The notes beneath the pieces were generated by a model, which saw only the letters and a list, made by a program, of their open reading frames with translations, was not told the DNA's origin and did no database searches. Shown one piece after another: positions 1 to 64,000 of a DNA stretch of 64,000 bases (the stretch's first letter is position 1; every line of letters starts with the position of its first letter). Source of the DNA: Dicyema japonicum (lineage: Eukaryota; Animalia; Dicyemida); NCBI GenBank assembly GCA_011109175.1, contig RDEW01000008.1:67228-131227 (forward strand), in the 5' to 3' direction. Made by a program: the position numbers and the translations under genes.

Positions 1-361
1 TGTTGAACATCTTGTTGCCATGGGCATAAAGGGAGGACCTCGAAGGACGAATAAAAGTTCCTAAATCTAACCATCTGATTGAGGGTACTCAGTTCGAAGA
101 AGATATGAAGATTAAATGAGGAAAATGGAGGTGTTGAACATTGAAATATTTTAAATTTTTTATTAAATAAAAAATTAATTAATAAATAATAATTTAGTAA
201 AAAAAGAATTTTTAAATGGTGGAACCAGAACAGCTTGAAAAACGTTTTGCCAGACTTCTTTACCTTAAGACATTCAAATGTTTACAAAACCTTTCAGTAT
301 TCGAGCAACCCAAGTATATTTTCTAAGAATATATATTAACAGGTAAGAAGTGCTGGGAAAA

Positions 362-446
362 GGGCTCAAATCTTGTTGTTCACATACCGACTGAAGGTTC
401 CACGCATCTACGATGCTTTGGCTGACGTGTGACGCCATCATCAGTG
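362..446 (+). mobile_element. Diverged SINE core fragment (same core as the 52252 SINE, different 3' flank)
   Basis: GAAGGTTCCACGCATCTACGATGC...GTGACGCCATCATCAGTG matches the SINE core at about 52334-52390; preceded by a degenerate B-box-like GGGCTCAAATC. Confidence 0.7.
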
Positions 447-1216
447 AACACCTAACAATAATGGGGAGGATGAATTTTACTCCAAGCACCATGGTGAGTT
501 TCATCAGATAGTCGATTGAGAGGTTGAATTAATCCTTTAAATGTGTAGAAAAAATTAAAAAGCACTCCCGAGAAAACATAAAATTAGTTAAGTTTCCCTT
601 GTGCCGTATTCCGAATCATCCTCTCCGTCAGCTCCGACCATGATCTTCCGTTGCTCATTTGTTTTCTAGGTAGTCCATGTGTCCGCCATTTCCATAATAA
701 TGTCAGATGCTGCCCACACTATTGCAACACAGCGAATCAGATCCTGATGGACTGAAAATCCGAAACCATAATGTCGACAGACCAGTGGAGGGTAGATAGG
801 TGGAATCTGCCAAACAGTTCTGTTGATTGTACGGTCGTTTTTGTCTCTTGCAACAGCAGATAAAGATGTCATATTTTATTATATCGCATGCCAGTTGGTG
901 TTTCTGTAAGGTAGTTTAAGTCCTCTGCAATTACAAGATCCCAGAGTGAACGAAGTCGGTAAGGAATACGATTAAGACATAATGCAATAGAGGCGTCGTC
1001 ACCACTTCAACCAAAAATAAATGTGTAGAGAAAATAAAGCATATAATTCGTTAGTAAATAAGACTCACGGATGTCGGTTATTTCTTTAGTGATGTCTCAA
1101 ATCTCCAATATTACAAAATTTCTTAATTTGACGATTAAATAATGAAATACTAATTTAGTAAAATAAATGTACGTTTTAAAGTTGTTAATAATTACTATTT
1201 CGTGAATTTTAACAAA

Positions 1217-1890
1217 ATGCCTGAAAGTAAAACAGTTCTTTCTAGAAAAGAAAAGACTTTAATGAAAAAGCAAGAAACTCTAAGGAGAAAACAGAGACAT
1301 TGGAGAACAAGGAGAACGAGAAACTAGAAAAACTCCGACTAAGTCTGGCTCAGCAGGAATATGAAGAAATAGCTACTTTGAAGAAGAAATATTTGGAATC
1401 TGAATTGGAAAAGATTAGAGACTCCATGATGTTCAGGAGCCCTTACGTCCCCATCAATACCGAACCATACGTCCCCAAATATAAAAGGCTGGAGGATGTT
1501 GATATCGAAAAGGAACTCATAGACTCGAATACCATTCGTAAGAGCAATTCGAAGACCATAAAGAAACTATACGACACTATAAAGAGAAAGGTGAAACCAG
1601 GCAAGCCATCGAGTTTTGACGCCATGACGATGATTGCTACTCTTAAAAAAAACAAGAAGAAAAAAGACGAAACTGAAATTGAAAATCAAAAAGAAATGCC
1701 CATTGAAGAGCCCCTTGAATTCCTCTTGAAGAGATTATTGATCTGCCTTATGAAGAGTCTCATGATGAGCTTCGTGAAGTGTTTCTAACCACTGAGAAGG
1801 CTCCGTCGGAAGAAATTGACTTTGAGGGAGTGGAAGACAAAATTTACTTTTGGAAGTACTTTGGAGCCATTTCAAAATACTCCGGCTAGT
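1217..1890 (+). CDS. Intronless Lys/Glu-rich orphan ORF, probably frameshifted (MPESKTVLSRKEK...)
   Basis: ATG at 1217 follows an AT-rich tract. Joining it to the 162-aa ORF at 1300-1788 and to the acidic continuation (EEIIDLPYEESHDEL...KIYFWKYFG) needs single-base corrections. No family recognised. Confidence 0.45.
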
Positions 1891-1963
1891 ACCCCTTTCA
1901 TTCTACCCTTGGATGGCAAACATTTAGAACAGGGAGTATTTCAGGTACATTCCATGTTAATAG

Positions 1964-2458
1964 GAGACCGTTGGATATACGCAGAGTAGATTCTCAAACT
2001 TCGATTCACTGACGACAACTTTCGTTAGAACTACACGGAAAGTGGAAAATCTTAGAAAAACGAATATTCCTAATATGGCTATTTTCTTGGCCATTATTGG
2101 TATGCTGAATATTGACATTTTAGGATTGCTCGGAATCATCCTATTCCCACTCGCATACTACGAGTGGACAGGCACCAAAGGGGCTGCTAAGGAGGTTCTG
2201 ATAAAATTCCAGGACAAACAAGTCCACGCGAAATACACGACTAGTCCAGCTGCCGGGTGGTACGAATACCAGGACAAACAGAATCAAAGTAAATACATTA
2301 TTGGGGAAGACATCCGAGGACTTGGAAAGTACGGCCCATCAAGATATCTCATCAAAACTAAGGAAGCGGGGGACATTATGTACGAACTATACGAACAGTC
2401 CCATGGAAAGGATCACTACATATTCGATCAATACGTGGAAATCAGATTTATCCGTTAA
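1964..2458 (+). CDS. Orphan ORF with a hydrophobic segment (MAIFLAIIGMLNIDILGLLGIILFPLAYY); possibly the C-terminal part of the upstream ORF
   Basis: Frame is open from 1964 to the stop at 2458, with ATG at 2075; contains an internal (F/Y)QDKQ repeat; no introns. Confidence 0.5.
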   Translation, partial: ETVGYTQSRFSNFDSLTTTFVRTTRKVENLRKTNIPNMAIFLAIIGMLNIDILGLLGIILFPLAYYEWTGTKGAAKEVLIKFQDKQVHAKYTTSPAAGWYEYQDKQNQSKYIIGEDIRGLGKYGPSRYLIKTKEAGDIMYELYEQSHGKDHYIFDQYVEIRFIR

Positions 2459-3499
2459 ATTAGTCGACATTACTTTTTACCGATAAATTGGTTATTTTAC
2501 TTCCACGTGGTCATAAATCTAAGACATAACAAGGTACCCTATGGGTGTCATGTCACTGACAATACTTAGTGGGTTCGACTCCCCTAATGGCTAATTGATC
2601 GAAGATTTCTCCTTGTTTTCTACAACCCTCTTCCTCCATTCTATTATGGTAGTGTAAGATGGCGAGCTTTGTTTTTTGGTCGTAAACCGATGCTTGACTC
2701 TCCACCCCCGTCTATGAAGCCATCATAAGCTACTCTTGGAATGGAACTGCATCGTTCCCCCTTTAGGTGTGTCGAAATGCAATCAAATACGGACTCTTGG
2801 ATCACTCACCTTGAACACTCTTGCTTTGGCCCCGCTCACTCTGAAGAGTTATGGGAGTGGTCAGGATGCGCAACTAGGAGATTGAAGGTCGCTGGCTTCC
2901 TAAAGGTCTGTGAAGCTTATCTAAGTAACTACTCCATGGGGACTACTCCATAGTGTACATAGTCATCGAGCAAGTTATATCCCCGATGATAATCCTCCCC
3001 CTCTGGTTCAAGAGAATTTGTCTTCTAATAATGGCTATGTTAGGCATCGAGTACACACATTCCTGACTCGATCGAGTTCCACGTGGTGAATTGAGGATGT
3101 CAAGATTATGAGAACTTTAATGTCTACATTATGTCATGGGGATGAAACTCATCTTATTCTCCTTTTTCCATGGGGGTGAAACTCATCTGTCGATTGTTTC
3201 TCCTTATCTCACAATCAAGAGGATGTCTCCAGAACTAGCAAATGTCATTTCCACAGACTTTCTACACTCTTTGCAATAGCTGTCACCTACCACCTCAATT
3301 TTCGATAATTAACCACTCGCTAACTGGTTTCTCCCCATTAATGATCTACTTAACTAAATGAAAGAGTTTGTTGAGTAACCTCAGCCTCACTAAATTTTAG
3401 AAGACCACGGCTATTAGTAGGCTGAAGCATATGCCGGTCACTCCAGTAGATCGGCAAACTTTGGCATGGTAGACGGACAGTGTACTAGTTCAAGACATT

Positions 3500-3670
3500 C
3501 CAGAACTCGTGCGGGGAGATGAGGCCGATTCCAGAAGTCGTTGCTGGGTAAAGAAATTGTCTCTATGTAGAATGAATAGTTAAATCCTTTCGAATTCCAG
3601 CCATGCATTGAGCGTCTCCTGAGTAGAGTGGATCCAATGACGCCATCAAAGAGAAGGAAAAGAAATTTTC
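3500..3670 (-). mobile_element. Decayed LTR-retrotransposon gag-like remnant (related copies at 7110-7260 + and 29090-29230 -)
   Basis: Three dispersed copies share GGCGTCAT...GAGTTCTGG and encode a degenerate GVIGSTL..A..W....EFW pattern; a possible zinc-knuckle remnant lies near 7640-7720. Confidence 0.4.
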
Positions 3671-4499
3671 AAACAATTATCCACATAGCACCGCATGACG
3701 CCACAGCGTCTGGAATGGCTATGAATGATTTGTTGCTAATGTCTTCGCCATGTCTCAGGTATCCAGCACCCAATCAAAGACGTCAGACATGTCTTTACTG
3801 AAGTGACAACCACTCACAAAACTCAAGTCTCTCGTGATTCTTAACTAGATTATTCAAAAAATCATTTTCAATGAATCTAAAATTATTGATTTGTTGATTT
3901 TTGATCGGGGACAACCGTAGGTACTCTTGGTCTGGCTAGATCTCCACCAGTTTGTTCTATCAACATCAAGCCACTTTTGTCAACAAAGATTTCTGTATGG
4001 AATGGTCACAGGCGATGACAACCAAGAAACATAGCAAATGAAGAGATGCATCTCTGAAGGGCTATCAACTGCGTTTAACGGGACTGTAACTCCATGATCC
4101 ACCTCGAAGTACTTGAGATCCAAACAGTAACCCCAGACCTCTACAACTGACAAATTTGGCGGGTCAAAGATTCAATTTAAAAAAGCCGTTAAACCTAAGC
4201 ATCATGGTGTTCTTTGAACATACACGTTTTTACCACGCGAGTAAGGCCACGTGGGTAATCTTCTTAGCGTTAAAGCTTTTTAGCTTAGATATGTGTTTAA
4301 ATTCAGTTATTAAGTAAATGTCTCCACCACGTGAATAAAATTTTCTCGGTGTTCCCGAATAGTAAAATGCTAGAAGATTTTTGCAGGGTCACTCATTGGA
4401 CGTCTGGTTGAGCGCAGACCGTTGGAATTAAGAACTATCCTACTGGACTGTTATTTGGCATCACAATTAGGTATCCCCTACTTTCAGTTGAGGTAGGTT

Positions 4500-4770
4500 T
4501 ACATGGAAAACAAAAATAGAGTTAGCAGCTCTGATTGCATAGTCAAGATAGTACGAGGAAGCAAATAGCCAGCAACATTGCAGAGGTCAATTGATCGAGC
4601 TGAGATAAGATTTCCTAGTTGTTTGAGAGATTTCCCGAGAGCTCCATGGTTTCCATGGCAATAGGAACAAACGTCATTGGTGAGATCAGCATATTTCCGG
4701 TACTTAAATATTTCGGCCTTTTCAGGGCTGAATACGACTCTGAAGATAGTTGAGCCAACTGAACACTCAT
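4500..4770 (-). mobile_element. CRE-type retrotransposon 3' (RLE) fragment
   Basis: Translation EKAEIFKYRKYADL...LKQLGNLISARS resembles the post-PD-(D/E)xK tail of the neighbouring element. Confidence 0.6.
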
Positions 4771-4789
4771 ACGATGAATGGTTGAACAT

Positions 4790-6970
4790 CCTGGTCGCCA
4801 GTGGACGAACAGATCCCTACTTGCTCTAGAGAATTACCTAGTCTGATTATTTCTGAGGGGGACGTGAAAGATGCGATCCTCTCATTCGCCCCAAGCAGCA
4901 GTGGGGACTTGACGGACTCCGTCCAGGACACCTAAAAGACTTAATTGATCAGAATACGGGGAACTCTGGTGTTCGGCTATTATCGGCTATAACGAGGTTA
5001 ATCAACAGAATGCTTTCCGGAAGATTACCAGAAGCAATCCGTCATATTATGTTTTCCGCCAAGTTAATTGCCTTTGATAAATGTGGAGGAGGAATTCGTC
5101 CTATTGCTGTTGGGTTTGTTTTTCGTCGATTGGCTTCTAAACTTGCTAGCAGAGCAATCCTTCCGATGCTTGTCAAACAACTGCGACCAACCCAAGTAGG
5201 GGTCGGTACTCCTGGTGGATGTGAGGCGGCGGTTCATGCCGTTCGGATGTTTACTGGAAACAGAACGAACATGCCTTGTGTGGTCCTCAAGATTGACATA
5301 AAAAACGCCTTCAATACCATACGGCGCGATGTAATTTTGGAAGATTGTCTTACCCATTACCCGTCTATATATAATTATGTTCATTGTTCGTATGGAAAAC
5401 CGTCCAGTCTTGTACATGGGAAATACTTCATTCCCTCGTCGTGTGGGTTCAACAAGGAGACCCACTAGGACCGGCATTGTTCTGCCTCGGTGTCGACCGT
5501 GTCATGAGATGCCTTACTACTCCGCTGAACGTGTGGTATTTGGATGATTGCACCCTGGGAGGTCATCCTAACAATGTATATGACTGTCTACAGAGATTAC
5601 TAACCAATTGGATACGCTTGGTTTAAAGCTAAACGCATCCAAATGCGAAATTGTTAATTATGGATTCTCCCGATATGAATGGAATCGGATCCTATTAATG
5701 TTTCGGGGGATTATTCCTAAAATATCGGAAATCGAGCCGGATCATTTGGAAATACTTGGATGCCCTCTGGCTGAAACTGGAATTAACGACACTCTGTTGG
5801 CTAAAGAACAGCAACTAAGAAAAACTTTTTTACGCCTTGGGATGCTGGATGCACATACCTCTCTTTTTCTCATGAAAAACGCTTTATCCACGCAGAAATT
5901 AAATTACGTCCTTCGAGGAGCTCCATGTTACCTGAAAATGCAACAACTCGGGACGATTGACTCCCTATTCCGGTCTACGACCGAACGTATTACTAATGTC
6001 GAATTCGACGAACAAGGATGGGAACAAGCAACCTTGCCCGTTCGCTTTGGTGGACTCGGAATTCTCTCACCATCTGATTTAGCACACCCGGCATATCAAT
6101 CCTCATTGGACTCCAATCAGAATTTGATCATGATGATTCTCCAGCTCCAATCAGAGTCGTCAAAGATCGAAAATTTGGTACACCCTAAAGTCAAACAACC
6201 CGGGCAAAGACACCTTTATGAGTAGGATAAATACGAGAGGCTTTTGAAAATATCTGACCAACACCGACGAGCCTGTCTTTTAACTGCAAGATGCGAGTGG
6301 AGCGGGGCTTGGATCAATGCCCTACCATTGGAAACGTGGGAACTCACCTAGACGATGAAACGGTCCGCACCGGAGTCTCCATCAGACTTGGATTGAAAGT
6401 TTGTCAACCCCATGAGTGCCGATGCGGCCGGAAGGTCGACTGCTATGGACATCATGCCCTTTCTTGTCGAAAAAGCGCAGGTCGATTCGCTAGACACAAG
6501 GCTATAAATGAAGTGGTGAAGCGCGCCCTCGAGTTGGCGGGATACCCATCCATTCTAGAGCCAACGGGCTTGAGTAGGGATGATGGGAAGCGACCCGATG
6601 GAATTACTGTCTTCCCCTTCTCTCGGGGCAAATGCTTAATTTGGGATGCTGCCTGTACTGACAGCTTTTCCCAGTCGAAACTTTTGAGGTCGGCAATGAA
6701 AGCGGGAGAGGCCGCCCGTTTATATGAAAACTCAAAAATAAAAAAATACAGCAGCCTCCTAAACCGTTTCCATGTACAGCCAGTGGTCATCTAGACAAGC
6801 GGAGTCTTTGGCCCCAAGACGGTCTCTTTCCTTAGAGCACTTGGATGTCTATTGACCAAATCCTAGAGGGAGCGTCGGGAAACCGAGTGGCTTTTCCAAG
6901 GGATATCCTGGCAGTAGTCAGAGGTAACAGCCACTCGATCATATCCGCTGGACTCAGTAAATGTTCCCTA
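4790..6970 (+). mobile_element. Non-LTR retrotransposon, CRE-like clade (RT, CCHC, restriction-like endonuclease), 5'-truncated and frameshifted
   Basis: RT motifs KIDIKNAFNTI, QQGDPLGP, WYLDD; zinc knuckle CRCG...HALSC...RH; endonuclease KRPDG...WDAACTD. Split over four ORFs, with an in-frame TAG at about 6792. Confidence 0.9.
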
Positions 6971-8337
6971 ATAATAAAATGAATACCCAAAAAAAGGACT
7001 AATCCTTGTTAAGAGATCACCAACGTTGTTTGATCCCTAACCTTTATTTGATCCAATAATCTCATTTTTGTTTACTCAGAGATCAGTCCATCGTGATTTC
7101 TAGCACCGTTTTATGCATTGGCTTCTGGCGTCATCTGATCAATCTTATTTTAGAGACGCTTAATGCATGGCATGCATTCAAAAGATCCATCTCTTCATTT
7201 CACCGACTATTTTGCCCCCGCCTATGAGTTCTGGCTTCGACCCCAGCTTATCCTTTGGATCACTCTGTTTAGATGGAGGCTCTATTGGAACACATCAGGA
7301 TCACTAGATTAGTTAGTTCGGCTTTACCCCGGTCTTTGGAATTTTTTCATGTTATTTAAAATTATAGAGTTTAGATCTCTTCTGACAAGTGGACGAGGAC
7401 AAAGTCTCTCTAGAGAACAGATAATAATCGTCTCTAATACGAATATTTTTAGATGTCCTTCTCGTTTTTAAATTTTTCATGTGTTTTTTTAACTCAGAAA
7501 CCAGAATAATGTAAAAATAATCTTTGCGGATCACTCAGAAATTAGAGACCACGAAGGCAGGTCCCCACTTCAGAATAAGGTATAAATAATATTGGTTGAT
7601 CCTAATCACGGACCTCACCAATTTTTAAGAGACCAGAAACTAGAATGCGGTAAATGCTGGTAGCTCGCATAGACCGGTCACTCTCGACGTGGTGGATTGA
7701 CAAGTTCTGGACATTTAAGGTGTACTTGATGTCGACTAGGAGAGGTTCAAAAAAACAGAGGACATCTTTCACATCGTCTAGTAGAAAAACCAGGTTTACC
7801 AGCATACTTCCTGGAAGAGAAGATTCAGAATGGCAGATTGGGGCACTAAAAATTAATCTGTTATTGAATTGGGAGTGACGCTATTGGTCGGTAAACCCTA
7901 TATCTTAACCTCGTGGAGGTGCTTCTCTATCAACAGGAGGAGTTGATAAATTGGGTTTCCGTAAGTCATACCTTCTATGTGTGACGGGGAAGTCTGCTTT
8001 TTTATGAAAGCTTAATCCCTTCCTGTCGACCGTTCTACCACATCGACAAGGACGTTCTGGACAAACATCTCGCCTAAGTCGCTACAAACAATTCCTTCTG
8101 AGACACTTCTATTCTAAAGATGGGTCACTAAACAGTGTACGGGAATACCGCTCGACCTCGACTCAGAGTTAATGTTGAGAAACTTCTCGAGTCATTCCAG
8201 AACGCTCTCCCGCTAAAATCGTCTCACATAACCATCTTATTTCTTTGTGCCCATCTCTAATCATATTAAATCTAATAATCCACAACAAGCTTACAAACTC
8301 CTTAACTAATAATCCACAAATTAAAACATTAAAATAA

Positions 8338-9544
8338 CTAAGAATCATCAAACTCCACTTCTCCGTGAACCCTGATTCTATACAAACAGGTATATCTGTC
8401 ATTCCCATAATTACTAGTAAACTCAAACTTGAGAATACTCGTCGTTATTGGTTTCTTACAATAATGCAACAGGTACCTCCACCTCGAAGAACTGAATAGT
8501 CGGGAACTTATCGTCCACCAAATACTCGTACTCACCAACCAAATCAGGAAGACTGTCTACCTCCGATATCATAGAAAACACGGAAAACGTCCTCGGGGCT
8601 GATTTCTGGTCCATGGAAGAAACCAGGCGACTGTGCGCGTGCTCATAGCTTAATCCAGTCACTGTGATCGACCCCCTGAGTCTGATTATCACAAAGCCAG
8701 AGGTCCCATTCATGGCCCAACAACTCCAGGCCAATTGCCAGGCTAAAATCAATAACCAGTCAAACTGTGATGATGCCACGTGGGTCAGAATATCTCTTAT
8801 TTGATAGAAACCCCATAAACGAATATGCCTCATAGTAACCCTCGAACGACGGGGAGTTCGATAAAATCACTCCACCACCCGTTACTACTGCGAAATCGGC
8901 TCTCCCTGTTTTGTCTCCGTCATATTTGGCTATGGCAGCCTCAATTTTATCGTCGATGTACTGAAGTGGAGTGAAAATATTACTTTTGAGTATATTTTGT
9001 TCGACGGGAGAGGCCAAACTGACCACATCTGCGTTCTTTTCGACCTTTTTTAGTCTGTCCTCGAACATTTGGCTGGTTGATCGACAGACCTGGTTCTGTC
9101 TGTTTAATTCCGCAATCTGACGTTTCAGGTCGTAGATTTCACCGAAGAGTTCCATAATCCGACTCTCATTACTGATCTTAACTTTGGAGACCACATAATG
9201 ATCCACCAACTGACTGAATGAGTTAAATTTGATGAAGTTTTCCCCAAAGTAGACTTGAGATGAGTATACGACTCCGGCAATGGCCAGGATGACAAATGCC
9301 AGAAGCCAGAAAGTCGAGGACTTAAATTTATTCCTGATTTGAACATTAAAGAGTACAAGAAATTGAGGAAGGACAGTCTACTTAGTGAGCCGTCGAGTTC
9401 TCGGACATAGTAGGAGTCGGAAACTGAGTACCTTGACATGTTTGGCTTAGGACAGTTCGGTTTGTATCTGTTCACATACGAAAGACTGACATTAATAAAC
9501 AAACTACCTTTCAGAGTATGTATAATTTGTTTTGTTAGGATCAT
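8338..9544 (-). CDS. SUN-domain nuclear envelope protein (TM segment, coiled coil, SUN domain)
   Basis: TM FWLLAFVILAIAGVVY; SUN motifs D.A...GG, PGSCWAM, YEH, SAPRTFSV and C-terminal YTCLYRIRVHG. GT-AG introns of 22-23 nt (8455-8476, 8743-8765). One 1-nt deletion needed near 8726; the start codon is uncertain. Confidence 0.88.
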
Positions 9545-9974
9545 TAACAACTTTTTGCATTAATTAGCTTTTATTTATTTATTTTTTTTAAAATATTTTT
9601 ACTTTTTAGTAAATTAATATTTTAATTAAATTAATCATGACCTTCATATATTCGATAATAAAATATTAAAACTCTACATTTATTAAAATGAAATAATTTA
9701 CGGTAGTATAGCGATAACGGCTAATTACGTTGATAAACCGTCGTCACGTGGTATGATAATTTGTCTATGTTGTTTATGAAATCATGATCAATAAATCTAC
9801 TATCTTTGCGATGATTACTGTAATTGATTTAATAATTGTATGGCATGTCTGATTGGCTTGTTATCTTGGTTGATAATTCTTTTAGCTGACCAGACTTGTC
9901 TCCAAAAAGAAGTATTTATTCTCTACTTTACTTAAGCTTCCCCACGACACTAATTTTTTAATTTTTTCCACCAT

Positions 9975-11016
9975 ATGAGTGAATCAAGCAAAAGAGGTAG
10001 AATTGCTTCTTACAAGAATTCGTGAAGAGTACAAGTTAATACAGCAGGTCCCCGATTTAGTACGCCAAATTTTCAAATACACAAAAAACCGAGGGATGCT
10101 CCAATGAACTGATCTCTGAATCAACTCTATTTACCCCCAAACTCCCTTCAAGTGAAAGAAACCGGTACCTTGAGAAACCGAAAGCTAACTCGTCCAGCGC
10201 AGAAACTCGTCTTATGACCGTCTTGAAAAAAGTAGCGGCAAGAGTTCTATTAAGATGGCTGATATGTGCATTCACTGTTTATAATTATTGAAATCCTTCC
10301 CACGTCATAACCACCGGGATGATTTTCTATTTGGAAGTCATAAAGGATCGAGACTCTCCCCAAGATGGTCGTATATTCTGAATCTGTCTACCTCAACTCG
10401 TCTGACGCGATCCAACTCCAACAAGGCAATTTCATCCTTCATTTTTTCGTGTATAAAAATATCTAGTTATTGGCTTGAATTTCGTTTTCAACGATTTTGG
10501 GTGGATATTGTGGACTCACTGATATGACTTTAGTCTCTTGACTTCCTGAGTCCATACTTCAAAATGGACATATCTTACGACCTCATCATATCTTCTAAAG
10601 TAATCACTGTCTAACATTTACCACATCTAGCGGTCAAGTGGTCAACAGAGAAGCTCAGAACCGAAGAAAACGGGCAGATAAAGCCGCAAAAAACGGTGAT
10701 ACGGGGCAGAATGACTATAGCAAAGACCCACTTAAAAGTTGAAGACTTCCAATTTTCAGGAATTAGAAATCTTAATGAGTTTTCGTCGTTATTGGTTGAC
10801 CATACCCCCTTCAATACCCTACTCAGAAGAATAACGCATTCTCACGTAACCTCCCTCAATACCGCGGGATTTAATCCTGACCTGTTTTTTTTCATTCACG
10901 TATTAAGTCCACCTGGTAGCTTCCATCTTTTTGAGGAACTCCTATACAAACAAGTCGTTTTTTCTGAGCCTAGAATACGCTTGCGGATTCTCCCGCTCTC
11001 AATCAGCGCAGAGTGA
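9975..11016 (+). CDS. Putative uncharacterised gene divergent from SUN (structure unresolved)
   Basis: Coding-like composition after an AT-rich tract, with open stretches SNELISES...VLLRWLICAFT and ORF 10696-11016; I could not build a clean spliced model. Confidence 0.25.
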
Positions 11017-12173
11017 GTGGAAGTGATACAGACTCGATACCTCACAGTCTTATTGAGATTTCTGAAACGAAGACTCAGTTCACTGTTACAGAAAACACTA
11101 ACGTCATTTGACTTATCAGCCTTGTGTGTTCTGGTGGCACCTTGACCTCAGCTAATGCATCTCAAAAGAATTATTCACCGGGGTAATCTCCCTTCTTAGG
11201 AAATGTTCAGTGCGGAAAAAGGAACATTTAGATGTTGCAACCCGACTTTAAAAAATCGAGGGAGACCGAGTAAGGTCAAATTGTTGATCCAGAAATCTGG
11301 AGATTCTTCGAAAAAAAGCGGATAACTGGGTGAGTGGGAAAAGCATAACTGGCGTAATCAGAGGAACAATTGTAACGTGGATATCTACTCCCAATTCAAA
11401 TTGTCTATCTACCTGTTATGTAGCATACCCACAGTGTCCTCCCACGCCATCACATAAAGAATAGCTTTTCGTCGATCCTACTCTGTTGATTCTATGCAGA
11501 GAATTTCCAGGTTTTCGGGAGTTAGCATATAAGCTGTAATGGTTATGACCCCCAATAAAAATAAGAATGAATAATTCTCGACCATTGGAGTGATGTCACT
11601 CATCAGTGTTTCACACATATCACTGACTACACTAACAATCCAACAAGTTCATGTACATCACTCATATAGATTTCTAAGATTATATCTTTTATCCCCTTGT
11701 ACTTGGCCTCCAGCAATGACCACGTGATAATAAGGGTCCCGAAGTCTTTTTAACTAGTGATTGAGCACATTGAACATACTTCCACTGATGATCACCCATC
11801 CACATGTGTAAAGTAATGTTGCCACCACAGATGAGTATCCCCAGATATACAGGTAGAGGTTGAGTTAATTAGCAAATAATTAAAGGACGTGGAGTTCCCA
11901 GCATCACGTCCATGCATGTTCTGAGAACCCCCCCCCCCCCACTGAAGTAGTAAAGAAAGGGATTTTTAGATGCCGGCAAGAGATTGTAGGTCCCCTGAGA
12001 TAGGTGGATTCCACGAAACCTCCAAGGAGCTGAAGAGGACAGAAACCAAACAAGCGAAGAGAGGATTCGAGCGACACCACTAAGCTATCCTAGTGGACAC
12101 AACAACCCGAATTTTGTACTAAAAGAACGACAAAATGTCACAAATAGCGTAAAAACAAAAAGTTTAGTAAAAA

Positions 12174-12942
12174 TCACTTTCCAGTCAATTCCCTTTCCTT
12201 CAATTTGAACACCTCCAATCCAATTTCTTCGTATTTTTTATTAAGGGAGTGAATCTATAATAATCAAGTCACAAACGCTTTCTCTCGCCTGCTTCAGTAG
12301 ATCCTCACTCTCCCCTTTACTAGACCGATCTTTTCCATGCCTTCATTCCTTACCTGCCTCATTTCCACCTTGGATTTCTCATAGAGGGCCTTTGCCGACT
12401 TTACTAATTGCAGACGTCTCTCAGTGGTAATCTTTGGGATAGGTATATAAATCCGTTCGTCCTCTTCCTGGGGATTAATGCAGAAGCCAGAGTTTGTTAG
12501 GGCCTTCAAGGCTGATTTTAAATACAACGATAATTCAAATTACAACTTCTTTGGCGGAGAAATCGATGACCAACAGATTTGCTGATTTTCCGTAAATTCT
12601 GGCGACTTCCCCCAATTTGATGGGCTGACCTTCCTCCTCGGACACAACAAGGTCCACGAAATTTGCTTAAATGAGGACCAAATGTAACCAGGGATGTATC
12701 CCAGGCTTAGTTGTCGGGTGTATTTGAGTTTCAGTGAGGAAATACAGTTAGAAAAACTGTCTTCTAGTTCCTCGTAGTCCACAATGTGCGAGGTCTCCAT
12801 AGAAAATGTGACTTTTCCTGAAATTATTAAAGTTTAAACCAATTTTGGGTTTTTTACCCTTTTTGCTAAGGTAGAGACGATTATTCAGCAAGAATGAATA
12901 TTTTAGAAAATTTGGCCCACCAAAAGCAAATCTAGAAAGCAT
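12174..12942 (-). CDS. MRRF: Mitochondrial ribosome recycling factor
   Basis: Basic N-terminal presequence-like stretch; ALKALTNSGFCINP...IYIPIPKITTERRLQLVKSAK...RQVRNEGM and terminal KERELTGK match the RRF pattern. Three canonical 22-23 nt introns, one intron with a TG acceptor (3' end at 12525), and a 1-nt deletion in the G-run at 12312-12315. Confidence 0.9.
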
Positions 12943-13022
12943 CACAAGACTAAATTTAAAAAATTTTAATATTTGAAAATAATATTATAATATTTTCAAT
13001 TTTAAATACTTTTGTCTCCCTT

Positions 13023-13440
13023 ATGACTTTTTGAAGTGTTGTCCCATGTGTCCTAATTAGTTGGGAGTTCGATACCGCTGTTTACCTGGTCGAAGGATTC
13101 CTTACTGGTAAAATGCTTTCTCCAAATCTTACAGGGGTCATGTTATCAACCTGTATCAGGAGACGCCGGTGTCTGGCCTCAACCAAAAAGGATCTATATC
13201 TTTCTACCCCATTGGAGGAGTTCTCATACTGCCGGAGATGGACTGACTTGTTCCTTGGAAGGAACATGACTTATTCCGACCCTGTGAACTGGATATAGTG
13301 GCGGATCAAGTCATCTTCGAGTTCCTTGTTAGGAGCATGGCAGCGTGGGTTATCCTACTCTAGTATCTACCTGTGATGTGAGAATACAGAGAGTGCGTGC
13401 GTGGGACCACAGGAGGGACACTAAACAAAGATGAAAAGCT
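13023..13440 (+). CDS. Putative micro-intron-containing gene divergent from MRRF, unidentified
   Basis: Two plausible GT-AG micro-introns (25 and 27 nt) flank an exon encoding WEFDTAVYLVEGFLT; the downstream frame is unresolved. Confidence 0.25.
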
Positions 13441-16145
13441 TATTTAGAGAGGCTAGGATTTTCTAATGGTACTGGTTTTTTAATAATTCAATGGTCTTTT
13501 GGTCCTTAAGACCGTAGCAGATTTGTTCAGACACCCACATCGAATCTCCCCAGCTCATGATCTCAGGGGACCAAAAGCTATCTATTATCACACACCGATT
13601 TATTTATTTACACCACCACGATGATATCAGCTCGTAGAATCATGTCGCTTTGATCGATCTCCCTCTAGAGCTACCCTAGGAAAAAAAGTACATCCCCCTT
13701 TTCTAGCTCTGCTTTGACCAATTTCAAGTCATCCCGGGTTGCAGGATCTCCTATTTTAACGAATTTATTCTTTTACCCCAGTTTTTTCTTGTGAAGGAAA
13801 CCGGTGGTTAACGAAAGAGTAACAATCAAAACAAACACTCCCATAGAGCAGTCACATGTATCTGATGTGGTGTAGAAATTGAAGAAGACCATGAAATGAA
13901 GAGTAGAAGAATCTAGAAGGCAGGAGGTAGTCAGCGATGGAACTTATTGTTAGATTGGTTTTCATATTGGTCACTCGCTAGTGAAGAAAACTGTCTCCGT
14001 GTTGGGGGTTCGTCAAATTTACAGGCAAATTCTATTCGACTCAGTAATGACTTGTCTCTGATTTTCTAGAAACATGCCATTGAGAGGTTTGGGCTGAATA
14101 GGGAGTTGTGCCTCTAGCTGACCTCACCAAAAATCCGCACAGAGAAAAACCTTCACAAATGTAGGGGATTGTTCATTAAATCCGTGTTATTACCGAAAAC
14201 TGTCTCTAAATGATGTGGAATTTCATAAAACTGAAGAAGAAAGAATATTTGAAGCATTGGGTCTTTGGGGAGGACTGTGTTTTAATATCCAAGTTGCTTC
14301 CCTAATGGACCACGTGGATGTCGTAGATGAGTTGTTCAGGCTTATTGAACTAACAAACTTTTTAACGGCCTGAAAAATTTGTCTGTAAACTTGCCAAATT
14401 TGCTGCTTCATTAAAAAATTCGTTGTTTCTAGTAGTCACAAGGGTAGATCAGATGAGAGACTCAACGGAAGGCAACAATGTCCTCTACTTTGGTCTGATT
14501 GATTCTCTTATTCGACTAGTTGTCTCCAATTATGTCTTTATTTGTCAGTTCTCACTGTATTTTTAGGTTCAATTTTCTAACCTAAAAAAGTGGCCCGGAA
14601 AAAAGTACGACTGTGACCCCCAAATTAGAAGAAGTTCATTCCAGCTTGTAAAATATGAGGATGGTGGTCACTGCTATAGAGTATTTCTGCATAAAGTCCT
14701 ACCTCAGACAGCTCTCCTCAACGTAAGGACATGCTCTACAGTTTTGATACGTAAACGTTGAATCAGATAACTCCCCCATTGTGAACTTTGAGCATTTGCT
14801 GAACGATACTGAGAATAATCCGTTATTTATGCTGTTATTCTCGGTAATAATGGAATCCGCCAAGATTTGGGAGAGATTTTTTCGGAATTTGAGGAATTAG
14901 TCTCTGAAGTGAATTGCATGAACTGTGATCGAATGTACCACCGTTTTTGGTTTCTCCCATCTTTCGTCGGCGGAATTTTCACTGAAAGGCCCAACTGAGA
15001 GTTGACCTCCAAAAGGGAGTCGAATTCAGTTTGGGCTGAGGAGGGGAGTTTATATGTTATGAAATCTTTCGACTTTCTGGCATTTCCCTACAACAGTCAC
15101 CAAGGATGTTCTCCGTCAAATCGAGTACCCTTCTAGTGTTAAGTGAATGAAGGTTTCTATACCTGAAATATTCAACTCTCTTCCCAAACCCACGTGGGAT
15201 AAGGGAAAGCAATCTTTTAAAGAATTTGTTGAGTCGTAAAAATAAAATTTATACTTCTTTCAACGAAACACGTTTTGTCTACAAAAACCAAAATAATGCT
15301 GAGTCTCTCTCCTTTAAAGCAGAATGCAGACCAAGGGATGAAGGGAACCTGCTTATGTGATGGGGCGGGGGAGAGAATGATTCTATTTCTTGCCCATTTG
15401 CACTGAGGGTTGCCCATAGGTGGACCACGTGACGCCATGCTAACAACATTTATCATCTGAATATGACAAGGGTGATAAGAAGAACCGGGATCCAATTAGC
15501 TGACATTCCAGGTCAGTGACCTTTTTTGACATTCCACTAAAAATCAAGCAAAACTTATATTACCGATTTGGGGAGTTCTTTGGCGAATCGGAAGGAAGGG
15601 ATCACTTGTTCCCGGAAGCTATGTTCTGGCAATCACCCAAGAGCGATTCAAATTCTGGCTCAATGACATGAAGGGAGATATTGATCCCTTATCCATCCTT
15701 GTTGACACTAACACTGCACGGACGTCGAGCTGACACTTCACTTGTGAGACTGATAATTTGATCTTAGATTTGACAGCATCAGATGCACCACTGTCTGGGT
15801 TAGAATCCCGTCTGCTTCATATTAGTTAGTTACCCCCGATTTCGCCAATATGTAGAGGGTCGGCTTTTCTGATAGGATTCTTCTGGAATCTCCATCAACG
15901 GTCGCTTTCGAGTCGTCTATTGGGGGTTTGTGGGGAAGTTGGTTACTATCTTTTTATAGCAACTAATAGACTCTTCTTCATACAAGGACCTGCCTTTCGA
16001 GAATCCCTTTCCTCCCAAACTCTATTCTTTTGTCTTACACCGATGACCTCTTTATTGCAGCGAGGCATGTAAGACCTGAGGAAACGATACGAAAGGACAT
16101 TGTTTCATGACAAACTGTAGTGGGAGCTAGGCATGGACGCCGTAA

Positions 16146-16364
16146 TTAGACAATAACCACCATATTCTCTTTCTTGTGACTACACGGGATGTCCACTTGT
16201 CTTAATGTGGGTAAAAGACTTTGGCTTTCTTTTTTTCCCATGAACATGGGCGTGATAACTGGCTCAGGAGACGTCAGAAACCCGAGGTACTGAACAAAAT
16301 ATGTGTTGGATGCACTTAGGGTCCGGATTCGAATCTCCCCCAGCCCAGAATAAAAAGATCCCAT
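16146..16364 (-). mobile_element. Degenerate Gypsy-like RT fragment
   Basis: VQYLGFLTSP resembles the V.YLG..IS thumb motif of LTR reverse transcriptases. Confidence 0.35.
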
Positions 16365-16526
16365 AGGATCATGCCAGAAGCTGCAGAATAATAGTTATTA
16401 TTGATCCCACATCGACAAAGGGAGGTCGAAACCGGCGGGGACGGGCATCTTGAACGGAGTCTGGCGATAGTTACTAAGCCTCTATGCATGCTACTAATAT
16501 TTGGTCCTCGATTACGTCACAATAAT

Positions 16527-17041
16527 TTATTTTTGTAATAAATAGCACATGTGTTCCTTCCACTTATCCTTCCTGTAAAATCTTTTGCTGCATCTTTCGC
16601 AATAAAAGGGATAGTAGGAGCTGTGGCTCATTAAATGTCTCTTGAATGCTTTTATTGTCAGTATTTTGTCGCAGATTGGACAGATCTTGTACCTCCGTGA
16701 GCTTGACGACACTGTTCTCTGTCCTAAATTGAATAGGAGACCTTACTATTACTTTTTAGGGGACAGAAAGCTTCCACGATGCAGTTTTGCGACAAAGTCC
16801 GTGTCCACTCGAGCATCTTTTGGATTTCACTGTGAATTCTCAAATGTTGGGTCCTCATAAAGTTTAGAAAGTCATCCTTGTCTTTATTTTGGATTATTTG
16901 AAAATATATTCTTTGCAGCAAATCCATATACTCTCTGAATTTTGACAAAACCAAAACGTGAGATTTGTTGAACTTTACGAATAAATCTATTTTACACAAC
17001 CCCCTACCAAATACTAAATCCGAGTCTTTCTCAGGCCTCAT
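16527..17041 (-). CDS. C2H2 zinc-finger protein
   Basis: A 23-nt GT-AG intron (16724-16746) joins two ORFs in frame; fingers CPIC...HLMSH and CERC...KEHMC with a linker. Confidence 0.75.
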
Positions 17042-17924
17042 TCGCCTTATTTCTAAAAACGCTGTATTTTATATTTGACAAATGTGTCAGAATTGATAAC
17101 GATGACATACTAAGTAAAAATTTATCAGCAATCTAATTAAAATAGTGCATTCTAAATGTGGCCAGTTAGTTTTTTGTGGAGTGTGTGGTAACCCTGGGTG
17201 AGGCGCTATTGTAGGACTCCACTGAGGGAATGGCCAAAGGGTATCAAATTGGGGTCGTAGTTATTCTTAAGGATTGTCATTCTGGGGACGATTGGTCGTT
17301 CAGCTCCAATTCGCGTTACTTGGAAGTTACTTGGTAGGGGTTTGAAGTGGGGACTAACTTCTATTGCACAGAAGTTTCTTCATTCCTCCCCTGAGCATAG
17401 ATGGTGAAAAACTCGGGGGACATTAGTGACCTGAAGATCTTTACTTGATATAACACTGGTTTGACTGGAGCAAATGCAAAACACCTGATGTCCTCGATAC
17501 AAGAGGTCACAAGAGAAACCAAAGAGCTGTTCAATGTATTAAGGCCGCGCATGTCATTGACACATCTCATAGACTTGTTCCCATACGAAGAGATAACTAT
17601 AATGGATTTTGGCGGGCAAACAGGAATTAAGTCTGCATAGCATAACAGGTGGAAGTTATGGCGACTATGAAGTGGTGGAATGTACGCACTTGGTTATGGC
17701 AGTACAAAATTAAGGATTGAATCTTTTCACTATTTATAAAACACAAATATTCGTCTTATTTTTTGCTTGTTGAGTTGGAAAGGACAAATCCTTGACACAC
17801 ATATATTTTTCAGAGTGGAGTGATGCGGTGGTATAGTGAGACGTTCGGTATTAATAATTGGCCTTTCACGAGAGCCACAATGCTTAAAGGTCCACATGGG
17901 CAGGACGCACACTTTAATTTAGAC

Positions 17925-17945
17925 CAGTGTTTCTCAACGTGGGAC
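17925..17945 (+). mobile_element. hAT Buster/Charlie-type left terminus
   Basis: CAGTGTTTCTCAAC preceded by the 8-mer ATTTAGAC (central TA). Confidence 0.55.
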
Positions 17946-18242
17946 GATTTTGAATTAAAGATTTTTAAACCATAAAATGAAAAATTTCAAAGACCATGGT
18001 AACACAAAATAACTACTAACATGAACCATGCGAACGCCAATAGAGACCTCAATTTGGCACTATGTTCTTCCCAGAGCCCACAAAAGTACGTTTTGGGCGT
18101 AGGACTTGATGTTCGTAGTCGCACAGGGCCTCTTGGACTATGCGGATTAGGAAATCCACTGGCATTGATAAGTGTCCATGATATATTTATAATTAAAATT
18201 AATTTAATAATTTAAATTTTAAATTTATTAAGGAAAAAAATG

Positions 18243-18270
18243 AGCAAATGGTCATATAGTGGTCGCCCTA
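18243..18270. mobile_element. hAT Blackjack-like right terminus (related copy at 49265-49294)
   Basis: GAGCAAATGGTCATATAGTGGTCGCCCTA reads TAGGGCGACCA on the reverse strand; a similar sequence lies at 49265. Confidence 0.45.
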
Positions 18271-21084
18271 GTTGCGTTGCTATTATTTCTCCTGATTGAA
18301 GATTTCTTTTCCTAGAAACAGAACGGATACTCTATAATTTCTTAGATCATGGGAGAGGTGAGATTATGTGACGCATTCAAAAAAATTACGTATGCTGTTA
18401 AAGATCATTTCAAAGTCTTAGAAACTACAATAAAGGGGAGTAGGGACTGTTTGGACACACCCTCAGAATAGGTTCGAGGGTACCTGCCAACGATGTAAAG
18501 GGTGCATACTTTGAGTGTACTCGAAAATCTAGGATGCCCTAGATACAGCTGGAATTCAAAAATAAAGCTACATGAAGCAGTAGACTAGAAGCTCTACACG
18601 AAATCACATCCTGGGGTAACTCACTGTTGAACCATTAATAAAACCACTGTTCAGAGGACAAAAAATCCTATAATCCTTTTCCCTTGCTTATGGTCCCTGC
18701 TCAAATTACTACAATACTGAGCAGGTCCTCGATAAGCGGACTCTCCTCATTCTCCATAAACTGGTCGAAAGTCGGGTGATCTTTGTAATAACGGTTGTAT
18801 CAACACAGAAAAGAAGATCAACGTGCATCAAAACCTTCATTCTGGTCTTCAAGGAGCATCAACGATTCTTACAGAGGGAGTTCAGGTTCAGACATGGATT
18901 TCGCTGAAATTCACGGAAAAGTATATCCATGAGGACGGAAAAAGAGTTTGGGAACTTCAATAGATCGATTAGTACCCTTATTCCATAATTTACAAAGCAG
19001 GGATTCCATGTCCTGAGCTAATCTGCATAAAGAGCACGTGATTGTGATGTCATTTATTGGAGAGGACGGTTTGTCTGTCCATTTGTTGAAGCAAATTCAA
19101 CTTGGTGGTTCCTTGGGATGCGACTATACGTGAAGTGTGTTCTCATAATGAGGAAGTTATACCACGTGTATCATTTGGTACATGCGGATTTGATTGAATT
19201 GCCTTGAATTTTTTCAGAGTGGACTGTAGGAATGTAATAGGTACCCCATGTTGTGATTTTTGTCTTCTATAGGAGGAATAATGCTGTGACCTTACTTATT
19301 TGGAAGTTGTTCGACTTTGTGGTAAATCCAATATTTGTGAAAGAGAGGATCAGTTGGAGATGATTATGAATCTTTAAGGCCTCCCAGATTATGACTTGGA
19401 TAAAGTGTCTTGAATACTGATATCCCCCGAAATCTGGATGATCTAAAGCAGGCATGTCAGATACGAGGCCCTTTTCAAGCAGGCGTGCGGCTATGGTAAG
19501 GGTTACACAAAGGATTTTTATTTAGTCGACGACATTGGACTCTTATCCCCCCATCATCAAAATGAGACCACCAAAGAAAAGCAATGGATTTCTGTTATGA
19601 CCTTTCTACGTGGTCAGAAGATGTTCATACGGTCCCCCTTACATACGAACGTTTCCAGAACAACGGTACTGTCCTTCAAGGTGCGTGCTTCCACGTGTTT
19701 GGCAGAACACTGGGCGCTTACGTCCATAACATGGTACTGAAATTGTGACCCCATTTAGAATGCATCTTCAGTTAAGGAGAAAAGAAAACATTAAGAAAGA
19801 CGGGTATTTCAATAAAAATGGGAACTACAGTGCTTTCTGGTTAATTTCAGAGATAAATACTTAGTTTGTAATAACAGCATTGCCACACCAAAATACTACA
19901 ACTTACCATCGATCTTTCGACAAATTCGTGGGCCTAATGCGTGTTTCAGACTCGAAGAATTGAAGGCTGTTGACACAGAAACAAGCATGTTTTACAGAAA
20001 TAGAGCAAGCCAATGTCGCTTCTGTTACTGCAAGCTATGAACTCAACCGAATGATCCACATGAGTGGCAGATCGTAAGGAGAGTGAAATCAACAAAACCT
20101 TCTCAGAGAAAAGGTGTTGTGGTGAACTTTGGATCTTTTTTGAGTTTGGTATGCCTGATCTAAATGATGCTGAGAAGGAGTTTGATTTGGTTCAGAATGG
20201 AGATATGGACGCTGTATTGGGTTTTCTGATTTTAGATTAACTACGTGAGTGTTGTTGGCCTTAACGTCTCTGCCCCTTAGGTCGATGGGAGTGATTCTCT
20301 GAGACTTCTTTATGTGAAGAGGTTGTGGGTGGTGAGAATGAGAGTGCGAAGCTATTTGTAACTCCCTGTATAGCGGGATTTTATTGTGGAAGTGATCTTT
20401 GATACATATATGTGTTTCTCGCGGAATGTCTGAAATTTGTTAACAAATGTAAGAAAAAATCAACCTGAAAAGCCCAACTGGGGTGTGGATAATCGGGAAC
20501 CTTTCCGTGCTGAAAAACGATGCTGACACTCTTGGAGTTCCTAATCTGAAAGAATAACAGAGGAAGTCTGACCTAACGTGATCAGGAGATAATCCGAAAG
20601 AGACATTCCCTAACGGATCAAGGAGGCGAAGTTTTTGTTTGTTTTGTCTGTTTCTCCTCTTTCCCTTCCTATTGGAGCGACCTCATATGATCCGCCTGTA
20701 TAGGTGGCGCCCAGTGTCAGGCTGGCACAAAAAAAGGACCATTTGCTCACCCTCACTCCACTGGAGGGGTTTCCTCAACTCCAACTAATTGACGTCTTTT
20801 TTCCTTTGCTGATTCCGTTGGACTCTTTCTGTAAAAGTGGAAACTGCATACACTCAACTAGTTGTTTACTATAACTTCTTTCTCGGTGTATTTTGGATTA
20901 ATAGCACTTTGATCCAATCAAACCTTTTCTGTGTTACAAAAATCAGTGAGGTCCTTAAATTGGCCCAAATTGTCCCTGAACTATTTGTGAATTTGTGAAT
21001 TTAAACATCTGGGTACTTCATATTTGCAAAATATTCAATAAGATTACGATTTTTCAGAGAGTTCCGGATCCTAATCCCCCTCTA

Positions 21085-21225
21085 CACTAGAGTTTTTCGG
21101 ACGTCTTGGAAAACCGGATCACCTCATGCACTGGAGATCTCCGCGAACGTCGCTGGCTGTTTGAGCGAATTTCGCTCGCAATTCTGAGAGGGAACAGCCA
21201 CGCAGTGAGGGCGGGAGCTAACTAA
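21085..21225 (-). repeat. Dispersed repeat family B (overlapping parts at 57005-57250 + and 52925-53100 +)
   Basis: CTGCGTGG..TTCCCTCTCAG...GCGAGCGA.ATTCGCTCAAA is shared with 57005; CCAGACGTCTCAAC...AAAAAATCCT is shared between 57100 and 52930. Confidence 0.65.
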
Positions 21226-21949
21226 AACTTTCGTCTACTTTATAATATTTGGATATTTCTTCAAAGTGATCTACAAATCCTTCTAGGTCAGGTTGTTCGT
21301 CAGTTATCATTTCCCCGTGTAATTTATGCATTCGAAAACCAAGCGTAGTATCAAGTTAAGGAAATTTTAACGATTGCATGTCTTTGTTGAAGGAATATAA
21401 TTTTAAGATGTCTTTGATGTGGACTCTAGGGAATTAATAATATTATTCACTGTTTTTTTGAAATTCGAATATTAAATAAATCAGAAAATATGTGAACGAT
21501 TTTTGGCTCGATATTCGCTTCTTTGTATCTCAAAATTTCGAGTTTTTGGAAACAATTAAGCCTTTTTCTAACACATGGTAAAATTTTTAGTTTGAAATTT
21601 TGATTTTTAATGAAATAATTGAAAACTATATTTTGTGCTATTAAAAATATATTTTATGCTTTTTTAAAATGTGTGGCCAATTGAGATTTCTTAGGAAAAT
21701 TGGCTTTTTTGAACCTTTGACGTGAACTTTCAGCCATAAATTGGCCAATTTGAGGATTGGACAATTAGAGGGACTTCACTGTCCTACGTTTAATGTTCGA
21801 AATATTTATATTCAAATCAATTTGAAATGTTTTGTGAATTATTTTATGAGTAATCTACCATACGAAATAACAATCAATAAATTAATAAAAGAATCACTCA
21901 AATAAACTTAATGGTCATTAATGTAGTTCTGGGATTATAAAAATGACAA

Positions 21950-24241
21950 CTTTGTAATTTCTTCGAAAAATCTCGGCATAGTGATGAATCTCTTTCATAT
22001 TGGATAGTAAGCATACATTCTCAATTTTTATGATATTGTCATGTGAAATTAACTTGCCCATAAATACACGTGCTAATGTAAAAATAAAAAATAACGTTCT
22101 AATGTTGTTAAATTAGCACATTTCCAGACAGCCTAAAGCCAAATTCGCTCATCTAAGTTATCATTGAATAAATTTATCGTTGACATTAGTGATCTACCAT
22201 AAAAATAGAAAATAATCTTTTATTGAATTCACATTGGGCTTCATAAGGATATTGTCTTATAAAGCGAACAAGTTTATTCAGAATGAGTTCTTGTGGATTC
22301 AGATCACTGAAGTCAGAATTAATAAATATTGGCAAAACATCATTAGGATCACTCAACAACAGGCAGAGAGAACTCAAAATTAAATAGCGATGATGAAAAT
22401 TGAGCAAAACGGAATCCATGTCTCTTTTAAGTAAAGCAACAAAATTACAATAAATAATTTATTAGACCGCTCCTTCTTATTAATTTTCTAGCCTTTGCAA
22501 ATTTAGTCAGATTATCCAAAAATAAGTCAAGTGGATAAAAAATATAATCGCATAAAAAATATAATTCGAGAAAATAATAAAGATGTTCAATACCGCCAAG
22601 ATCAACAAACAGATTAACATTCTTTTCATTTTCGTCTGAGTAAAATATTTCAATTACCTAAAAGATATTCCAACGTGTTGAGAGAAGCGTATAAAGGAGT
22701 TTTGAATATTTTAAGAGGCTCAAGAAAAAACTAAAATTATTCTGTTTTAAACCTTGACAAGGCCGGAATAGCCAAGATAGGCAAGAAATTCAATGCTCAT
22801 ACTTTTCATGATAGAGCGACAACAACCAAACAAATCATTTTCGAAGTCATACCAAGAATCCATTTGTGTTAACATGAATGACAGTGCAGGAAACTAAAAT
22901 GAGTAATAACTAACGAATATAGATATCTCCCAGGGTTTTAAACATAACAACAACTGAATGCATTCCACAGAAAACTAAAAATTTAAATTATTGATACATT
23001 ACGTGCATCATGAGTACCATCAATAAACTCAAGAAAAATGTCATAAATAATACTAAGGATAATTTCCACTCATACCAGCTATTAGCATAGGAAATTGCCT
23101 GGTTATTGATTATGTTAATTAAAATTATTCTAAAATAGAAATATTAAATTACATAATGAAGAGGAGACATTTTTTATAATTTTCACTCTTACGAATAAAC
23201 TAAACCTAAGTCTTCAAAATACTTTCAAAAATTTATTTAATAAGTTATTTTGAATTCTGAAATTCATTCGAGAAATCTCTGCAAAAGTTTCACTTGCTAA
23301 TTTTTTCTTATTTACGAAATGTAAAACAGACCTGACAAGGTTATTTAAAATTGATTCCGGATTATTCTATGTTATTTTATCAAATGTACCGAATTGGTTA
23401 TATTTTTATTAAAATTTAAAATTGTATAAAAATGAAATTTTTTCAATCCCTTTTTTGCAAAATGGCTAAAATTGTTCAAATAAATAACTCAGATATGTTG
23501 CTTAATATTTCCTCGTCGATAAAATATCCTGATAAATCTACAAAAGTAAGATTTTCGGTCTTTTTAAATAATGAGATGAAATTACAGTCACATCCCTCCA
23601 AGTATCCATCACTTGTATGCACAAAATGACTAGATTTGAGGGAAAATCAACTTTAAAGACTCCGGACTGTTAATGCTTGCAGCAAATTCCGTAAAATCAG
23701 TAATTAAGACATTGTGAAAATTTACACGTTCCAGTTTATCAATTATTTTTAGTGTACTATTATACATAGTCGTCGTTCTGTTTACTCCAAGGAGTTTGAG
23801 AAATTTTATATTTTTAAATCCAGTCATGAATAGCTGATGTAGCAAATCTGGGTCATCATAATGCAAGAGTGTGAATGATTTGACCTCATTCGGGGAAAAT
23901 GCCAATATAGGATTCTTTGTTGTTGAAATAATCCTTCTTATTGTAATATTGGATAAATTTGGATAAACTTGAATCATCTTAACAACGTCGTTAACGTCAA
24001 CATCTTCACCAGTCAATTCAATGTAAAAAATTGACCTGTTTACTACATCTGAAATTTTATATAAACTTGAATCTTGAAAAGATAGGTTTTTCTTAGGACG
24101 TGAATTCAAATATTTCAGTTCATTAAGGATTCTTTTGGAAAACATTTTTTTAGACTTGTCGTTTAATTTTATATATTTTTTATCTTCAAAGTTTGTTCGA
24201 ATATTATTAATGCATAATGCATATAATGAAGGTGTTTCCAT
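21950..24241 (-). CDS. ZER1/ZYG-11-like protein (BC/VHL-box, LRRs, ARM-like C-terminal region)
   Basis: Begins METPSLYALCINNI (T/P-S-L-x-x-L-C BC-box pattern); 200+ aa LRR-like ORF, LTFVDLSGYFI repeat, helical C-terminal exons. The 3' boundary is approximate and frameshifts are required. Confidence 0.5.
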
Positions 24242-24378
24242 TTTATAATAAAAATTAAATATATTTTTTGATCTTATATTTTTTATCTTCAAAGTTTGTT
24301 CGAATATTATTAATGCATAATGCATATAATGAAGGTGTTTCCATTCTATAATAAAAATTAAATATATTTTTTGATCTT
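24172..24378. repeat. 103-bp tandem duplication over the ZER1-like start codon
   Basis: TATCTTCAAAG... starts at 24181 and again at 24284; the copies differ at about one base. Confidence 0.9.
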
Positions 24379-24559
24379 TATATATTTTTTAATTATATTT
24401 ATTATTTTAGTTTCATGAATATTTATTATAACCTTTTTATGATTAACTTGACCCGCGTTCGTTGTGTTCACCAAATGGATTTAAATTCGTCTCAGTACAG
24501 ATTGGGTAGTGGTCCTCTCAACTTTACTCATCATTCATGGAAAGCTTATCTCAGTATTG

Positions 24560-25300
24560 AGAGATATGAGTAATATAGTCAAGGCTGACAAGATAACTGA
24601 AGTTGCATATGCTGAGAAGTGAACTTTATCCCCCATCAAAAGTTGGCACTCGAAGAATTACTCAGTGGAAGGTCATAATACGTAACCTAAAGTCGGAAGG
24701 GTCACAATACTTTCGTTAAACCGATCATTTTGTACAATGGAAGGACCTGGGGTGCATCAGAATCTGAACTGAGGACCCTTGAAGCATTCCTTTTGACAAC
24801 TCCACCGCTCTGTAACTCTGAAGGTAAAGTGAAATCAATATCGTCTGCAAAGTAAGAAGAGCATTATTTTCGGAGATCGGACATAAAAAGGTTGAATAGC
24901 GAGGAAGATAATGCAGATCCTAGTGGGACTCCATTAGTAATGAGACGGATTTTAGATCTCATGTATACACGTGCCCTCCATCCTTTAGGAGGTTTGTGAT
25001 CAAATGTTTAAGTTTCTTTGAGATCTCCGATTGAAAGATTTTCCTGGACAGTACCTGTCTCAAAACGGAGTCGAAAGCCTTGCAGATATCAAGCAAGCAG
25101 AGTTTTAGAATGCCTCGGCTTATTTTAAAATCCGTCCATAATGACGTTGGTCAATGATTTATGACATCCGAAAGGAGAGACACAACTCTGAATGACGGTG
25201 GATCATCTATTGGTCTTCCATGTTTCATTATGGCCGAATATGTGCATTTTTCCAAAGTGATGGTATCACATTTTGATTAATCGAAAAGTTGAAGATCGAC
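24560..25300 (-). mobile_element. Decayed Jockey/I-like LINE RT
   Basis: GVPLGSALSSSLFNLFMSDL and YFADD motifs, interrupted by stops. Confidence 0.7.
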
Positions 25301-25817
25301 GTTAGGAAGGTATCTCCAAGATTCTTTAATAGAATGACTTGAATGTCATTAGGGAAGCGAGAGTATGTGGTTCTTGTGGAAAGTAGTGTATCCCCCATAT
25401 CCATCGTAGATTAGCAGGATCTGACACACTTTTCAGTTTTCTGCGTGAAAGAGAGGTCATCCGACATCCTGTGTTCTTTGGATGAGATTTTCCTGTAGAA
25501 GTTTATCAGGACGTTCACACCTCTTAGAACGTAATCCTCTCTAAGCAAAATCTCTCTCCCTTTTCCACGTTTCGAATAGCTTCACCACTTCTCCACAGTG
25601 CAATATCGATTAACTGTTGTAAGTACATGATTCCACTTACCCATTGGGTCCTGAGATCTTTGGCCTTTATTTATTCAAGCTCTGAGCCGGAATTTCATCG
25701 CAGGGTGCTCCGATTTAATTTTTTAGATGATTTTTTTATTTAATCAGGGTCATCTTCCCATGAACACTCTATGAATTCAATAAGCGTCAGCTTCTAAGAT
25801 TATGTGATAAAGTAGGT

Positions 25818-26330
25818 CAGTTGTGGCCAACCGGTCGATCGCGGCAGGTATTTTTTTGTCTTTAAATTATTATAAAAAATATTTATCAATAATAAAGTTA
25901 ATATTTTACACGTGGTTTGTTAAGAGTAAGTCGAACAATTAAAAAAATCTTTTTTTTTAGCTTTGAAAAATTTGTTTATTCGTCAAAATCTGCAACAATT
26001 GCATCATTGCGAGTGACTCACCTTGCAAAACACAAAGAACTTTTCACTGATGATAATATTTTAAAATCATATTTTTGGGAGGTGTTGATTAATTTTTTGA
26101 TGATATGAAAAATAAACAAAAAAATTACTAATTGCATTACAATCACGCAACTCTCAAAACAGTCCGTTGTCAGAAGGGCTGAAAACATTTCCGACAATCT
26201 TTTTTCTCAGCTAAAAAAGGATCTGCACGCATGTTCATGTATTTCTCTTCAGTTAGACGAATCAAACGATGCGATTGATATCGCGCAACAATGTGTATTT
26301 TTCCGTTTAATTTTCCATTTTTTGGAAATC
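25818..26330 (+). mobile_element. hAT Buster/Charlie transposon 5' fragment
   Basis: TIR CAGTTGTGGCCAAC after AAGTAGGT; transposase fragment LSKQSVVRR...SLQLDESNDAIDIAQ.CVF.R. Confidence 0.8.
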
Positions 26331-26949
26331 GTTAAAATACAGCCGAATTTCATGGACAATCGATTGAAATAACGTCTTGATTCATCTTCTTATTAATATT
26401 CGATTTTTAGTTAAACCTGTCGTTAGACACATTAAAACATATTCTGAACGTCTTGTAGTACTTTCGAGTTCTGTTAAGTGTTTAAACATATTCCGGTATA
26501 TTTTTCTAATTTTGAAAGTCATAAGGAATGTATTGAATTCAGATCCCTGCAAATGATGATCTCGTCGAAGGTTGCCAGTATTTATAGGCTTGGCAGAATA
26601 TAGCTCGTCGGACACGATCCAAGAGGTGGAACGTTAATAGTCACAAAGGCATAGTCTTCCTTTTGTTGTCAGGAGGGAATTGTTTTGGAAACCTCAGTAT
26701 CTCCAAAAATTTTTTTCACATCCAAAGAGATGTCTCAGGTTCTTGAATGAATAGAGTGAGTAGGCCTCCACCTCCTCTCTTACCGATCCATTCTATAGTC
26801 TTGTACCCAGGTAATGGAGGAGTGGGGTCATTCCGAATGAGTTTAGAATTTTAAATCATAGCCACGTAGACCTTCTTGTGAGACCAGTTCCATGATCTTC
26901 CCCTCAATCTTGTTAAATTCAATTGAAGATCAGATAAGTGACTTTCCCG

Positions 26950-27360
26950 TCTGCGGGAATATGCGATCTTCCATGAGAGGCGTGATCCAGGCTGTCGAGA
27001 AATTGATCGAAATTTACGATATTTCCTGATGTTAAACGAAGCAGTTGAAAATGATAAATTGAGAATGCTGGAAATTCTCTGATGGTTTTTCCTTCATTAA
27101 AATGCCCAATAATCATTTTTTTACGAAATCTGATAAATGTTTTTTTCCGGGAACCGCACATAGCCTACATTTAGAATTCACGCCAAAAGTGAGCAATTTT
27201 TTGTGTCACGCTATTTTTTAATTTTGCTTTAAATTCGTTAAATAAAGCGAATATTTAATTTAAAAAATAAAATTAATAAATGAGCTCAAAGATTTTAATT
27301 TTATTAATTTTCAAATAAAAAGCATGAAAATATTGATGAGCAATTTTCATTGACCGGTAC
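26950..27360 (-). mobile_element. Tc1/mariner 5' fragment
   Basis: TIR-like GTACCGGTCAATGAAAATTGCTCA with an internal AAATTGCTCA repeat near 27190; HTH IIGHFNEGKTIRE...NIRKYRKF..I.RQPGS. Confidence 0.65.
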
Positions 27361-29766
27361 AAAAAGAAAATTGAAGTGAAGAGTATTTCAATTGTGTCGA
27401 TCTTTAATGAATTCTAATAAAAACTGAAAAATATGGTCCGTAGTGATGTGGAACAACATATCACTTATTGAGTTAAGGTCAAAAAATATTAATGAGATTT
27501 TGTGAATATATGGAGAATGTGTTTTTTTAATTTTTGTTTGACACTACGATGACATCAATGTGGACGGACAAGGAGGGCTGTAAATAAGGGATAAGATTAC
27601 TACTCTCAGCTAATTTTAATCTTTGCCTCTACCGCTTCAAGAGAAGTCTATTAACGACAACGTACCCTACAATGTTCAATTCTGAAAGTTACGTTAACTG
27701 ATGTTAAGTGACCTGTGTAAAGCTTTTCGACTCGAAGGATTTAACTGCGAATTTGCTCAATGGACGCAGAGGGATGATAATATCTGAAACTACCAAGTTG
27801 GTTGAAAAATATTCTCCTTTACTGTGTACCACGGGGATCACCTCTGTCATTCCAAACTGCGAAACACCATGGTTAAACTCGGAAGATATAATCTTGCATT
27901 TAGAGATGATCCCAGCCGTTAGACAGAGACTTAGTAACACATTTTATTGTTGGGTACACTTTTTTAGATACTTAACCTAAGAATATGAAATTGTAAAAAA
28001 CGGTGGGATATATTATAAAAATAATTTTATTATGTCCGTGTCTTATCAAGAATTGTTTTTCTCGGCTAAAATGCGTCGTTCTCGATCTTCCTTGGGAATT
28101 TAAACTCGAAGATAACTCGTTCGATGTGTGGGGACAAACAGAGACGGCCTTGTTCTAAGGAATCTGTGTATTCTGAATTTTCCATTGTGACGTCATCGAC
28201 ACTAAATAGCGCTTGGGGTTGGAGATAGCACTGGTGTCTACATCTGTTGTGGCATCGTCGAGATACTAGAGATTTAGCTGTGCATCAAATGATCTCACAG
28301 CATCATCAATTTTCAGGAAAAAATAAGAGGGGTCTGAGCGGATCTCCTTGTTGGACCCCGGTTTTTGATTTAATAAATTCAAAGAATAAATTTTGTTAAT
28401 ACCTGTCAATCCTTCGATGCGCTGCGACATCAATTCTGAAGTTAAAACTTTCCAAGTGGTAACAAATAATTCACGTTTCCTAAACGCAGTTAGGTATATA
28501 AAATTATCTTTTATTCTAAAAACAACCAACTTAGTGAAGGTAATAAAAAGTGATCAACTATAAATTTTTGCTCCAATTCTTCCTCGTTCAGATCAATCAC
28601 CACTCCAAGTCCACCCTGCTGACATGAACTCTGCTTCAACTATCTACTTCATATCTGTCTTTAATATGGATACTCTCAAAGGTCCATTTCAACAAAAAGA
28701 TTGAGTATATGCACTTATTAGAGAAGCAATTGAAAAGCTCCCATATTTTAATAACATCGGAAATCACGCAATTCAAAAAATAATGATGGCTTTGACTCAA
28801 CCCTGCTACTATTGCTTTCGTTCTAATAAAATATTCTCACCTTTAACTGAAGCAATTTATGAAGATACAATATCTGAAGTAGGACGACTGGGTCCAGAAC
28901 TGCATGAGCTCAACGAATCAATTAACTTGAACTTTATTGCAAGATTGTGTAATTTGTGATATACGTCGTATTCAAAAACCTGGGAACGACCCAGAGTCAT
29001 ATCGATCGGCTCCATTGTTTTGCTCAATAACTATTTACTAAATTAAAATTATTCCAAAGACCAAGGGTAACTAAACTAACTCCTTGATCCTAACTAGTTC
29101 CAGCATTCCAGAACTCGTCTCCAGGTAACGACATTGTCCCCCGGGGAAGAATAGTTGGATCCTCTTGATGCTGGCCAGGCATTTGGGGCCTCCTCAGTAA
29201 GGTAGATCCAATGACGCCATGCGGCCAATATTATTGGTCTCCATTAGTTACTAGTTATGGAGAGCCTTGTCCTTTTGAAAATAGAAAATGTTATATACCT
29301 TTCTAACATAGGTTCGAAGTAGAAAAATCAACATTTATTATCTTCTTTGACAGACAGCATACTTCTCTCTGGACATAGTAAATTATTTTTCGACATGTTT
29401 CTCGCTCAATCGAATCCATTATCGATTCTCATTCGGAAGATCTTCCAAATTTGAATGTCTGAAAGGCTCAAACTTTGGTCGGGTAAGTTCCTTAATCGTC
29501 GAAGGTGCTCTGCCTACCTAAATCGCCTACAATCTGTCTCGACTTCTACCTAATGGTGTAGTCTAAGAATCTTAATCTGTCCCATTATTATTCAAGTGAT
29601 TATTTGAAGACCTTCCAATACCAGGAGTTAAAATAACATTTAAAAATTTTTCCCAATTAATCTTTAAATAAAAATAAAATTTTTCGCTTTTTGAATGAAA
29701 AAGATACCGATCTCTCAAAACAAAACTTAGAGATTGTTAATGACTTGAGTAGATAGACTGCTCTTA

Positions 29767-30627
29767 TCAACCCGACCGCCCAGACGCGATGACATAACAA
29801 AAATAACTAATCATTGGAATAAACAAATTAATTAAGACAATAATATAATATTTCCCCTCTTATCCCACATAGTCTCAATAAAATATGAAAATTAGCCAGT
29901 TGATAACCAAACTGTTTCTAAACGTTAAACTCACAAATTACCAATACTTTGGCCTTTTCTGGGGTTAAAACGTCCCCCACTGAGCACAAATGGTAATCAG
30001 CAAGCAATACAACCTTACCTGAAAATTAACACAAGCATAACCATTCTCTAATGAAGTGGGGAGACCCAATGTCCTCAAGTAGGGCTCAATCGAGTGAGGA
30101 AACCTATCCAGTACTCCTGACTCCAAATCTACGTCCACCGTGGACTTGAAACCGGCACAGGCATATGTAGGGACCATTACTTTGGCAAAATATCTATAAT
30201 AAGTACCACAGTTACTTTATAATGTCTTCCTTAGTCTGATTAGTGAACAACAGCCCTCGACCACCTGAGATTAGAGATGAGATCTTGTGCAGTCCAGGAA
30301 ACAGTTCCTCTTCCGGATTGGTCCCTAATGCCTTCGCCATGACTTTTTTCTTCCCAAAAAAGATTCTGAAGTGATTATAAACACAACCTCGAATCAGTTA
30401 AACCCACTCTGACATCTCTCATTGCTGAGTTTAAGAAGTTGTGCGCTGAAAAGACAAACAGATGGTCATATTTAATGATGGCATCGCGAATCCACAATTA
30501 GGTTAAAGATTATACGTTTTCTATTAGGTCCTGTTTGTGTTTAGCTCCTTTCTTTTGTGTTTGCGTTAAATTGACTTGTTTTTAGTCGCTAATAGATACC
30601 TTTAATCTTCCTCTTTGATTTTGGCAT
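29767..30627 (-). CDS. MRTO4: mRNA turnover protein 4 (ribosome biogenesis factor)
   Basis: MPKSKR.....LTQT.KKG, IFFGKKKVM..ALG, GLLFTN, FPHSIEPYLRTLGLPT and VLTPEKAKVLKQFG. Six introns of 22-25 nt; intron 2 ends in GG. A probable 1-nt deletion before MWD makes the stop uncertain (29832 or 29767). Confidence 0.95.
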
Positions 30628-30641
30628 GAAGTAGAAGGAAA

Positions 30642-30647
30642 CACGTG
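30642..30647. promoter_or_regulatory. E-box CACGTG 14 nt upstream of the MRTO4 ATG
   Basis: Exact CACGTG at the edge of a roughly 100-bp almost pure A/T tract. Confidence 0.35.
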
Positions 30648-30769
30648 AAATTTAAATAATTTTATATTAATAAATTTTAATTTTTTAATAAAAATAAATT
30701 TTAATTAATTTTACTACATTAATTTAATTTTACATTTTTATTTACTAAAATAATTTTGAGTGATGCCAC

Positions 30770-31255
30770 TGCGTGCTTGTGTTGGATCGATGGATGATTA
30801 TCGGGCCAAGCTGAGAGTCTTATTGAAATTCGCCGGGCCTCCTTGACGAAAACAGCTTGAGGATCGGGGTGTCACTGCGCCTAGGATTGGACATGTGCCA
30901 GAGACACAAATGCTGTTGCGGCGGGGACGTTGATAAGAAAGGATTACATCCACTCTCTTGCCGACTGAGTGCTGGTCGAGCCCCACGTTACGCAGCCCTC
31001 AATGACATCATCTTTCGAGCCCTCAAGGCTGCGGGATTTCCGGCCCAATTGGAATCATTGGGCTTAGACAGAGGCGACGGGAAGAAGCCGGATGGAATGA
31101 AGTTATTCTCATACTCCTACGGAAAATCACTTGTCTCGGACGCAAAGTGTGTGGACACCTTCTCAGGAGCCAGATTGCTGACGGCGAAGCAGCCGACCAG
31201 GCGGAGGTCAAGAAGATCCATAAGTACGAGTCCATTACCATTTCGCCCCCATTGC
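30770..31255 (+). mobile_element. CRE-type RLE fragment
   Basis: LRLGLDMCQRHKCCCG...HPLSC...KKPDG...DAKCVDT. Confidence 0.85.
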
Positions 31256-31329
31256 TAAGAGACAACTGGAACTGTAGGCGCAAAGACGGAAGAAATACAA
31301 TTTTCGTTGATTGAAAAGTTATTTTTTGG

Positions 31330-31560
31330 GAAGGCCATGATTGCATAGAGGCCTATGTTTTTCAGAACTATTGCAGGGATTCCGTCCGGACCACAGGAAT
31401 AAGTCGACTTTTGACCCTTGACCATATTCTGTACGTTCTCCACAGAGAGGACAATCGGGGAGGTGGCTCTTTTAGGTTTGAGGACTAGGATGGATGGACC
31501 TTCGAATTTCTTGTGTGGGATAAAACTCGTGGAGAAGTAGTACTTCATAAGTTTGTTTAG
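31330..31560 (-). mobile_element. Jockey-like LINE fragment
   Basis: SCGPDGIPAIVLK, the RT domain-0 motif. Confidence 0.6.
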
Positions 31561-31904
31561 GAAGATCTTGTTCTCATTTTAATCACGTGTGGCCGGGTTG
31601 TCAGCGTTACTAAAGCTTCTAAGTGTTTTACACATTGTTGAAAGAAAGTTCTGTTTGTTTAATTGTTTAAATTAGGTTTTTTCCAAACTTTCTCTTGTTT
31701 CTTTTTTGCATTGTTCCTGATCTCTCGTTCTAATGTACGAATTCTCAATCTTGTTTCCCAGGATTGTTTTTGGAGGCTTTTTAAGTAATTTCTTTCTTTT
31801 ATAAGTGGATCGGCTCTGGGGGAAGAATAATCCAACAATAGAAATTATTAATATTAATTTTATATTTTAAGTAATAAAAATTAAGAAATATTTAAATTAA
31901 AACG

Positions 31905-32390
31905 TGGCTTTAAGTGTGTCGGTTTTTATCTAGCATTACAAGCCCCCTCGGCTCTGCCAGAGGATTATCCAATGCTGACATTAATGGTAGCTGATTTAAT
32001 CATGCTATAACATTCATTACAATACAAATTACTCAAAATTAGTAAATTAATAAGGCTAAAATTAATTTTTTCCGTAATTTCAGCAGTTTTTTCAAAGACA
32101 GTGATTCTACAGCAGAAAATGGTTCCTTAATCTATAAAGAGGTTATGAATTCGAGCATATATAGAATATTGAAAGTGCCAAATCAGAGATCTAAAGTTAG
32201 GTTATTAGTAAATCGATACCACCCAGAGGGATTTTGAGATGAAGCTCTTTGTGCCGTTGGAGAACTGATATTTGATTTGCTATGAAGGATATAGAAACTT
32301 TCTCCACGAGGATATTGTCCACATCAAAAGTCTGGAAGCTTGACGCAGCCAGACTTCTACATGTAAGGTAACTAACATACTATTAATGAA
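31905..32390 (-). repeat. Dispersed repeat family C; inverted homolog at 51945-52890 interrupted by SINE insertions
   Basis: Reverse complement aligns by eye over several hundred bp (AATATCCTCGTGGA, TCATCTCAAAATCCCTCT, TTAAATCAGCTACCATTAATGTCA). Confidence 0.75.
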
Positions 32391-32399
32391 TCGAAAAAA

Positions 32400-32757
32400 T
32401 AGCGATCTTATCTAAATTGCTTAATTTTAAGGATTCGAGGAAGCTTTAAGAGTTTTGGTTCAGTTTTCAACGACTTATCTCTGTGAAAATGGATTTTCTG
32501 CATTAACAAGTATAAAGCATAAAAAACGCGCGAACCTAATGTATGTGGAACAACACCTTAGTTTATCCCTGTTAAGGACAAGGCCAAATATTACAGAGCT
32601 ATGTAAGAGACATCAGCCTCAACCATCTCACTAACTAGCATTTTATTTTTTTATATTAGTAAAATACTGATAATTGTTACAAACTATATAAGGGTTCCGT
32701 ATAAAATAAAAAATGTAGATAGGGATTTCGTTCTCTCAAAAAGGTTGGGAACCACTG
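32400..32757 (+). mobile_element. hAT Buster 3' fragment with right TIR
   Basis: FSTTYLCENGFSALTSIK...RPNITELC...QPSH*; terminus GGTTGGGAACCACTG followed by CTATAGAT. Confidence 0.85.
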
Positions 32758-32829
32758 CTATAGATTAACCTGAGTGTACTGAAGTCTACCTCTAGTCATT
32801 AATGCATCCCTAAAAACAACACACGAAGC

Positions 32830-33420
32830 CATCAACTTTTAAAAATGTCTTCCTATTTCAAATCTCCAGGTTTCCAATGCATCTTAAGGCGAGAATGAGT
32901 TATATCAATCCTGAGGACATAATAGAAATTATCTTAATTTCGGTACATCAACTGATCGACCATTCAATACGTTAAAAAGAGACTTTTATTTCCAGCTCTC
33001 TTGATATCCGATTTTTGCTTATGATTTGTATAAAAATGCTCTCAATCAACTCGTTTCGGTTATCGATACTTTTTTATGAATTATCGAACATAGGGCGTAA
33101 AAAATTAGTGAGCTGTATTCAAGATCCAAAAATTTCAGCAGCGTGTGGCTTGAAGAAGAATTGTCTTCAGTTATTAAAATGATTAAAAATAAAAATTATT
33201 AAGCCGATATCAGTTTTCCAAGAAGTTTTGATAATTTGCTGGTTAGGTAGATCTGCCTGTATGAAGCAGGTTCTTCCTCCAGTTTTCCAACTTTCAAAAC
33301 GGGTTCGATAAAAAAGTTCTTCCAAATCTTGGAAATAATATTGTAGTTATAGACAGTTAAATATTTGCGTCACTATGCAAATATAGCAAATTGCATAGTG
33401 ATTTAGGTGTTTTGGATGAA
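32830..33420 (-). mobile_element. Decayed Jockey-like LINE RT
   Basis: WKN..I.PV.K.GK...PASYRQI.LTSKLSKL motif with stops. Confidence 0.6.
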
Positions 33421-35511
33421 TTGAAGATAGTTCTTTAATCTGGCGAAACCTCTGAGATCTGCTTGTCTGAGAATAGTCTTTGGTAAGGTTACTTCTTCGG
33501 TTTATGGGCACGTACTTTGATATCCAGGTGTTTCGAGGGTGTCTTGAAGATGATCGTAGTGTAATGTTTCATAAGTAGGTTAGGGTGTATATGACAAATG
33601 TGTTCTGGATAAGTATTACCGGTTCCATTTGCATCTTCCAACTCCGATTTAAATTATTTTAGTGTTTTCCAGAATTGATGGGATGAACTTTTCCCGTTGA
33701 GGCGATTGACCAGATGACGCCATCTTTTAGTCTGGTGGTCTTTTATGCTCTAGTTGATACTTTTATTTAGTTGTCTGATGGTTTTCAAGGATTTAAAGTA
33801 AGTCGGATGACATCTTTTCATAAGGTTCCTTTGTTTTATGAATGTAAGTGTCCGGGAATTGAGGGTAGGTATAAAATTCGTGAATATAAACTTATACTAA
33901 AAAATAACTGACAAAGTGTTGTGAAGGTTATATTGGAAAAAAATTTTCTAATCTATGCTCAAGTGTAAGCGCAGGCATATCGACGCTATGGACGGTGAAA
34001 TATTGAATTAATAGGTTAATAAGCACAAATTCCGTAAATTTATGTGATAATTCTGATGTACAATTCCATTATTTTCACAGCAATATTGTTCTACAATGAT
34101 CGAGGAATGCAACAATCTAAGAAACATTGATGATACGCTGTAATATTTAAAATTATTTATTATCACAGAAATTGGAAAAACTGTCAATTCGGCAGAAATC
34201 CTGAACGTAGCTACTTTTCAGAGATAACAACTCTTTCTGTTCAAAACATATTTTTACTTCCCGGAGATATTTTATCATTTGATAAAATGATTGTTTATCA
34301 ATTGTATTAAAATATAAATTATTTATAGTTATTTCAGAGATGATCATAGTTTTGAACCTATTCATTCTAATACCTTTCCAATTAGTATTACAACATTGTT
34401 TTACATATTTTAAATTGATAGAGCCTTGAAATTTTGTTACGGACTGATATTTATTGATATTGATTTTGCAGAAACACTAATAAATCTTCTCATTATGTAA
34501 GTTGTATTATTAATTTATAGTATTTTTCCTACTGATACAATTATACAATCTTTTGTGGTAGCTGTTTCTAATCATGTTGAATTAAACGAGTACTTTTTAA
34601 TAATGAATTAGTATTCTTGTATTATGTATTGATCCAATGAACAACCCACAAGCGTATAAAATTATATTTAGTTTAGATATAATCCTAATATAGGGGATTC
34701 TATATATTTAAAAAATAATATAATGTAATTGTTTGATATTAATATAATTAGGACAAACGGCAAATCAGCAAATCGTATATGTAATTATAAATATTATTTC
34801 AGGGTGCAGTGCAATAAGAGACTCAAACAATGTGCTTGGCATGTGTAGCAAGCGTAATTAATTAATGCTAACATGACTATGGAATATAGGGATTTTCTTT
34901 AGAAATAAGATTTGGTTAATTTATTCAAATTAATTTATTTATTCAATTTTATTACGTGTTTTGAATAATATATTTATTTTTTATTGCTTTTAATATTAAT
35001 AACAAAATATAATATGGAGGCTTGGAAAAGGTTAAATGATAATTAATAAATCTTGAGTTACTTCAGATGCTTCATGAATATTTCAAAATGACTTGACGTT
35101 AATGAATAATTATAGAAAAGTTATCCAATTATTTAGGTTATCGATAAGTGGTGAAAAATATGGACATTTATGTCTAAACAACGTAAAAATTTCAATAAAA
35201 GCTAATTCGCCCTGTAATGTTTTTATTGTCTAATAAACTCTACAGAAAGATGTCAAAAGCCAATTAAGTGCTCCAATTAGCTAGATTTTTTATTCTCATA
35301 ACGTTTTCCTCCCATTAGTCATATTTATAAAGATCAGTTGCACAATATAAACCTCAATCGATGTTCTACACCGATGCCTCTGGAGAAAAATGCAAAAGTG
35401 GAAAGAGCATCGATTGTAGATGAATGGTGTTTAGTTAAATTAGTTAAATGCACTCCTGCGTTTTTCATTTAATTTATTGATCTCAGAACCACAAGAGAAT
35501 TTATTTTTTAA

Positions 35512-35734
35512 ATGTTGTCCACTCTGATTCTCTGGAAAGAACCATTATGCTGAGCAATATTACTGGGAAGAGAAGACCTGGCCGACCGAGGACTCGGTGG
35601 CTATCCACGGTGGAAGACGTCACGGGGATGCCTATATCAAGGCTACTCCAAATTGCAACGGATCGGGGAGAGTGGAGAAACTCGTTCATGAGATCTCCAA
35701 GAATTGGACACGACTTAATTGGACAACATAACAT
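35512..35734 (+). mobile_element. 5'-truncated RTE LINE insertion with 12-bp TSD
   Basis: GRPRTRWL motif, ACATA tail, TSD AGAACCACAAGA at 35485-35496 and 35735-35746. Confidence 0.9.
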
Positions 35735-36239
35735 AGAACCACAAGAAAAAAATCAGAGTTATTGTCTACATTAAGTGATTCTGATATTTATTTTGGAATT
35801 CTAGATTAATCTGCACTTTGGCCTGCTAAGAGGATCATTCAAAGAACTTATGCTCTTCACCAACACAATTGAGGCAAACAATGTTGTTTCGTTGGGGCTC
35901 ATGAGTATCAAACAGAATTGTGTGAGAAGAGATGAGGTGTTGCCTAATCTCAGTCGAAATCACATATACTAGAAGGAGGACAAGTTTGAAGACTTGATCT
36001 GGAGGTAACAGCTAACGTGACCAGGAAGACTTTCTCACATTTGAAGCTTTCAGATTCCGCGACACCTCCGCTTGTCCTCGATTGGGAGACACCTAAGGAT
36101 CCCGATAGACTACGGAATTGCCTTGGATCAGTTAGCATGACTGTTCTTACTTCATAAATAAAATCCGTAAGTACGAATCACTCAGGGATAACTACCACTT
36201 CATTCCTATTTTTTTAGAACAAATAATTAATTATTTAAA

Positions 36240-36515
36240 CGCAAAAACTAACAGTTAGCAACTGCTGGCTGTTATCATAATTGAAAAAGCATTTCCCCTT
36301 ACGATTTGTAAGGAAATGCGCTCAATGAGACAGCTCCCTTCTCTACTATCATTTTTCTTTTCGCGATGAGCGAGCCGATATTGTTCATCAGGGTCAGTGA
36401 CCTGCTTCCAATTATTCCTGTCGTTTCGAATGCCACTTGTTCGAAGATGAATTGTCTTCCAAGACATGCGTATTTTTTTATCTTTAGGATCTCAGCCTTC
36501 TCAAAAAAAGAAAAC
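36240..36515 (-). mobile_element. CRE-type 3' fragment (related piece at 38225-38330 +)
   Basis: EKAEILKIKKYACL...VAFETTGIIG...LIERISLQIVRGNAFSI. Confidence 0.8.
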
Positions 36516-36604
36516 AAAATCCATTGCACGCTACTCGCACGCTGCGCGTTGTGGTCGTTGTGGTGCTATAAGAAAAAGAAAAGAAAAGGAAAATCAGAAA
36601 GAAG

Positions 36605-37230
36605 ATGCAGCAAACTGCTAAAGAAGATGAGGACGTAATTAACCGTGTTTCCATAACGTCTCTTCCCTTTCTAATCTGTGGCAAAGCAAACGAGAGGAAA
36701 TTCGGCATTCAATGTTCCTATTGCCCCAATTTTGGACACCTTGGGTGCTATAAGCCACGACTCCTTTTCTTCTATGGACAACCCCATGTTTCACGGACAT
36801 GAACTTTTTAAAAGCCATCGACGAGAAACTGAGGACTGCCGTTGAAGAAATGCTTAACATTTCCTTTGATAAAACTGGCTAGGTCCAATACAAACTACCT
36901 CTTCGCTACAGAGGAATCGGAATACGCTGACTACTAAAACTCGCCCTCTAGGGTTTTCTATCTTAGACATATGCTTCCAGTGGTCTCAACGCCAGATCCT
37001 GAGCTACATTTACGGATCGGACGCTGAACCAGTGATATGCATGGCTCGTGAAATCTGGACATGACTGAGTGTTGGATTCCCATAAAAGCACCAATAAACA
37101 ACGAGAATGTGACAAGCTTCTATGATCAAAGATCATAAAAGAGATAAAACCTGTGCTTGATCAGCATCGTCTGGCTTCTGCATAGACGAAAGAGACTGCA
37201 GCCTGGCTCAGAGCTTTACGATGTACTTCA
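36605..37230 (+). mobile_element. Internally deleted CRE-like element with an N-terminal PHD-like finger
   Basis: ICGK...QCSYC...HLGC followed by QLPLRY.GIGIR, which matches the ATLPVRFGGLGI region of the 4790 element, and AAWL.AL. Confidence 0.6.
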
Positions 37231-37289
37231 CTTGGACACTATTGGATGACAACGCGACGAGGATTGGGGTTTCCGTTCTTTCAGATTCA

Positions 37290-38152
37290 CAGCTTTTAAT
37301 ACTCTTGAAGTTTTCCGCACCTCCTTTATCAGCTGATTAAATCTGTATAGCCATCCATTGGAAGCAGTGAAATCTTGATTTGAATTTCTATATGCAATTT
37401 TACGTGCAATTAGCTTTAAGGTTGACCCACTGAGTGGGAAACCTTTCGACCTGAAATTACGAAAAATCTCGTAAATTTTGAATTTCAATTCGGATCCAAT
37501 TCTCCCTTCCGATGTTGAGAAGCCCTGAGATAAGATTCCTTCCCTTTTCTTTTTTAGTCGGTATAGCATTCCTTTAGAAATGTTAAATCTTTCACAAATC
37601 AATTTATCCTTATAGAGACCTGACTGTATATCCTTGCAAATTCTGATCTTTTCAGAATAACTTTAAAAATTGATAATTACAATTCCTTACCAGGTTAATT
37701 AGCTTATGTTACGGGTTCGATTCTTGCTGCTGTTCACCTGGTGGAAGGTTCCACGCATCTACGATGCCAAAAGGGTTTGACGAGTGACGCCGTCATCAGT
37801 GGATACTCACTGCGGAACTGAATTGTCTAGAAAGGACCCACAAAAAGAAAAAGAAAAAAAAGAAGTGAAGATCTTGGTTCTGCGATTAGTTAAAATTAAC
37901 TGTTCTTTACTTAAATAAAGTGTGTGTCTTGCCTATGCGGAGCTATAGATATCATGACTCTCGTGAAAAGGCTATTAAAAAAATCAAAAATTATAGAAAT
38001 ATATTAATGAATCGTTTATGATAATATAAAATCTTTCCCCAGTAGGAGGTTTAGTTCTTTAAAAATCATCGTATTTTATAAAGATGGCAAAAATATTTCC
38101 CCAAAAAAAGGTTTCCCCGCTACTTGGGTTTCCCCAATTCGGGGTCGCACTG
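37290..38152 (-). mobile_element. pogo/Tigger 5' fragment with left TIR
   Basis: TA-CAGTGCGACCCCG terminus at 38152-38154; CENP-B-type HTH FRSKGFPLSGSTLK..A....F.ASNGWLYRF. Confidence 0.8.
37695..37976 (+). mobile_element. tRNA-derived SINE, 5'-truncated, inserted in the pogo fragment
   Basis: B box GGGTTCGATTC, core and 3' end CTCGTGAAAAGGCT closely match the 52252 copy. Confidence 0.9.
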
Positions 38153-38893
38153 TACATACCTTGCCTGGGACGCCACCTGTGTCGATTCCTCTCTTCCTCC
38201 AACCTCTCAACGACAGCAACTGACCCAGGCTCAGTCTCGGAGAAAGCTGAGACCCTAAAGATAAAAAAATACGCATTTTTGGAGGATTATCGGACGAATG
38301 CTTGTTTCGAAAAAATGCGACTCCCGCAAAAATTTCTGGTTGATACTGAGGCTCGAAATGGATCAAGGGAACGCCCTCGCAATCCAGGCCTCTAACTGAA
38401 AACTTTAGATGTTGTCTTTTTTCAAAAAATTAACATTTCAAGAAAAAAATAAGATTGAAAAAAGCGAATAGAAAGATTGTTAAATGTCATTAGACATTTT
38501 ATCAATTCTTTTTATTTTGTCATTGCTTAATGGGATGGTCCTCAGTATTTTGAAGAATTTTTTTTATAAAAAGTCGTGAATAAATCAAAACATGGCTAAT
38601 AACACTCTCTGTTATCGAATGGGGATTATCTACAAATTAAAATATATAAAATAACCAGATTTTGCAAATTATCTCGCAACTTTGTATGAATAAACATTTT
38701 GAAATATATTTTTATTAAAAAGAGAAGTATGTGTTTTTATTTTCATAATTCTATTTTAATTCAAAAAAAAATTTTATGCTTTTTTCCAATTGAGCTGGGA
38801 TGTTTACGCTTTAAATGTTCTATTAAGCGAGATAGCTTCATTGACTCATTGGAAAATACTGTATCACATTGCAAACAAAGCGGTTTATGAGGA

Positions 38894-38984
38894 TCCTGAG
38901 ATTTTTAATAAATCCAAAAGAAATTTATTCCTCTTTATTTATTCCTGAGATTTTTTAATAAATCCAAAAGAAATTTATTCCTCT
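38894..38984. repeat. Tandem duplication of about 49 bp
   Basis: TCCTGAGATTTTTAATAAATCCAAAAGAAATTTATTCCTCT occurs twice. Confidence 0.85.
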
Positions 38985-39569
38985 CTAACTTTTTTTGTCA
39001 AGAATCATGTGTTAGAATTCACGCTAATAATTTTAAATGAAATATGTCATAGTTTTAATATAATTTAAATAATATACTGCTTTGAGCACCGATCTCTGCT
39101 CCTTCTAGTCAAAATACAGTTTGGAATTCCCTGTTTACACTGACTTCTCCCATTCTGAGATAAGCGGAAATTATGATGCATAGGTTTATCGTTGTGTCCA
39201 TGAGGTTGAAAATTGTAAACTGAATTTTTGGACAAACAGGATACAAATGTCTCTGTTTAGTTGTATTTCCTAGGAAACGTGCAGACATCTGAATTACATT
39301 ATATGTCATTGGACTGAGAAGGAATTCTATTAATGTCGTTGTACCTCAGTATAGAATAGAAACGTTGATTATCATTATAAATTCTCATGTTGATAGATTT
39401 TCTTTTAACAAAGAGCTTTACTTTTTGATTATTAAAGAATCTAGGATCTGTTATTTTTTCAATTCAGCTCGATTATGTTCTCACCTACCAGAAAATTGAA
39501 CCCTTGCAGGAACCATAATACTTATAAGCTACTCATGTTCAGGAAAACCGGATTACGCAGTGTAATAAG

Positions 39570-39830
39570 CGCCGGACCAAATCCCGATGGTCATGGGCTC
39601 GAATCTCGCTGCTCTCCATTTCGGTCATCTACGATGTTTCTGTAATTTACGAGCGCGCCGTCACCGGTGATTTATCATTGGGGGACCTGATGTCTCAGGG
39701 ACTCAGTGGGAGCAAAAAAGAAAAGAACCAGAAGTTAAGAACATCTTCACGTCTCTGATTAATGTCTTGATTAACTGTTCTTCACTTTTTAAATAAGTGT
39801 GAATTCTGCCTAAGCTGAGATGAGTAATGG
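39570..39830 (+). mobile_element. Diverged SINE subfamily copy
   Basis: GGGCTCGAATCTCGCTGCT, CATCTACGATG, CGCCGTCACC, an A-rich linker and TTAACTGTTCTT in the same order as in the main SINE. Confidence 0.65.
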
Positions 39831-39999
39831 AAACATTACTACTTCTGACGGAAAGACTAAATTATATATGCGCAGGAAACTTTAAAGTAAAAAAGAACAG
39901 TTATGCTAGCCAATCGTTGAAAGGCGGTAAAAGCATGTTGTTAAATTATAGTAGACAATCAGGTTTTCCTATGAGCTATCACTAATAAAGGCATCACTT

Positions 40000-40866
40000 G
40001 TCAAACCAAATTTTTTGATATTTATTTAAAAAATTCAAACAATAAAATAGCGTAAATTCGTATGTAGAATTTTATTAACCTTGAATTGGTAGAATCTCTC
40101 ATCCTCAGAATTCATATACACATTATCCTCAAAATTCGTTTGCAATTTAATTGAGGAATCGCCTAACAGCATGATTGTTTCCATGATAAAATTTGACATT
40201 CAAAGACAAATTCTACTTTTATTGCCATCGAACGCCAGAATTATTAAGAGTTGGGTAAATCATGCCGTCAGAATATCGATTATTTCTTTTATGACCCAGT
40301 GGCTCCTTGGAGGTGTCTATCCCTGGCAGCAATGACAATATTATCTGAATAGAAGAGTATAATACAATTTTTTATTTTTATGTTGTAGTATACCGCGCAT
40401 AAATAGATTGAACAATCCCGACAAGAAAGGAGAAGCTTGAGGTACTCCACCGGAAAGTGATCGAGTCTAAAATTATATTTGCTTGCATTTCAATTATTCT
40501 AGTATTCCGTTCAGGAAAATTTCCAACAAAAGTTTAATATTCTTGAATATTCGTACTCAAAATATGTTTTGAAAGAATTTTTGGCCTCTTTACGTTGATT
40601 GAGAACAGGAACGATCGTTTATGTGTTCTAATTGCATCGGATCCTTTCGTAATAAATTGAATGAGAGATCCGAGATAAATGTAGTGGAATGTTTGGTCCA
40701 AATCCGTGTTATATACATTATAGCTTATATTCTGTTGGTTTCGTAAAAACTTGGTTTGTCTTTGTTTCTTGAATAGACGCATAATATGGAGATTGGCTAG
40801 TTGGTTGCTAACTAGTGGCTTAAAAATAGTGCTTGTGAATAAACAAAAGGCACGTTGAACTAGCAC
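40000..40866 (-). CDS. Putative uncharacterised gene divergent from RBM48
   Basis: 110-aa ORF plus downstream open stretches (METIMLLGDSSIKLQTNFEDNVY); no family recognised. Confidence 0.25.
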
Positions 40867-40964
40867 TACTTCCGACGACCTATAATGTCGATATTATGGT
40901 GGTTAATGAAACGAAACTCAACAAGGATAACAGCCAGATACTGAAGGAATATCAAACTGTAGAT

Positions 40965-40985
40965 CAGTGGTTCTCAACTTTTTTT
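40965..40985 (+). mobile_element. hAT Buster/Charlie-type left terminus
   Basis: CAGTGGTTCTCAAC preceded by CTGTAGAT (central TA). Confidence 0.55.
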
Positions 40986-41244
40986 CCCGCAGCCATCCAG
41001 TGTCCTGAGAAGAAACCTCTCGGACGTTCCCTGAATGTGGAAAATTCAATATGTCCGAAAAATTCTTCCATGACAGCATTGCAGGGTGTTTCTACACCCA
41101 TCAATAGAATATGTCCAAAAAGGCGCCCACTACACTACCAGATAAGTTCCGACAAACCGTTGTTTTTTAATTAGTAAATGCATTAAAAGTGAGAAAAATT
41201 ATAAATAATTGAATTTAATTATAAACAATAAATAATAAATATAA

Positions 41245-41757
41245 ATGCGTTGTAACAATTACATAGTGCCTACTGAAAGACTAAAGCATCACAATAAATC
41301 AAGAAAATGCAGAAATCGTCCAAAATACAGATCAGGTAAGAAGGAGACATCTATCAAAGTATATTTTAAATAGATTAGTCAAGGCATACACAATACTTCA
41401 GGAATCTCGTTTTATACTTGTTCAAGGTGTCCCTTCAGTCTCTTCAGATGATGACTTTTTTGCAATTTTTGACAACCTAAGAGACAAAATAGAAGTATTT
41501 AGCAAACTTGATGACTTTCCCTACTCAGAAAAATTCACATATACTTACTGGATTGCATTTTCTAATATAAATTATGCCAGGTAACGAAAATAAGGAAATA
41601 AGGGCAATTTAAGAAGAATTTTGACTGTTTTGAGTTCTTTGGGGGATTACTACACATAACATATTCTTTTGAGTCTGAGAAAGTAGGAGACGTGAGGTCA
41701 AAGATTAGGCAGAGAAGACAGGATGTTGTCAAAAGATTAGAATTTTTGTGTCTCTGA
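41245..41757 (+). CDS. RBM48: RNA-binding motif protein 48 (minor spliceosome factor)
   Basis: Spliced product HH...CRNRPKYRSG...IKAYTILQES..ILVQGVP...YWIAF....A.....D..EFFGGLLHITY..E follows the RBM48 pattern along its length. Introns at 41359-41383 and 41581-41602/3; a 1-nt deletion near 41411. Not annotated in the ORF track. The stop may instead be at 41783 via a further 26-nt intron. Confidence 0.88.
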
Positions 41758-42199
41758 ATTGTTATTATTTTAGACAAAAATGATGAAACTTTAAAAAAAG
41801 AAATAGTTTGTGAAAAACCATTAATTGGTCCGTGTTTTCAGCCTACGGACTCTTCTCTGTTGGATAATATTAAAAATAAAATAAAAATGGTAACTTTTGC
41901 ATTAAATGTGTTTAGATAGGTAAACAAAATGATAATATGATTTGTATAATATGTTTTGAAAGTTAAAATTACTTATTTTTTATTAAGAGTTTATTGAACA
42001 ATAACTTTAACTATCGGATCCTTAAAACATGCTCTATTACAAACATATAAAAAATAGCAAAAGATAAGGTGCTATTTTTTGGTGTTTAATATCACTGTTT
42101 TGATTTACAATTAAGAAAAATATGAAAACAATTTATTAGGGAACAAGAAAATCAAAATAATCCAACTGATAAAAATGAATGGCTGTTTTCCCTTACAAC

Positions 42200-42470
42200 T
42201 GCCAGAGATCCTTTGGAACAACCATTCTGTTTCCCGGCGCTCAATGCGAAATCGTTCTTTTTTCTATTTTTTCTGTTGCCAACCCATGTGGTTTGAGTTT
42301 GGCAGTTGTTGAAAGGCCATGTTGCACAGAAACAAATCCAAACTTCGCAGTAGTCTTCCAGATAAGTTACCCATTTCGTTGTTTTCAACGCAGTTTTCAT
42401 CAATATGTCTAATTCCCGCTTTGGAATTCAAGTCTCCAGCAAAAAAACAGCGATTCAGTGAGTATCTCTA
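42200..42470 (-). mobile_element. APE-endonuclease fragment of a LINE
   Basis: FFAGDLNSKAG...N..G..L...LFLCN motif. Confidence 0.6.
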
Positions 42471-42714
42471 AATACATTTAGTATTCAGTTAATACAGATT
42501 AGCTATTAGACGACAGAGCTGTCTGCTTCAGAAAAATGAGGTCCTTTAGATGTCCACCGGGGAGACTATAATGTCCTCCACTTCAGTTCGGAGCGAAAAA
42601 GAGAATTCTATCTCTATTTGAAGGACTTTACGGCGAAGATCAATACTCATCAACCAGATCCAACCCCGACGAGTCCTTCTGGTACAACACAATTGTTGAA
42701 AGGGATCTTCCTAT

Positions 42715-42850
42715 TTTCTCCCTGATCAAATTCACTGATGAAGATTACCATTATGAAACTCTTCCCCCTAAGAATAAAGTGATGTAGGATGCAAATGGAA
42801 GAGGGCTGACCTACTTCTCTTCCTCTCTTTGTAAGTCTCTCATCTACCAA
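42715..42850 (+). repeat. Dispersed repeat family D (inverted relative at 47450-47620)
   Basis: Shared CTCCCTGA.CAA.TTCACT, GAAGATT.CCATTATGAAA.CTCTTCCC and GAATAAAGTGATG blocks, partly in a different order. Confidence 0.5.
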
Positions 42851-42869
42851 CATCCAATGTGATGTCCTC

Positions 42870-44838
42870 ATAATAATCGCAATGAAAGTTAAGCACAATG
42901 TTGGATTACAGGATTTGAACGGAAGGATGCCTGATGAATATGGAATGATATGCAGTTGGTTATCAGGAACGCTGTAATAAAACATTTTAAATACGAACGC
43001 CGGCCAATGCTCTGAGTGGCTCTCTGTCAACACCCTAAACATTGCTGAGCTCGTAAAGCTGCTAAAGTCTCTGGGAATATAGACGAGATAAGAAAACTTA
43101 ACTCTGAATTCAAAAAGGCAGCCAGGAAGGATAAAGAAGACTACTGGAGGTTACACTGCAAAAAAATGGAAGATGACTATAAGAGAGGTCACACCAGGAA
43201 TGCGTATTTACAACTAAAAAGATTACGAACCTCACTTTACGAAAATGATGGGCAAAATCAAGGACAAGGATGGTGTTGAATTTCTAGGTCAACAGAACAT
43301 CCGAAATCGTTGGAGAGAATATACGGAACGGCTATATTCAGAAATTGTGCCCACCCATATGTGTTGATGAAGCAAAGTTGGGTGAGGGGCATAAAATCCT
43401 TGAGGAGGAATGCGTGTAGGCTACACGGCACGAAGATCGACAACATCTCAAGCGAATTGTTGAAGGCTATACCAGTGACAGCTATCACCAGTCTATGTCA
43501 AAAAATTTGGGAAACTGGTATTTGGCCACGCGAGTGGAAAATATTTATATTTATTTTAACACCGAAAAAAGGCGATAACAAACTGTTCAAACTATCGTAC
43601 AATAGCCTCAATTCCCCACGTCAGCAAAATACTTCTAAAGATAATACAACATCGTCTAATGCCAAATGCCGAAATGAATCTACCGGATGTCCAAGCAGGT
43701 TTCAGGAAGGGACAAGGCACAAGTGACCATATAGCAAATGTCCGGTGGATTATGGAGAAAGCCCATGAATCTCAAAAGAATGTATACATGTGCTTCATTG
43801 ACTATCGGAAAGCTTTTGATTTCGTTATACATGACAAGCTTTAAAAGAATTTGGATTCGATGCCCATCTGATATTACTTATCAAATCTCTTTATAAGGAT
43901 AAAGAAGCTACTGTTAGAACAGTGTATGGAGATACCGATTGGTTCAAAATTGGTACAAGAGTAAGACAAGGATGTTTATTATCTCCCATCCTATTCAATA
44001 TTTATGCCGAAATGATCATGACTGATTTAGATACTATCTCAAATAACGGGATGAAAATTGGAGGCAGGAAATCAATAATTAGCGCTATGCTGCGACATAC
44101 AACCTTACTGGCTTAAACAGAGGATGGCCTCAGGGAGTTGATTATAAGATTCGAGAAGAGAGCGCCGTCTTTTGTTTGTTGCTAAATGTCAAGAAGACCA
44201 AAATTATGATGACTGCTAATAATGGAACTAAAAATTGGGAATGAGAAAATAGAGAGTTGTCGATGTTGTCTGTTGTCTTTCTGGGATATTTAATTAATCG
44301 GAATGGTGACGGAGGCTTGGAAATCAAGAGGCGAATTGCCATGCGCCTTCCTGAGAATGAATAGAATTTGGAAAAGCAAAGATATTTGATTAAGGACCAA
44401 ATGCAGACTGGTTGCAATCGTGTTCCCGGTTTTTTATACGGCGCAGAATCATGGACATTGAAAAAGGCGATAGGCGAAGAATTAATGCTTTTAAGCTGTG
44501 GTGCTGGAGGAGGTTACTAAGAATCCCTTGGACCTCCAAAGTAACAACCATCAATGTACTCAAACGGGCGGAAACGGACATTTTGCTAGAAAGAATCGTA
44601 AAACACAGATTGGCGTTCTTTGGGCATGTTGTCTGCTCTGATTCCCTGGAAAGAACCATTATGCTGAGCAATATAACTGGGAAGAGAAGACCTGGTCGAC
44701 CGAGGACACGGTGGCTATCCACGATAGAAGACGTCACGGGAATGCCTATATCAAGGCTACTCCAAATTGCGACGGATCGGGAGAGTGGAGAAGAGATCTC
44801 CAAGGGTCGGAACGACTTAATTTGGATAACATAACATA
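42870..44838 (+). mobile_element. RTE (BovB-like) LINE, 5'-truncated and frameshifted
   Basis: KAARKDKE.YW, QAGFRKGQGT.DHIANVRWIMEK, FIDYRKAFD, VRQGCLLSPILFNIY, FKLWCWRRLLRIPWT; ACATA tail. Confidence 0.92.
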
Positions 44839-45227
44839 ATAAACCAAAAATCACAAAAAATTAAATGGAATACGTGGCATTGATCCCATCTCTTTAAGTA
44901 TCCGTCTGATCTTTGCTCGGTGTTTGTCCCGAGATCAGACGCATACCTTGTTTGGCGTGTTATAATTATGTTAGTGTCAGCTTACAAACTTATTTCTTTA
45001 AATATCGATTAAATCAATGAGTGACTAGAAACCACATAATGAAACAGTATAATTTGTCATATAAAAGATAATTGACAGCAGCCTATTGATACCACTTAAA
45101 CTCGAATAATCATTAAGAATATGACTAATTGGTCACGATAGTGTCGATTGCCTCATAAGTACACACAAATAATCCCAAATGTATTAAAATCAAAATTATT
45201 AAAGTTATACAATATATTAATGATTAA

Positions 45228-46544
45228 TTAAAACCACGTGGGACAACATGGTCTCCAATCTGTTGGTGGAAATGAATCAGATAAACAATTAAATAGCACC
45301 ACAACTATCACAAACGCTACCAAAATCATTTCCACTAACCTTCTTTAGTTGTTATCTCCCATAGGTAGTTGGTTAAGGTCTAGCATTAAACTCCCATTAG
45401 AATGCCTATAATACAAAATAACCCAAAACCAGAAATAAACCCGCCTAAATGTCCAACGTATCCAGTCGTAGAGTTTGGATCATTATAAAATTTGTTCAGC
45501 GACATCGAGAAATCCAAGACAACTAAGGTAAATTAATAATAAACTTAAAACAAATAGAATGGCAACACGGAAATAGGCCACTCATCAAAATACACAATAT
45601 TCCATATTTCTTCGAAGAATTCATTTCCTTCCAATTCACAATAACATTCGCTAGATGTGCTCCCAATAAAGCATATCCCCCACCACTCGCACCCACAAGT
45701 GGCAGAATATCAAACAGAGATGAGCGAAATGAACCGGCCAAAAACCCCAGCCATGTAAATGACCGACAATTCTCCAGGAATGTACCATCTCTAATGGAAT
45801 GCCATACAAGAGTTGGTAAACCACATTAAATGATATATGGAGATAACTACATAACCAATATGATTACCCAGAATGAAGAAGCATAATATGAAATAAACCT
45901 CCAGCACTCCTGTCGACGATTAGCCAGCCAAATTAGTGGAGTTCTGGGTCCCACCCCTCCTGAATGCACTTTTACCTCGAAGATAGTCCCCTGTAACTGA
46001 ATGCCGTAAAAAATAAAGATCGCAATTTCCACCAGACTTATCAGTAACATAAACAAAGGTGGAGGACAACACTTGTAGTACTCTAAGTAGTTCTCAGCCT
46101 GTCCTGGAAGTCCGACTGACGAAATTGTGAGATAAACAAAGCTGTTTGAAACGATCCAACTGTCTATAGTCCACATCATCCTCAGCTTTTATTCAACTGT
46201 TATCAAAATAGAAATATACAAGGCTTTCAGTTCTTGAAAACTAATACGCCCATCCGATTCCGATCTGCTTCCATAATAAGCTGAGCAAGTTGTCTTCTGT
46301 TAAGAAATTGACGAAAATGGGAGGATTTGAGGCTGCTTTAAGAATAGACACAGAAATATCGCCTGAGTTTCTACAGTATAATATGAATGTGTACAAAAGG
46401 GTCTGAACTTTCTATAATTATTAGTTTTATTGATTTACTCGTAAATAGTCGGTCGTATCTGAGTTTGGGATAAAAGGAGATTCCTCCGAAGATGATGGGC
46501 GGTCCAAATTTAATTTTTTCGTTGAAACTATCAGCAGACTTCAT
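45228..46544 (-). CDS. Rhomboid serine protease, RHBDL1/3-like with EF-hand; many indels (poor consensus or pseudogene)
   Basis: EF-hand ADRNRDGRISFQE; YLEYYKCCPPPLFM; WRFISY; catalytic GASGG and GHLGGF. Micro-introns of 21-27 nt; at least five frame corrections needed. Confidence 0.85.
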
Positions 46545-47716
46545 TACAGACTGAAAAGTGCCGCTCGCTATTTATGTAGTTAAAAATTGAATAAACAATT
46601 TATTATTTTTAAATAAATTAATTTTAATTTAAATCAAATAATTACTTAATATAGTGTAATAATTAAATTAATCACAATACACATATATTTTATTAGTTAA
46701 ATTCAACGCGTTTATTTTTAAGCAGTGCTTTAACTAAGAGGTTAGGATCGCCTGAATGCTCCCTCTGATCACCATAATATTTATTAGTTTATCCTTACCA
46801 CAATATTCTTGTCAATAATTGATTGATTATGAGTAATATAAATTGATTTATTTATTAATTTATGTTTATGTAAATTATATGTTTTATTACCAAGAGACAA
46901 ATGTAATTCTACAATTAATTCCTCACTGTAACGAAATAAATTTGTTTTAATAAATATTTTACTTTTTTTAAAGGAAAACAATTTATTAACATAAACTAAA
47001 GTTGCTGTGACAGCTATCCATTATGGACCCGATGTGGTTTGAGCATAGTACTTCTCATAATCGCGAGCCTATTGTTCTGGAAAAGGCATCGCGTCATTCT
47101 AAGAGATAAATTACAAGTAACTAAATCTTGTCAGTTTTTTTTATAATATCCATTCTGCGCCTATGGATCGATACATGAAGATCAATGGAAATGATTTCCA
47201 CGGTTCTTTTCAATATTTATATTTCTTTTCAACTTTTTCAAGTACACTATCTCTTAGTACACTTATGGAGATATAACAGATTCACATGTCATTGCATAGG
47301 AAATAACACAACCTTACATTTATTTTTTAACATTTTTTGTTTCTCCACAATAAATAATCATAATCCAAGGAAGAACCCAAGGGGAGAAAGTCAGTCTGCT
47401 TGTATCGACCAAATCTGTCGTTCAATCCCTATTACAAACTTCAGCCTTCCTAAGAGAGGCGAAGTAAATTGCCCTCTTCTGTCTCATCACACATCCTACC
47501 GTCGCGAAGATTACTTATTTCGTAGGGAAGAGTTTTCATAATGGCAATCTTCACTTCATCACTTTATTCCTAGGCTGAAGAATTGTCCATAGTGAATTGG
47601 TCAGGGAGATAAGTAGTTTCCGTAGTATAAAAATGCTTTAAGAATTTTACGATTTTGGCTCTAATTTTTTAAAGAAAAATTAAATTATTATATTTTTAGT
47701 GGAAAAAATATGTTAA

Positions 47717-48162
47717 TGCAATCGTGTTCCCGGTTTTTCTATACGGCGCAGAATCATGGATATTGAAAAAGGCGGATAGACGAAAAATTTGATGCTTTTG
47801 AAGCTGTGGTACTGAAGGAGGTTACTAAGAATCCCTTGGACTTCCAAAATAACAAACATCGATGTACTCAAACGGGTAGAGACTGACATTTCGCTAGAAG
47901 GAAGATCGTAAAACACAGATTGGCGTTCTTTGGGCATGTTGTCCGCTCTGATTCACTGGAAAGAACCATTATGCTGAGCATATTACTGGGAAGAGAAGAC
48001 CTGGCCGACCAAGGACTCGGTAGCTATCCACGGTGGAAGACGTCACGGGAATGCCTATATCAAGGCTACTCCAAATTGCAACGGATCGGGAAGAGAGGAG
48101 GAAACTCGTTCATGAGATCTCCAAGGGTCGGACACGACTTAATTGGACAACATAACATAACA
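47717..48162 (+). mobile_element. 5'-truncated RTE insertion with 13-bp TSD
   Basis: Near-identical to 44410-44830; (ACATA)3 tail; TSD TAGTGGAAAAAATA at 47698-47710 and 48163-48175. Confidence 0.92.
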
Positions 48163-48304
48163 TAGTGGAAAAAATAAATTTTAATTAGTTTTTTTTCTAT
48201 TTAAAAATTTATTTGTTTATTATTTTTTTAAAATTTTAATGTGGAAAATACATTTAAACCATGACTAATACATTCAAAGTGGATAAACAATTAAATAGAA
48301 CTCA

Positions 48305-48480
48305 GGCTAATGACGTTCAATGTACGTGGAATATCGAAAGATTGGACAAGGAAAGTACTTTGTGACGATCTCGAGAAATACAAAATATCTATTGGCTGCC
48401 TACAAGAGACGAAAATCGAAAATAGACGCGATGAGACATGGAACAACTACCGACTGTTTCTCTTCCCAACAAGCACTACG
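48305..48480 (+). mobile_element. APE-endonuclease N-terminal fragment
   Basis: MTFNVRG......L...L....I.I.CLQETK. Confidence 0.7.
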
Positions 48481-49776
48481 GCATGGATGCAAATTTTCGC
48501 CAGATGGAATGAATGATTGGATTTTTTCGAAATTTTCGCCAGGTAAAGAATTTTGACAAACCTAAACTTCTTTATTCAAAATCAATATATTTCGATTGAT
48601 CACGAGCCCAGTGTTCTGGAAGAGTCATCGTGTCATTCAATGGTCTCCTTCCAGCATTCCTGCACCCGCTTGATCAGCCTAATAAACATTGCCATGCTAT
48701 CATTAGAGGTAACTCATATTGCATGTTCAATGCCTGCAGACCACAATGGAGCCAGTTTTAGCAGTTTAGGGACTGAGTCTCTGATAACGCGAATTTCTAT
48801 GCATCAGAGGTATACTCCACAGCCACCGCAATAATTTTCGGTAGAGTGTTGCAACAAAAGCATCCAAATTCATGAGATTTCTAAACAAGCCCACGTACAA
48901 CCTTCAACTTCTGCTATAAAAAAGTTGAGTGGTCTGACTTCAGTAATTTCGTTGATATGTAATTGGTCAAGATCTCTTCACCACAAATACATTCGATAAT
49001 GAAGCCGCAAAAATTATCAGTGTGACTATTCAAAAGGCTGACAACATATTTATTCTATTCTCATCATACACGAATTTTTATACTCTCAATTCCCAAACAC
49101 TTACCCTTATTAAAGAAGAAACCTTATGAAAGACTTATAATCTTTGAAATTATTCCTTCAGGAATAGTATCGCCAACTAGCAGAGTACCAATTACGTGAA
49201 CCGGTAAGGCATTTAAACAGGAATTTATTATTGAAATAAATTTTTTTAAATGTAACATAAAAATTGAGCAAATAGTCATATAGCGACCGCCCTGACTGTG
49301 TGCCTATTCATTCTTACAAAATTTTATGAAAAAAACGGCCCGTTACCTTTTATGGGCCTCAAATTTTTTTTGTGGATTGGAATTTTGAGTTTTTGTGGCC
49401 AACTAACCATTAGGCTAGTTGACCATTATAGATTCAACTATATAATTAAATATTGATTAAAAAAAATTATTAATGAATTTAGTTAGGTTAACGCTGATGG
49501 ACAGTTTAAATATCATGAGTTCTGCCTCGATGTCTTCATTTGGGTATTTCTTAAACCGGTAATTTACAATAAGCAGAAAATAGAAAGAAAAGTTATATTG
49601 TGGAACATTGTACTCTTAATGTATCATTACTTCATGATCTGAGTAGTCTAATGTAATCTACGAAAGTCCCATTTCTTTTTGGAATATTCATCTTTTAAAA
49701 CAAGAGATTAAACGCTTCTAAGACGTTGCGGATAAAATCGTCCTCAAACGTAAGATAGCGCTGTAAATTGCAAATA

Positions 49777-51679
49777 CAGTCGAACCCCGCCCCAATAAAA
49801 CCCCCGCCTTGAGGCACCCTCGCTTTTTGGGGCGATTTTATTTTCTAGTACATTTTCCATTAATAATTTCCAAATTTGGAAATTATTAAAACCCCAGTAT
49901 GGGGCACTTTACTAATTTATTTTAATATTTTATTACATAATATTATTTTGAATAATATTATTTTTGAACACGTGATAATTGTCTTTGTGTAATGCCTTCC
50001 AAAATTTCTATTGAAACAAAAATTAAAATTGCAAAGTGTCTACAAACTTCTTCTGAAAGAGAAGTTGCAAAAAAATTCAAGATAAGCAAAGGCACTATTT
50101 CCCGAATCAAAAAAAACATTTCTTCTTTCATTAATACCGGATCAGTCATTTCAAGATTAGTTCAAATAGATGAAGTTAAACCAGTTTCTAATGAAGTCAA
50201 TCAATTTGAAAAACTTGACGAATTAACTTTTAATGCTTTTCGTCGTTTGAGGGATGATTCCTTTTCTATTTCGGGTACTTTAATCAAAGCCATCGCGAAA
50301 AAAATATCGACAAAATTGAATTATTCAACATCTTTTAAAGCCTCAAACGGTTGGTTAGACAGATTTAAGAAGAGACATGATCTGGTTTTTAAAGCCATTT
50401 GTGGTGAAAAAAATTCAGCAGATAAAAGTAATTTGGCAAATTTTTTCTTTCAATTCGATAATTTGTTGAAAACTTATGGTCATGAAAATATTTTTAACTG
50501 TGATGAAACATCATTGTATGTTAAAAAATTTCCTTCAAGATCTTATGTCGAATCTATAGAAACATGTCATGGTACAAAATTCAGTAAAGAAAGAGTAACA
50601 GTTCTCCTTTGCTGTAATGCAGCAGGAAATAAATTAAGACCCCTTGTTATTGGAAAATACAAATCACCACGTTGTATGAAAAGTTTGCTTAATTATATTT
50701 TAACATAGATTTTGATTGTGAAAAATTCGGTATTTTATATGCAGCGTCAAAAAATTCCTGGATGAATAGAGAAATTTTCAAAATGTGGCTTTCAAAGATT
50801 AACGACGACTTTCTCTCACAAGATAGAAAAATACTTTTAATAATGCTACATGCCATTATTTATTGGAATACTCAAATTTTAAATTGTTTTTTCTTCCGAA
50901 AAACACAACATCTTTGATTCAACCTTTAGACATGGGTATAATAAAGTGTTTTAAAGTACATAAACTTCCTAATGGATTTTATGATCAATTTGGAAGAAGA
51001 TACAACAATTAATCTTAAATCTTTGAAAAATATAGATATGCGACAGATTATGGTACTTGTTAAAAAAGCGTGGATGGAAGTTAAAGAAGCAACAATAATT
51101 AATTGTTGGAAGAAAATTGAGGAAAATAGAGAAGAATCAGTTGAAGATAAAAATTGTGGGGAAGAACTCCTGGAAGAAATAGTATCTGAAGTAATATCTG
51201 AAGAAAACGAAGATCTAGTCAAGAGTTGCGAGTTTTATAATGGAGTTGACACAGAGGACAAAACAACGATATCAGAAACTTATGAAATGATGGATAAGTT
51301 AGAAAATGTAGCTCAAAATACATCTTTTGAGACATTACAAAAATATTATGAGTTTAGATTTCAACTTGGAAAAGATCTAAGAAATAAAAAAAATTTGAAA
51401 TTGACTGATTATTTCAAAAAAATGCTTTAAAAATAATGATTTGTTAATTAATAAAAATCGAATAAAAAACATAGAATAAAAATCTATCAAACTATAGAGC
51501 AAAAAATCACAACTTATTTTATAAACACTTTGGAAGAAGTGAAGAAGTTCCTTTTTCGCAAAGTAAACAAAAATTTAAGTTAAATCAACCATAAATCAAT
51601 AGTTTGAACCAAACCCCGGTTTTGGAGGGCACCCCCGCTTTTTGGGGCACTTTGATGCCCCACCCCGGGGTTTCGACTC
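49777..51679 (+). mobile_element. Near full-length pogo/Tigger DNA transposon
   Basis: TA-flanked TIRs CAGTCGAACCCCG / GAGTCGAAACCCCG (reverse strand); HTH FKASNGWLDRFKKRH; DDE_1 motifs IFNCDETSL, KERVTVLLCCNA, QPLDMGII; ends KLTDYFKK. Frame breaks between 50700 and 50970. Confidence 0.92.
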
Positions 51680-52251
51680 TACTAAGAAGTCTATCTGTCT
51701 GGCTGTTCGGATTAATCTCTTTATACTTTGCCTACCTTTCTCGGAAACCCGAGAATTATAAATTTACTAGTTAATTGGCCCAAAACTCAAAGTAATTGCG
51801 TATTTTTTTGTCCATGTGTTCCTTTATGAGTCTACGACTACCAATCCTAGAAAGCTCCCTAGAATCCAACTGGCACTATAAATAAGCAATTTACACAAGA
51901 TCGCTACTTTTTCGATTAACAGTATGTTAGTAATCCGTACCTCTCTAACACGCAGAAGGCCAGCTTCCATCAAGCTTCCGGACTTACGGATCGGAGAATA
52001 TCCTCGTGGAAAAAATTTCTATATCTTTCATAGCAACTAAAAATCACTTATCCAACTGCAAGAGCTTCATCTCAAAATCCCTCTAGGAGGTATCGATTTA
52101 CTAATAATCTAACTTTAGATCTCCGATTTGAAATTTTCAATAATCTACATATGCTCTAATTTATAACCTCTTTTATAGATTGAAGAACCATTTTCTGTGG
52201 TAGAATCACTGTCTTTAAAAAATTGCTGAAATTACGGAGAGATATAATCAT

Positions 52252-52581
52252 GAGCCGGGTGGCTTAGTGGTTAGGTGTCGGGCTTAAGTGGCTTAGGCTA
52301 CGGGTTCGAATCTCGCTGCTGTTCACCTGGTGGAAGGTTCCACGCATCTACGATGCAGAAATGGTTTGACGAGTGACGCCGTCACCAGTGAATACTCACT
52401 GCGGAACTGGATTGTCTAGAAAGGACACTCACACAAGAAAAAGAAAAAAAGAAGTGAAAATCATTCCTTGGTTCTACGATTAGTTAAAATTAAACTGTTC
52501 TACTTAAATAAAGTGTGTGTCCTGCCTATGCGGAGCTATAAAATACTATGGCTCTCGTGAAAAGGCTTTATTATTATTATA
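52252..52581 (+). mobile_element. Full-length tRNA-derived SINE with 10-bp TSD
   Basis: A box TGGCTTAGTGG, B box GGTTCGAATC, hairpin core, (TTA)n tail; TSD ATATAATCAT at 52242-52251 and 52582-52591. Confidence 0.92.
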
Positions 52582-54329
52582 ATATAATCATTATGGCTTT
52601 CGTGAAAGTGCCTTAATAATAATAGTGGATCGCTTAAATAAAATAAACTACTGGGAGCTTCCAATTACAGTGTAAGATCCCATCATTTTACTTTAGAAGT
52701 AAATATATTTCATCATCTCAAATCTGTTCGAATAAGATAGAAATGTTTACTTGTGTTTACTTTTAGCTTTACAGATTTACTAATTTTGAGAAAGAATGTT
52801 ATAGCACGATTAAATCAGCTACCATTAATGTCAACATTGGATAAACCTCTGGCAGAGCCAAGGGGGCTTGTAATGCTAGATAACAAACGACACCGATTCC
52901 TAGACGACTTAAGAATCCGATTCGCTAGACGCTAAAATATTCCTGGACGATTCCCTAGGCGCAAAGAAGCCAGACGTCTCAACAACGAGTGGAACACAAA
53001 AAATCCTAGGCTAGAACCGCGTACTTTCCCTGTTTTAACCTCTTGACCTTTTCAGCAGCCGAACAGGGTCCAGAGAAATCTGGAGTAAATTTCAAAGAAC
53101 TATTAGGTAAATTAGTTCTTTTATTTTTAATACGTTTCAGATATTTCCTGGTAAAGCTATTTTTGTTGAAAAAAATAAATATTTAAATAGAAGCCAATAT
53201 GCGAACCAGACATTCAAGAAAATCCCGAAACTTGCAATAAAAGTGTTTTATTTCTATTATTAAAGATTGTGAGTTACGGATTAAAGTTGAGAGGAAATAT
53301 CTTCTCCGTATTATAAAATAATTAATAGAAAGATAGGAGTAAATCGATCAAAGTATTAATTAGTTTTAGTTTCCTTAGATAAAATTGATTGTTGATACAA
53401 CCCGATAAACAATAAATCCCTGGTCTTCATAAAAAATCGGACGTAGTCCTCGCTCGGAAGCCATGATGACCTCAAAACGCAATAGGTCATCCAGATATCA
53501 CAAATACGACCTTCACGCAAGTGAGCTTTCGCTTCTCTACGATTGTCAAGTAAAGATTATTCCACTGGTTATGGAGTTATCTCGAAATGCTTCAAAAACT
53601 ATATGGATGAGCTGTCTGTTGAAGGAGCAACGAGAACTTACATCCAGTCAGTTGTATTTAAAAGGCTCTCGAAAGCATGCTAATTGAACACAAACAGGAT
53701 TAAAGTTTCTGATGAAGAGTACACCTCTGCTACCTCTCAACGTGTAAAACTGGCATGCCGTGAGGACATCCCACAGGACTCTAACAGAGATATTTTGACT
53801 GACTCTGATGTGGAAATGAGAATACCATGGAGTTGATGGCACACTCTTCTTCTAAGAGAAGGAAAAGGATTACTAGCAATCTGGATTAAAATTTTATTAA
53901 TTAGATAATTTACTCGTTTTGCTTGTTAATCATTTGGTTTTCTTTTATTGAATTTTTAAGGATATATTTCAATTAAAAATGTTAAAAGGGGACTTATTTT
54001 AGGAAGATTGAATTGCCATGCTGTTTCCTTCAATAATAGCTATAGAGATACTCTCGAGCCACCCAGTCTCACGTAGATACTTGGTCACCCTTTTATGAAC
54101 TATCATCCGCTTTTGGGTCAACGTCTCAAGAGAAAATGGGACAAACAAGCGATCCTTCGAAACGCTTCGATACTTCCTCCTCTTTTGATGATTTTTTAAT
54201 TAATTTTATTTTTGACATTGAAGAATCGCGTCTACGGCTTGATCACGACAATGTTCTCCTAGTCTCGACGATGTAAAGAGAGCTGATGGACTTTTCAGTA
54301 ATGGTCTACAGGTGGTAAGACGGTCCATG

Positions 54330-55520
54330 TTTTGTTTCAATCGTGAAGTAGCATTCTGGATGTTCACATCGAGTGAAACTGTGACGATGTCGTCAGCATA
54401 AATGAGAAGGATGTTTGGTTTGTAGAGAAATCTCCCATAAATAGATTGAATAAAAAATGGAAACTATGAAAATCTTTGGAAACATCATTAAGAAGTTGAG
54501 AAATATATTTGGTGTCCGATGCAAACAAGATCCCCCGACCGCTATTGAGGATAGGAGTCATTCAAACTGAATTTGTCATTATCCTCGTCTAGTTTCGTTA
54601 AGAAGTAACCATTATTGATTACAATTTTCCTGGAGAAGCTTTTAGGCGGTTATTGAGAATCAAAAAAAACCAGGTTCACTGTCTCTATTATGGTTCGTAT
54701 GATCTTTATCTGGAATAATGAGATCGTCAGGGAAGGACAAAATGATTGAGTTTGGGGTAACTAAAAGACGAAGGGAGGTAAATGATTTTTTTGGGATTTC
54801 TTCTATTGCTGTAGGGTTTGATGATTTTCAGTTTTCTTTGTGATAAAAGTTCCGACTTCCTTTGTTCTTTGTGTGAAACGGATTCGATTTACTGTTGTAA
54901 ACACGATCCACTTCAACTTTTGGTTTCTGAGCTCTTTGGCCTTTATTTCATTATTCAATGCTCTGATCCGAAGTTTCATTTCTTAGGTGATCCGGTTAGA
55001 TTTTTTGAGATGATTTAGTTCTTTAATTTAATCACGAGAAAGGATAAGGAATATCGTCTAATTAAGTGATCCCGGTGTCCACACCAGTTCTTTTCCTGTA
55101 GTTAATTTTGGTTTGATATCCTGCCCGAGGAGATGATCAGGAGACTTTGCCATCTTGAGGAAGTCCCAGTTGCGTTTATCTTGAGGATGTATTCCATAAT
55201 TGTGGGAACGTTTAGTGTTCTCCGTAGTAACGAAGTGGACACCTTTTTCGACGATCTCATTAATATTCTGAGACATCGGTTTTGTAACACCTCCAGCTTG
55301 CTCCGAGCTGAGAGTGATAACGGGCCAATCCATGCAGCACAAACGTACTCGATACTCTGTGGAACAAATTATTTATATAGAAGCTCTAACGATTGGCGGG
55401 AAGATATTGGGGAGTGCATAAAAGCCTTGAGAATTCCATTTTTGGATTCTCGTGGTTACCAGGTCCACTTAATGAGTGAATGAAAGGAGAGGATCCAGTA
55501 TCTCAAAAAAATGAAATGGT
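54330..55520 (-). mobile_element. Jockey-like LINE 3' pieces (matching 3' piece at 60160-60380 +)
   Basis: LIYADDIV, LQNRCLRIL...LRRTLNVPTI; the 3' block GGACACCGGG.TCACTTAATTAGACGATA is shared with 60330. Confidence 0.75.
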
Positions 55521-55989
55521 CTTCTTAATGGGGTTCAGGGAATTATACAATTTTATTTCTGGCGTTGCCCGTATTTCTTTTTGTTATGAGGTAAACGTCG
55601 TTACATGTGACTTTCCAGGTGATATATTTAGCCGGTTCTTAAAGAACCAAACACCCACCAGGTTTAATGTCTCTTCCACGTGTCGTCTTCTCGACTCTTG
55701 GATATTTTACTGCAATCAGTTGGATTAATAAAAAAAATTTCTATTTTTATCCATTTTGATATTTACCAAAAACCTTATTGGAAACCCTGGAATTCATTGG
55801 GAATCTATAAAGAACCACTTAATATGTCGCGAGCGCTGAGCGTGATGACAGTGCCAACATCTGTCATGTTAATTGCAAATTAATCAATTCTTAAGTTTCG
55901 GAATAATTTGTGCATTTTTTTTAAATAAAATCATTATTTTTACTAATAGAAATTAATCTTAGGTAACGCACTAATCACGTTGTTCTGAT

Positions 55990-56820
55990 GCCTTAAAAAG
56001 TTACCACAAAAATACTGAAGAGTACAACATAATAAAATCCATCCTCGAAAGACACGAACTGAATATATTAGCTTCTCGGAAGTTCAAACTAAAAAAGAAA
56101 GCTGAAAACTTCGTTTTAATAAACAGAAAGCTCTATCTTCAAGATTCTTCAACTAATCATAGGCTTGTAATTGCCTCAACCAACACAGAGGAGATGCGGA
56201 TAATTGCAAAAGAGATCCATGACGCTAACATTGTGGACACAATGCATTAGAAGAATTGTATGGAAAACAATTTTGTTTTGTTAAAAGAAATGTCATTCGT
56301 CAGGTGCTAAGAAACTGCGATATATGCCAGTCTGCAGTGCCACTGAAACAATATGACGATGAGAGTCATATTTTTGCTGATGTACAAAATGAGAGATTTC
56401 AGGTTTATATGATTGATCGAAAAATGTATAAAATTATGTTATTTTCAAGGTTTGTAAATGATAATGATCAATTTTCTTGGTTGTTGACTGTCATTGACGT
56501 CTATTCGAGATATGTCATCACAAGGAATCTTAGAAATAAAAGTGGCAAAGTCGCTGAAAAATTAAACGACATTTTCATGGATTATGCAGATATTTACAGT
56601 CTGATAACGGGACAGAATTCAGAAATCTTCACATTTCTAATTTATGTGAAGAATTCGAAATTACTCAAATTCATGGAAGGCCAAACATTCCTCAGAGTCA
56701 GAAGATAGTTGAACGATTTAATTAGACGATCACAAGAAGTTTATCCAAATTGATGACTTCGGATGAAAAAAAGAGTGGATAAAACACATTAGAAAGGCGG
56801 TATTTTTGTACAATCAGAAA
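55990..56820 (+). mobile_element. Decayed Ginger/KRBA2-like integrase (H2C2 and rve domains)
   Basis: IH...H, NCDICQ, NERFQV..ID, LLTVIDVYSRY, GRP..PQSQ..VERFN; several frameshifts. Confidence 0.75.
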
Positions 56821-58799
56821 GCTCGTCATGTAAATTGCATTTTTTATTTTTTAGGCATTAGTCTATTCAAAAGATATCGTGGTATTCCTGGATTCCACAC
56901 AGTTGAGTAATCAGATGTTGAGAAAAATCCAAAAAGTTTTAAAATGGAAGAATTGGAAGTATTTTATTGAAGAAAGAAAATAAAGTAACGGTTATATAGA
57001 AACTGCCCTGCGTGGTTATTCCCTCTCAGGATAGCGAGCGAGATTCGCTCAAATAACCAGCAGCGCTCACGAGGGTCTCCTTTTCGTGTAGCGATCCGAT
57101 TCCCTAGACTAATCAAGAATTCCAGCGTCGCAGGCGCAAGGGAACCAGACGTCTCAACGGCGAGTGTACAAACAAAAAATCCTTGGACAGGAGCGCGTAC
57201 TTTTTTCCGTTCTCGGTTTTCTCAGGCACTCTGGAGTAGGTTGCAAGAAGCAAATGTGTCGGTGCAGGTTATAATTATTTTTAAATTTTAAGTTAAAAAC
57301 TCGATTTTTGGAACAACCTCGGTTTTAGCTTGGTGCTTAAAATCGAAGTCGGACTGTATAAAGTAAAATTCTTTATTCTTGGAAAACAGCAGTTACGAAA
57401 TTTTAGAGGTAGCTTCATAATTTTTTTGTTCAACCAAAACTGTTCTAATGTGAGATTATCATTTTTATGTAAACCTTTTGATGTCTCATCAATTTGAAAG
57501 TTTGGGTAAGTTAAAAACATTCCGTGTCTCCCTAGTTTGCATAACTAATCCAGGATCTACCTTTTGCTGGAAACATTACTACACATTTGAGTTATCTATT
57601 TTAAAATTACAAAACAAAAGCAAACTCACTTGTATGACAGTGTTTCATTACAAAACTAAACTTGTGGAAGTCACAGTTTTTTTCAGTTAGGAAAATGAAA
57701 TTTGGTTCAAAACTCAAAACCCATGCCAATTTTGAATCTGTACTCACATTCGCTTAATATGAGAGTCACCAGGAGTTATTGTTAAAAGAGTTCCAAGATT
57801 TAGTGATTTCTCATTATTTAATGACAATTTGCATTATTCTCGAAGATTAGACAATGTTCGGTTCTACATATCTGTGAACAGTTGTTTTCCTTTATTAAAT
57901 CAGCAACATCTCAGAGAACAAGGCTGACTGATGAACATTTGTCATTTCTGAACTGGGTAGGAACTGCAAATACAATAATGTCATAAAAATAGGCGCCAAA
58001 CCTCTGGAGCCGTTGAGTCGGCTTGCAAATTATTAAATACACTTCAATAAGATTACGGTGTTTTCAGATTTGTTATGTGGTACGCTTGTATTCACAAAAT
58101 ATCTTATGCGCCACCTTGAACTTTTTGAGTTTGACATGCTGCTTTAAAGAACTTTTTTTTAATTTTTTGGTTCCTTAGGACCAACTATGGAAGAATTTCA
58201 GATAGCGACCCGATTTAACAATTCAGTAAAGATTGTCTCTCTTCCTAAATGCTATCAAAACTAGGGTTAATATCTTACAGAACCATTCAATTGTTTTATA
58301 TTCAATCATATTTATTTTAATTAACCGATTCATTGTGTGACAACTAAATGTTACAGACATTCTTAACGGATTTATCACTAATGAACATTTCTTGGTCTAC
58401 CCTATTATAATTCCATCATCTATTACCATTGGGAAGATGATAAGAGTTATATTCAAAATAAATTACGAGGAATCCATACATAGTTTGCTCCTACAGTGTA
58501 CATCAAATTAATATCTTTAACAGAGATCTTTCTTATGTCTGGGTATAACATCAAAGATGTTCTGAAGATCTCGTCATTATATGTTAATCTTACAATTGAA
58601 TTACAAATAATATTAAAATATTTATGATTTTAAATAAAAAATAATTTATTATATTCGTTTCCAACCTTCCTGGAATTTTAAAAATTGTCTGAGAGACTTG
58701 ATCGACTGTTTTGTGATTTTATTTTTATAATAAAATTCATGATCAGTCATTGAAAGTTCAACTTGATTAGTCATTTTAACATCATCGAAGAGTTCTATG

Positions 58800-59930
58800 T
58801 TAAATACATATTCAAACCAATATTTTCTTCATTTTCACATTTAACTGAATTTTAACAAATAAATATTACTATTTCTATTTAGCATTAATGAGAAATAGTC
58901 TCCAAATGGAGACTTGCTTTGAATGGACAAAGTTAACTTTTGTAAGGCAACATCAACTGTCTCCTCCTTCTCAATCGAAATATTGTTAATTGATAATATT
59001 TGGTCTCCTTCTTTGGCCCTTCCATCCTGATATATAGAATAATAGTCACTTTCCATACTGCTCCCCCACGTAATATTGAGGAAATGTAGATTTTGGAAGA
59101 ATCATCATTAAGCTTTTTTAAACAAACTCCCAATCCTGCGGACTGTGTTTCAGAAAATGGAACAAGAAGTGTGATTCTGTCAGTAAATATCTAAATATTA
59201 TCAAAAAACACATTATTTTCTCGAAAACGACCAAATTTAAAATCAACAAATTCGCCAGTTTTAATTTCCTTTAGTAAATCGCATACTTGTCTTTTATTCA
59301 TTTCAAATACACTTTGTTCCCCAATCTAATAACATCAAGCCTACAACCATAAGTATTCTATCCCCCACTTTAAGTCCAGATTTTCGACAATTGTCGCTCA
59401 CAAATAACTTTACATATTTACTAAACCCACGTGGATAAGTTGGTTGTGATGATAATACAAAACCAAAGCCAAACTCGTCTGTATATTATACAATTGATAC
59501 ATTTTTGTAACTTTATGTCAACGACAGTCCATTTGTAATATTCAAAATCGTATTCCTCCCCCTTTATTGGATGTTTACAGATCAAGGTGGATCTGGAAAA
59601 TTCTAATCTAACAAGATCTGTCTCCATTTCTTCGATAAATGTTTGATAAGCACTTTATGTATACCATAAATTTACAATGTGGATGATTTCCCTGAAAGAC
59701 TGAAATTATTTATTTTGAGTATAATGTCTCCAAGCTTTAGTATTTGTGTGGAACCTAACTTTGATACTTGGAATCCTTGAAAGATACTGAAAGTAAACGA
59801 CAGAGATAACTTATTTTTGTTATAAAACGCCAAAACGGAGACTCCTACTAATTCCTGTTGAGTCATGACCACCTTAAAACTGGTAAAATTATAATATCAT
59901 AAATACACTTGCCTATCGTTGACACTGCTG
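58800..59930 (-). CDS. PARD3: PAR-3/Bazooka-like triple-PDZ protein (PDZ-encoding exons only)
   Basis: Three successive PDZ signatures: KLGDIILKINN, FGFGFVL...LKVGDRILMV, and VPFSETQSAGLGV...ISSILRGGAVWKDGR...DQILSIN, which resembles PAR-3 PDZ3. Introns of 22-23 nt; both gene ends unresolved. Confidence 0.65.
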
Positions 59931-62001
59931 GGCATTATCATTGGCTACGAATTTCGTGTTTAAATTTTATTGACACCTGTAATATTACGGCATTCGCATT
60001 ATAATGATTTTATTAATCACTAACAATTATTATAATGATCGGAGATTTAATATCAATAAATTTGAAATTCCATGGAAATTAATTTGTTTGGACATGATAG
60101 AACTTGTGTCTAATATTGTCCAATAGGCAAAACCAATCTTTTTAGTAAACTTCCCCCAATCATGGAATACATTACGGAACGCCACCGGGACTTCCAACGT
60201 CTCCTGACACCCCCTCGGGCCGGACATCATACTATACATGGATACCTGCCCGAGATACGAGAAGAAACCTTCCCCGTCGTCGAGATTAATGCGGGACTCC
60301 AAAACTAACCACAGGTAAAGGACTAATGTGGACACCGGGTTCACTTAATTAGACGATAAGTCTTATCTTCTTTCTCGTGATTTCGGGGTTAATATATTAA
60401 ATCTTAATTGTTTCTTAAAATAAATGACAGGTAATAGACATAAATGTGATTGACAGTGATAATTAAATCTAACCAAACACATAACAACCAAAAGAGTACA
60501 TTATATCAAAAACCAATTATTATATATACGACCCATACTTATAAGAGTGGGAATACTGGGGATGAGAGACCAAAGATAATAAAAGCAAACTCCTTTCAAT
60601 AAATAGTCGTTTATAAGAATATGTAAGAATATATCCAAATATCAGACAATCTATTAAAAGTTTTCTTTTAGATTATCTCCTAAATATGTCTGTGGTATGA
60701 CAAATAAAATCTAGTAATTGCACGTTTTACATGTTGCTTTTGTACGTTAAAACATTAATGACTATGATGTACTGATGAAAATTTTAAGAGATAGAGGAAT
60801 GAACTACGGGTTTACAAATCATCAAGAAAATTATCTAATAAATTAATTTTTTAATTATTATAAATATTTGCTTTAGGTTTTGTAATCTTTTATCACGTGT
60901 TTTTTACTGTTTAGCGATCCCTTGTCCTCGGTATCCATCTGACTGATTTAAAGAAGTAAATTTAACTCATTGATCGAAGCGAACTCCTCGAAGTATGAAG
61001 AAGTATATCTAAGGCCAGTATGGATATCTATCAATTACGGATAACGTCTTCCAGGGCCAACAGCCACAAAGAGATTTACGTGATGAAGTAAACAAGAGAA
61101 TTATGGTCGGGGATATTCGAGGAACGCTACGGACACAGTTCCACTTATGGAAGACGGACTATAAAAATCTCCCTAAGGCGCCCGCCGGTTCCATACTATC
61201 TACGCACAACAAAAATAAAGACAGACACTCCATGCTTGTCTGACAAATACAATTGGATATTTCTTATTTTCCAGGACCACGCTCAAACTATGTAAAGGAT
61301 CTTGTCTTTGTTGCTGTTGTTGATGCTTGGAGCATTTTACCAGCTTTAAAATTGTCACTGATCACATTTGATTTGTTAAAATTTTCTGAACTATTTTTGC
61401 AATCAAATTGCTTGCATTCGAAAAACCATTTGATCTGACCGATTGCTAAAGTAAGTGTATTTAGACGTCTATCTTCCTAAGTCTCTTCTAACGCAACCTG
61501 TGATCTCCTAAACCCCGAAAAATAATGATTCTGGGCGGATATGAGGACGCTATTCATTCGACAACAGTTTTATGACCAGAATACCAGACGCGATAAAAGC
61601 CAAAATGGTGAAACTGGACATCTGCAACACGACGATATTTTTTATCGAGGTTTCCATTGTCAGGATTCCAAAGATAAGCAGAATTATTAACCTCTCATAT
61701 GGTCGGCCGTGCACGCTGCTCCTTGACGAGCACATTCTCAACTTCAGAATCGGTGTTTGATAAGGACTATTAATCTTAAGGATCAATTCCTCTTACGCAA
61801 TCACCAAATCTAGACGACGCAACTATTAGATGAAACTAGAAAGCTGTGACGACCAAGGTCAGCTCTACCCTCTTTGTTTTCTTATACTCGGACTGAACTC
61901 AAATTCCTCAAATCCAAGATTATAAACGTGGCATGCTCGAAGGAAGACTTTTCACGAATTGCAGGAAGTACCTCGCCTGCGACACCATCAAACCTTACAA
62001 T

Positions 62002-62310
62002 AATAATAATAAAGCTTTTTCACTAGAGCCATAATATTTATAGCTCCGCATAGGCAAGACACACACTTTATTTAAGTAAAGAACAGTTAATTTTAACTAA
62101 TTGTAGAACCAAGGAATGATCTTCACTTCTTTTTTTCTTTTTCTTGTGTGAGTGTCCTTTCTAGACAATCCAGTTCCGCAGTGAGTATCCACTGATGACG
62201 GCGTCACTCGTCAAACCCTTTCTGCATCGTAGATGCGTGGAACCTTCCACCAGGTGAAACCCGTAGCCTAAGCCACTTAAGCCCGACAACTAACCACTAT
62301 GCCACCCGGC
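62002..62310 (-). mobile_element. tRNA-derived SINE with 12-bp TSD and a deleted B box
   Basis: Near-identical to the 52252 copy except for a deletion of about 16 bp that removes most of the B box; TSD AAACCTTACAAT at 61990-62001 and 62314-62325. Confidence 0.92.
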
Positions 62311-62619
62311 TAAAAACCTTACAATGACATCAAAAAAAACTGAGGCGCTAAAATATGCGACCTTAAAAGAACAATTCGTCATCAATCCCATAATAGCAAA
62401 ACCTCGGATCATAGGACCAAAATTATTTACTCTTTTACGTGCCATCAAATCTTTGACAGCAAAAAGGACAGTCGGTAAGAAGGATAGCTGATTTATCTAA
62501 TTTCCATACAAATTATTGGAGAGAATGCGGTCTCAAACAAGAAGCTTGACTTAAATACATATTTTTTTGTTTCTTAATAAAATTTATTAATTTACTGAGA
62601 GGAGATTATCCACTCTATA

Positions 62620-64000
62620 TTGTTGTCAAGGAGATCCTGCTTTGAATAAAAACCTGGCTACTCTCTCGCAGTCTTGACGTCTACATACTTACACTATAGA
62701 TACCTAATTGACTTCCCTCTGGCTAGGTCTGGGAAGAATCACATTCCGAAAGACAAAGAGCATGGCATCAACATCCAACTTTAGTCTTCTAGTGCAGAAC
62801 AGTGCTTGCACAGCCTTTTCCTTTGCTCTTCGATGTCCTTCAGGTATGATCCTCAACCATCTACTGCAATCCCCAGGTATTTCAGGGATGAAACTCTCGG
62901 TGTACGAAGAGTGTAGGGCTCTTTCTGATGCCTACCCGGCCTGCTATCCTCAAGTAACTGGATTTTTCCGTGGAGAGTTTCATGCCTCTCCGATTGCACC
63001 AACCCTGAACTTTGTCGATAAAAGCTCCTAGTCGCCGCTCTGAGAGGTATGCCTTCAGAGACGAATCCAGGATTAAAGATGTCATCCGCGTATATCATCA
63101 GCTTGGTCCTGACGTCTTGCGGTGACGGAAAATCTTCCATAAATACGTTGAATAACAGGGGGCTTAGAATAGATCCCTGTGGCACTCCCCTTTTAAACGA
63201 TATACCATCAGAATATCTTCCACCGACTACCACGTGAGATATCCTCCCAGTCAAATAGTCTTTCAACCATAGGAACATTTGTTTAGATATCTTTGATCGT
63301 ACAAGTTGACAAAATAAGGCTTTGTGCCATGCACTGTCGAACGCCTTTGAGATGTCAAGGCAAACAAGGCTCAACTGCTTTTCTTCTCAAATGTATTTGT
63401 AATTTCGTAGTTTAGTGAGTATACAGACGGAAATCCATTGGTAAGGTCGTAGAAAGTTACTTTCTTCTATAAACCGATTCAATCTCTTGAATACAATCCG
63501 TACCATAATCTTTGATGTAGAACATAAAAGGCTTATTGGCCTATAACTGAGAGGATCCTTCCTCGACTTTCCAGGTTTGAGGATCATCTTCACAATAGAA
63601 CGCTTCCATAACGGAGAAACATGTCTGAGCATAAAACTCGAGTTATACATCTTTTGTAGAACAAATAGTAGTTCATCAGACCCTTCTTTAAACATAATCA
63701 TGGGAATGCTATCGAATCCAGGAGCCTTGTTTTTGCACTCGCGTATAGCAGTTCTGACTTCTGCCAGAGTGATTTCCTTTACCAAACTTTCCAGATCGCC
63801 CATAGAGTATTCCATAGAATTAGATATCTCCTGAAAATTTTCAGGTATAATACTAACAGGGTCAACTCTTTGTATATTTCCAGTTGTTTTCTGAATACCG
63901 AAAGTACTCTTTCCAAGGAAATTGTCCTTCCCTCTTGATAGGCCAGCACAATATTTTTTGCCTTTAAATTTCCATCAGTAAGCCTTCTGTACATTTTCCA
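62620..64000 (-). mobile_element. Jockey/I-like LINE RT region (runs off the window end)
   Basis: KAPGFDSI, SYRPISLL, LDISKAFDSAWH, GVPQGSILSPLLFN, IYADD. Confidence 0.9.

Follow-up and report, generated by a model that had tools for sequence, protein, structure and literature searches.

An RBM48 orthologue concealed by micro-introns in Dicyema japonicum, in a genome with components of the minor spliceosome

In humans, RBM48 forms a dimer with ARMC7 that joins the activated (Bact) minor spliceosome, where it attaches to U6atac at its gamma-monomethyl-phosphate-capped 5' end and contributes to positioning the duplex of U6atac and the 5' splice site (PMC11874965, PMC9762485). Across eukaryotes RBM48 is retained where U12 splicing is retained and lost where it is lost (bioRxiv 10.1101/341917); according to the maize paper, CG34231 of Drosophila is a divergent RBM48-like gene. 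In a survey across eukaryotes, minor introns were shortest in Blastocystis, with a median of 39 bp; this survey left out introns of less than 30 bp, and dicyemids are unmentioned in its text. The published assembly of Dicyema japonicum comprises 67.5 Mb in 377 scaffolds with a GC content of 36.7%, and its introns are very short (PMC6736024). According to a study from 2026, introns this short occur in no animals other than D. japonicum and the myxobolids, and the splice signals of D. japonicum are reduced to 'GTa' and 'AG'; minor splicing and non-canonical ends are not mentioned there (PMC13644364). No link between Dicyema and the minor spliceosome was found in the literature searched.

The locus described here is located in a window of 64,000 nucleotides of D. 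japonicum DNA (contig RDEW01000008.1). On the plus strand at 41245-41757, an earlier note on this DNA had proposed a hidden, spliced RBM48 gene. Our analysis confirmed this gene, since three collinear exons match an RBM48 profile and two of them also match the RBM48 entry in the PDB, and all motifs that had been named (KHH..RPKYRSG, AYTILQES and FFGGLLH) are present. The gene consists of three open segments in frames 1, 2 and 1, of which the first is opened by an ATG at 41245 and the last is closed by a TGA at 41755-41757. Its parts are:

41245..41358, plus strand: exon 1, 38 codons from the ATG, in a frame-1 open reading frame; contains KHH..C.NRPKYRSGKKETSIK, the N-terminal RBM48 extension
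41359..41383, plus strand: intron 1, 25 nt, GT..AG, phase 0
41384..41580, plus strand: exon 2, 65 aa, frame 2; core of the RRM-like domain (AYTILQES..LVQGVP..YWIAF..)
41581..41603, plus strand: intron 2, 23 nt, GT..GG; non-canonical ends, obligatory excision
41604..41757, plus strand: exon 3, ..FFGGLLHITYSFESE..RQRRQDVVKRL.., frame 1, with the TGA at its end

With the stop counted, this three-exon model comprises 155 codons, resulting in a protein of 154 aa. Intron 1 is the sole GT-AG excision that links frame 1 to frame 2 without a gap against the profile stretch avkvyti (..SIK|AYTI..); alternatives starting from the GT at 41336 (24, 38 or 43 nt) led to the wrong frame or to a gap against the profile. 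At the second junction, the match of exon 2 runs as far as profile position 98, after which exon 3 restarts gap-free with positions 99-100 filled, and in human RBM48 the match of exon 2 ends at residue 98 and that of exon 3 starts at residue 104. A GT-AG intron of 22 nt (41581-41602) was rejected here because the frame shifts, as was one of 14 nt, after whose removal three extra residues and an in-frame TAA would remain. The intron boundaries are corrected accordingly: intron 1 has 25 nt, and at intron 2 a length of 22 nt breaks the frame while 23 nt fits. If intron 2 is read as GG..AG at 41580-41602 instead of GT..GG at 41581-41603, the resulting mRNA is identical. As explanations of the tiny introns, a nucleomorph and a ciliate genetic code were both rejected; no stop codon has to be reassigned to read the RBM48 gene. 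A search of the genome showed the locus to be single copy.

Two further observations concern the surroundings of the gene. About 4 kb upstream, a 144-aa open reading frame on the minus strand (37231-37662) matches the DNA-binding domain of Tc5 transposases with 38.5 bits and is a remnant of a pogo/Tc5-like transposon. At 44393-44860 long open reading frames are present on both strands of the same stretch (156 aa on the minus and 146 aa on the plus strand); no Pfam match was found for the 156-aa minus-strand frame, and the overlapping frames are possibly repeat-derived.

All homology searches were run exon by exon. A profile made from the first 165 residues of 16 metazoan RBM48 orthologues was compared with all 2,849 six-frame open reading frames in the window, and only three of these matched, all of them at this locus and collinear: exon 1 at profile positions 7-36 (E 7e-8), exon 2 at positions 24-98 (E 8e-20) and exon 3 at positions 101-143 (E 3e-11). 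Such an outcome lies far outside what chance would produce. Among 177,635 PDB sequences the sole significant match of exon 2 was human RBM48 (7DVQ chain I, residues 39-98, E 2.2e-5), which was also the one match of exon 3 (residues 104-147, E 1.2e-5). Exon 1 alone is too short to score and had no PDB match, and no Pfam model matched any of the three exons. The search with exon 2 in 1.84 billion representative proteins yielded 25 matches, a few of which are repeat proteins. In the non-repeat matches, query residues 2-63 align to approximately residues 30-100 of proteins of 83-524 aa, and the named ones are RNA-binding protein 48 of Nematostella, Actinia, Hydra, Strongylocentrotus (sea urchin) and Oscarella. 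Reciprocally, the named best matches of exon 2 as well as the PDB searches lead to RBM48 only, as the earlier note would have it.

There are 35 columns in which 15 or more of the 16 orthologues share a residue, and at 25 of these the Dicyema protein is identical to them. The N-terminal extension specific to RBM48 (HH..RPxYRxGR..AVKVYTI..ES) was found, with exons 1 and 2 matching the profile, and the FFGGxLHVxYAPE block together with the helix following it (human residues 104-147) was found in exon 3, where YAPE is changed to YSFE. Judged by its sequence, the gene at 41245-41757 encodes an orthologue of RBM48, and we regard this assignment as settled.

The presence of RBM48 led the earlier note to two alternatives, namely that the lineage keeps a minor spliceosome or that RBM48 was repurposed after loss of U12 splicing. 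Three of the four specific snRNAs that it had named were found in the genome with scores above the Rfam thresholds. U12 reached 85.4 bits, and its 5' region, which pairs with the branch site, is almost identical to the consensus; U11 reached 67.6 bits and keeps the conserved 5' AAAAAGGGCU; U6atac scored 37 bits against a gathering score of 33, keeps AAAGGAGAG and beat U6 in the clan competition. The fourth, U4atac, is a candidate located at C355:123513-123629 on the plus strand, which with 32.4 bits stays below the Rfam gathering score of 53. Its 5' end can pair with the U6atac candidate in stem II with 12 base pairs plus GGGA/UCCC, and stem I is formed by a GCGCCA/UGGCGC pairing between the two. 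Both stems differ from the human sequences, with changes on both strands. Also present in the candidate are a kink-turn motif, CCAAUGAG, and an Sm site, AUUUUUUG; the sub-threshold call as U4atac is based on these two elements and on the pairing with U6atac. The true U6 and U4 genes were found at loci other than those of the U6atac and U4atac candidates. Such a divergent U4atac candidate merits addition to a seed alignment.

Proteins of the minor spliceosome were found as well. The ubiquitin-like domain of SNRNP25 is encoded by two adjacent exons (24.7 and 24.3 bits) with a GT-AG intron of 23 nt between them, and CRIPT was detected with 94.8 bits at C345:285980-286261 on the plus strand. The models for PDCD7 and the SCNM1 zinc finger, which are short or of low complexity, had no match in the genome and were silent in the controls too, so that their blank result carries little weight. 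The CRIPT gene contains an in-frame GT-AG intron of 24 nt with two TAA codons inside, a typical example of how micro-introns conceal genes from lists of open reading frames. RBM48 thus co-occurs with U11, U12, U6atac, the U4atac candidate and SNRNP25 in one genome. Together with CRIPT and the AT-AC introns described below, all this fits the first of the two alternatives, and the proposal that the D. japonicum lineage keeps a minor spliceosome is supported by these sequence matches.

The search for U12-type introns with a loose pattern (RTATCCTT, 0-30 bases, TCCTTRAY) did not show an enrichment, with 22 matches compared to 19 for the reversed pattern used as control. Three of the matches have the full ATATCCTTT 5' site, the TTCCTTAAC branch site and an AC end. 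Since the loose pattern is not enriched, the evidence for U12 introns rests on these few well-formed cases in coding context:

58 nt: AT-AC intron interrupting a PI-PLC Y domain, whose profile the downstream exon matches with 84 bits, beginning at position 52
48 nt: AT-AC intron in an ArfGAP gene
52 nt: AT-AC intron candidate; the flanks are open and have no clear homology

Excision of the 48-nt intron restores a gap-free spacing from FKRP to FIRDKYE, which is that of human SMAP1. Matches to a pattern with a longer spacer were rejected; most of them are copies of repeats, and the full branch consensus was seen in none. Among the U12-like matches, the repeat copies include three identical strings of 65 nt, two near-identical ones, and two on C68 about 24 kb apart; they are not introns and can mislead any count of D. 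japonicum minor introns that relies on patterns.

The AT-AC introns found have 48-58 nt and are about twice as long as the ordinary introns of D. japonicum (23-25 nt). The view that the signals of a U12-type intron are hard to fit into 22-25 nt, put forward in the earlier note on steric grounds, looks right in light of these lengths. We infer that minor introns have a floor near 50 nt in this animal, where U2-type introns have shrunk to about 23-25 nt. U12-type introns that stopped shrinking at about 50 nt would provide a natural estimate of the minimum length required by the U11/U12 machinery.

Intron 2 of RBM48 has no in-frame GT-AG solution, and therefore non-canonical splicing, a one-base assembly error or a broken allele has to be considered. 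The possibilities are genuine GT..GG (or GG..AG) splicing, an error of one base in the GGG run at 41602-41604, and a broken allele of the gene. The window has no assembly gaps. A comparable intron was found in the same window:

30492-30515, minus strand: intron of MRTO4, 24 nt, GT..GG, obligatory; 11 kb from RBM48

The exon before this intron corresponds to residues 8-28 of human MRTO4 and the one after it continues from residue 30-31, which leaves no room for a gap, and no AG is present near the intron end. With gap-free flanks and no AG nearby, it is a second obligatory micro-intron in the window that does not end in AG. A shift of one base cannot mend it, and its presence counts in favour of genuine non-canonical splicing of RBM48 intron 2. 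GT-GG is known as a rare terminal pair of mammalian U12-type introns (PMC1557818), and the MRTO4 intron contains TCTTTAAC, which has one mismatch to the U12 branch consensus. RBM48 intron 2 has neither a U12-like 5' site nor a branch motif, which counts against a U12 origin. It is possible, though slightly less probable than the contrary, that intron 2 is a genuine 23-nt GT..GG intron which, together with that of MRTO4, marks a class of introns in Dicyema in which distance, and not an AG, determines the 3' end. If this were true, the GT..GG introns could be shrunken relics of minor introns, or they could show that the micro-intron spliceosome measures length. A 23-nt non-canonical intron in RBM48 would, if real, bear on how the 3' splice site is chosen in micro-introns.

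Three other explanations for the locus have to be weighed. That the gene encodes a different RRM protein, which resembles RBM48 by chance, is extremely improbable. The blank Pfam result for all three exons would be compatible with such a protein, and two of the top-listed matches of exon 2 are unrelated repeat proteins with repeated alignments. However, the PDB contains many RRM proteins, and two separate exons independently picked RBM48 and no other; the named best matches are all RBM48, and the N-terminal extension is specific to this family. A decaying or allelically broken copy is a somewhat better candidate but still quite unlikely. In this case the 22-nt GT-AG intron at 41581-41602 would be used, the frame would shift after exon 2 and a truncated protein would be made. 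It is true that the second junction offers no other GT-AG pair of normal size and that this one breaks the frame, and the published assembly has a heterozygosity of 1.24% and merged haplotypes (PMC6736024). Exon 3 is nevertheless open for 50 codons, matches the RBM48 profile with an E-value of 3e-11 and has kept the residues FFGG, H, Y and E, which are close to invariant. Moreover, this would be the sole RBM48 copy in a genome that needs RBM48, the DNA is free of gaps here, and the GT..GG intron of MRTO4, 11 kb away, is equally obligatory and not to be mended by one base. A Dicyema-derived protein was sought with the exon 2 query in the library of 1.84 billion proteins as a test of the junction, and none was found.

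The remaining explanation is the second alternative mentioned above, here in the form that RBM48 now serves, instead of or in addition to its old role, in the splicing of the U2-type micro-introns of 20-25 nt. The reduction of the protein to its core, with 154 aa in the three-exon model, would fit such a change, as would the findings that maize RBM48 also contacts U2AF subunits and that minor-like introns respond to the loss of RBM48. But the premise of a loss of U12 splicing is false, since all four minor snRNAs (U4atac as a candidate), SNRNP25 and AT-AC introns are present, and no sign of a new partner or a new domain was seen in the sequence. With U12 machinery and AT-AC introns in place nothing speaks for repurposing after U12 loss, and we consider this use of the protein very unlikely. 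Since a minor spliceosome and AT-AC introns occur in the same genome, retention of RBM48 is expected, and with U12-type introns of 48-58 nt it is unremarkable, an outcome that the earlier note had itself allowed for. The gene is thus very probably the single-copy RBM48 orthologue of D. japonicum doing its ordinary job. The Dicyema protein would be expressed and would act in U12 splicing as the human one does; its presumed RNA target U6atac and the rest of the core minor machinery coexist with it in the genome.

The C-terminal end of the protein is less clear than its core. Downstream of exon 3 the following candidates were identified:

41750..41773, plus strand: candidate intron 3, 24 nt, GT..AG; would excise the TGA and keep the frame
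41774..41919, plus strand: candidate exon 4, with a TAG at 41917-41919; the protein would have about 200 aa

Frame 1 is open for 53 codons past the TGA of RBM48 (41758-41919, plus strand), which at the local composition is expected by chance with a probability of about 0.011, and the codon score of candidate exon 4 lies in the 99th percentile of 534 open reading frames of similar size. Compared with a profile of the C-terminal motifs of RBM48, candidate exon 4 had no match (rank 359 of the 2,849 open reading frames), and it matched nothing in the PDB or in Pfam. Two profiles were used to look for the C-terminal motifs IGP and SLD..IR.KL in it, and they did not support their presence. ATTAAA and AATAAA signals are located at 41869, 41875 and 41901, within the open stretch after the TGA. 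The stretch 41758-41919 could be a fourth exon or a 3' UTR, and the chances that candidate exon 4 belongs to RBM48 are roughly even. The three-exon model lacks the SLD..IR.KL motif and the basic KRKRI end that mark the C-terminal tail of most animal orthologues. This tail varies, and the NCBI domain database (RRM_RBM48) does not use it to define the family. We infer that the Dicyema protein retains the conserved N-terminal core without the long, poorly conserved tail of RBM48 in other animals. The description of the protein as trimmed to about 150 aa agrees with the 154 aa of the three-exon model and is uncertain to the extent that the in-frame reading frame runs on past the stop.

Taken alone, the RBM48 gene adds one orthologue to those of a splicing factor already known, and it was left off the gene list owing to its tiny introns. 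As a piece of a coherent picture, it suggests that an animal with introns among the shortest known still runs a minor spliceosome. A working minor spliceosome with introns of about 50 nt in an animal with 23-nt introns, as the genome would indicate, appears to be unreported in the literature searched.

Compared with human RBM48 (7DVQ chain I), the Dicyema protein has in common the RRM-like core, the N-terminal HH..RPxYR.G..KxYTI..ES extension and the FFGGxLH..Y..E block, and the two are collinear over human residues ~15-147 without a gap at either exon junction. They differ in length, with 154 aa in Dicyema (about 200 aa with candidate exon 4) and 367 aa in human, in the long C-terminal tail, which the Dicyema protein lacks, and in the change of YAPE to YSFE. 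Most animal orthologues have the SLD..IR.KL motif and a terminal KRKRI, whereas the Dicyema model matches neither. Short forms of RBM48 with little beyond the domain are found elsewhere, for instance in Nematostella (A7ST14, 154 aa, perhaps a partial gene model) and in Oscarella (XP_065830256, 204 aa); the Oscarella protein ends in KRKRI, unlike the Dicyema model. With respect to the introns, the situation is similar to that in Blastocystis, as both organisms keep short minor introns in a compacted genome; Dicyema, however, is an animal, and its ordinary introns have only about 23-25 nt.
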